A stretch of DNA of 32,000 nucleotides from Nanobdella aerobiophila (GTDB lineage: Archaea; Nanobdellota; Nanobdellia; Nanobdellales; Nanobdellaceae), in the NCBI RefSeq assembly GCF_023169545.1, contig NZ_AP019769.1:630001-662000 (forward strand), given 5' to 3'. The position numbers and the translations under genes are program-made. The notes beneath the pieces were generated by a model, which worked only from the letters and a program-made list of their open reading frames with translations, had not been told where the DNA came from and searched no databases. Below, one piece after another: positions 1-32,000 of this stretch; the stretch's first letter is position 1, and each line of letters starts with the position of its first letter.

Positions 1-23
1 ATAAAATAAAATTATTAGGGTTC

Positions 24-2959
24 GAGTAGATTATATAGCTTCACGGGATATTCAGATAGTCAGCTGAACTCCTTTACGGAGCTTACACTGCTATCTTAAC
101 GGATCTTCTATCCGAGCCCTTAATGGCTGTCTATTTTCAAGGAAGGCTTCACCCTTAGATGCTTTCAGGGCTTATCCTTCAGGGTGTGGCTACCGGGCCT
201 GCCCTTTTCGGACAACCCGTAAACTAGAGACCCCGATCCACCGTTCCTTTCGTACTAGGTGGACCTTTCCCTCAGACAGCCGACACTTCCGACAGTTATA
301 ACCGAGCTGCCTCGCGGCGCTCTAAACCCATCTCACGATCTCCTTTAATGGGTGGGCACCCCCACCCTTGGCGGCTTCTGCACCACCAGGATGGAGAGAG
401 ACGACATCGATGTCGCAAACCGCGGGGTCAATAGGGGCTCTCGCCCGCGACGGCGCTGTTACCCCCGGAGTAGCTTTTTCGCCAGCCCATACCCCCACCA
501 AAGGGAGTATGGGGTTCGCTAGGCCCAGGTTTCCCTCCTGTATCCCTTGATGGTCAGGATACAGCCAGGCTAGCTTTTGGCCTTGTCCTCTACAGCGGAT
601 TTCTAACCCGCTTGAGCTAACCATATGGACCCTGCCGATATCTTTTCGGCAAGGTGCCGCCCCAGCCAAACTGTCCACCTGCTGATGTTCCCTTTCGGGT
701 CAGCCTTAAAAGATTTGGAGGTGGGTGTTTCATCGTCGCATCTTTCTTACCTAGCGGCAAGAATTCATAGCTCCCCACTACACTACACACCAAATCTTTC
801 AAGGCAACAGCAAGCTACAGTTAAGCTTCACGGGGTCTTTTTTACCCATCGGAAGTCCCTGGCTTTCTCACCAGGATGGCTTTTCAGGAGGTACCAGCCC
901 GGGACAGTGGCGGACTAGTTACGTCGTTCGCAAAGCCGGCAATTAACCGGCAAGGCATTACGCTACCTTAAGAGGGTCAGAGTTACCCCCGCCGTTTACC
1001 GGTCCTTAGCTCCCTTGAACGGGAGGTTCAGATACCGACACTGAGCAGACGTCACCCCCAGTACACATCCTTTCGGACTAGCTGGGAGCTATGTCTTTAA
1101 TAAACAGTCCGCCCGCCCTTGTAACTGCGACCTGCAGTACTATGTACCGCAGGCATCCCTTATCCCAAAGTTACGGGACCATTTTGCCGAGTTCCCTGGA
1201 CTGGTTTAACCTCACGGCCTTAGGCTGTTCACCCAGAGGACCAATACTGGATTGCGGTACGATCGTTCGGAATCGCATCTTTTTCCTTTTCATTGCTAGA
1301 AGGCCTCGGCAGAACCTTTCGGCCCGTCAGGATTTAAGCTGGTTCTCATCATGACGATACTCCCCAGCTTTATCTCCCTTAGTATGATAGGTAGATTTTA
1401 CTCTACCCTCATATCTGCCTAGCCCTCTAGGTCGGAAAAAGAAGTTGCGTCACCGCATCTATCCGAACGGTAGAGGAATATTAACCTCTTTCCCTTTCTC
1501 CGAATCCCTCTCGGGAATCGGATTAGGATCGACTAACCCCAAGCTGATCTTCATAGCTTGGGAAACCTTTCCCCCTTCGGCCAATAGGATTCTCACCTAT
1601 CTCATTCTTACTACCGCAGAGATCTTCATTCTCAACGGCTCCAGGTTTCCTTTCAGAAACCCTTCTAGGCCATTGAGACGCCCACCTACCTCACGCCGGA
1701 CAATGTCCAGCGGACTAAGGTCTCGGCAGCCAACTTAGACCCGTCCGTTTGCGGAGCCTATCTCCTCGCCAGGTGAGTTGTTACACACTCCTTAGATGAT
1801 AGCCACTATTGGGCCCACATCCCTGGTGTCTTAGGAAATAGACTCCTTCTAAATCTATTAGCTGGCATTTTGGGGCCTTAACCTTAGTCTCGGTTGTTCC
1901 CGTCTCGGAATTGCGGATTTCCCGCAATCCCCTGCTCCCAGATAAAGGACCTTACAGCTTCGGAGTTGGACTCTATATGGGAATCCCATATAAAATCCGT
2001 AGCTCTACACTGTAAGGATCCGATCTGAGGCCTGGCTAAGGTCAGTTTCGGTAGGGACCGGCCATAACAGGGCCCGATTGGCTTTTCACCTCTATTCCGA
2101 AGTCATAAGAGAGGTCATCCCCAGCTTTTCGGGCCTCCACGGTAATCCGCTTCACCCTGCTTCGGAATAGATCGCCCCGTTTCCGGTCATACCTGAGTGA
2201 CTTTACTGCTCTTATGGAACAGCGCCCCTCGGAATCCTACGGGCTTTCGGTTTCCCTTCGGCTTCGGAATAACCTTAACCTCGCCACTCAGGTAAACTCC
2301 TCTGCAAATTCTTCAAAACTCACGGTAAAACAGGATAATATTGTACAATGTACAAATCCGTTACCGGATCTTCCATTGTACAATAAGTAACCTGCCTTAC
2401 CAGACAATATCCACCCGGTCTCAGGGTCTTTTCACCCTCTATCAAGAGTTCTTTTCACATTTCGGTCGCCCTACTCTGCGCTATCGGACTCGGGGAGTAT
2501 TTAGCATTAGGAGTTGGTAACTCCCATATTCCTGACGGAAATTCAACCGCCAGTACTCTGGAAGATAGAAATTTCCTAAATTATTACCCATACGGGGCTG
2601 TCACCCTCTGCGGCTCTGGACTTCCACCAAAATTCTAGGTAAATAATTTAGGAAAAGCTCTATCTCCCAACCCCACATCTCCTTTAGATTGCTCCAAAGG
2701 ATTCAGTTTGTGCTATTCCCCTTTCGGTCGCCCCTACTAAGGGAATCACTTTTGTTTTCTTTTCCTACGGGTACTAGGATGCTTCCCTTCCCCGTGTTCC
2801 CCTCCCTTACGGGATGCAAAGCAGGATATCCCATTCGGGCACCCCAAGATCGATGATTGCATGCATCTCCCTTGGGATTTTGGTAGCTTGCTACCCCCTT
2901 CTTCGGCTCCCGAGCCCATGCATCCACCGAGTGGATTCTTGAAGCTATATAATCTACTC
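24..2959 (-). rRNA. rrl: 23S (LSU) rRNA, apparently complete, including the terminal processing helix
   Basis: GC-rich ~2.9-kb block in an AT-rich window. The minus-strand reading near 2940-2880 gives a canonical LSU 5' region (AAGAAUCCACUCGGUGGAUGCAUGGGCUCGGGAGCCGAAGAAGGGGG). A perfect 20-bp inverted repeat (24-43 vs 2940-2959: gagtagattatatagcttca / tgaagctatataatctactc) pairs the 5' and 3' flanks like an archaeal pre-rRNA processing stem, extended by aggg 17-20 / ccct 2966-2969. Mature ends are not determinable by eye. ORFs predicted inside are spurious. Confidence 0.93.
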
Positions 2960-3042
2960 TCATTACCCTTCATTTAAGCATCAGGATCACCTCTTTATAT
3001 TTAATAAAGAGGATCACGATACTTAATATATTAAGAGTATAA

Positions 3043-3052
3043 TATTTAAAAA
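3043..3052. promoter_or_regulatory. Overlapping divergent TATA elements: TTTAAATA (minus strand, 3050->3043) for 23S rRNA and TTTAAAAA (plus strand, 3045-3052) for proS
   Basis: The plus-strand box is centred ~27 nt upstream of the proS ATG (3076), which predicts a leaderless mRNA. The minus-strand box predicts a pre-23S start near 3020. The background is AT-rich, so chance matches are frequent. Confidence 0.35.
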
Positions 3053-3075
3053 TATATCTTAAAGCCACTTTAATA

Positions 3076-4749
3076 ATGAATAACATGAATAAAGAAGAGA
3101 ATTATTCGGAATGGTATAACAATATAGTAAGAGCTGCAGATATTATAGATGATAGATTCCCAATAAAGGGTATGCCCGTATATAAGCAATATGGTTATAG
3201 TATAATAAGATATATATTAAAGGAATTGGAGATCTTACTAGACAATAATGGTTTTTACCCATCCTGGTTCCCAAACCTCATACCATATGATATATTTAAG
3301 AAGGAGAGCGAGCATATTAAAGGATTTGAAAATGAGGTCTTTTATGTAACACCTGCAAAACCGGTTGAAGAAGAAAGAGATATAAAATATATTTTAAGAC
3401 CAACTTCAGAAACTGAAATGTATTATATGTTTTCATTATGGATAAAATCATTTAGAGACTTACCTTTATTAACATATATGACGAATACTGTATACAGATA
3501 CGAAACTAAAGCTACAAAACCATTAATAAGGGGCAGAGAACTATTATGGAACGAAGCACACACCGCCCATAGAGATCTAGATGATGCTATATTGATGATA
3601 AACAAATCTAAAGAGATATATTCTAATTTATTCTGGAATAGATTACATATACCACATTTTTGGGTAAAAAGGCCAGATTGGGATAAATTTGCAGGAGCAG
3701 ACTTTACATATGCTGCGGAAACTATATTACCAGATGGTAGATTTTTACAAATAGGAACTACACATTTATTAGGCAGAAACTTTTCCCGAGCATATGATAT
3801 AATCTTTGAAGATGAACATCCTTTTATTAAAATAGATAAAGATACACTTGAAGCATATGATCAGAAAAATAATAAATATTTGATTAATTTTGAAAAAAAT
3901 CAGATTACAATTAAATATATAGAAAATAATGAAATAAAATTGGTGTATCAATTTCAAGAGCATAATAATGGTGATATAAATGAGGGAAATAAAGAATTAA
4001 TGAAAGATATAGAAAATAAAATTAAATCTATATTTAATAATGTAGAATTAAAAAAACAGAAATATGTATGGCAAACTTCATTCGGATTATCTATGAGGAC
4101 ACTCGCAGCTTTAATATCTATACATGGAGATAATAAAGGACTTATACTTCCATTTGATATAGCCCCTATACAAATAATTATAATACCAGTATATTATTCT
4201 GATGAAGATAAAAATAAGGTAATAGATTATTCAATAAAAATATATAATTTATTGAGAGATAAATATAGAGTAAAGATAGATTTTGATGATTCTAAGAGTC
4301 CCGGATGGAAATTTAATAATTATGAGTTACTTGGAGTACCATTAAGAATAACAATAGGAAAGAGGGAAATAGAAGATGCAAGTATAACTATATCTATAAG
4401 AATGTATAATGAGAAATATTATGATTTTAAGGCCGATATCGATAATTTAGGAAATACAATAAAGAAAATAATCGAAATATATGAGAATAAGATAATTGAA
4501 AGGGCAAAAAACTACTTAAATAATAAAATATTCAAGACAAATAATGTAAAAGATATAGAAAATAATCTAAATGCTAATATTGTTTTTAAGGCTCCATTTT
4601 GCATGAAAGAAGACTGCGCGGAAAATGTTAAGAAAAACTATAGCCTAGATATTAGAGGAACAGACATAAACCCGGAAACCGCAGAAGGAAAATGCATATT
4701 TTGTAACAATGATGCAAGATATTATGTCTATATAGGAAAGAGTTATTAG
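3076..4749 (+). CDS. proS: Prolyl-tRNA synthetase, archaeal/eukaryotic type, with a ~75-aa internal insertion
   Basis: N-terminal YSEWYNNIVRAADIID...PIKGMPVYKQYGY, class II motif region ILRPTSETEMYYMF, QTSFGLSMRTLAALISIHGDNKGLILP, and a C-terminal Cys-containing zinc-type domain ending in the conserved terminal Tyr (..IGKSY). Confidence 0.9.
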   Translation: MNNMNKEENYSEWYNNIVRAADIIDDRFPIKGMPVYKQYGYSIIRYILKELEILLDNNGFYPSWFPNLIPYDIFKKESEHIKGFENEVFYVTPAKPVEEERDIKYILRPTSETEMYYMFSLWIKSFRDLPLLTYMTNTVYRYETKATKPLIRGRELLWNEAHTAHRDLDDAILMINKSKEIYSNLFWNRLHIPHFWVKRPDWDKFAGADFTYAAETILPDGRFLQIGTTHLLGRNFSRAYDIIFEDEHPFIKIDKDTLEAYDQKNNKYLINFEKNQITIKYIENNEIKLVYQFQEHNNGDINEGNKELMKDIENKIKSIFNNVELKKQKYVWQTSFGLSMRTLAALISIHGDNKGLILPFDIAPIQIIIIPVYYSDEDKNKVIDYSIKIYNLLRDKYRVKIDFDDSKSPGWKFNNYELLGVPLRITIGKREIEDASITISIRMYNEKYYDFKADIDNLGNTIKKIIEIYENKIIERAKNYLNNKIFKTNNVKDIENNLNANIVFKAPFCMKEDCAENVKKNYSLDIRGTDINPETAEGKCIFCNNDARYYVYIGKSY

Positions 4750-4977
4750 GTAGCCGTAGGCCGCTTTTAGTATATATCTTTCTAAGCGGCAGACCTTGTG
4801 CCACTAGGCCATATTTCTCAAGGTATATATTACCAATCCTAGTTGATGAAGAATTGCTTCTTCATCTTAACTACTCATCTTTTTCGGTAATATACCCTAT
4901 ATTTCTTTTTATGTAGCCAGGGATCTCTCCCTCCGATATTCGGTAGTTGTCGGCAAGCGGACCTTCCAACGGCTACC
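4749..4977 (-). ncRNA. Unannotated structured RNA (~229 nt); candidate miniaturised RNase P RNA-like molecule (identity uncertain, strand probable)
   Basis: A 9-bp terminal helix (ggtagccgt 4749-4757 / acggctacc 4969-4977) encloses nested hairpins. Read on the minus strand, two hairpins are capped by GNRA tetraloops (GAGA = 4924-4927, GCAA = 4854-4857). A consensus TTTATATA lies 23-30 nt upstream (5000-5007). GGAAGGUCCGCUU (rc of 4955-4967) pairs with AAGCGGCCU (rc of 4758-4766), leaving one bulged U as in RNase P helix P4. It is preceded by AGAAAGAU and ACUAAA, which resemble CR-IV and CR-V. See findings. Confidence 0.6.
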
Positions 4978-4999
4978 TTTTTTATTCTTATCTTTCAAA

Positions 5000-5007
5000 T
5001 ATATAAA
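5000..5007 (-). promoter_or_regulatory. TATA box (TTTATATA on minus strand) for the 4749-4977 RNA gene
   Basis: The plus strand reads tatataaa at 5000-5007, i.e. positions -30 to -23 relative to the first nucleotide of the terminal helix (4977). This is the same spacing seen at tRNA-Glu. Confidence 0.4.
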
Positions 5008-5157
5008 TATGCCCAATGAAGAAACACCATTATTTACATATTTAGGATTATATAAATTTGGAAAAGAGAAGTCAAAGATAAAGTTAAACAGAGAGAAATT
5101 AATAATTTTTGTTATAATTATAGCGGCTTTAGTATATTCTCTTAATTTCTTAATATC

Positions 5158-5607
5158 ATGTCGGATCTTGTAGAAGATTTAGAATATAATAGAAAACTAA
5201 AGGAAGTATTGCATATATATAATGTCTCATTAAAGAATAATAAAGGACTGGAAACTATAAGAAATTTTATTAAATCGGCTGTGGATTATTATGATTATGT
5301 AATAGAATTATTTCTAGAGCGGGAATATAAGAATAATAAAATAAATGAGATACCAAAGACCCCAATAGAGCGCTATAATCTATTTCTTCATCTAATAAAT
5401 GATAAGGACATTGAAAATACTATGATTTATTATAAGAAACTAAGAACTTGTCTAAATTCTCATATAACAATACAAAATGAATATAGAAAAACTATGATAA
5501 TAGTATGTAAAGGCTACGAAACTGAGAATAAATTAACTATTAAGGATATTAAGGATATTATAGAAAATATAAGGAAATTTTCAAATTTAATAGTAAAATA
5601 TATTTAA
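5158..5607 (+). CDS. Hypothetical protein (149 aa), no recognisable motif
   Basis: Intact ORF whose stop overlaps the start of the downstream MinD-like gene (TAATG). Lys/Asn/Ile/Glu-rich and predicted helical. Confidence 0.5.
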   Translation: MSDLVEDLEYNRKLKEVLHIYNVSLKNNKGLETIRNFIKSAVDYYDYVIELFLEREYKNNKINEIPKTPIERYNLFLHLINDKDIENTMIYYKKLRTCLNSHITIQNEYRKTMIIVCKGYETENKLTIKDIKDIIENIRKFSNLIVKYI

Positions 5608-6365
5608 TGGCTAAGATAATTACCATATCTTCTGGAAAAGGTGGTGTAGGAAAAACCTTCTTTTCAATAAACTTATCTAGAGCATTATCAAAATTAGATT
5701 ATAGGGTTTTATTGGTCGACCTAAATTTAACAACTCCAAATGTATCAATAAATCTAAATCTTGGACATTTAGAAAACAATTTACATAAATATTTAAGAAA
5801 TGAAATAGATGATATAAATAAATGTATAATTAAGTTTAAAGAAAATTTCTATATATTACCAGGTAGCTTAGATATAAATGATATTTCATTTATATCTTTT
5901 GAAAGACTTCACAAAATTACTTTAGAACTATATAATGATTATGACTTTATAATAATAGATTCTGCTGCAGGAATTGGAAGGGAGTCTTTAGAAGCATTAA
6001 AAATTGGAGAAGAACTATTCATAATTACTAATTATGAAAAATCATCATTAGTAGATGCCTATAGAGTTATAAAAGTTGCTAATAATCTAAATACGAATAT
6101 TAAAGGCATTATAATAAACAAGGTAAAAAGGAAAATAAATTATATAAAAATTGAAAGGTTCTTAGGAAAAAACATATATGGAATAATACATTATGATGAT
6201 AATGTAGATAAATCTATAGAAAATGGTATGACTTTAATAGATTATAATATTAATAGTATAGCGTCTATAGATATAATAAAAATTGCTGAAAAGATTACAG
6301 GAAAAGATTTTGAAGAAACTAAAAATATTTTAAATGTTCTAAAAAATATATTTAGATGGAGATAG
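5607..6365 (+). CDS. MinD/ParA/Mrp-family P-loop ATPase
   Basis: Deviant Walker A SSGKGGVGKTFFSINLS near the N-terminus; Walker B-like FIIIDSAAG. Confidence 0.85.
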   Translation: MAKIITISSGKGGVGKTFFSINLSRALSKLDYRVLLVDLNLTTPNVSINLNLGHLENNLHKYLRNEIDDINKCIIKFKENFYILPGSLDINDISFISFERLHKITLELYNDYDFIIIDSAAGIGRESLEALKIGEELFIITNYEKSSLVDAYRVIKVANNLNTNIKGIIINKVKRKINYIKIERFLGKNIYGIIHYDDNVDKSIENGMTLIDYNINSIASIDIIKIAEKITGKDFEETKNILNVLKNIFRWR

Positions 6366-6622
6366 ATCTTGATCTAGATAATATAGAAAATCTAATCAAA
6401 GAGAATAAATATAAAAAAATATTATTACAATTACCAGACGGGTTAAAACCATATTCAAATATAATATACAATAGATTAAAAGAGAAATTTAAAGATAAAG
6501 AGCTATTTATTTGGTTCGGAACAGATTTCGGTGGCTGTGATATTCCAATATATATGGATAAGTTCGGTTTTGATCTAATTATACATTTTGGACATTCAAA
6601 ATTTTATAAATTAAAGCTATGA
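6356..6622 (+). CDS. dph2: Diphthamide synthase Dph2, N-terminal fragment only (88 aa; full-length archaeal Dph2 is ~330-340 aa)
   Basis: KKILLQLPDGLKPYS...IWFGTDFGGCDIP...FDLIIHFGHS aligns by eye to the first ~85 residues of archaeal Dph2 (..VLIQSPEGL...YGACD...ALIHLGHS), including the first Fe-S ligand Cys. The ORF then stops, and no Dph2-like sequence follows in any frame. Confidence 0.6.
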   Translation: MEIDLDLDNIENLIKENKYKKILLQLPDGLKPYSNIIYNRLKEKFKDKELFIWFGTDFGGCDIPIYMDKFGFDLIIHFGHSKFYKLKL

Positions 6623-6840
6623 ATAAGTATATATTATTTTTAGGTATATTATTTATATTAATTGGTTTTTCATTAATAATATTATATTCTTTGAAACAAT
6701 CTAATATAAAATATAGTGGTATAATACTAATAGGACCTATACCAATTATATTTACTAACTCTATAGACTTATCTATAATTCTATTAATTATTATTATAAT
6801 TATTGTAATTATTTTCCTCTTTTACAAGATAATCATATAA
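6619..6840 (+). CDS. Small two-TM membrane protein (73 aa), possibly of the DUF131-type archaeal family
   Basis: Two hydrophobic segments flank GIILIGPIPIIFTNS. I recall a GPIPI-type motif from a small archaeal membrane-protein family, but this is unverified. The start overlaps the Dph2-fragment stop (ATGA). Confidence 0.45.
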   Translation: MNKYILFLGILFILIGFSLIILYSLKQSNIKYSGIILIGPIPIIFTNSIDLSIILLIIIIIIVIIFLFYKIII

Positions 6841-7470
6841 TTCTTTCAGATTTTTAAATACTAATGTAGCACCTGCCGAGGATAATTCACTTTTCTTATT
6901 TACTCCACTAGCTATTCCGACTACATTAATACCTGCCCTTTTTGCCGATATTATGCCATATATAGAGTCCTCTATAGCTAAAACTGAATTTGGTACTATA
7001 TTTAATAGATTTATTGCCTTAATATAACAATCAGGTTCTGGTTTCGGTTCCTTTACATCATCTCCAGTTATTATGATATCAAAAAGGTTTATTATACCAA
7101 GATTTTTTAATACCTCTACTGCCAACCTTCTGGTATTTGATGTAACTACCCCTATTTTTAACTTTTTATCTTTTAGATAATTTAATAAATTCTTTGCACC
7201 TGGATTAAAATGAATTTTATCAATATATTTGGATATAATAAGATCTTCTGATTCTCTCAATATATCATCTACTGATGCATTTATATTATATTTATTCAAT
7301 ATATTTGATATCAATTCTCTTGGAGAAGCTCCAAAGGTATCAAATCCCTTTTCTGTGATAATATTATATCTTTCTAAGACAATTTTATGTACCTCATCAT
7401 ATACCTTTAAACTATTTATTAATGTACCATCAAGATCTATAATTACCGCCTTTAGATTATATATTATCAT
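6784..7470 (-). CDS. HAD-superfamily hydrolase (phosphatase / beta-phosphoglucomutase-like, subfamily IA)
   Basis: Motif I VIIDLDGTLINS, motif II VVTSN, motif III K...EDSIYGIISAKRAG. The low-complexity C-terminal tail (NNYNNYNNN) overlaps the convergent 6619-6840 ORF. Confidence 0.85.
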   Translation of the reverse strand: MIIYNLKAVIIDLDGTLINSLKVYDEVHKIVLERYNIITEKGFDTFGASPRELISNILNKYNINASVDDILRESEDLIISKYIDKIHFNPGAKNLLNYLKDKKLKIGVVTSNTRRLAVEVLKNLGIINLFDIIITGDDVKEPKPEPDCYIKAINLLNIVPNSVLAIEDSIYGIISAKRAGINVVGIASGVNKKSELSSAGATLVFKNLKELYDYLVKEENNYNNYNNN

Positions 7471-7510
7471 GAGAATAATATTTTAAGTAAAAACTATAAA
7501 TTTATATAGA

Positions 7511-8554
7511 ATGGAAGATATAAGAAATATATTAAAAGAACGAATAATAAAAGATTATATAAATACAGGAAAAGATCCTTTAAATAATATAATTGGACAA
7601 GAAAATTCAAAAAGACAAATATTATCATCTATATTGTCTGGAAGAAATATATTAATTATTGGTCCTCCAGGTACAGGTAAGACAACAATAGCAAAGAATC
7701 TATCTTTATTATTACCAGATATAGATTTTCCAGCTAATATACCATTTTGGGCGTATCCAGAATTTCCTTTTGTCCCTGAAGAGTATAGAAAGAAGTGGGA
7801 AGAGGGACCATTCATAAAACTCCACGGAAATGATAGATTTATCAGAATTCAAGGTTCTTATGATATATCTGTAGAGGACTTAATTGGAGATATAGATCCT
7901 TCAAAAGCTTTAAAATATGGAATACATTCCATAGAATCCTTTATACCAGGTAAGATATTTAGGGCCCAACATGGTATATTATTTTTTGATGAGATAAATA
8001 GGGCTCCACCAAAAGTTCAAAATTTATTATTAGAACTATTAGAAGAGAAAAAGATAACGATAGGTGCATATGAATTTCAGATTCCAATGGATATAATATT
8101 TATTGCCACTATGAATCCAGAAAATTATTATGGTACAGAAAAAATATCCGATGTGTTATTAGATAGATTCGATATAATAAATTTAAATTATCCAAAAAAT
8201 ATAGAAGAAGAAAAAAAGATAATATTAAAATATGGAAAGAATTTAAATATAGATTTTCCAGAAAATTTAATCGATCTATATCTAAATTTTATATTTGAAT
8301 TAAGAAATGATGATAAATTAGATAAAAAACCATCTCCAAGATCTAGCATCGGTATATATGAGAAAGCTCAATCATTGGCAATATTAGATAAAAAAGATAA
8401 GGTAGAAATACAACATATATTCGAAGCTATATTATCTGTACTGCCGCATAGGATTAGATTAAAACCTGCATACAAAATAGAAGATAATGAAGAAGGATAC
8501 ATAAAAAATAAATGGTCCTCATTCAATATAGGAAAAGGATTTCGGAGTAGATAA
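7511..8554 (+). CDS. MoxR-like AAA+ ATPase
   Basis: Walker A ILIIGPPGTGKTT and the diagnostic MoxR box ILFFDEINRAPPKVQNLLLELLEEKKITI, followed by IATMNPE...LLDRF. Confidence 0.85.
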   Translation: MEDIRNILKERIIKDYINTGKDPLNNIIGQENSKRQILSSILSGRNILIIGPPGTGKTTIAKNLSLLLPDIDFPANIPFWAYPEFPFVPEEYRKKWEEGPFIKLHGNDRFIRIQGSYDISVEDLIGDIDPSKALKYGIHSIESFIPGKIFRAQHGILFFDEINRAPPKVQNLLLELLEEKKITIGAYEFQIPMDIIFIATMNPENYYGTEKISDVLLDRFDIINLNYPKNIEEEKKIILKYGKNLNIDFPENLIDLYLNFIFELRNDDKLDKKPSPRSSIGIYEKAQSLAILDKKDKVEIQHIFEAILSVLPHRIRLKPAYKIEDNEEGYIKNKWSSFNIGKGFRSR

Positions 8555-8633
8555 TAATATAAATAGACCTGGAGAAAGCTTTAAGGAAAAAAGCAGGATA
8601 AATGATAATATAAAAGATATTGTAGAAGATATA

Positions 8634-9602
8634 TTGAGAGATGGAAATAGTATATTCGATATAAATAAGTATTATGATAATAGAAAAAGATATTCTAAAT
8701 TTATATCAAAGATTATAAACATAGACGAAAAGAGGATAAGAGACGATAAAAATGAAAGATTTGAAAAAGAACTAAAGAATTCACTGGAGAACATAAAAAA
8801 TATAATGATAAGAGAAGGGTATTTAAAAGAAGACGGACAATTATCTGAACAAAGTTTAAGATTATATGCAAAAGAGATAATTGGCGATATAGAAAAAGAA
8901 ATATCTGGAATATTTGAGTATGGAAAATTTTATTCTAATAATATAGGAAAAGATGAATATCTATTCGGAAAAAACTTTGGCATAGGTGATAAATATAACG
9001 AAATTGATATTAAAAATACTATAAGAGAATATATTAAAAATAGAGATATAAAATTTATTGTAGAAAAGAAAAGAGAAAATAAGGGCGGTAAATATATAAT
9101 ATTGCTAGATATATCTGGAAGCATGATAGGAAAAAAGATATATGAAGCTAAAAAGGCACTAATTGTATTGATAGAAAAAATATTGATAGATAATAACGCC
9201 GTCGATCTAATATTATTTAACGATAAATCAATAAAGAAATATTATAATATAAATAAAATAGAAAATATTATAGATATATTAAAGCTTGTTCCTAATGGTA
9301 GCACAGACATCGCCTCCACACTATATGAAGTATATAATGATATAGATAGTTTTTCACATATAATAATCATTACTGATGCATTGCCTACATATGGAGAAAA
9401 ACCTATTGATAGAACATTAGAAATTACAAAGATAATAAGTAATAAAGCATATATATCAATAATTGGTATAGGATTAAATCAGGAGGGAGAGAGGATAGCA
9501 AAACTTATAACTAAATATGGAAATGGAAGATTATTTATAACTAAAAATATAGAAGACTTGAAAAAATTAGTTCTTATAGAATATGAATTGTCTAAATTAT
9601 AG
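8634..9602 (+). CDS. von Willebrand factor A (VWA) domain protein, partner of the MoxR-like ATPase
   Basis: MIDAS motif ILLDISGSM, with downstream GSTDI and IIITDA. The start is uncertain: TTG at 8634 is the first ATG/GTG/TTG start-type codon, and the frame is open from 8532 with no ATG, GTG or TTG before it. Confidence 0.8.
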   Translation: MRDGNSIFDINKYYDNRKRYSKFISKIINIDEKRIRDDKNERFEKELKNSLENIKNIMIREGYLKEDGQLSEQSLRLYAKEIIGDIEKEISGIFEYGKFYSNNIGKDEYLFGKNFGIGDKYNEIDIKNTIREYIKNRDIKFIVEKKRENKGGKYIILLDISGSMIGKKIYEAKKALIVLIEKILIDNNAVDLILFNDKSIKKYYNINKIENIIDILKLVPNGSTDIASTLYEVYNDIDSFSHIIIITDALPTYGEKPIDRTLEITKIISNKAYISIIGIGLNQEGERIAKLITKYGNGRLFITKNIEDLKKLVLIEYELSKL

Positions 9603-10149
9603 ACTTTAATATGTCTTTTTCAGCTATATTTTCTCCCAAATATTTCTTATATTTTCCAGATAATTTTTTCTTAGCTACCTCCAAATAAAAGTCTATATTT
9701 TTCATAAATTCTAGTTTATTGAAATATATAGATAATACAATATCTTTATAATGTATTTGGGCTGCTCTAGTATATGGTTTTCCAAAAGATAGTCTCATTC
9801 CTTGTGAAATCCTGTCCGCACCTGCACCATATACTAATGAATGCTCTCTTACCACATGATGCGGATATTTTCTTACAATAAATAAGAATTCTTTTACTTC
9901 TTCTTCTAGATATTTTGTTAAATTTGTTCTAACAGATTCTAAAGCATAATCAGATAATTGTATTGTTTCTATAGAAATTATGTGCCCTGCATATTTCCAT
10001 TGGTCTATTGGTACACTCTTCAATCCCATTATATTCATTCTTAATTTTGATACTGGAGATCCTGGTATTTTATTATGCTTCTTACTATATGAAAATCTTG
10101 TATATGGTCTTTCAATTTCTTTAAATATTCTCCAAGGCCTTTTTGCCAT
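9592..10149 (-). CDS. rpl10e: Ribosomal protein L10e (uL16)
   Basis: RPWRIFKEIERPYTR..., YPHHVVREH...GAGADRISQGMRLSFGKP. Confidence 0.9.
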   Translation of the reverse strand: MAKRPWRIFKEIERPYTRFSYSKKHNKIPGSPVSKLRMNIMGLKSVPIDQWKYAGHIISIETIQLSDYALESVRTNLTKYLEEEVKEFLFIVRKYPHHVVREHSLVYGAGADRISQGMRLSFGKPYTRAAQIHYKDIVLSIYFNKLEFMKNIDFYLEVAKKKLSGKYKKYLGENIAEKDILKSII

Positions 10150-10628
10150 TATAACATTCTTTTCAACAATATATTTATATCTTTGCCATAATAACCATAA
10201 GCGCCACCATGTTTATAATCGAACTTTATTCCCTTCCTTTTATAGCCTCCTTTTGGTGGAACCAGTCTAAAGAATGGTTTTATATCTTGTATATCATTCA
10301 TATTTATCTCTGAATTGTATAATTTTTCAACAAATTCATCAAAACTCATTTTTAACTTATCCTTTATATAATCTTCTGTCAATTTTTTATTTCCTTTTAT
10401 TCTCCCTCTATTCAATAACAATTCTTTTAATGTATCTCTATCTATTTCCCCCCATGCTACCCAGGGTTCTACTTTTCTTACCATATTTACTATAGAATCT
10501 GTCTTATCAAGTATAACTGCATAGTTATTTCTTCTCAACCTTAGTAAATACAATGTATCCTTTATCTCTTTTTTCGCTTTATTTGTTCCTCTAATTCTTA
10601 TAACTATGATCTTCTCCATTTTATGCAA
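10149..10628 (-). CDS. rpl30p: Ribosomal protein L30 (uL30)
   Basis: IVIRIRGTNKAKKEIKDTLYLLRLRRNNYAVIL...WVAWGE. Lies immediately downstream of S5, the canonical S5-L30 order. Confidence 0.9.
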   Translation of the reverse strand: MHKMEKIIVIRIRGTNKAKKEIKDTLYLLRLRRNNYAVILDKTDSIVNMVRKVEPWVAWGEIDRDTLKELLLNRGRIKGNKKLTEDYIKDKLKMSFDEFVEKLYNSEINMNDIQDIKPFFRLVPPKGGYKRKGIKFDYKHGGAYGYYGKDINILLKRML

Positions 10629-11379
10629 ATCCTATCTTTATTCCCGATATCTCTTTATATTCTGGCCTTATTCTATAATCTAGAGTCTTCTTTAGTGCAT
10701 TATATGTAGCTACAGCAAAATTAATCCTCTTTCTTGTCTGACCAAATGATTTCATCCATAGATCTCTTATACCTGCAAGCTTTAATATTTTCTTCATTTC
10801 TTCAGAGGCGACAAGACCGATACCTTTTGGAGCTGGCAATAATGTTACTCTAACAGAACCTGAACTTCCATCTACCCTATAGGGCAAAGAATGCGGTGTC
10901 CTACAAGAACATTCCCAAGAACCGCATCCCCTGGCAATTGGAATTATGTTTAATTTTGCAATCCTCAATGCTTTCTCCATGGATAATTGAACATCCCAAG
11001 ATTTTCCAACTCCAACACCTATATACCCATTTTCATTTCCGACTGCCGCGATAGAGACCCAAGATGTCTTATTACCCTCGGCAGTCTTCCTTTGAACCAT
11101 TTTTACCAATTTTGGTCTCCTATATTTTCCCCTTGACAATGATAATTTTATATAATTATATTTTAGATTTGGTAACAATATATCCACAACCTCTGGCTCT
11201 AATATCTTGTATCCTTGAGAAAATACCTGTTCTATTGATGTTATTTTTCCTTCCTTAACCAATTTTCCTAATTTGGTTTTTGGATTCCAAGAATCTAAGT
11301 CATTATTCGTATTATCTATCTTTTTTAATGTTTCATTTTCTTTTTCTTCAGCTTTTTCTAATATATCATTATCTACCAT
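10621..11379 (-). CDS. rps5p: Ribosomal protein S5 (uS5)
   Basis: WNPKTKLGKLVKEGKITSIEQVF..., VAVGNENGYIGVGVGKS, and a C-terminal S5 domain (LLPAPKGIGLVA). Confidence 0.9.
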   Translation of the reverse strand: MVDNDILEKAEEKENETLKKIDNTNNDLDSWNPKTKLGKLVKEGKITSIEQVFSQGYKILEPEVVDILLPNLKYNYIKLSLSRGKYRRPKLVKMVQRKTAEGNKTSWVSIAAVGNENGYIGVGVGKSWDVQLSMEKALRIAKLNIIPIARGCGSWECSCRTPHSLPYRVDGSSGSVRVTLLPAPKGIGLVASEEMKKILKLAGIRDLWMKSFGQTRKRINFAVATYNALKKTLDYRIRPEYKEISGIKIGFA

Positions 11380-11537
11380 TTTCTATCTAATTTATAACTC
11401 CATGAATATGCCCTTAATTTACTAGTCCTCCCGAAACCACAATGTGAACAGTATCCCTTATCTGGATTATATGTCATTCTCCCACATCTTCTACATATAA
11501 CATGATTCTTTTTATTTACGCCACCAGTCGTAGTCAT
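11373..11537 (-). CDS. rpl37e: Ribosomal protein L37e (eL37), 54 aa, below the ORF-track size cutoff
   Basis: Hand translation gives MTTTGGVNKKNHVICRRCGRMTYNPDKGYCSHCGFGRTSKLRAYSWSYKLDRKW. It has the CxxC...CxxC zinc ribbon and RAYSW typical of L37e. Its stop overlaps the S5 start (A-TGG-TAG / ATG). Confidence 0.8.
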   Translation of the reverse strand: MTTTGGVNKKNHVICRRCGRMTYNPDKGYCSHCGFGRTSKLRAYSWSYKLDRKW

Positions 11538-11625
11538 TTATCATGATATATATAATAAGTTTTATAAAAGATATTGAAAGATAAATTTTCAGTATAATTA
11601 TGAATCTTTTTATTATAAAATTTTT

Positions 11626-12036
11626 ATGGAAAAAAATAAAAGTACATCATATAATATAAACTTATATCCATTTATAGAACTTCTGGTAACGATTGGCGTT
11701 TTGATTGAACTTTATATTAATAACATGAGTTTTTATATGATTTATAGTATTTGCCTACCAATAATGGCAATTATTATACTAATATATATAAATAATAACG
11801 GAAAATTTCGATATAACTTAAAATATATTTCAAAATTTTCGGATTATATATCTAATTTTTATATTTACATATTTATTATTTCTTTATTATTAGCTATAAT
11901 ATTATTAATCTTATATTATTCTTTTAACAAATACATAGATATATTTTCATCTATAATAGAATTATTATCCATATTAGAAGGCACGATTGTTATAAGTTTA
12001 ATGACTAGCAAAGTAAAAAATTATCAAAAATATTAA
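11626..12036 (+). CDS. Hypothetical multi-pass membrane protein (136 aa)
   Basis: Four hydrophobic segments. Ends 1 nt before the glycosyltransferase start. Confidence 0.5.
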   Translation: MEKNKSTSYNINLYPFIELLVTIGVLIELYINNMSFYMIYSICLPIMAIIILIYINNNGKFRYNLKYISKFSDYISNFYIYIFIISLLLAIILLILYYSFNKYIDIFSSIIELLSILEGTIVISLMTSKVKNYQKY

Positions 12037-12037
12037 A

Positions 12038-13090
12038 ATGAATATATCTATTATAATACCTACTTTAAATGAAAAAAATAATATCAAAGAATTAATTGAA
12101 AGGATAGAAAATACATTAAAGAATATTCCTTATGAAATTATTTTTATTGATGATGGATCAAAAGATGGAACTATTGATGAAATAAACAAATATAAAAATA
12201 ATAATGTAATTTTAATTGAAAGAGGGAGTAAAAAAGGATTGGGATCTGCATTTATTGATGGATTAAAGATATCTAAAGGTAAATATATAGTTTTAATGGA
12301 TGCAGATTTACAACATCCTCCAGAATTATTAATTGAATTATATAATAATATAAAAGATTACGATCTAGTAATTGCATCAAGATATATAAAAGGCGGATCT
12401 GTTGAAAATTGGAATATAATAAGAAAAATAATATCAAAAGGTGCTATATTTATTTCTCATTTATTATTACCTGAAACAAAAAAAATAAAAGATACAATGT
12501 CAGGTTATTTTATTATTAGAAAAGAATTATTAAATGATTTTAATGTAACGGATCCTCATGAGTATAAAGTATTATTAGATATTTTGGTAAAAATAAAGCC
12601 TGAGAAAATTTTAGAAATTCCTTATATATTTAAAGAAAGAAAATATGGAAAATCAAAATTAGGTAAAAAAATAATATTTGGATATTTAAAACAGGTATTA
12701 AAATTATTTTCCTGGGAACAATTTATTAAATTTAATTTGGTTGGTATATCAGGTATTTTTATTAATTTAGGTTCTCTATATTTATTATACAATTTTTTAC
12801 CATTTTATTTATCTTCATTTTTAGCAATTTTTATTTCAATAATATGGGTATTCATTTTTAATGACATTTGGGTATTTAGAGAAGAGAGGAAATATAAAAA
12901 ATTCTGGAAAAGATTTATTGAATTTGTAGGAGGTAGAAGTATTATATCAAAACCTGTACAATATTTAATAGCTTTAGGATTTTATTATATATTCGGCATA
13001 AATTATATAATATCACAATTAATAGGAATAATTATTGCTGCAATAATAAATTGGTTTTATACAAAAAATTATGTATATCGGATTTCATGA
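12038..13090 (+). CDS. Family 2 glycosyltransferase (dolichyl-phosphate sugar synthase-like) fused to a C-terminal GtrA-like membrane domain
   Basis: IIIPTLNE, IIFIDDGSKDGT, MDADLQHPP (GT2 DxD region). C-terminal FIKFNLVGISGIFINLG... with four TM segments (GtrA-like). Confidence 0.85.
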   Translation: MNISIIIPTLNEKNNIKELIERIENTLKNIPYEIIFIDDGSKDGTIDEINKYKNNNVILIERGSKKGLGSAFIDGLKISKGKYIVLMDADLQHPPELLIELYNNIKDYDLVIASRYIKGGSVENWNIIRKIISKGAIFISHLLLPETKKIKDTMSGYFIIRKELLNDFNVTDPHEYKVLLDILVKIKPEKILEIPYIFKERKYGKSKLGKKIIFGYLKQVLKLFSWEQFIKFNLVGISGIFINLGSLYLLYNFLPFYLSSFLAIFISIIWVFIFNDIWVFREERKYKKFWKRFIEFVGGRSIISKPVQYLIALGFYYIFGINYIISQLIGIIIAAIINWFYTKNYVYRIS

Positions 13091-13422
13091 ACAATATCTC
13101 CATATGACCTCTGAAGTATAATATAAATTGCAATATCATTAGAGTTATTTGAAAATGATATACTAATACTATCATATCATAGTCATTCTCTAAATAAGCT
13201 ATTATCTATCCTATTTACAGATCTTTTACTAGATAGATTGTTATTGTTTTGAATGCTTTATTCATCTGCTAAAGATCCTTATTTATAAAGATTCAATAGT
13301 TCTGACAAGCCCTTACATGATTTTAAAAACCCATACAAGTCCCGCATACACTATAATCACAAAAAATATTTTTTACATAAGGTCATAGTTAACTTAAATA
13401 TTTGTAAGTATTGTAAAAAATA

Positions 13423-13872
13423 ATGGACGAAGATTTAATCGTTATTAAAATTTATAATTATACGACCAGATCCTTAAGGTCCATAATGAGCATAATATCC
13501 TATATAATATTAATAGGCTTCATAATGTATTTATCAATCTATAATTACATTTTAATATTTATATTTTCTGTCATAACTATAATATCATTTTATATTAAAA
13601 ATATAATAAAAAAGGAAAGGCCAATAGATAAATTTGATATAGAAAGAAAAAATATAATAGATAACTTTTCATTTCCGAGTATTCACACAATATTATCCAT
13701 TTTTATATTCTTTATAACAATAAATCCCATAATATTAATAGTCCCTATCTTAAGGGTCTTATCTCTAAGACATTATATTGTAGATGTATTATATTCTTCA
13801 TTTATCGGAATTTCTATATATTTACTATATTATATTTTATATTATCAACATTTTATTATATTTCGATGGTAA
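13423..13872 (+). CDS. PAP2-superfamily (polyprenyl/dolichyl-pyrophosphate) phosphatase-like membrane protein
   Basis: All three PAP2 motifs are recognisable: K..KKERP, SFPSIHT (PSGH variant), and LSLRHYIVDVL (SR...H...D). Confidence 0.6.
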   Translation: MDEDLIVIKIYNYTTRSLRSIMSIISYIILIGFIMYLSIYNYILIFIFSVITIISFYIKNIIKKERPIDKFDIERKNIIDNFSFPSIHTILSIFIFFITINPIILIVPILRVLSLRHYIVDVLYSSFIGISIYLLYYILYYQHFIIFRW

Positions 13873-13914
13873 AAAATATCAAAAATTGTTATTATTCCAT
13901 AACAAAATGACAGG

Positions 13915-15192
13915 TTATTTATAAATAATATTTTTAATATTATCTAGTTCTTCAATTTTTATATTTATTCTTTCTTTTGTCTCTCTATCTTGTAATAATA
14001 CAAAGCCATTTTTAATCTCTTTTTCCCCCACAATTAGCAGATATCTAATATCTTTATCTACTGCATATTTTATTTGTTTATTAAAATCTCTACTCATAAT
14101 ATCTATATAACAATTTATACCAATAGATCTTAATTTATTACATATACTCCATGCGTCTTTTAATGTATTATTAAAATATACCACTACTAGATCTGTATAT
14201 GTCTTTTTTTTCATCTTAAATATCTTTAATTCTATACCCGCATCAATTAACCTCTCTATTCCTATACTACCTCCAACTGCTGGTATATCTCTATTAGAAA
14301 ATTTTCCTATAAGATTATCATACCTACCACCACCTGCTAAAGAACCGATCTTAGGTTCATCGACTCTTGCCTCAAATATCATACCAGTATAATAATCCAA
14401 TCCTCTTACTAAAGATAAAGATAATTCTACATTTTTTTTATCTACTAATAAATCAAAGATATTATTATTATAATTTATCAGTTCATTTAGATCATTAAAT
14501 TTTGACAAATAATCGATTAGTTCCTGATCCTTCAGTTGTATTATATTTATTATTTTATTAGATGTATCTGTATCTAATATAGAATTCAGTTCCTTTTCTA
14601 CGTTTTCTATACCTATCTTATCTAACTTATCTATAATATTATATACTTTAAATATTTTATCCTGATTTATTGATAATAATTTTTCAAATATGTACCTTAA
14701 AAATTCTCTATTATTTATTATAATCTTGTAATTATTGAATTTAAATTCCTTAAAAACTTCAATTACTAGATTTATTATTTCTGCATCACTTGTGTACTCC
14801 CTTGATCCTATTATGTCGAAATCCGCCTGATAGAACTCTCTATACCTCCCTTTTTGGGGATTATCGTACCTATAAGACTTATCAATTACATATCTCTTAA
14901 ATGGGAGTGGGAATTGAAATCTAGAATAGAATCTTGCCAAAGGAATAGTATGATCATATCTTAATGAGTATTCTTTATCAGAATAAGGTAGTCTAAATCT
15001 CCATATTAATTTATTTTCTGCTTCTTCGCCATATTTTCCTTTTAGTATATCCCAATATTCTACTGTCGATGTCTCTATAGGATCAAAGCCGTATCTAATA
15101 AAAATTTTTTCTATCCTATTAAAAATTTTCTTTCTTAATATCTTTATCTCTGGAGTAAAGTCCCTCAAACCTGCAGGTGGTTCTAAATTCAT
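13915..15192 (-). CDS. hisS: Histidyl-tRNA synthetase
   Basis: PAGLRDFTP, LRYDHTIPLAR, RYREFYQADFDIIG, GGGRYDNLI, GGSIGIERL. Confidence 0.92.
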   Translation of the reverse strand: MNLEPPAGLRDFTPEIKILRKKIFNRIEKIFIRYGFDPIETSTVEYWDILKGKYGEEAENKLIWRFRLPYSDKEYSLRYDHTIPLARFYSRFQFPLPFKRYVIDKSYRYDNPQKGRYREFYQADFDIIGSREYTSDAEIINLVIEVFKEFKFNNYKIIINNREFLRYIFEKLLSINQDKIFKVYNIIDKLDKIGIENVEKELNSILDTDTSNKIINIIQLKDQELIDYLSKFNDLNELINYNNNIFDLLVDKKNVELSLSLVRGLDYYTGMIFEARVDEPKIGSLAGGGRYDNLIGKFSNRDIPAVGGSIGIERLIDAGIELKIFKMKKKTYTDLVVVYFNNTLKDAWSICNKLRSIGINCYIDIMSRDFNKQIKYAVDKDIRYLLIVGEKEIKNGFVLLQDRETKERINIKIEELDNIKNIIYK

Positions 15193-15233
15193 TATAATAT
15201 TTTAAAAATATTCTTTAATAAGATATTTCTATC

Positions 15234-15680
15234 ATGGTTGTTCATAGAAGGAAAAAATATAGGAAATCATTAGGATCAAGATATGCTAGAAGAGGGAATA
15301 GTGATAGAAATAGAGGAAAAGGAAATAAAGGTGGAGCTGGATTTTCTGGATGGAGATTTAAGAAACAGAAATATATAAAAATAATAAAAGAATTTCCAGA
15401 AAAGCTGGAGGACAAAAAAGGATTTACAAACCCAAGATATAATAAACAAAAGACCTACATAAATTTAAGAGATATTAATAATTATTTTGATTTATTATTA
15501 GAAGAGGGTATATTAAAAGAGGAAAATAATGTATATATATTAAATTTAAATGAATTAAATATAGATAAATTATTAGGAACTGGAAAAATTGATAAGAAAA
15601 TGACTATAATAGTAAAAGAAGCTTCAGAAAATGCAATAGAAAAGGTTAAAAATATAGGTGGAGAAGTTATAATTCAATAA
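15234..15680 (+). CDS. rpl15p: Ribosomal protein L15 (uL15)
   Basis: Basic Gly-rich N-terminus RRKKYRKSLGSRYARRGNSDRNRGKGNKGGAG... typical of archaeal L15. Confidence 0.85.
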   Translation: MVVHRRKKYRKSLGSRYARRGNSDRNRGKGNKGGAGFSGWRFKKQKYIKIIKEFPEKLEDKKGFTNPRYNKQKTYINLRDINNYFDLLLEEGILKEENNVYILNLNELNIDKLLGTGKIDKKMTIIVKEASENAIEKVKNIGGEVIIQ

Positions 15681-16129
15681 TGGACTTATCTTCAAAGAAG
15701 AGGATAGCAGCGGATATATTAAATGTAGGTATAGATAGGGTTTGGATAGACCCTAATAAACTAGAAGATGTTCAAAAGGCATTGAGCAGACAAGATATAA
15801 AGGACCTAATAGATAAGGGAATAATAAGGTCCAAGCAAATAAAAGGACAATCAAGAGTTTTAGCTAGATATAAGCAACTACAAAGACTTAAAGGTAGAAG
15901 GAGAGGTATAGGAAATAGAAAAGGAACAAAAAAGGCTAGAAACAACAAAAAAGAAAAGTGGATGATAAAAATAAGGGCAATAAGGAGATTAATAAAACAA
16001 TTAAAATCTGAAAACAAAATAGATAGATCGACATATAGAATTATATATAATAAATCGAAAAGTGGAGCCTTTAGAAACAAGAGACACATATTAACATATC
16101 TAAAAGAGACAGGTATATTAAAAGAATAA
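15680..16129 (+). CDS. rpl19e: Ribosomal protein L19e (eL19)
   Basis: SSKKRIAADILNVGIDRVWIDPNKLEDV..., GQSRVLAR...KGRRRGIGNRKGTKKAR...W...IRAIRR. Confidence 0.9.
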   Translation: MDLSSKKRIAADILNVGIDRVWIDPNKLEDVQKALSRQDIKDLIDKGIIRSKQIKGQSRVLARYKQLQRLKGRRRGIGNRKGTKKARNNKKEKWMIKIRAIRRLIKQLKSENKIDRSTYRIIYNKSKSGAFRNKRHILTYLKETGILKE

Positions 16130-16136
16130 TTTCTAT

Positions 16137-16211
16137 GCCCCCACCGGGATTTGAACCCGGGTCACAGGGGTGAGGACCCTGTATCCTTGACCGGACTAGA
16201 AGATAGGGGCG
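16137..16211 (-). tRNA. tRNA, most likely tRNA-Glu(CUC), with an unusual anticodon loop (UCCUCAC, C at position 33)
   Basis: Hand-folded cloverleaf. Acceptor GCCCCUA/UGGGGGC plus A73. D-loop AGUCCGGUCAA and T-arm CCGGG-UUCAAAU-CCCGG resemble archaeal tRNA-Glu. Anticodon stem CAGGG/CCCUG. No encoded CCA. Confidence 0.8.
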
Positions 16212-16233
16212 ATTTATTTTTTATTTATAATAT

Positions 16234-16241
16234 ATTTAAAA
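16234..16241 (-). promoter_or_regulatory. TATA box (TTTAAATA) for the tRNA at 16137-16211
   Basis: The plus strand reads tatttaaa, i.e. positions -30 to -23 relative to the mature tRNA 5' end (16211). Confidence 0.4.
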
Positions 16242-16242
16242 A

Positions 16243-16527
16243 TTATGGATTCTTAAATATATACTCTGTTCCATTTTCCATAATAACTATATTAGTCCCA
16301 TTATAATAACATATTATATTTTCCTCTAAACAGATGTTATAATATGTATTATTTATTATAAATGATTCATTTGGATACAATAATAGCTTTACATAAAAAT
16401 CCTGGCCAATATAATAACCAAAATTGTTTTTATAATAATAATTATTATCAAATTTTGACAAAAACACTAGAGTAATAAATAATATTAATACTAGATATAA
16501 TAATATAAATTGAGATTTCATTTCCAA
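16243..16527 (-). CDS. Small secreted/membrane-anchored protein with a pilin-like hydrophobic N-terminus (94 aa)
   Basis: N-terminus M(EM)KSQFILLYLVLILFITLVFLS shares MKSQF with the 28093 ORF. Tyr/Asn-rich with several N-x-S/T sequons. Overlaps the upstream ORF by 10 nt. Confidence 0.55.
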   Translation of the reverse strand: MEMKSQFILLYLVLILFITLVFLSKFDNNYYYKNNFGYYIGQDFYVKLLLYPNESFIINNTYYNICLEENIICYYNGTNIVIMENGTEYIFKNP

Positions 16528-16862
16528 TAAATATTTACATAATATATTGTGCCATTTAATATGAAAAAATCCTCTATGCCTTGATCAGTCTGATTAAGTG
16601 GAATATTATAAAAATATGTTATATTATCTATTTCCACATAATAATACGGTAATATACTGCTAACAATTTGATACAAAGAAGAATTCAACTGAATTGTATT
16701 ATTCAAATCTTGATAATTTATAGAAATTAATGAAGAATATAGATCATCTTTAATATAACCCCTTGTATAATATACACTATAAAAGTTTGAGGTTAATAAG
16801 AAGTACATAATAATTATTAAAATTACCAATTCTATAAATATTGTAATATTAAATGACCTCAT
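16518..16862 (-). CDS. Small secreted/membrane-anchored protein with a pilin-like hydrophobic N-terminus (114 aa)
   Basis: MRSFNITIFIELVILIIIMYFLL, then a Tyr/Asn-rich body with at least six N-x-S/T sequons. Start/stop overlaps on both sides. Confidence 0.55.
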   Translation of the reverse strand: MRSFNITIFIELVILIIIMYFLLTSNFYSVYYTRGYIKDDLYSSLISINYQDLNNTIQLNSSLYQIVSSILPYYYVEIDNITYFYNIPLNQTDQGIEDFFILNGTIYYVNIYWK

Positions 16863-17239
16863 GATACTAAAACCTCAACCAGGTATAACGAATGATCATA
16901 AAAACATACTCGCCTAAATTCTATATAATTATTAGTCACATTTTCCCCATAAAAAAATTTTTGACCATTACTTAGATTTTCATATATTATTTCATATGGT
17001 TGAGAACTCAAGTTATCTATATATAAAGAATTAAAATTGTTTAAAGTTAAATTACATGTATTATCTGTTATATAATTAGTCAAATATTCCATTATATTCC
17101 TACCGGTCATAAATTGTATATAACTGTTTTGATAATTAAAATTTATTCTATATATAAATGTCAATTTATCCAGAATTAATAAACTAGCTAAAAATATAGT
17201 TAATGATACAATTAGCAATTCAAAAAATCGATCTAGCAT
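16859..17239 (-). CDS. Small secreted/membrane-anchored protein with a pilin-like hydrophobic N-terminus (126 aa)
   Basis: MLDRFFELLIVSLTIFLASLLIL (an F-E-L-L-I-V segment reminiscent of type IV pilin N-termini). Sequon-rich. First gene of a three-gene overlapping string. Confidence 0.55.
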   Translation of the reverse strand: MLDRFFELLIVSLTIFLASLLILDKLTFIYRINFNYQNSYIQFMTGRNIMEYLTNYITDNTCNLTLNNFNSLYIDNLSSQPYEIIYENLSNGQKFFYGENVTNNYIEFRRVCFYDHSLYLVEVLVS

Positions 17240-17281
17240 ATAAATATATATCTTATAAATATTTTTATATATAAGATCCTT

Positions 17282-17857
17282 ATGAACTCAAAGATAGTAT
17301 CATTATTAAAAGAGAATAAAAAGATAGTTACATTCAAAGCAACAAATGTTCCAATATCCAGAAAGGATTCTGAAGAAGTTGGGAGATTTATAAAATACCT
17401 CCCAATACCAAGAGCAAAGAAGTTATTAGAAGATGTACTAAGCTTTAGATTGGCCATACCTTATTATAGATATAATAAAAAACAGCCACATCATAAAAAT
17501 GTATCAGGTAAGGTAAAATATGGTAGGTATCCTATAAAAACAATTAAATATTATTTGAAATTTTTATCTTCACTAGAAAATAATGCCAAAGTATTAGGAT
17601 TGGATCCAAGCAAGGTCATAATAGTATCCGTAGAGCCTTCCAAAGGTAATAAATATCCTGCCAGATTGAGAGTAACAAAATATAAAACAGGAGAGGGAGG
17701 AATAAAGAGAGTTCTTATATCAGTAAGAAAAAAAGTATCTCATATAAAGATATATGCTTTATACATAGAGTCCATAGATACAACAAAAAAATTAAAGAAA
17801 AAGGCATTAAAAAATATTGTAAAAGAAATTATAAAAGAATGGCAGCAAAAAATATAG
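17282..17857 (+). CDS. rpl22p: Ribosomal protein L22 (uL22) with a Lys-rich C-terminal extension
   Basis: ATNVPISRKDSEEVGRFIKYLPIPRAKKLLEDVL...GRYPIKTIKYYLKFLSSLENNAKVLGLD. Confidence 0.88.
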   Translation: MNSKIVSLLKENKKIVTFKATNVPISRKDSEEVGRFIKYLPIPRAKKLLEDVLSFRLAIPYYRYNKKQPHHKNVSGKVKYGRYPIKTIKYYLKFLSSLENNAKVLGLDPSKVIIVSVEPSKGNKYPARLRVTKYKTGEGGIKRVLISVRKKVSHIKIYALYIESIDTTKKLKKKALKNIVKEIIKEWQQKI

Positions 17858-18522
17858 AAGGTGTAATAAAGGAAAAGAAAATAGAAGCTATATTGGATAG
17901 AGAAATAAAGAATGCATTAAGAGGCAAATTAATAAGTAGAGTTCATTATTTAAAAGTTTCAATGGGAGATAAAGTCATAATATATTGTGCGAGACCTAGA
18001 CTAATACTTGGAAGATCGAATGAGAACTTAGCGATGATTAGAGAAATAGCTAAAAAAATAATAAATACAAATGACCCAATTATAGAAGTTTTACCAGTTG
18101 AGAACCCATTACTAGACTCCGAAATAGTAGCAGATCTAATAGCATCTCAAATAGAAAGATTTGGAAATAGAGCTGCTAGGAGGATAATACAGAAGATAAT
18201 GGAAGAAGTCTTAAATGCTGGTGCACTAGGTATAGAAATAAGAATAACAGGAAAGGTAATAGGAGATAGATCTTCTACAATAAGAGAACAAAAAGGATAT
18301 ATTAAAAAATCAGGAGAATTGAATAAAATAACTGGTAAAAGTATAAGATATGCTAAACTAACTTCCGGTACTATAGGAATACAGGTAAGGATATTAAGAT
18401 CTGGAGAGTTATTACCTGATAGAATAAATATAAAGGATATATCGGAAATAAATCCCGAAGAATTAGAAAAAATAGATCCTTCCTTACTAGAAAAATTAGC
18501 AAAGGATAATGGAGAACACTGA
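17839..18522 (+). CDS. rps3p: Ribosomal protein S3 (uS3)
   Basis: KH-domain N-terminus, ..IASQIERFGNRAARRIIQKIMEEVLNAGALGIEIRITGKV... Follows L22 in the canonical order. Confidence 0.9.
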   Translation: MAAKNIEGVIKEKKIEAILDREIKNALRGKLISRVHYLKVSMGDKVIIYCARPRLILGRSNENLAMIREIAKKIINTNDPIIEVLPVENPLLDSEIVADLIASQIERFGNRAARRIIQKIMEEVLNAGALGIEIRITGKVIGDRSSTIREQKGYIKKSGELNKITGKSIRYAKLTSGTIGIQVRILRSGELLPDRINIKDISEINPEELEKIDPSLLEKLAKDNGEH

Positions 18523-19429
18523 ATGTATAGCCTTTTATAAACTATTTTTGACGAAGAATATAAATACAGATGGACGCCTCGTTTTAAACCTATCTCAGTA
18601 TCTCTGTTATATATTTAATAATGATATATACAAAATAATGGATAAAATTGAAAAATTTGATTTAGACGTCCTCATAGGTCACTTTAAAGATATTAGAGAG
18701 AATATCGAACAAATAAAGAGAATAATTAAAGATAAATATCCAGGTGAGGAGGCTGCAGAAGTATTAGAAACAAAATTAGAAGGATATGGATTAGAAGCTC
18801 TCAAAAGATCATTAAATTATGGGAAAAAGGTTTGTTTAACAGATATCCTAAATAAGCATTATAATCTAAACCTATATGCACACTCTAATATTGAATTTAT
18901 AATAGAAAAAGTCTTAGAGAGTGAAAAAACAAATATCTTTATAGAAACAAAAAGAGAAAATGAAGAATACATAAGATATATAAAGGTAAACAAGGAACTT
19001 TTAGAAGTTTCGACACAAAAAAAATCTTTTAGTTATATAAATAAATATAAATTACCAAGAAAAGAATTTCTAGATAATGAAACTTCTTTTATTATATCTA
19101 TATTTTTATACTATAAAGGCATAAAACCTCCCGAGTATATAAATGATATGGCAATAAAATATATAAAAGAAAATAATATATCCAAAGCATTGATTTGCAT
19201 TTATAATAATAAAGATTATAAATCTCTAAAAAATAAAAGAGTCTTAATAGAAGACATCAATACACATATTAAAGTAATAGATATAATAAGAACATATGAA
19301 AAGATTATCAATGGTATATATCGTTTTTTGGAGGATAATCTATCAACCATTAAAAAAATATCAACAGAGGAAATAGAGGAAAAACAAAAAACAATAGAAT
19401 ATTATCTATATTCAATGCGAGAAGGTTAA
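18509..19429 (+). CDS. Hypothetical protein (306 aa), no recognisable motif
   Basis: Intact ORF overlapping the S3 stop by 14 nt. It occupies the position where L29 normally follows S3. Confidence 0.5.
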   Translation: MENTECIAFYKLFLTKNINTDGRLVLNLSQYLCYIFNNDIYKIMDKIEKFDLDVLIGHFKDIRENIEQIKRIIKDKYPGEEAAEVLETKLEGYGLEALKRSLNYGKKVCLTDILNKHYNLNLYAHSNIEFIIEKVLESEKTNIFIETKRENEEYIRYIKVNKELLEVSTQKKSFSYINKYKLPRKEFLDNETSFIISIFLYYKGIKPPEYINDMAIKYIKENNISKALICIYNNKDYKSLKNKRVLIEDINTHIKVIDIIRTYEKIINGIYRFLEDNLSTIKKISTEEIEEKQKTIEYYLYSMREG

Positions 19430-20661
19430 GATCCGTACATAATATATTTTCCTAATTTATCAAGATATATTTTTATTATATCTGTTCCTTTTAATCTTCC
19501 TAAAGTACCTTTTACACACTTTCTTTCAGAAAAATTCTTTACAAACCCATATCTATTATTTTCATAATTTAATATTACTGGAACAGGATCCGAAATATGT
19601 CTACCAAGTATTGATGATGTAGAGTGATCTCCCGTAATCAATATTAGATCAAAGTTATCAACCAGCTTTGGTATTAATTCTCTATCTATTCTTTCTATAA
19701 ACTTCTTTTTTTCCAGTGGTTTCTTATCATGAGATAAAGAATCTGTTCCTTTTATGTGTATAAATACAATATCATATTTTTCCTTTAAACTGACTGCAGC
19801 TTCAGAAAAAGAGAATAAATTTTCATTTGATGTACCATTTGTACCTAGTGGTTTATATGTATCCATCCCAACATATTTAGCCACACCCAGATACATTGGA
19901 GGATTTGCTAGGAATATAGATTTCACTCCATATCTATTATAAAATTTGTCTTCTTTATCTAGTTCTTTATATTTCGACGCAGATCTTATCAATAAATAAT
20001 TTATAACTGGAATATTCTTTTCTTTTCTCATTTTATTTATATTGTTGTTATTGGCAAAACTATTAAAATCCTGTATCAATTTATTTAATACTTCTGCAGT
20101 TTCTTTAGCTTTATCTTCTTTATATAATATTTTAGGTACCTTTACATTTTCTTCATGTAAATCATTATCTGTAACTTTTTCAGATTCTAACCCCCTTATA
20201 ACTAGTACTCCTCTATGTTCTACACCATGCTTTATTATAATATTTATCCCATATTCTTTCTCTATTTTTTCTTTTATAGATTCAAAATCTTTTAATAACT
20301 CTTCCAGTCCAAAATCATTTCTACCAATTCTTCTATCTATAATTACACCATTATCTACAGTTGAAAAATCTAATCTAAAAGCTATATCGCCTTCTTTTAA
20401 CTCAATATCCGATCCTAAAGCTTCGAATATGCCTCTGCCTCTATAATATTTCTCTACTTCATAACCAAATAATGATAGATGACCAGTATCACTACCTGGA
20501 ACCAAACCTGGCCCAACTGTATCTAGAACACCTGCTTCAGAATATTTAATCAATTTATCAATATTCTCTTTTTTTGCGGCTTCTAAAGGTGTTTTATTAT
20601 TTAACTGCTTATTTACTTGATCACCCAATCCATCTAATATAATAAATACTCCATTTACCAT
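19426..20661 (-). CDS. apgM: Cofactor-independent phosphoglycerate mutase, archaeal type
   Basis: FIILDGLGD, TPLEAAKKENIDKL, PGSDTGHLSLFGY, ITGDHST. Confidence 0.88.
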   Translation of the reverse strand: MVNGVFIILDGLGDQVNKQLNNKTPLEAAKKENIDKLIKYSEAGVLDTVGPGLVPGSDTGHLSLFGYEVEKYYRGRGIFEALGSDIELKEGDIAFRLDFSTVDNGVIIDRRIGRNDFGLEELLKDFESIKEKIEKEYGINIIIKHGVEHRGVLVIRGLESEKVTDNDLHEENVKVPKILYKEDKAKETAEVLNKLIQDFNSFANNNNINKMRKEKNIPVINYLLIRSASKYKELDKEDKFYNRYGVKSIFLANPPMYLGVAKYVGMDTYKPLGTNGTSNENLFSFSEAAVSLKEKYDIVFIHIKGTDSLSHDKKPLEKKKFIERIDRELIPKLVDNFDLILITGDHSTSSILGRHISDPVPVILNYENNRYGFVKNFSERKCVKGTLGRLKGTDIIKIYLDKLGKYIMYGS

Positions 20662-20682
20662 ATCAAAATAAAAACCTTTATT

Positions 20683-20690
20683 ATTTATAG
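20683..20690 (+). promoter_or_regulatory. TATA-like box (TTTATAGA) upstream of tRNA-Leu
   Basis: Positions -28 to -21 relative to the tRNA 5' end at 20711. Confidence 0.3.
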
Positions 20691-20710
20691 ATATAAATAT
20701 TTATAAATAT

Positions 20711-20795
20711 GCGGCGATGCCCGAGTTGGACAAAGGGGATGGACTCAAGATCCATTGGAGTAGATCCGTCAGGGGTTCAAATCCCCTTCGCCGCA
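20711..20795 (+). tRNA. tRNA-Leu(CAA), class II with a long variable arm
   Basis: Acceptor GCGGCGA/UCGCCGC plus A73. Anticodon arm AUGGA-CUCAAGA-UCCAU. Variable arm UGGAGUAGAUCCGUC. T-arm AGGGG-UUCAAAU-CCCCU. Confidence 0.92.
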
Positions 20796-21348
20796 TTATT
20801 ATATGGACTATCATTATAGATAAATATCTCCACTCTTAACTGAAATTTTCTGCTTCTTCTAGAAAATATATTATATACCAGATTTCATATCTCCATAGAG
20901 AATTCTCAATTTACTATCTAACTATATTTTCACATTTATCAGGTACTTGAAGTATTTTTGAGTCTCCCCCAATACCCTAGCTCTACTAGTCTTACAGAAT
21001 ATATAGTTCATAAATTTCCTTCACACAATGTCTTCCACATATTAGCTTGTCATATATTAAATTATAGATAATTATGCAGATTTACTTCTATATAACTACT
21101 TGTGAATAACTTCATTTATATAGATCTATTTATAAACTATTCCAGTAAGATTTATATATTTTATTTATAAATTTTTCTAATAGAAAACTTTATATTTACC
21201 AAAAGCGTATCATAATATGTCCGATTATTTTTATAGAAAATTTTATATAAAAGATATATAAAGAAAGAATTAATCATAAAAAATAAATCTTATAAAGAGT
21301 ATTACCTTTCAATCATTATACGTTAAATAATATTTATTAAACCGTATA

Positions 21349-21420
21349 TGGACCCGCCGGGATTTGAACCCGGGATCCCCGGCTTGCAAGGCCGATATCC
21401 TACCGCTAGACTACGGGCCC
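21349..21420 (-). tRNA. tRNA-Ala(UGC)
   Basis: Acceptor GGGCCCG/CGGGUCC with the G3:U70 alanine identity pair. Anticodon loop CUUGCAA. T-arm CCGGG-UUCAAAU-CCCGG. Confidence 0.92.
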
Positions 21421-21443
21421 ATTATAAAAATATAAATATTTAA

Positions 21444-21451
21444 CTTTTAAA
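21444..21451 (-). promoter_or_regulatory. TATA box (TTTAAAAG) for tRNA-Ala
   Basis: The plus strand reads cttttaaa, i.e. positions -31 to -24 relative to the tRNA 5' end (21420). Lies between the RNR stop and the tRNA. Confidence 0.35.
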
Positions 21452-21462
21452 CTTATAAAAAA

Positions 21463-24207
21463 TTATGCCAAGATACATTCGGACCAGCCGCAATCTAAAC
21501 AGGTAATACATCCACCCTCATGCTTTAATCTTACACTTTTACAAACAGGGCAATTATCTGTAGATATATTATCATTAAAATTATTATTATTATTTAATTC
21601 CAACTTTCTAATTTCTAAATTTATTTTTATATCCCCAATATTCATCTCTGTATACCATTTTGGTAAATCTATCTTAAAGCTTTTTAATATACTTATAGTT
21701 TTATTCTCTATTTTTCCTTCCCTAATTAACCTAAAGTAATCCTTAAATCTCGATTTTGTTGCTTCCGCAGGTGCATAATATACTTGTACAGACTTTGAAC
21801 CATCTCTATATATTGTAATTCCCTTACATCCCACTTTATATGCAAATAAATAAGCTAAATATATATCTTCAGATGTTGCCCAGCTTGGCATATTTATTGT
21901 CTTAGATATTGATGTTGTTATCCATATCTGTGCTACTGCTTGCGCTCTAATATGGTCCCACCATGGTAGATCTAATGCTGTAATAAATATCGCCTTTAAA
22001 TCATCTGGTATTGAATCTATATTATATAAACTACCTCCATTATCAGATATTTGCTTCAAAATTTCTTCTTTATATAAACCCTTCTCCTTTAACTGTCTTT
22101 CAAATTCTATATCCACATAGAAATAATTACCTGCAGTAACTCTTTTTTCATATACTAAAGAATATGCAGGTTCTATACCAGAAGAAGTTTCTACTAGCAT
22201 AGAAATAGAACCTGTTGGTGCTATCGAAGTAACTTCTACATTTCTTATACCATTTTCCAATATTTCATTCCTTATCTTTTCCCAATCTAGATTCCATAAT
22301 TCTTTGTGGTAATATCCATCTACTGGCATCTCTCCATCTTTATAAGATGTTTCGTTATATTTTGGAAATACACCCCTTTCCTTTGCCCTATATATAGATT
22401 CTTCCATTGAATAGTATGTTAAATATTCTGTAATTTTCATTAAGAGTCTGTATCCTTCTTCTGATGAGTAAGGTATTTTTAGAGCAAATAATGCATCAGC
22501 TAAACCCATATAACCTAATCCAACTCTTCTTACTGCCTTAGAAGATTCTTCTATCTCTTTTAATGGATATTTATTCATATCTATTACATTATCCAAAAAT
22601 CTGTACGACCATCTTATAGTTTCTATATACTTATCCCAATTGAATTCCGCTTTTCCATCTTTAAATTCTATCATTGCATATAAATTAATTGATCCTAAAT
22701 TACAAGACTCATATGGATATAAAGGTTGTTCTCCACATGGATTGGTTGCTCTTATTGGACCTCTATATTTATATTGCATATTTCTTTTATTTATATTATC
22801 CATAAATAAACATCCAGGATCTGCTTTTTCCCATGCTACATAAGAAATCTCCGATAATAGTTGTTTTGGATCTATATAGTTTACTATTACTTCCTTATCA
22901 ACTTTATCTATATCAAAGCCTTGTTCGTCTGGAAATTTTATATTGTGTTTCCTTAATAATCTTGGATTTAATAATGGATATGGTTTATTTTCTGCCAGAT
23001 AATTCCAAAAATTCGAATCAAACATTACAGATATATTAAAATTTTCTAATACTCCTTCTTTCTCTTTAGCATGTACAAACTTCATAATATCTGGATGCCA
23101 AGATTCGATTATCCCCATATTTGCACCTCTCCTTTTGCCACCTTGCTTAACTACATCTGTAACTGTATCAATTATTTTCATAAAAGATATTGGACCTGAA
23201 GCTATTCCACCTGTGGACCCTACAACATCACCTTCAGGTCTTAATTTAGAATAATTTATTCCTATACCCCCACCTGACTTAAATATCATTGCCGCATCTG
23301 TAGCAGACTTCATAATAGAAGCCATATCATCATCTATATCCAATACAAAACATGCTGATAATTGCCCCAATCTTGCACCGGCATTAAATAGTGTAGGTGA
23401 ATTTGGCATAAATTTCTTAGAAGCCATTAAATCAAAATATTTCAGATAGTTCTCATAGTATTGATCAAAATCTCCATTATTTAACCTTTTTATAAATTCT
23501 GACCATGAAATCTTCATATGCCCCCTCTCATTTAAATAATCATAAAGATATTTCATTCTTTCAAGATGATATTTATTCCACTTTAATTTATAAGAATTTC
23601 CTTGTTTTTTTAGCCCAATCTCTCCTTCTTCTAGATTCAATTCTTCTTTTGGTTTTATATCTTGCTTTCCAGATTTGTCATATATCCTTTCATCATACAA
23701 TATATCTGGTATTACTATCAATGCTGCGACCCTTTCAAACATTTGTTTAGGTCCTTCTAATATTTGTAATTTCTCGTCTTTTAATAGATATCTATTTACC
23801 ATTAACCTTATTGAATTCAGAGAATATTTCTTCGCTACTTCCTCTTCATAAAAGCTTCCTAATAAATTTATTTTTTCTTTTCTTATATTCTCTTTCTCTT
23901 TTCTATAAGTTATGTATGCTTTTGCCACTTCATATAAATCAAATTTAACCAGAGTTAATTCTACAATATCTTGTATTTCTTCAACAGAAGGGATAGAATT
24001 TCCATCATATTTATTTTCTATAATATTTAATATATAATCTAATATCTTGTCTAGAGTTTCTTTATCATATCTTTTTGTCGCTCTCATAGCTTTCTCAATA
24101 GCATTATATATTCTTTTTGGATCGAATTCATCTATTCTTCCATCCCTTTTTCTAATCTTTTTTACCGATATATTTGAAAAATTTTTTTGACTAAAATTGT
24201 TTTCCAT
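21463..24207 (-). CDS. nrdJ: Class II (adenosylcobalamin-dependent) ribonucleotide reductase with an N-terminal ATP-cone and a C-terminal zinc finger
   Basis: ATP-cone VKKIRKRDGRIDEFDPKRIYNAIEKA. Active site ATNPCGEQPLYPYESCNLGSINL. C-terminus CPVCKS...GGCITCLDCGWSEC. No intein-sized insertion. Confidence 0.9.
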   Translation of the reverse strand: MENNFSQKNFSNISVKKIRKRDGRIDEFDPKRIYNAIEKAMRATKRYDKETLDKILDYILNIIENKYDGNSIPSVEEIQDIVELTLVKFDLYEVAKAYITYRKEKENIRKEKINLLGSFYEEEVAKKYSLNSIRLMVNRYLLKDEKLQILEGPKQMFERVAALIVIPDILYDERIYDKSGKQDIKPKEELNLEEGEIGLKKQGNSYKLKWNKYHLERMKYLYDYLNERGHMKISWSEFIKRLNNGDFDQYYENYLKYFDLMASKKFMPNSPTLFNAGARLGQLSACFVLDIDDDMASIMKSATDAAMIFKSGGGIGINYSKLRPEGDVVGSTGGIASGPISFMKIIDTVTDVVKQGGKRRGANMGIIESWHPDIMKFVHAKEKEGVLENFNISVMFDSNFWNYLAENKPYPLLNPRLLRKHNIKFPDEQGFDIDKVDKEVIVNYIDPKQLLSEISYVAWEKADPGCLFMDNINKRNMQYKYRGPIRATNPCGEQPLYPYESCNLGSINLYAMIEFKDGKAEFNWDKYIETIRWSYRFLDNVIDMNKYPLKEIEESSKAVRRVGLGYMGLADALFALKIPYSSEEGYRLLMKITEYLTYYSMEESIYRAKERGVFPKYNETSYKDGEMPVDGYYHKELWNLDWEKIRNEILENGIRNVEVTSIAPTGSISMLVETSSGIEPAYSLVYEKRVTAGNYFYVDIEFERQLKEKGLYKEEILKQISDNGGSLYNIDSIPDDLKAIFITALDLPWWDHIRAQAVAQIWITTSISKTINMPSWATSEDIYLAYLFAYKVGCKGITIYRDGSKSVQVYYAPAEATKSRFKDYFRLIREGKIENKTISILKSFKIDLPKWYTEMNIGDIKINLEIRKLELNNNNNFNDNISTDNCPVCKSVRLKHEGGCITCLDCGWSECILA

Positions 24208-24316
24208 TCACAAGACTTTCAAAAAATCTTTATATAATTTTAATTTATAAGCTCCTATAAATAATCAGAAACACGAATATAAAAGCTATTTTATGTTTAT
24301 CTATTGATTAGTAACA

Positions 24317-24934
24317 CTAATACAAAACTTTTACATGACCTTTACATATATTTATTAATTTTACTTCTCTAGCTACATTTAAAACTTTTGCATTATTTAT
24401 TATCTCCTCTAATCCACCCGTTTCATGCATATGTCCATGGATATTTAATATTACTTTATTATTATTTTTAATAAAATTCATTAATTCTTTACTTCCAGAT
24501 ATATTTAATGAAGACATAGTACCAAAAGGCGGTTCATGAGATAATATAATAATATATTTATCATTAAAATTTATAGTACTTAAGAATTTTTTAATTTCTT
24601 CTTCCTGTATCATGAATATTGGAACATCTGCCCCACCAAATGCTGCAATTAATAAATTATCTCTATATATTTTTTTCATATGCAGGTTCTTAATATTGTA
24701 CTTCTCCATTAAATTAATATTATCATATGTATCATGATTACCTGGTATTATAAATATTTTATCTTTGTTTATATGTTCTGTTAATAATTTAATAATTTTT
24801 CTATTCAGATATCCTGTATCAGAAATATCACCTAGCAAAAATATATAATCTACATTATTCTTCTTATACAATTCTATTATCTTATATATAATTCGGATAT
24901 CATTATGTATATCTGATGATACAATTATATTCAT
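24317..24934 (-). CDS. Calcineurin-like metallophosphoesterase
   Basis: SSDIHND, LLGDISDTG, IPGNHD, SHEPP, HGHMHE. Confidence 0.85.
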   Translation of the reverse strand: MNIIVSSDIHNDIRIIYKIIELYKKNNVDYIFLLGDISDTGYLNRKIIKLLTEHINKDKIFIIPGNHDTYDNINLMEKYNIKNLHMKKIYRDNLLIAAFGGADVPIFMIQEEEIKKFLSTINFNDKYIIILSHEPPFGTMSSLNISGSKELMNFIKNNNKVILNIHGHMHETGGLEEIINNAKVLNVAREVKLINICKGHVKVLY

Positions 24935-25878
24935 ATAAAAAGATTATCCTTAGTTTTTATATATTTTATTAAATATTCTTTTAATTCTTCATAATTAGTA
25001 AAATACTTATATTTTATCTTATCTCTTATATATTGAATTATCTTATTTTCTCTATCTGTAAACAAATCTGATTTAGAAAAATAAATAATTAATTCCTTGT
25101 CTAATATCTTTCTTATGCTCTTAAGGACATTTAACTGCTCTTTTATACTAAAACCAGATGTACCAGTTATATCTATAACATATATTATTAAATTTGCTAG
25201 ATAATTTAGTGCTAATATAGACTTTCTTTCTATATAATTTAATTCTTCTATATCTCTATCTAATATACCTGGTGTATCTATAATTTGAATCTTAAAATAT
25301 GGGGTATCTATATATCCCAGCATTAAATCTTTTGTAGTAAAAGGATATTGATCAATTTTTACTTTAGAACCTGTTAAATTCTTTAATAAGGTACTTTTAC
25401 CAACATTTGGCAAACCTGCAATAACAACAGTTGGGTAGTTCTTAATATCTGGTAAATTACTCCTAAATTTTTCATAATTCTTATAATAATTAAATATTTT
25501 TTTATTTCTCTTAATAATACTTGATATTCTACCATAATATTCTTTCAAATATTTATAAGATTGCTCTCTATCTTTTATATTTCTTAATTTCTTATTATAT
25601 TCTTTAAATATATTCCTAATAAATTTCCTTAAATAACCAATTCTTGACCTTAGTTTTTTAATATTTATTTCTGGCATAATTAATGAATATAACTCCTCAT
25701 AAAATTTATTAGAAGGATCTATAATATTATTATATATTTTTTCTAATCTTGAATCTAAATATTGATAAACAACTTCTGCTTTTTTTATATTTCTTTCTCT
25801 AAAATCATATATTGATAAGGTATCTCTCTTCGCTCTTCTAAATGCATTACCTAAAAATTCTTCAAAAAAACTATGCAT
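24931..25878 (-). CDS. NOG1/Obg-related GTP-binding protein (archaeal Nog1-like GTPase)
   Basis: G1 AGLPNVGKSTLL, G2 YPFTTKD, G3 IIDTPGILDR, with a helical N-terminal NOG1-type domain. Confidence 0.85.
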   Translation of the reverse strand: MHSFFEEFLGNAFRRAKRDTLSIYDFRERNIKKAEVVYQYLDSRLEKIYNNIIDPSNKFYEELYSLIMPEINIKKLRSRIGYLRKFIRNIFKEYNKKLRNIKDREQSYKYLKEYYGRISSIIKRNKKIFNYYKNYEKFRSNLPDIKNYPTVVIAGLPNVGKSTLLKNLTGSKVKIDQYPFTTKDLMLGYIDTPYFKIQIIDTPGILDRDIEELNYIERKSILALNYLANLIIYVIDITGTSGFSIKEQLNVLKSIRKILDKELIIYFSKSDLFTDRENKIIQYIRDKIKYKYFTNYEELKEYLIKYIKTKDNLFI

Positions 25879-26307
25879 CTATTCTATATTTACCTTTTTT
25901 CCTGGCGTACCTGGTTTCTTATTTATCTCTATTTTTAGTACTCCATCTTCATATCTCGCCTTTATGCTATTTTCATCCGCATCTTCAGGTAATGTTATTA
26001 ATCTCTGATATGCAGAAAATATTCTTTCCGATCTGATATATCCTTCCTTTTCCTCTTTCTTTTCATTTTTTCTCTTTGCATGCACCTTTAATTTATTGTT
26101 TACAATTGATATATCTATATCCTTTTTATCCACACCTGGTAAGTCCATTTCAATTAAATATCTATCTCCCTTATCTATTAGATCCATTAATGGTTCTTCA
26201 TAATCTACATTAATTTTGTTATTTATTATAGACCCCATACCTTTCATAAATCTCCTCATTAATCTCAGTTGCCTTTTCCATTCCCTATCAAATATGTCGT
26301 CATCCAT
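25879..26307 (-). CDS. Small heat-shock protein (Hsp20/alpha-crystallin family)
   Basis: DLPGVDKKDIDISIVNNKLKVHAKRK...RLITLPEDADENSIKARYEDGVLKIEINKK. Confidence 0.9.
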   Translation of the reverse strand: MDDDIFDREWKRQLRLMRRFMKGMGSIINNKINVDYEEPLMDLIDKGDRYLIEMDLPGVDKKDIDISIVNNKLKVHAKRKNEKKEEKEGYIRSERIFSAYQRLITLPEDADENSIKARYEDGVLKIEINKKPGTPGKKVNIE

Positions 26308-26338
26308 ATTTATATATTCGAAAAAATTAATTTAAGTA

Positions 26339-27199
26339 TTATTTATAAGATAATAATGAAAAATAATCTACAACATTGATTTCTGACCCATTTATTTCTG
26401 AAGAACTTATATGGCTATATAAATCAAATTTTCTATCAAATAATTTATTATATTCTATGAAGATTATAAATGGATATTTTCCACAAAAAACAAGACTATT
26501 AGTGTTTTTATATATAAAATTAGAATCAAGATTAATAATTTTATTTATATAATAATTATCTTCATCTTTTATGTTCTCTGTAATATTTTTCTCATATTTT
26601 ATATAACTGTATTCTGGACCGTGGTGCAATAGATTTCCAGTAAATAATACAAATATTTTCCTCCCCAACTCCTCTGAGATTTCTTTTAATACCTTGGCAA
26701 ATTGCTGAGCCTTATCTATATCTATTTTCTTAACTAATATCGTTAATATCTTTATATCATTAAATAAATACCTTATTATTGGTAGATTTACTTGTACAGA
26801 ATGTTCATATTTAAATGGCAGTGGATCTTCATATATATCAAAACTATTAATTAATTTTCTACCAAATAATATATCTGTTTTTAATGTTCCTATACTTGTA
26901 TACCAATCATCCAATAATAATGATAAGCTTATACCCAGATTACTATGATTTGGCCCTATGATTACTAATGTATCGAAATTGAAATTCTCATATATATCTT
27001 TATATAAATTTATAGAATTTGGCAATAAATAATTGTAGTTTGAATGTGGGACTATACCTGATATTATATCTTTTTCTTTCTTTATCTCTTTTGGTATATA
27101 TCCAGGACCATATTTTTTATTTAAAAATGAATACTCTATTAATGAAAGCAAATCTGATCTATCATTAGGATAAAAACCTCTTGAATTTATAAATATCAT
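26339..27199 (-). CDS. MEMO1-family protein (AmmeMemoRadiSam system protein B-like)
   Basis: GIVPHSNYNYLLP...LVIIGPNHS...EHSVQVNLP pattern typical of the Memo family. Confidence 0.75.
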   Translation of the reverse strand: MIFINSRGFYPNDRSDLLSLIEYSFLNKKYGPGYIPKEIKKEKDIISGIVPHSNYNYLLPNSINLYKDIYENFNFDTLVIIGPNHSNLGISLSLLLDDWYTSIGTLKTDILFGRKLINSFDIYEDPLPFKYEHSVQVNLPIIRYLFNDIKILTILVKKIDIDKAQQFAKVLKEISEELGRKIFVLFTGNLLHHGPEYSYIKYEKNITENIKDEDNYYINKIINLDSNFIYKNTNSLVFCGKYPFIIFIEYNKLFDRKFDLYSHISSSEINGSEINVVDYFSLLSYK

Positions 27200-27250
27200 A
27201 AAAATCTATAGAAAAATTTATTTATTAATTTTTTTCTTTATCTTATTCTT

Positions 27251-28060
27251 ATGAAAATTGGTTTGGAGATACATCAGCAGATAAATACTAAAAACAAATT
27301 ATTCTGTAATTGTAATACAGATCTAAAAGAAGATTATAAATATAGAATTGAAAGAAAATTAAGAGCTACTTTGAGCGAAACTGGAAAAAAAGATATAGCA
27401 GCAGAATATGAAACAATAAAAGATAAAAAATATATATATGAATATGATAAAGATTATGCTTGTTTAGTAGAATTGGATGAAGAGCCTCCAAAATATATAA
27501 ATTTAGATGCATTAAAATTTGGAATATTAATTTCCACATATTTTAATATGTACATACCTAGAGTGTTACAAATTATGAGAAAAATTGTTGTAGACGGATC
27601 TAATACATCTGGTTTCCAGAGAACACTATTATTATCATTAGATGGAAAATTAAATTATAAAAATATAGGAATTGGAACTCTATGTATTGAAGAAGATGCA
27701 GCTAGAAAGATAGAAGAAAAAGATGATTATATAATATATAGGCTGGATAGATTAGGAATACCATTAATAGAGATATCTACAGATCCCGATATAAAGGATC
27801 CAAAAGAAGCAAAAGAAGTAGCCGAATATATTGGATTAATATTAAGGCTATCTGGAAAAGTAAAAAGGGGTTTAGGAACGATAAGACAAGATCTAAATGT
27901 TTCAATAGAAGGAGGGAATAAGGTAGAGATAAAAGGTGTACAGAACTTAAAAATCATTGATAAAATTGTAGACCTTGAAGCAAAAAGACAAGAAAAAATT
28001 TTAGAACTAATAAATATTGCTAAAGAAAGAGGCATAGAAGGATATGTATTAGAAGAATAG
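27251..28060 (+). CDS. gatE: Glu-tRNA(Gln) amidotransferase subunit E, N-terminal part only (269 aa; full-length GatE is ~620 aa)
   Basis: MKIGLEIHQQINTKNKLFCNC, CLVELDEEPP, VVDGSNTSGFQRT, YRLDRLGIPLIEISTDP, KRGLGTIRQDLNVSIEGGNKVEIKGVQNL. The ORF stops where the AspRS-like insertion domain normally begins, and the downstream genes are unrelated. Confidence 0.8.
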   Translation: MKIGLEIHQQINTKNKLFCNCNTDLKEDYKYRIERKLRATLSETGKKDIAAEYETIKDKKYIYEYDKDYACLVELDEEPPKYINLDALKFGILISTYFNMYIPRVLQIMRKIVVDGSNTSGFQRTLLLSLDGKLNYKNIGIGTLCIEEDAARKIEEKDDYIIYRLDRLGIPLIEISTDPDIKDPKEAKEVAEYIGLILRLSGKVKRGLGTIRQDLNVSIEGGNKVEIKGVQNLKIIDKIVDLEAKRQEKILELINIAKERGIEGYVLEE

Positions 28061-28092
28061 ACTTATATTTTTTAATAAATTTTATTTAAAAT

Positions 28093-28572
28093 ATGAAAAG
28101 TCAATTTGGTACTATAATAGTAGAGGTAATATTATTTATAGTAGCTGCTATAGCTGCATATATCTTTGTATCTACTGCTTATACAAATTTAAATGATATA
28201 AGTAATGCAGCAACCGCAAACTCAAAATCTTTGGAAAGTCAATTACAAACCTATATAACCATAGATTCTTGCGCATATAATAGTTCTACAGATTTATTAT
28301 ATATATATTCAACCAATAGAGGAAATAATGTATTAAATCAAAACTTAACATTATTATTTATTAATGGAGTTTTAATAAATAATACAATAATTACCATAGC
28401 AAATAGTAATACTGGTACAGCTGCATGGGGTCCTTATGATACTATATTAATAGAATCTAATATAACTCTTAATTCAAATTTTTATAATATAAAGCTAGTT
28501 ACAGACACTGGTGCTTCTGCAGAAAATATAATATATGTAAATACAACAAGTAATATATGTACAATAGAATGA
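28093..28572 (+). CDS. Pilin/archaellin-like protein with a class III signal peptide-like N-terminus (159 aa)
   Basis: MKSQFG|TIIVEVILFIVAAIAAYIFVST, then a Asn/Thr/Ser-rich beta-type body (..STNRGNNVLNQNLTLLFINGVL..) resembling FlaG/FlaF/pilin domains. Several N-x-S/T sequons. Confidence 0.6.
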   Translation: MKSQFGTIIVEVILFIVAAIAAYIFVSTAYTNLNDISNAATANSKSLESQLQTYITIDSCAYNSSTDLLYIYSTNRGNNVLNQNLTLLFINGVLINNTIITIANSNTGTAAWGPYDTILIESNITLNSNFYNIKLVTDTGASAENIIYVNTTSNICTIE

Positions 28573-29015
28573 GATCAGACTTAGGATCAATAATAGGAGC
28601 AATAATAGGATTTGTTATATTTTCATTATCTTTATTTGCTTTATATTTTATATTAAATAACTCTTTTGCATCATATAAATATACTGCAAATTCTATAAAT
28701 GAAGAAATAAGAAATATTATAGGAGAGAATATTGAATTTTTAGATAATCAAACTACATATATAAATCCAAATATTACAATATATAATAATGGAAATAAGG
28801 CCTTAGATTTATCTTGTTTTCAATTATATGTAAATGGTTATTATACATCCTTTAATTATAGCATAAATTATTTATATCCATCAAATTTATTATTACCTGG
28901 AGAAAATGCTACCATATATTTTTCAAACAACTATATAGAGAATAATTCTTATAATTATATAATATTTATGAGTTGTTATGGAGACAGGTTTCAAACTTTA
29001 ATATATGTAAGTTGA
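28557..29015 (+). CDS. Pilin/FlaF-FlaG-like protein with a class III signal peptide-like N-terminus
   Basis: The likely true start is ATG at 28569 (ATGA overlap with the upstream stop), giving MRSDLG|SIIGAIIGFVIFSLSLFALYF. Body motif ITIYNNGNKALDLSCFQLYVNGYY. Confidence 0.6.
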   Translation: MYNRMRSDLGSIIGAIIGFVIFSLSLFALYFILNNSFASYKYTANSINEEIRNIIGENIEFLDNQTTYINPNITIYNNGNKALDLSCFQLYVNGYYTSFNYSINYLYPSNLLLPGENATIYFSNNYIENNSYNYIIFMSCYGDRFQTLIYVS

Positions 29016-29025
29016 TATATTTAAA

Positions 29026-30993
29026 ATGAGATTACAAGGAGAATCATTAGCGGTAATAATATTATTCATTATTGGAGCTATATCAGCTTTTATGCTATAT
29101 AATATATTAAGACCAAATTATAATTCTTTAACCCCCACTGGAGAATCTATCGCAAATTCATTAAGTATTAATTTTCAATTATTAAATTATTATATAACAA
29201 ATAATACTTTATTTGTATATGTAAAACCATCAGAACCTGTAAATGCATCTCAAGTATTTGCTATAGTAAATAATAACTCTGCTCTTGTATACCCATATAA
29301 TTCAAATAATGATATTGTTAATCCAAATCAAAATCAATTATTGTTAATTGTTGATAATTTATCTCAAACTTCTTTGGATCAAAATGGCAACTATAAGATA
29401 ACCATAGGTTTATCAAATGATATAATAGGAATATTTAGTATTAAATATGAATCAAATCCTTTACAAAAATTCTTTCACCCTATAATAGAAAATAATATTA
29501 CAAATATAATTAACAATGTAACGACAAACGTAAATAATTATTATGAATTAATATTATATAATACGCAATCTATTCCAACTCCAGCACCATTTCAACAAGA
29601 TATAGCTATATGTAATGGATCTACATCATTAGTACAGAATCCTTATTTTAGTATAGTTGGTAATGCATCTTCGACAGGTTCAACATCTGCCTCAGTAACA
29701 TTACCTACAGGTGCTAATATTTATTTATGTAATGGAGGTGATGGAAATGGTGCTTTATCTTCATATTCCTGGACTGCTCAAGAAACAACACAAAATACTT
29801 ATGCAAGTTTAGGATATCAAAGTTCTAATGTGTGTTCAGATTCTTCAGGATCTACTGATATTGTAGTTGGAGGTGTTGCCATAAATACTAATGAATATGA
29901 AAATTTTGTTGGAACAACATTTAATGGTGTAAATTCTTTCTCTTATACATATAATGTAACTAATACATCTAATGTTGTCATTTCTGTTGCATGTGGATGG
30001 TATGCATGCACATCCGTAACATTACCTTCTGGATGCCAAAAGTTATTTGATACCATAGGAGGAGATACATATGAAACTACGGTAATGGGTGTATGTTATA
30101 ATCAAACAGCAGGTAGTTATACAGTTTCTGGATCATTAAATGGAGGAGGCTATGTTTCTGTAGGTATATATGAATTTAGTACAATCCCTCCAAGGTTGAA
30201 TACATCCCTATCTTATGTAAATAATATTACTTTATATAATGAAATAAATTCTAATGGATCTAATGTATACTTTTTTTCTAATCCTTCTAATCCTACAGGA
30301 TCATTATTATATTCTTGGTACGAAGGACAAGAAAATACTAATGGAGTATCATGCGACATTTGGTGGGTAAATATTAGTAATGGAATACCTGCAAATAGTA
30401 ATATAACAATATATATGGATATAGGAAATACAAGTACAAATTATTATTCACAATATTATCCATATGTAGGTGTATCTTATAATGTTTTAGGAACATTTAA
30501 TTATGATAATGGTAATTATGTATTTAATTATTATGAAAAATGGGGGAATTTAAGCTCTTTACCAGTAGGGTGGAATAATTTAGATTCTGTAAGTGTATCT
30601 TTTAGCCAAAATTATACATCTTTTGTTCAAACAAGTTCTAATAACTATTGGTATGGTTTATATTATCCATTATCGAATTCTAATTTACAAAATAGACCTT
30701 TGTTATTATTATCATATTATTACTCCTATCCTAACGGAAATACAAACTATTTTGGAATCACAAGCCAAACACCAGTAGTCAGTAATACAAATTATTATAC
30801 ATACTATGTAACACAAACATCCCCAGGTTATTATAATAGCTTGTTATATGTTTCTTCTGGAACTGCTACAGATACAATAGGATATTTAGTATATGTCCCC
30901 GGCAGTATAACTGGTTCTTATTTTAATTTATATTGGACTGCTGTTGCTTCATATCCTCCTAATGGAGTTATGCCTGAAGTCTTTATACAATAA
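29026..30993 (+). CDS. Large (655 aa) pilin-anchored, heavily sequon-loaded surface protein with a lectin/LamG-like region; candidate adhesin
   Basis: MRLQG|ESLAVIILFIIGAISAFMLY N-terminus. Roughly 20 N-x-S/T sequons by hand count. The Asn/Ser/Thr/Tyr-rich body has paired Cys. The segment LLYSWYEGQENTNGVSCDIWWVNISNGIPANSNITIYMDIGN resembles the DUF2341/concanavalin-like lectin motif as I recall it (unverified). Confidence 0.6.
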   Translation: MRLQGESLAVIILFIIGAISAFMLYNILRPNYNSLTPTGESIANSLSINFQLLNYYITNNTLFVYVKPSEPVNASQVFAIVNNNSALVYPYNSNNDIVNPNQNQLLLIVDNLSQTSLDQNGNYKITIGLSNDIIGIFSIKYESNPLQKFFHPIIENNITNIINNVTTNVNNYYELILYNTQSIPTPAPFQQDIAICNGSTSLVQNPYFSIVGNASSTGSTSASVTLPTGANIYLCNGGDGNGALSSYSWTAQETTQNTYASLGYQSSNVCSDSSGSTDIVVGGVAINTNEYENFVGTTFNGVNSFSYTYNVTNTSNVVISVACGWYACTSVTLPSGCQKLFDTIGGDTYETTVMGVCYNQTAGSYTVSGSLNGGGYVSVGIYEFSTIPPRLNTSLSYVNNITLYNEINSNGSNVYFFSNPSNPTGSLLYSWYEGQENTNGVSCDIWWVNISNGIPANSNITIYMDIGNTSTNYYSQYYPYVGVSYNVLGTFNYDNGNYVFNYYEKWGNLSSLPVGWNNLDSVSVSFSQNYTSFVQTSSNNYWYGLYYPLSNSNLQNRPLLLLSYYYSYPNGNTNYFGITSQTPVVSNTNYYTYYVTQTSPGYYNSLLYVSSGTATDTIGYLVYVPGSITGSYFNLYWTAVASYPPNGVMPEVFIQ

Positions 30994-31020
30994 AAATATT
31001 TTTATTCATATTTTTATAAT

Positions 31021-31093
31021 GGTCCAGGTAGCCTAGCGGTAAGGCGTCGGGCTGTGGACCCGAAGATCGGGGGTTCAAATCCCCTCCTGGACC
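31021..31093 (+). tRNA. tRNA-His(GUG) with a genomically encoded G-1
   Basis: G-1 (31021) lies opposite C73 (31093). Acceptor GUCCAGG/CCUGGAC. Anticodon loop CUGUGGA. T-arm GGGGG-UUCAAAU-CCCCU. Confidence 0.92.
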
Positions 31094-32000
31094 CTAATGC
31101 GTTTCCCAGCTAACTGAATATTCATAACCTAATAATTTTTTCATATAATTTTCTATAGAAAATTTTTCCTTATTAGTAATCTTACATAGATTATGCGCTA
31201 ATTTCAAAAATTTAGGATATTGAAAATCTTTATATATTTCTTCCTTTATAATTTCTTTTAATTTATTTATATTTATATTATCTAAGCTTTCTAATCTATA
31301 TATATGATCATTTACTCTGGCTCTAAAATATAATATATTTATGTTCCTATCAAATATATTATCATTAATTTTAGACATTAAATACTCTTTCAAATTCTTT
31401 TTTACGATATCTGTATAAAATATTTGATTTGGATATATTTTCATTAGGGCAATCATATCTGATCTTTCTAAATTATAAATATTCAAATTTAATATTCTTT
31501 TAGCTATAGCAATTATTTTTCCGTTATTTATTATATATTTAAAGTTATTCAAATATTCCTCTTTCCTTTTTTCTATAAGTTCATCGTATATTTTTGTATT
31601 AAATTTAGAAAATAATATTGAATCGGATATTATAGATCCATCAAAAAATATATAATTATCAATATATTTTGAAGCTAATTTATATTCTAAATTTTTTGCA
31701 AATAATGAAGAAACGTCATTTATATCTATTGTATCATTATCCGTCTTAAAAAATATATTTGGTAATATTTCTATATCATCAATTTTTTCATATATATTAT
31801 CCGAAACTATTACAGCTCTTGAATATATATAAGAAAAAGGACCTATAATTCCATTTATAAATGAAGAATCTATAAAACCATAATTATTCTTATTAATATC
31901 TACATCATCTAGATCTAATAATTTTATATTATTTTTTATATAACTATAATCATCAATTTTTAATTTATTTATCTTTTCTTCTATATTTTTTATTAATTCT
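31094..32000 (-). CDS. nurA: NurA-like 5'-3' nuclease, partial (reading frame open to the window edge)
   Basis: The ORF-track entry starts at TTG 31552, but I checked the frame codon by codon and found no stop up to 32000. The extended translation contains ..YGFIDSSF.., IFFDGSIISDS, IIAIAKR, YFRARVNDHIYRLE and QYPKFLKLAHNLCKI. These match the NurA motif pattern as I remember it. Confidence 0.55.
   Translation of the reverse strand, partial: ELIKNIEEKINKLKIDDYSYIKNNIKLLDLDDVDINKNNYGFIDSSFINGIIGPFSYIYSRAVIVSDNIYEKIDDIEILPNIFFKTDNDTIDINDVSSLFAKNLEYKLASKYIDNYIFFDGSIISDSILFSKFNTKIYDELIEKRKEEYLNNFKYIINNGKIIAIAKRILNLNIYNLERSDMIALMKIYPNQIFYTDIVKKNLKEYLMSKINDNIFDRNINILYFRARVNDHIYRLESLDNININKLKEIIKEEIYKDFQYPKFLKLAHNLCKITNKEKFSIENYMKKLLGYEYSVSWETH

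Follow-up and report, generated by a model that had tools for sequence, protein, structure and literature searches.

The locus downstream of proS

The window, a 32-kb stretch of DNA from a Nanopusillaceae-related nanoarchaeon, contains the prolyl-tRNA synthetase gene proS (3076–4749, plus strand; identified with Pfam) and a Sec61beta-like ORF (5009–5173, plus strand; NCBIfam PRK01253, E 0.0011, under its cut-off). The segment 4748–4978, read on the minus strand, very probably represents the 231-nt gene of RNase P RNA (RPR), the RNA subunit of ribonucleoprotein RNase P, the enzyme trimming the 5' ends of tRNA. It is convergent with proS, which served as the synteny anchor, and divergent from the Sec61beta-like ORF; the 3' strand of its closing helix P1 overlaps the proS stop codon (4747–4749). 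A TATA box, TTTATATA, is located on the minus strand at 5000–5007 (-29 to -22 relative to the first base of P1), and the same motif is found at the same distance upstream of every RPR homologue. Transcription probably proceeds from this promoter, with its start at the first nucleotide of P1 or a few bases away from it. A preliminary description of this DNA, made from the sequence alone, had already called a minus-strand RNase P RNA, a call borne out by the model match and the covariation reported below, and had pointed out both the TATA box and a plus-strand T6 tract after the closing helix (4978–4983), which are indeed present.

A covariance-model scan, suggested in the same description, matched the Rfam archaeal RNase P RNA model RF00373 on the minus strand only, with a score of 63.9 bits (E 1.3e-17) and with the whole model covered (positions 1–288). 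No other family was significant: when all 4227 Rfam families were scanned by E-value, none of the others scored better than E ~1. Conserved regions CR-I, CR-II, CR-III, CR-IV, and CR-V follow each other in the canonical order and all align to the RF00373 consensus. The fold z-score of the RNA is -6.9. A family-specific model, R1, matched the window with 252.6 bits (E 1.8e-58, positions 1–240 of 240), a partly circular score because the window itself is among the 12 sequences from which R1 was built; an nhmmer search with the window sequence as the sole query recovered the other members at E-values of 1e-20 to 1e-35. The curated gathering cut-off of RF00373 is 84 bits, and the window RPR, scoring 63.9, is absent from Rfam matches at this threshold, which probably accounts for its lack of annotation. 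The RPR of Ca. Nanobsidianus stetteri Nst1 scored 71 bits and one homologue (L023) reached 92.4 bits, above the cut-off; the Nanopusillaceae RPR family thus straddles the threshold owing to the deletion of about 70 model positions.

The strand assignment follows from many G-U pairs (e.g., at three positions in 15, 12, and 17 sequences, respectively), which would turn into C-A mismatches on the plus strand. It is extremely improbable that the element acts on the plus strand, where P1 and the T6 tract directly after it would make up a structured 3' UTR or a terminator for proS, even though this strand has a fold of nearly equal quality (-77.5 kcal/mol, z -6.6). Besides the mismatches, the covariance-model match is confined to the minus strand, a plus-strand reading would turn the GNRA loops into UCUC and UUGC, and the conserved TATA box is oriented towards the start of the minus-strand RNA. 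Transcription of proS may still end at the T-run (4978–4983), and this would be consistent with an RPR gene on the opposite strand.

Orthologues and synteny

RPR orthologues in the same position, convergent with proS, occur in addition to the window in 11 of the 13 related genome loci, and all RPR-bearing genome loci belong to Nanopusillaceae or their relatives. A further 21 orthologues came from metagenome contigs, bringing the number of other loci to 32. The adjacency of proS and RPR is kept in the 11 genome loci and in the gene table of Nst1, where the RNase P RNA is listed adjoining ProS (Podar et al. 2013, PMC3655853 supplementary table). The window and Nst1 loci are the same, with convergent orientation wherever the DNA is readable, and their RPRs share 73% nucleotide identity; beyond proS lies 23S rRNA in the window versus 16S rRNA in Nst1. 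The window RPR falls into the length class of Nanopusillaceae RPRs (231–241 nt) and is among the most divergent of the 33 sequences, with 63%–77% identity to the others, and the prolyl-tRNA synthetase of the window is at most 69% identical. No RPR is present at the proS locus of Nanoarchaeum equitans, where the next ORF begins 20 nt after proS, and a relic search there with filters off returned only noise (best score 13.4 bits).

The preliminary description considered such an RNA notable for this lineage. However, besides the Nst1 RPR beside ProS (PMC3655853), the lack of P2 and P3 in Nanopusillaceae RPRs has already been published, together with the identification of three protein subunits, in a 2026 PNAS paper that also models this reduced RNA (PMC12974513). 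The window RPR is therefore not a new kind of molecule, and the locus is an unannotated gene rather than a discovery.

Conservation of the fold

Covariation was assessed at 64 base pairs in two structure-blind MAFFT alignments, one of which comprised 33 sequences, 29 of them distinct. In the two alignments, 97.8% and 96.9% of cells pair and compensatory changes occur at 35/64 and 39/64 pairs, respectively, the second values being those of the 33-sequence alignment. None of 500 shuffles reached the observed covariation, and sliding the partners by 1–3 columns left at most 12 compensatory pairs and less than 45% pairing. Compensatory changes were found in every variable helix of the RPR; the invariant 2-bp P10 is the exception among the helices of the S-domain. 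The five regions CR-I to CR-V show little or no variation among the 33 sequences. Compensatory changes at 39 of 64 pairs across 29 distinct sequences point to purifying selection on the fold, which contradicts the earlier suggestion of a vestigial RNA. Covariation in P4 constitutes independent evidence since the Rfam model does not score P4 as pairs. A hairpin proposed by RNAalifold at alignment columns 183–204 was dropped, as it competes with P5/P7, where 5 of 7 pairs are compensatory.

Catalytic domain

The RNA has a minimised catalytic domain consisting of P1, a linker of 1–2 nt replacing P2/P3, CR-I/P4 with a bulged U, P5, CR-IV, and CR-V (all features below are on the minus strand). The 5' strand of P1 (4970–4978) pairs with the 3' strand (4748–4756), and a tenth pair is possible with the U at 4969, so that the closing helix comprises up to 10 bp (4748–4757 / 4969–4978; AGGUAGCCGU / ACGGCUACCU). 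The helix had been recognized in the preliminary description, but as one of 9 bp with coordinates one base inside. Its inner 7 bp are kept in all sequences, the outer 2 bp only in some lineages, and 3 of 9 pairs are compensatory.

CR-I with the 5' strand of P4 (GGAAGGUCCGCUU, 4955–4967) aligns to AGGAAAgUCC of RF00373, and CR-V with the 3' strand of P4 (AUAUACUAAAAGCGGCCUA, 4757–4775) aligns to gugaACAGAAGGgGGcUUA. P4 has the form AGG-U-CCGCUU / AAGCGG-CCU, with pairing in 98.9% of cells and compensatory changes at 4 of 9 pairs; the bulged U (4961) is present in 32 of 33 sequences and replaced by A in L023. Because P2 is gone, P4 is nested rather than part of a pseudoknot. CR-IV (GCUUAGAAAGAU, 4776–4787) aligns to CGCuuAGucGAAU of RF00373. 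The cores of CR-IV (AGAAAGAU) and CR-V (ACUAAAAGCGGCCUA) match the corresponding model positions, and AUAUAUACUAAA in CR-V is invariant in the 33 sequences. Thus, P1, P4 with its bulged U, CR-I, CR-IV, and CR-V, all named in the initial reading, align to the model, and P1 and P4 covary.

P5 is formed by GCC (4952–4954) and GGC (4800–4802), with a G-C to A-U switch in step (27 versus 2 sequences). A P5-like pairing GCCGAC/GUCUGC put forward earlier did not hold up: only 35% of its cells pair, no better than in shuffles. The alternative 7-bp hairpin GCCGCUU/AAGCGGC, which had been raised as a caveat, does not covary and is disrupted in 24 of the 29 distinct sequences; where G changes to A on the 3' strand of P4, the partner that changes is CR-I, not the repeat copy.

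Both strands of P2 and the whole of P3 are deleted in the RF00373 alignment (25 positions on the 5' side plus the 3' strand of P2), in agreement with the loss noted previously, and only 1–2 nt separate P1 from CR-I in all 33 sequences. P15, as well as P16, P17, and P6 of type A, is also missing from the window RPR in this alignment. The J5/15-P15-P17 region is reduced to a remnant of about 12 nt (ACAAGG-UCUG-CC, 4788–4799), in which 4 nt replace 41 model positions; its GG and CC are invariant and the intervening 4–5 nt are variable. To our knowledge, P2/P3 are found in nearly all cellular RPRs, and since they are absent here, activity of the window RPR cannot be assumed from homology alone.

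Specificity domain

The preliminary description had assumed that the S-domain was missing. On the contrary, RF00373 aligns P7, P8, P9, P10/11, CR-II, P12, and CR-III, and all these helices except the invariant P10 covary. The RNA therefore retains a nearly complete specificity domain, with P7, P8, P9 bearing a GNRA loop, P10/11, the CR-II/CR-III T-loop regions, and a long P12. The 5' strand of P7 (ACUA, 4944–4947) pairs with 4803–4806 (4/4 pairs compensatory). The P8 hairpin (CCGA-AUA-UCGG, 4933–4943), placed by model alignment, has 2 of 4 pairs compensatory; its loop is a triloop in the window and a GNRA-type loop in most relatives. The P9 hairpin (4919–4932) has a 5-bp stem with 4 of 5 pairs compensatory and a GAGA loop aligned to that of P9 in RF00373; L9 is GNRA in all homologues. 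The 5' strands of P10/P11 (4910–4918) pair with 4807–4813, and 4/4 pairs of P11 are compensatory. CR-II (J11/12, AAAAGAAAUAUA, 4898–4909) aligns to ACAGAAACGA, with AGAAA nearly invariant among homologues, and CR-III (J12/11, UUGAGAAA, 4814–4821) aligns to aUGAAACG of the model.

P12 is a long hairpin (4822–4897) of three helical segments, with 7/11, 2/4, and 8/9 pairs compensatory, capped by a GCAA loop (4854–4857). Both tetraloops noticed in the initial reading are thus real, GAGA on the 5-bp stem at 4919–4932 and GCAA on the long central hairpin. Besides its GNRA tip, P12 would carry a K-turn module. The 5' strand of its internal loop (GAAAAAGAUGAG, 4874–4885) is a putative bulged strand of a K-turn, in which GAUGA is invariant save for A in place of the first G in one homologue (L018); GGA of the 3' strand (GGAUU, 4835–4839) is invariant. 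Archaeal RPRs carry K-turns in P12, and the arrangement in the relatives, GAUGAAGAUGAA opposite GGAGA, fits the double K-turn of Lai 2017 (PMC5499556). In the window, GA of the 3' strand, present in the 32 relatives, is replaced by UU and GA of the other strand by AA in a matching manner, so that two G-A pairs of the first K-turn give way to A-U pairs. Judging by these motifs, the sequences of the 32 homologues fit a double K-turn and that of the window a single one, with predicted sites for L7Ae.

The GAUGA and GA motifs also resemble box C/D or K-turn elements. Membership in another family, such as SRP RNA, H/ACA or C/D guide RNA, or type T RNase P RNA, is nevertheless hardly credible, given the outcome of the Rfam scan and the position of GAUGA within P12, the place of the K-turn in archaeal RPRs (PMC5499556). 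Type T, for its part, shows the opposite pattern, with most of the S-domain missing and P2/P3 kept.

Protein partners and function

All ORFs in the 32-kb window, including small ones of unknown function, were compared with Pfam, NCBIfam, and PDB sequences, and none proved to encode an RNase P protein. Nst1 is reported to retain Rpp21, Rpp29, Rpp30, and L7Ae (PMC3655853), and Pop5 has been reported missing from it (PMC4919917). In the Methanocaldococcus jannaschii holoenzyme, P2/P3 are the seat of Pop5 and Rpp30 and also the dimer interface (PMC6565675). A protein set like that of Nst1 (Rpp21, Rpp29, Rpp30, and L7Ae) presumably makes up for the lost P2/P3 and P15–17 struts.

One tentative explanation, which we regard as possible but rather doubtful, is that the RNase P of Nanopusillaceae is Pop5-less and monomeric, that deletion of P2/P3 co-evolved with the loss of Pop5, and that in the window conversion of the first P12 K-turn into a plain helix removed one L7Ae site. 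The catalytic core of such an enzyme would be held solely by P1, P4, P5, Rpp30, and the S-domain proteins. If true, this would be the smallest set of protein and RNA known for an archaeal ribonucleoprotein RNase P with a full S-domain.

N. equitans is free of RNase P and has leaderless tRNAs with a fixed TATA spacing. The window RNA could be a decaying or repurposed relic, a descendant of an RPR no longer processing tRNA in a lineage approaching this state; such a scenario would be in line with the loss of P2/P3 and P15–17, the reported absence of Pop5 from Nst1 (PMC4919917), and the lack of an RPR at the syntenic site of the sister lineage N. equitans. In addition, as stated in the preliminary description, a TATA-like box is placed at -30 of tRNA-Glu in the window, which would give a leaderless transcript. 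We nevertheless consider a relic very unlikely. Compensatory changes in every variable helix and the invariance of CR-I to CR-V among 29 distinct sequences indicate selection on the RNase P fold, not decay, and Nst1 keeps Rpp21, Rpp29, and Rpp30. Moreover, the other nine tRNA genes examined have TATA-like boxes that are not uniformly at -30, unlike those of N. equitans, although this is a weak argument with n=10 in AT-rich DNA.

Comparison with other RNase P RNAs and implications

The window RNA, as an RPR, shares with archaeal types A and M the regions CR-I to CR-V, helices P1, P4, P5, P7, P9, P10/11, and P12, the P12 K-turn module (predicted in the window), and a GNRA L9 able to dock on P1. 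Like type M, it is devoid of P6, P16, P17, and the CCA-binding L15, whereas the presence of P8 is a feature of type A and not of type M. Unlike both types, it has no P2/P3, its P15 does not exceed 2 bp, and P4 is nested instead of forming a pseudoknot. With the Nanopusillaceae RPRs it shares the absence of P2, P3, and P15–17 and the retained S-domain, differing in a longer P1 (9–10 bp). The type T RPRs of Pyrobaculum and other Thermoproteaceae are likewise naturally minimised archaeal RPRs (about 200–230 nt) from thermophiles, but there the deletions are reversed. RPRs of ascomycete yeast mitochondria, as related in PMC3790967 and PMC12974513 after Seif et al. 2003, contain P1, P4, CR-I, CR-V, and often CR-IV and lack P2/P3, as in the window. 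According to these accounts, however, little or none of the S-domain remains in the mitochondrial RNAs, which are poorly conserved, have an extremely high AU content, and rely on a large protein of unrelated origin.

Because the gene is missed at the Rfam gathering threshold, RNase P could wrongly be scored as absent from Nanopusillaceae genomes, the state known from N. equitans. This annotation gap is closed by a family-specific model. Helix-by-helix covariation supports a natural RPR without P2/P3 and P15–17 yet with the S-domain, a mirror image of type T. The alignment of Nanopusillaceae RPRs lends support to the published notion of a dispensable P2, and these RNAs represent a natural test of what the docking of Pop5 and Rpp30 on P2/P3 contributes.

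Identification of the RNase P RNA gene

No credible ORF was found between a Sec61beta-like ORF of 54 aa (5009-5173, plus strand) and proS (3076-4749, plus strand), whose product carries the class II core, anticodon-binding, and ProRS-C domains of Pfam. This interval has a G+C content of 41-42%, compared with ~25% in the remaining genome. The Rfam archaeal RNase P RNA model (RF00373), searched with E-value reporting, matched positions 4748-4978 of the minus strand (231 nt) over model positions 1-288 (63.9 bits, E 1.3e-17), and no other Rfam family matched this RNA better than E ~1 in the E-value scan. The element is therefore homologous to archaeal RNase P RNA (RPR). Its score lies below the RF00373 gathering cut-off of 84 bits, and at gathering thresholds only the 23S rRNA and four tRNAs were found in the window. 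The family straddles this cut-off, with 63.9 bits for the window RNA, 71 bits for that of Ca. Nanobsidianus stetteri (Nst1), and 92.4 bits for the metagenomic homologue L023, the sole member checked that exceeds it.

In the RF00373 alignment, P1 was retained, while both strands of P2 and the entire P3 were deleted. CR-I (GGAAGGUCC), CR-IV (AGAAAGAU), and CR-V (ACUAAAAGCGGCCUA) were aligned to the model, as were P5, P7, P8, P9 with its GAGA loop, P10/11, CR-II, P12, and CR-III. Of the P15-P17 region, which spans 41 positions in the model, 4 nt remained. The alignment bore out the preliminary description, made from the sequence alone, as to the presence of P1, P4, and CR-I/IV/V and the loss of P2/P3. 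The closing helix described there is real but comprises 10 bp (4748-4757 with 4969-4978) rather than 9 bp. The supposed absence of an S-domain is contradicted by the alignment of P7 through CR-III, and the two GNRA hairpins and the 75-nt AU-rich hairpin correspond to P9, P12, and their neighbours.

Homologues and genomic context

Relatives were sought with the ProRS protein in one genome per species, yielding 13 loci with a top ProRS identity of 69%. Eleven belonged to Nanopusillaceae or relatives (among them N. acidilobi, Nst1, YN1, and a number of metagenome-assembled genomes), the remaining two being a 'Woesearchaeota' assembly and N. equitans. Using the window RNA as a query, nhmmer found a full-length homologue in 11 of the 13 loci (E 1e-20 to 1e-35), each encoded opposite to proS and directly downstream of it, and none at the N. 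equitans and 'Woesearchaeota' loci. The next ORF in N. equitans begins 20 nt after proS, and a filter-free search for RPR at this locus returned noise only. A CR-V pattern scan of metagenomes added 21 contigs. The covariance model R1, built from the first 12 sequences, which are among the 33 recovered, scored each of the 33 copies at 219-293 bits, with no credible match elsewhere. The window RNA is 63-77% identical to the other homologues and has no copy in the collections searched, which points to a lineage unsampled there.

The Sec61beta-like ORF is divergent from the RPR gene, its start codon lying immediately next to the TATA box of the latter. Sec61beta is also listed adjoining RNase P RNA in the crenarchaeal host Acd1 (2013 gene table, PMC3655853), so this adjacency may be old. 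On the other side of proS lies a lone 23S rRNA gene (32-2951, minus strand; Rfam match at gathering threshold) with ~50% G+C against ~25% for the genome; 16S and 5S genes were not found within the window. In the Nst1 gene table, by contrast, the entry following ProS is 16S rRNA.

Covariation of the secondary structure

An RNase P-type structure of 64 pairs (P1, P4, P5, P7, P8, P9, P10, P11, and three P12 segments) was imposed on MAFFT alignments built blind to structure. With 12 sequences, 97.8% of cells could pair and 35 of the 64 pairs showed compensatory changes; with 33 sequences (29 distinct) the values were 96.9% and 39/64, and none of 500 shuffles reached either result. When the 3' partners were shifted by 1-3 columns, a control that leaves the phylogeny intact, at most 12 compensatory pairs and <45% pairing were obtained in the larger alignment. 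There, compensatory changes occurred in every helix that varies: P4 (4/9 pairs), P5 (1/3), P7 (4/4), P8 (2/4), P9 (4/5), P11 (4/4), and the P12 segments (7/11, 2/4, and 8/9). The fold is thus maintained by selection. The P4 covariation is independent support, since the Rfam model does not score P4 as pairs; with P2 absent, P4 is a nested helix rather than a pseudoknot. A vestigial RNase P RNA, one possibility raised in the preliminary description, is unlikely given this compensatory evolution at 39/64 pairs.

Neither the P5-like pairing nor the alternative hairpin proposed earlier passed the conservation test. In three metagenomic homologues (L015:515-754, L017:4033-4272, and L031:6263-6502), P4 is interrupted by a C-A mismatch (CCGCUU facing AAGCAG). 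Some lineages have C-G at this position and others U-A; the mismatch therefore looks like an intermediate of the compensatory switch. The most divergent homologue, L023:8754-8994 (plus strand, metagenome contig Ga0065719_106971), has A where P4 otherwise carries an invariant bulged U (GGAAGGACCGCC), on a single contig where sequencing error is possible.

Strand and promoter

Both strands folded far better than shuffled sequences (z -6.9 for minus, z -6.6 for plus), so folding energy alone cannot pick the strand. At many pairs, a large proportion of the 33 sequences has G-U, which the plus strand would turn into a C-A mismatch; the RNA is therefore read from the minus strand. This orientation, proposed earlier together with a TATA box, is also backed by the box itself, TTTATATA (CTTATATA in three loci), at -29 to -22 relative to the first base of P1 and at a fixed distance upstream in every homologue.

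A T6 tract on the plus strand (4978-4983), directly 3' of the P1 helix, is conserved in homologues as an A-run 5' of RPR. It could terminate proS transcription, a role that can coexist with the RPR gene and is no rival to it; the proS 3' UTR would then be antisense to the whole RPR.

Predicted K-turns in P12

In 32 homologues, the internal loop of P12, GAUGAAGAUGAA opposite GGAGA, fits a double K-turn. In the window RNA it reads GAAAAAGAUGAG (4874-4885) opposite GGAUU (4835-4839) on the minus strand: both strands of the predicted first K-turn have changed, so that its two G-A pairs would be replaced by two A-U pairs. This change resembles the engineered mKT2 mutants (Lai 2017, PMC5499556), and on this reading a single L7Ae site is predicted in place of two. 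P12 is capped by a GNRA loop, a feature shared with many type A RPRs.

Other genes in the window

A MoxR-type AAA ATPase gene followed by one for a VWA-domain protein (7511-9602, plus strand) forms a common gene pair. An 88-aa ORF (6356-6622, plus strand) matched only the first 58 of 302 positions of the diphthamide synthase model and looks like a split-gene fragment; DPH2 is listed as split in Nst1 (Nst 222-440) (Podar 2013, PMC3655853). A 152-aa ORF (31094-31552, minus strand) matched the NurA model in its C-terminal half alone (model positions 130-254 of 254) and may be truncated or split. The GatB/GatE ORF (27251-28060, plus strand; 269 aa) encodes the catalytic domain only, its C-terminal half not being adjacent, and is followed by archaellin-like and ArlF-like genes (28093-29015, plus strand). 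Four back-to-back small ORFs (94, 114, 126, and 74 aa; 16243-17457, minus strand) had no Pfam or NCBIfam matches; a weak match of the 114-aa product to phage T7 Ocr (E 0.017) is probably due to composition.

Relation to known RNase P RNAs and proposed function

Nst1 was reported to have RNase P, unlike N. equitans (Podar et al. 2013, PMC3655853), and the supplementary gene table of that work places an RNase P RNA on contig C2 between Nst1_225 and ProS (Nst1_226). That RNA is the orthologue (L012) of the window element. The smaller RPR and the apparent absence of Pop5 were noted subsequently, and remodelling of the C-domain was suggested (Samanta et al. 2016, PMC4919917). A 2026 PNAS paper (PMC12974513) described the deletion of P2 and P3 in Nanopusillaceae RPRs, modelled the N. 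stetteri RNA, and compared it with yeast mitochondrial RPRs, likewise devoid of P2/P3. The window element is thus a new, divergent member of an already described family, the P2/P3-less Nanopusillaceae RNase P RNAs: the unannotated gene had been correctly identified in the preliminary description, while its S-domain and P5 were misread and its novelty overestimated.

The RNA would act as the catalytic subunit of a ribonucleoprotein RNase P removing tRNA 5' leaders. Its active site would be made up of P4, CR-I, CR-IV, and CR-V. The T-loop regions of CR-II/III would bind the tRNA elbow, L9 would dock on P1, and proteins would replace the lost struts. The window tRNA genes are located at 16136-16210, 20711-20795, 21349-21420, and 31022-31093. 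Spacing of TATA-like boxes upstream of 10 tRNA genes, too few to carry weight, was not uniformly leaderless. The window tRNA-Glu is preceded by such a box, at -30 relative to its mature 5' end, so that its transcript would lack a leader; this spacing was absent at the other tRNA genes examined, including the tRNA-Glu copy of the homologous locus L026.

Pop5 of the M. jannaschii holoenzyme occupies the P2/P3 junction and CR-IV, Rpp30 touches P2-P3, and the dimer is built by these contacts (PMC6565675). A joint loss of P2/P3 and Pop5 would therefore be mechanistically coherent. To the knowledge of this family our analysis makes modest additions: helix-by-helix covariation, the K-turn reading with its lineage-specific change, the straddled Rfam cut-off, and the conserved synteny and promoter.

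Follow-up and report, generated by a model that had tools for sequence, protein, structure and literature searches.

Three consecutive genes in the analyzed 32,000-nt stretch of the genome of Nanobdella aerobiophila MJ1 (hereinafter referred to as the window) quite probably encode a pseudoperiplasmic module that serves the archaellum as stator/anchor, with ORF1 as an ArlG-like protein, ORF2 as an ArlF-like protein, and ORF3 as a third paralogue. The ectosymbiotic lifestyle supposed in the initial annotation of the locus was correct, as strain MJ1 is a motile nanoarchaeotal ectosymbiont. The following features were identified in and around the locus.

27251 to 28060, plus strand: N-terminal half of a split GatE, 269 aa (aligned to positions 11-276 of 630 of the NCBIfam GatE model, E = 4.5e-119)
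28062 to 28077, plus strand: promoter-like, A/T-rich element (cTTATATTTTTTAATA) that precedes the ORF1 ATG by 16-31 nt
28093 to 28572, plus strand: ORF1, 159 aa
28569 to 29015, plus strand: ORF2, 148 aa (152 aa from an alternative ATG at 28557)
29026 to 30993, plus strand: ORF3, 655 aa
29026 to 29460, plus strand: N-terminal part of ORF3, aa 1-145, with a hydrophobic helix (3-32) and a beta-sandwich (50-140)
29539 to 30993, plus strand: C-terminal part of ORF3, aa 172-655, a beta-rich module of divergent DUF2341-like type
31022 to 31094, plus strand: tRNA-His(GTG), called by ARAGORN and Rfam

The close packing of three plus-strand genes described in the initial annotation was confirmed, and the same trio was found in relatives. 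ORF1 and ORF2 share a 4-nt ATGA overlap, formed by the conserved ORF2 start codon (ATG at 28569) and the ORF1 stop codon (28570-28572), through which ORF2 is predicted to be translationally coupled to ORF1; ORF2 and ORF3 are 10 nt apart. Within the promoter-like element, the block TTTATATTTTTTAATA was identical in 11 related loci, and the 15 nt between this block and the ATG were variable. The element is probably a TATA/BRE box giving rise to a leaderless or short-leader transcript. The flanking genes had also been correctly named as a GatE fragment and tRNA-His. The GatE half is a conserved upstream neighbor that lies outside the three-gene module, and the splitting of GatE is already known in Nanoarchaeota (NEQ245/396 and Nst1_197/449; PMC3655853). 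The tRNA gene starts 28 nt downstream of ORF3, past T-rich runs, and marks the end of the unit.

Hydropathy analysis detected a single strongly hydrophobic N-terminal segment in each of the three proteins and no comparable segment further on, in agreement with the N-terminal helix noted earlier in all three. The lysine plus arginine content of the proteins was 1.5-3.4% (2.5% in ORF1), compared with 15% in cytoplasmic neighbors, a composition typical of what are predicted to be acid-exposed ectodomains. An enrichment of N-glycosylation sequons was considered and rejected, as the counts equaled the expectation from the Asn/Ser/Thr-rich composition.

ORF1 matched Pfam PF01917 over residues 9-144 with 36.4 bits, above the gathering cutoff of 29.5. 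Among NCBIfam models, it matched both ArlF (1.3e-14, 54.5 bits) and ArlG (1.5e-9, 38.0 bits), and the flagellin model only at E = 0.73. Both the ArlF and ArlG models were matched by all 11 members of the ORF1 family. ORF1 is accordingly classified, at the sequence level, as a predicted archaellum stator protein of the ArlF/ArlG family, with an N-terminal helix and an archaellin-fold beta-sandwich; this architecture rests on the full-length PF01917 alignment and on hydropathy, which placed the hydrophobic segment at residues 1-33.

ORF2 matched the NCBIfam ArlF model with 19.9 bits (6.5e-4), and this model was matched by 10 of the 11 members of its family (best 4.9e-16). The NCBIfam equivalog cutoff of 110 bits was reached by none of the ORF1 and ORF2 scores. 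PDB sequence searches with ORF1, ORF2, the family profiles, the profile of the gene-3 N-domain, and a DUF2341-bearing orthologue gave only noise or weak matches to the archaellin N-terminal helix, and a fold comparison was needed. The AF2 model of ORF2 (pLDDT 89) contained a helix at residues 5-51 followed by eight strands. Foldseek matched it to FlaF (4p94/4zbh; TMt 0.54-0.61 for 4p94), FlaG (5tuh; TMt 0.64, rmsd 3.3), and the FlaF-FlaG complex (5tug/6pbk), with a Halobacterium archaellin (9eq7) as the best match. The resemblance of the first two proteins to FlaF/FlaG, suggested in the initial annotation, was thus borne out by PF01917, by the NCBIfam ArlF and ArlG models, and by the fold of ORF2.

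The assignment of the two proteins to F and G is tentative. The ArlF-position protein of an arlD/E-F-G operon fragment scored 37 bits with the HMM of the ORF2 family vs 14 bits with that of the ORF1 family. ORF2 is tentatively regarded as the ArlF-like stator protein, and ORF1 is probably the ArlG counterpart. The families of both ORF1 and ORF2 prefer the ArlF model, and JGI annotated ORF1 orthologues as FlaF. An order G-F would be the thermoproteotal one, despite the euryarchaeal-type flaD/E of Nanoarchaeota.

The N-terminal domain of ORF3 had no curated HMM match. In profile comparisons, the three families of ORF1, ORF2, and the ORF3 N-domain were mutually related; hhalign aligned the N-domain with the ORF2 family at 89.9% probability (E 1.7e-6) and with the ORF1 family at 58-88%, and archaellins were more distant from the domain than the ArlF-like family was. 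The AF2 block-mean pLDDT was about 77-87 over aa 50-140 and fell to about 53 by aa 141-150. In Foldseek, FlaF 4zbh was found with a probability of 0.99 and a TMt of 0.52, only at rank 49. Further, a distant third gene (L013_g3) showed a weak PF01917 match (E 1e-3). The N-domain, which forms the conserved core of gene 3, is best described as a predicted third, divergent paralogue of the ArlF/ArlG/archaellin fold, related to the others by remote homology.

The C-terminal module of ORF3 is shared by more than 250 Nanoarchaeota proteins, some of which pass or come close to the cutoff of Pfam DUF2341 (PF10102; 23.4), with 31.8 bits for P0017 and 22.4 bits for P0052. The MJ1 tail itself gave no Pfam match above threshold, DUF2341 included, and its DUF2341 likeness rests on these homologues and on a motif spotted by eye; when the ORF3 family was compared by hhalign with L013_g3, a LamG/DUF2341-bearing third gene, the alignment was not significant. 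A conserved W..RAYPPNGVMP motif closes the module, and a Cys-containing insertion of about 200 aa (aa 197-394) was present in MJ1, YN1, and one MAG only. The full AF2 model of ORF3 was poor (pLDDT 62, with 290 residues below 50), and the tail was confidently modeled only at aa 170-200 and 290-470. Because of these low-confidence residues, the Foldseek search with the full model was weak. Carbohydrate-binding domains and receptor-binding domains of the jelly-roll type were among its weak matches, and those to jelly-roll and phage receptor-binding proteins were not taken as functional evidence. An exact-sequence look-up of ORF3 for additional flanking sequence found no match.

With its archaellin-fold N-domain and long N-terminal helix, ORF3, alone or together with ORF1 and ORF2, might instead be a minor subunit built into the archaellum, with the lectin-like tail pointing outward. 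Free N. aerobiophila cells swim using archaella, on which cryo-ET revealed unexplained thorn-like decorations and a 76-nm corrugated proximal segment (PMC11104419); such a subunit could form either of these or a host-finding tip adhesin. The same C-terminal module also sits on Pilin_N-type paralogues of this genome that resemble true pilins (N-terminus MRS-ISPII), which fits a filament adhesin as well as an anchor, and a PilY1-like role as tip adhesins has been proposed for DUF2341 proteins encoded in archaeal T4P loci (PMC4858521). However, ORF3 is linked to arlF/arlG-like genes, and MJ1_0449 and MJ1_0453, which encode the archaellins, are located elsewhere (Kato preprint). The affinity of its N-domain to the ArlF-like family, its lack of a canonical class III motif, and the absence of the tail from the third gene of one lineage (L018) also argue against this explanation, which we consider unlikely.

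The trio recurred, with gene order and overlaps unchanged, in 12 genomes of the family and six more distant contigs, and an adjacent pair of the ORF1/ORF2 type was present in all 18 of these loci. The arrangement is not due to chance. The third gene of L018 consisted of the N-domain alone (142 aa), and those of L013, L015, L017, and L019 carried a true DUF2341, accompanied in L013 by Laminin_G_3 (1.4e-30); the tail thus varies by lineage among none, LamG and/or DUF2341, and the MJ1-type module. Gene order around this locus is strongly conserved in Nanoarchaeota in general. This general conservation, together with the wide shuffling of the C-terminal module among surface proteins, would suit a reading in which ORF3 is an unrelated glycan-binding surface protein that follows arlG/arlF by position only and shares no function with them. 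However, the third gene remained with the pair where the flanks changed (TruD, AAA_14, RNAP-D, Memo), it overlapped gene 2 by 1-4 nt in distant lineages, and its conserved portion is the paralogous N-domain rather than the tail. Such an accidental neighbor is quite improbable.

The initial annotation regarded the trio as established PibD/FlaK substrates, in which a short basic segment ending in Gly forms a class III cleavage site. The FlaFind-type cleavage pattern is [KRDE][GA][ALIFQMVED][ILMVTAS]x3. None of the three MJ1 proteins matched it; among 17 proteins of the trio in other lineages, only three did, at residues 2-3. A K or R at position 2 was invariant (17 of 17 sequences), and the Gly was not conserved. 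In ORF3 it was replaced by Ser or Asn in all nine aligned orthologues and by Ser in three further orthologous loci, and in ORF2 by S, T, or Q in distant relatives. In ORF1 it was invariant among close relatives only; of five distant sequences, that of L018 retained Gly, and the other four had A, S, or T or lacked the residue. The claimed cleavage site and substrate status were therefore not supported. In Sulfolobus, ArlF is secreted at full length and ArlG is cleaved by an unidentified protease (PMC8667602).

A separate, undescribed host-contact pilus or adhesin assembled from prepilin-like subunits, as proposed in the initial annotation, could draw on the basic residue and hydrophobic helix of all three proteins, on the FlaFind-like motif of a few distant orthologues, and on the two T4P systems reported in Nanoarchaeota besides the archaellum (PMC6142677), but it is very improbable, given that HMMs and fold comparison specifically point to the non-filament stator proteins ArlF and ArlG, that FlaF and FlaG were already listed in a sister genome, that the true pilin-like paralogues of this genome have a Pilin_N-type N-terminus, and that an ATPase or platform gene lay beside the trio in 0 of 18 loci. 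The suggested role in host contact was likewise unsupported, and the lectin-like tail of ORF3 alone leaves it a slight possibility.

A domain scan of the 26 other window ORFs with a length of 90 aa or more (the rRNA gene excluded) and of three flanking genes detected no ArlH/I/J, PilB/C, or A24 peptidase, in agreement with the earlier statement that the window holds no assembly ATPase. Since no arlH/I/J gene was found within the 32 kb or among the called genes within 10 kb on either side of the trio in relatives, the connection with the motor is drawn from homology and the literature. The description of the locus as a detached structural module of a surface filament was hence right as to detachment, and its filament-structural part gave way to the matches to ArlF/ArlG stators. 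Archaellum genes are scattered in Nanoarchaeota, which also have euryarchaeal-type flaD/E (PMC3655853). Because of this scattering, the non-arl context weakens the evidence from context but not that from homology, and detachment of the pair from an arl cluster is usual in such scrambled genomes. Archaellum-like filaments were observed in MJ1, and its published annotation lists ArlB/H/I/J, at other loci, without ArlF and ArlG (Kato preprint). It also lists two archaellin-like proteins without signal peptide, MJ1_0772 and MJ1_0773 (Kato preprint), which are probably genes of the present locus. ArlF and ArlG together are system-defining for archaella.

In the stator/anchor module proposed here, ORF1 and ORF2 would each be held by one N-terminal membrane helix, with the beta-sandwich facing the acidic space beneath the S-layer. 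Judging from their Sulfolobus and Pyrococcus counterparts, the two proteins may form a complex in which the ArlG counterpart oligomerizes and the ArlF counterpart contacts the S-layer, and this complex would keep the ArlH/I/J motor still during filament rotation. ORF3 would share the transcript of the pair and probably assemble with it, and its DUF2341/lectin-like extension would most likely reach and bind the glycosylated nanoarchaeal S-layer. ORF3, a lineage-specific third paralogue, is probably an S-layer- or glycan-binding anchor.

ArlF and ArlG are required in every archaellum studied. With the pair placed at this locus, the list of motor proteins is complete for the DPANN archaeon in which swimming was first shown. 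The third paralogue, being conserved, is a candidate for anchoring the stator to the non-canonical, heavily glycosylated DPANN S-layer, and also for building the odd proximal tube and thorns. As a more speculative proposal, which we hold to be possible but rather doubtful, Nanobdellota archaella may replace the canonical two components by a three-component periplasmic module of an ArlG-like protein, an ArlF-like protein, and a third paralogue with a swappable lectin-like head (none, DUF2341, LamG plus DUF2341, or the MJ1 type). This paralogue would either anchor the motor to S-layer glycans or be the subunit behind the corrugated tube and thorns, and in the latter case it could link swimming with host recognition.

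The closest known counterparts are ArlF and ArlG of Sulfolobus acidocaldarius and Pyrococcus furiosus (PDB 4P94, 4ZBH, 5TUH, 5TUG, and 6PBK; NF052590 and NF052591), each of which is some 150 aa long and combines one N-terminal helix with a beta-sandwich of the archaellin type. ORF1 and ORF2 resemble them as an adjacent, coupled gene pair and in their HMM and Foldseek matches, and the absence of a class III motif agrees with the processing reported for the Sulfolobus proteins (PMC8667602). S-layer binding by ArlF, oligomerization of ArlG, and a heterotetramer of the two are features of the stator family that may be extended to ORF1 and ORF2 by analogy. In contrast to the known pair, ORF1 and ORF2 score far under the equivalog cutoffs, lie outside an arl operon, and are followed by a third paralogue, and the N-termini of the trio read M-[KR]-x vs MGFS in a euryarchaeal-type fragment (L016).

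FlaF and FlaG have been reported for the sister genome "Nanobsidianus stetteri" Nst1 (PMC3655853, Podar et al., 2013; PMC4858521, Makarova et al., 2016). The same locus was found there beside the split GatE half (Nst1_197), with 75% and 74% identity for ORF1 and ORF2, respectively, and with Nst1_194 as the orthologue of ORF3. Judging from locus position, ORF1 and ORF2 very probably have their direct orthologues in the reported FlaF and FlaG. No discussion of the third gene was found in these papers.

Archaellins (ArlA/ArlB; PF01917) share the fold and the N-terminal helix, as reflected in the PF01917 match of ORF1 and the top fold match of ORF2. Unlike archaellins, ORF1 and ORF2 have a shorter helix and no [KR]G cleavage motif, and they are not near archaellin genes. 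ORF3 resembles the large DUF2341 proteins of archaeal clade-1 T4P loci (Makarova, Koonin and Albers, 2016) in its hydrophobic N-terminus and DUF2341/LamG-type beta-rich ectodomain, although its DUF2341 is too divergent for Pfam, its partners are the arlF/arlG-like pair and not pilins, an ATPase, or TadC, and an adhesin function is no more than a proposal for either group. Taken together, the locus is mostly known machinery in the form of the stator pair, and not a new class of pilus or filament; what is new is the third, previously undiscussed paralogue with its sugar-binding-like tail.

Three consecutive plus-strand ORFs (the trio) were recovered by ORF calling between a GatE fragment upstream and tRNA-His downstream, in agreement with the initial annotation.

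27251-28060, plus strand: N-terminal part of the split GatE (GatE-N), a 269-aa ORF that spans ~43% of GatE from the N-terminal side (profile positions 11-276 of 630)
16-31 nt 5' of ORF1, plus strand: 16-nt A/T block, TTTATATTTTTTAATA
28093-28572, plus strand: ORF1, 159 aa
28569-29015, plus strand: ORF2, 148 aa
29026-30993, plus strand: ORF3, 655 aa
31094-31552, minus strand: NurA-like ORF, 152 aa, abutting tRNA-His, with a weak NurA match (E 1e-3)

The conserved ATG of ORF2 at 28569 (MRSDLG..., 148 aa) overlaps the ORF1 stop as ATGA and yields a product identical to database protein P0133; an alternative start is the upstream ATG at 28557. ORF2 and ORF3 are spaced by 10 nt, and ORF3 is followed by T-runs and then tRNA-His. 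Across 11 related loci the A/T block was invariant and the nucleotides beside the ATG were not, which would fit an archaeal TATA/BRE element with a leaderless or short-leader transcript. The NurA-like ORF, which was kept downstream of the trio in relatives, aligned to the C-terminal end of NurA only (profile positions 130-254 of 254) and may be a further truncated or split gene.

Strain MJ1 of N. aerobiophila is a cultivated thermoacidophilic ectosymbiont of the Nanoarchaeota, with Metallosphaera sedula as its host. The G+C content of the window was ~25% outside the 23S rRNA gene, and the remaining ORFs of at least 90 aa were housekeeping genes, including those for tRNA synthetases, ribosomal proteins, ribonucleotide reductase, a MoxR/VWA pair, Hsp20, and Memo. 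A domain scan of these ORFs detected no ArlH/I/J, PilB/C, or A24-peptidase domains, which bears out the reported lack of an assembly ATPase or platform gene near the trio. Other features of the window were as follows.

5607-6365, plus strand: MinD/ParA-type P-loop ATPase, start/stop-coupled to an upstream 149-aa ORF without a Pfam match (pair spanning 5158-6365)
7511-9602, plus strand: MoxR-type AAA+ ATPase and, next to it, a VWA-domain protein; the genome is otherwise minimal
16243-17239, minus strand, and 18509-19429, plus strand: overlapping small ORFs of 94, 114, and 126 aa and a further ORF of 306 aa amid ribosomal protein genes, none with a Pfam match at E<=1e-3
21463-24207, minus strand: ribonucleotide reductase gene, uninterrupted

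FleN/MinD ATPases are listed with archaellum- and T4P-associated genes in the related genome Nst1, and the MinD/ParA-type ATPase could be that regulator. In several relatives (loci L001, L005, L007, L010, and L011), the tblastn match to ribonucleotide reductase was split by gaps of ~1.1-1.3 kb, with two such gaps in YN1. These gaps would be consistent with inteins, one of which has been reported for Nst1.

The order Memo(-)/GatE-N/ORF1/ORF2/ORF3/NurA-like(-) was common to 12 genomes of Nanopusillaceae/Nanobdellaceae, including YN1, Nanopusillus spp., Nanobsidianus stetteri, and N. acidilobi. Split GatE is known in N. equitans (NEQ245/396) and Nst1 (197/449) (PMC3655853), and both the split and its place beside the trio were kept in all relatives examined. 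In the cultured strain Nanopusillus acidilobi 7A (CP010514.1; L012, 10001-10920), single-base insertions in or close to homopolymer runs broke the frames of the ORF1 orthologue (two insertions) and the ORF2 orthologue (one insertion); both copies were intact in N. acidilobi MAGs, and the breaks represent either sequencing error or stator-gene pseudogenisation in culture. More divergent contigs were more telling, because the trio was kept while the flanks changed.

L013: TruD upstream; third gene of at least 699 aa with a weak PF01917 N-terminus, Laminin_G_3 (1e-30), and DUF2341
L015: third gene broken, with a DUF2341 fragment left
L017: Memo downstream instead; third gene of 591 aa with DUF2341
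L018: third gene of 142 aa, a bare N-domain, with RNA polymerase subunit D as the next gene
L019 and L020: AAA_14 gene upstream; third gene with a DUF2341 motif

In these contigs (L013, L015, L017-L020) the trio genes overlapped by 1-4 nt. No arlH/I/J gene was found near the trio in any of the 18 loci (the 12 genomes plus the more divergent contigs).

The proposed resemblance of the first two proteins to FlaF/FlaG (ArlF/ArlG), the archaellum stator proteins, was substantiated by HMM matches of ORF1 and of the ORF2 family and by comparison of the ORF2 AlphaFold model with the PDB. ORF1 matched PF01917 over nearly its whole length (36.4 bits; cutoff 29.5) as well as the NCBIfam models for ArlF (1.3e-14) and ArlG (1.5e-9), and both NCBIfam models were also matched across its entire family (11 of 11 members). 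By itself, ORF2 showed a weak ArlF match (6.5e-4); its family, small in an exhaustive profile search, matched ArlF in 10 of 11 members (best E-value 4.9e-16). The ORF2 model (pLDDT 89) combined a long helix at the N-terminus with a sandwich of eight strands, and its best PDB matches included an archaellin, the S. acidocaldarius FlaF soluble domain (4p94, 4zbh), and the FlaF-FlaG complex (5tug, 6pbk); against FlaG (5tuh), the TM score was 0.64 and the rmsd 3.3 Å. The two families, aligned by hhalign at 88%, are remote paralogues, and orthologues of both carry the JGI label 'archaellum component FlaF (FlaF/FlaG family)'. Within the ORF2 family, P0150 is the most distant member; on its metagenomic fragment it lies between a gene resembling a FlaD/E-type domain (translation judged by eye) and a downstream gene starting MGFS, which is where ArlF sits in a euryarchaeal-type operon. 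Because P0150 scored better with the ORF2-family HMM (37 bits) than with the ORF1-family HMM (14 bits), the tentative assignment is ArlF-like for ORF2 and ArlG-like for ORF1. Both stayed below the NCBIfam equivalog cutoff, and the F/G labels are therefore provisional.

Each trio protein had one strong hydrophobic segment, located at the N-terminus as originally described, whereas the class III signal peptides assigned to them were not upheld. A FlaFind-type pattern was matched by none of the three MJ1 proteins, and the Gly proposed at position -1 was not conserved: all ORF3 orthologues read had Ser or Asn there, distant ORF2 relatives had Ser, Thr, or Gln, and four of five distant ORF1 relatives had Ala, Ser, or Thr or lacked the residue. 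K/R at position 2 was invariant (17/17 trio-family sequences compared). Strict FlaFind-type matches occurred only in three distant orthologues, at residues 2-3, so that a prepilin-peptidase cut, if any, would remove three residues only, not five or six. Lack of the class III motif fits the situation in S. acidocaldarius, where ArlF is exported in its full length and an unidentified protease trims ArlG (PMC8667602). Lys+Arg accounted for 1.5-3.4% of the trio proteins versus 15% in cytoplasmic neighbours, and Asn/Ser/Thr were abundant in all three, as expected for ectodomains facing a pH 2.5 medium. N-glycosylation sequons were frequent, yet no more than composition predicts.

The conserved core of the third gene was the N-terminal 145 residues of ORF3 (BLASTP E 2e-11 to 1e-4 between MJ1 and distant lineages). 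Its profile aligned with the ORF2 family (hhalign 89.9%, E 1.7e-6) and the ORF1 family (58-88%), suggesting remote relationship to both, and one distant orthologue reached PF01917 weakly (E 1e-3). The AlphaFold model was reliable in parts only, namely a helix (3-32), a beta-sandwich (50-140; block-mean pLDDT about 77-87), and beta-rich regions (170-200 and 290-470); Foldseek matched it to FlaF 4zbh with probability 0.99, but at rank 49. The rest of ORF3 was a module common to >250 Nanoarchaeota proteins, a few of which reached DUF2341. In MJ1, YN1, and one MAG, a Cys-containing insertion of ~200 residues interrupts this module. Because same-genome paralogues place this module behind a Pilin_N-type N-terminus (MRS-ISPIIATIL), it behaves as a swappable extracellular 'head'. 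Two such ~500-aa paralogues encoded elsewhere in the MJ1 genome, P0064 (MJ1_0547) and P0098, start with MRSISPIIATIL, a near-threshold Pilin_N match. With a leader of three residues and Ser at -1, both are candidate pilins or adhesins and might be subunits of the 15-nm 'rough' filament; the 'RNA-binding protein' annotation on one of them looks wrong.

Free N. aerobiophila cells swim and bear 9-nm archaella with two unexplained features, a corrugated proximal segment of 76 nm and thorn-like decorations (PMC11104419). ArlF and ArlG are considered system-defining for archaella, and the published MJ1 gene list names ArlB/H/I/J, with ArlF/ArlG absent; the two 'archaellin-like' proteins without signal peptide in the MJ1 annotation are probably ORF1 and ORF2. 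The listing for YN1 is FlaBDEHIJF, and that for Nst1 comprises flaD/E, F, G, H, I, and J together with the split GatE genes Nst1_197 and Nst1_449 (PMC3655853), with one FlaF and one FlaG according to Makarova et al. (PMC4858521). Nst1_196 and Nst1_195 are very probably these FlaF and FlaG genes, because they lie between GatE-N (Nst1_197) and the ORF3 orthologue (Nst1_194). Among the Nanobdellota, N. equitans has no archaellum.

The suggestion of an undescribed pilus or adhesin type was thus not sustained, as ORF1 and ORF2 read as the known ArlG/ArlF stator pair by HMM and ORF2 fold matches. DUF2341 proteins of archaeal type IV pilus loci have been proposed as PilY1-like adhesins (PMC4858521). 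A role of ORF3 as a filament-decorating protein or adhesin is the less probable alternative. The reading with the best support takes ORF1 and ORF2 as the archaellum stator pair, separated from the motor genes as commonly happens in rearranged genomes of this kind, and ORF3 as a lineage-specific third paralogue predicted to be co-expressed with them, whose lectin-like tail would probably contact the glycosylated S-layer (MJ1_0160). The trio is a variant of the known archaellum system, not a new filament type: the ArlF/ArlG pair is already known, and no earlier description was found of the conserved third partner or its modular tail.
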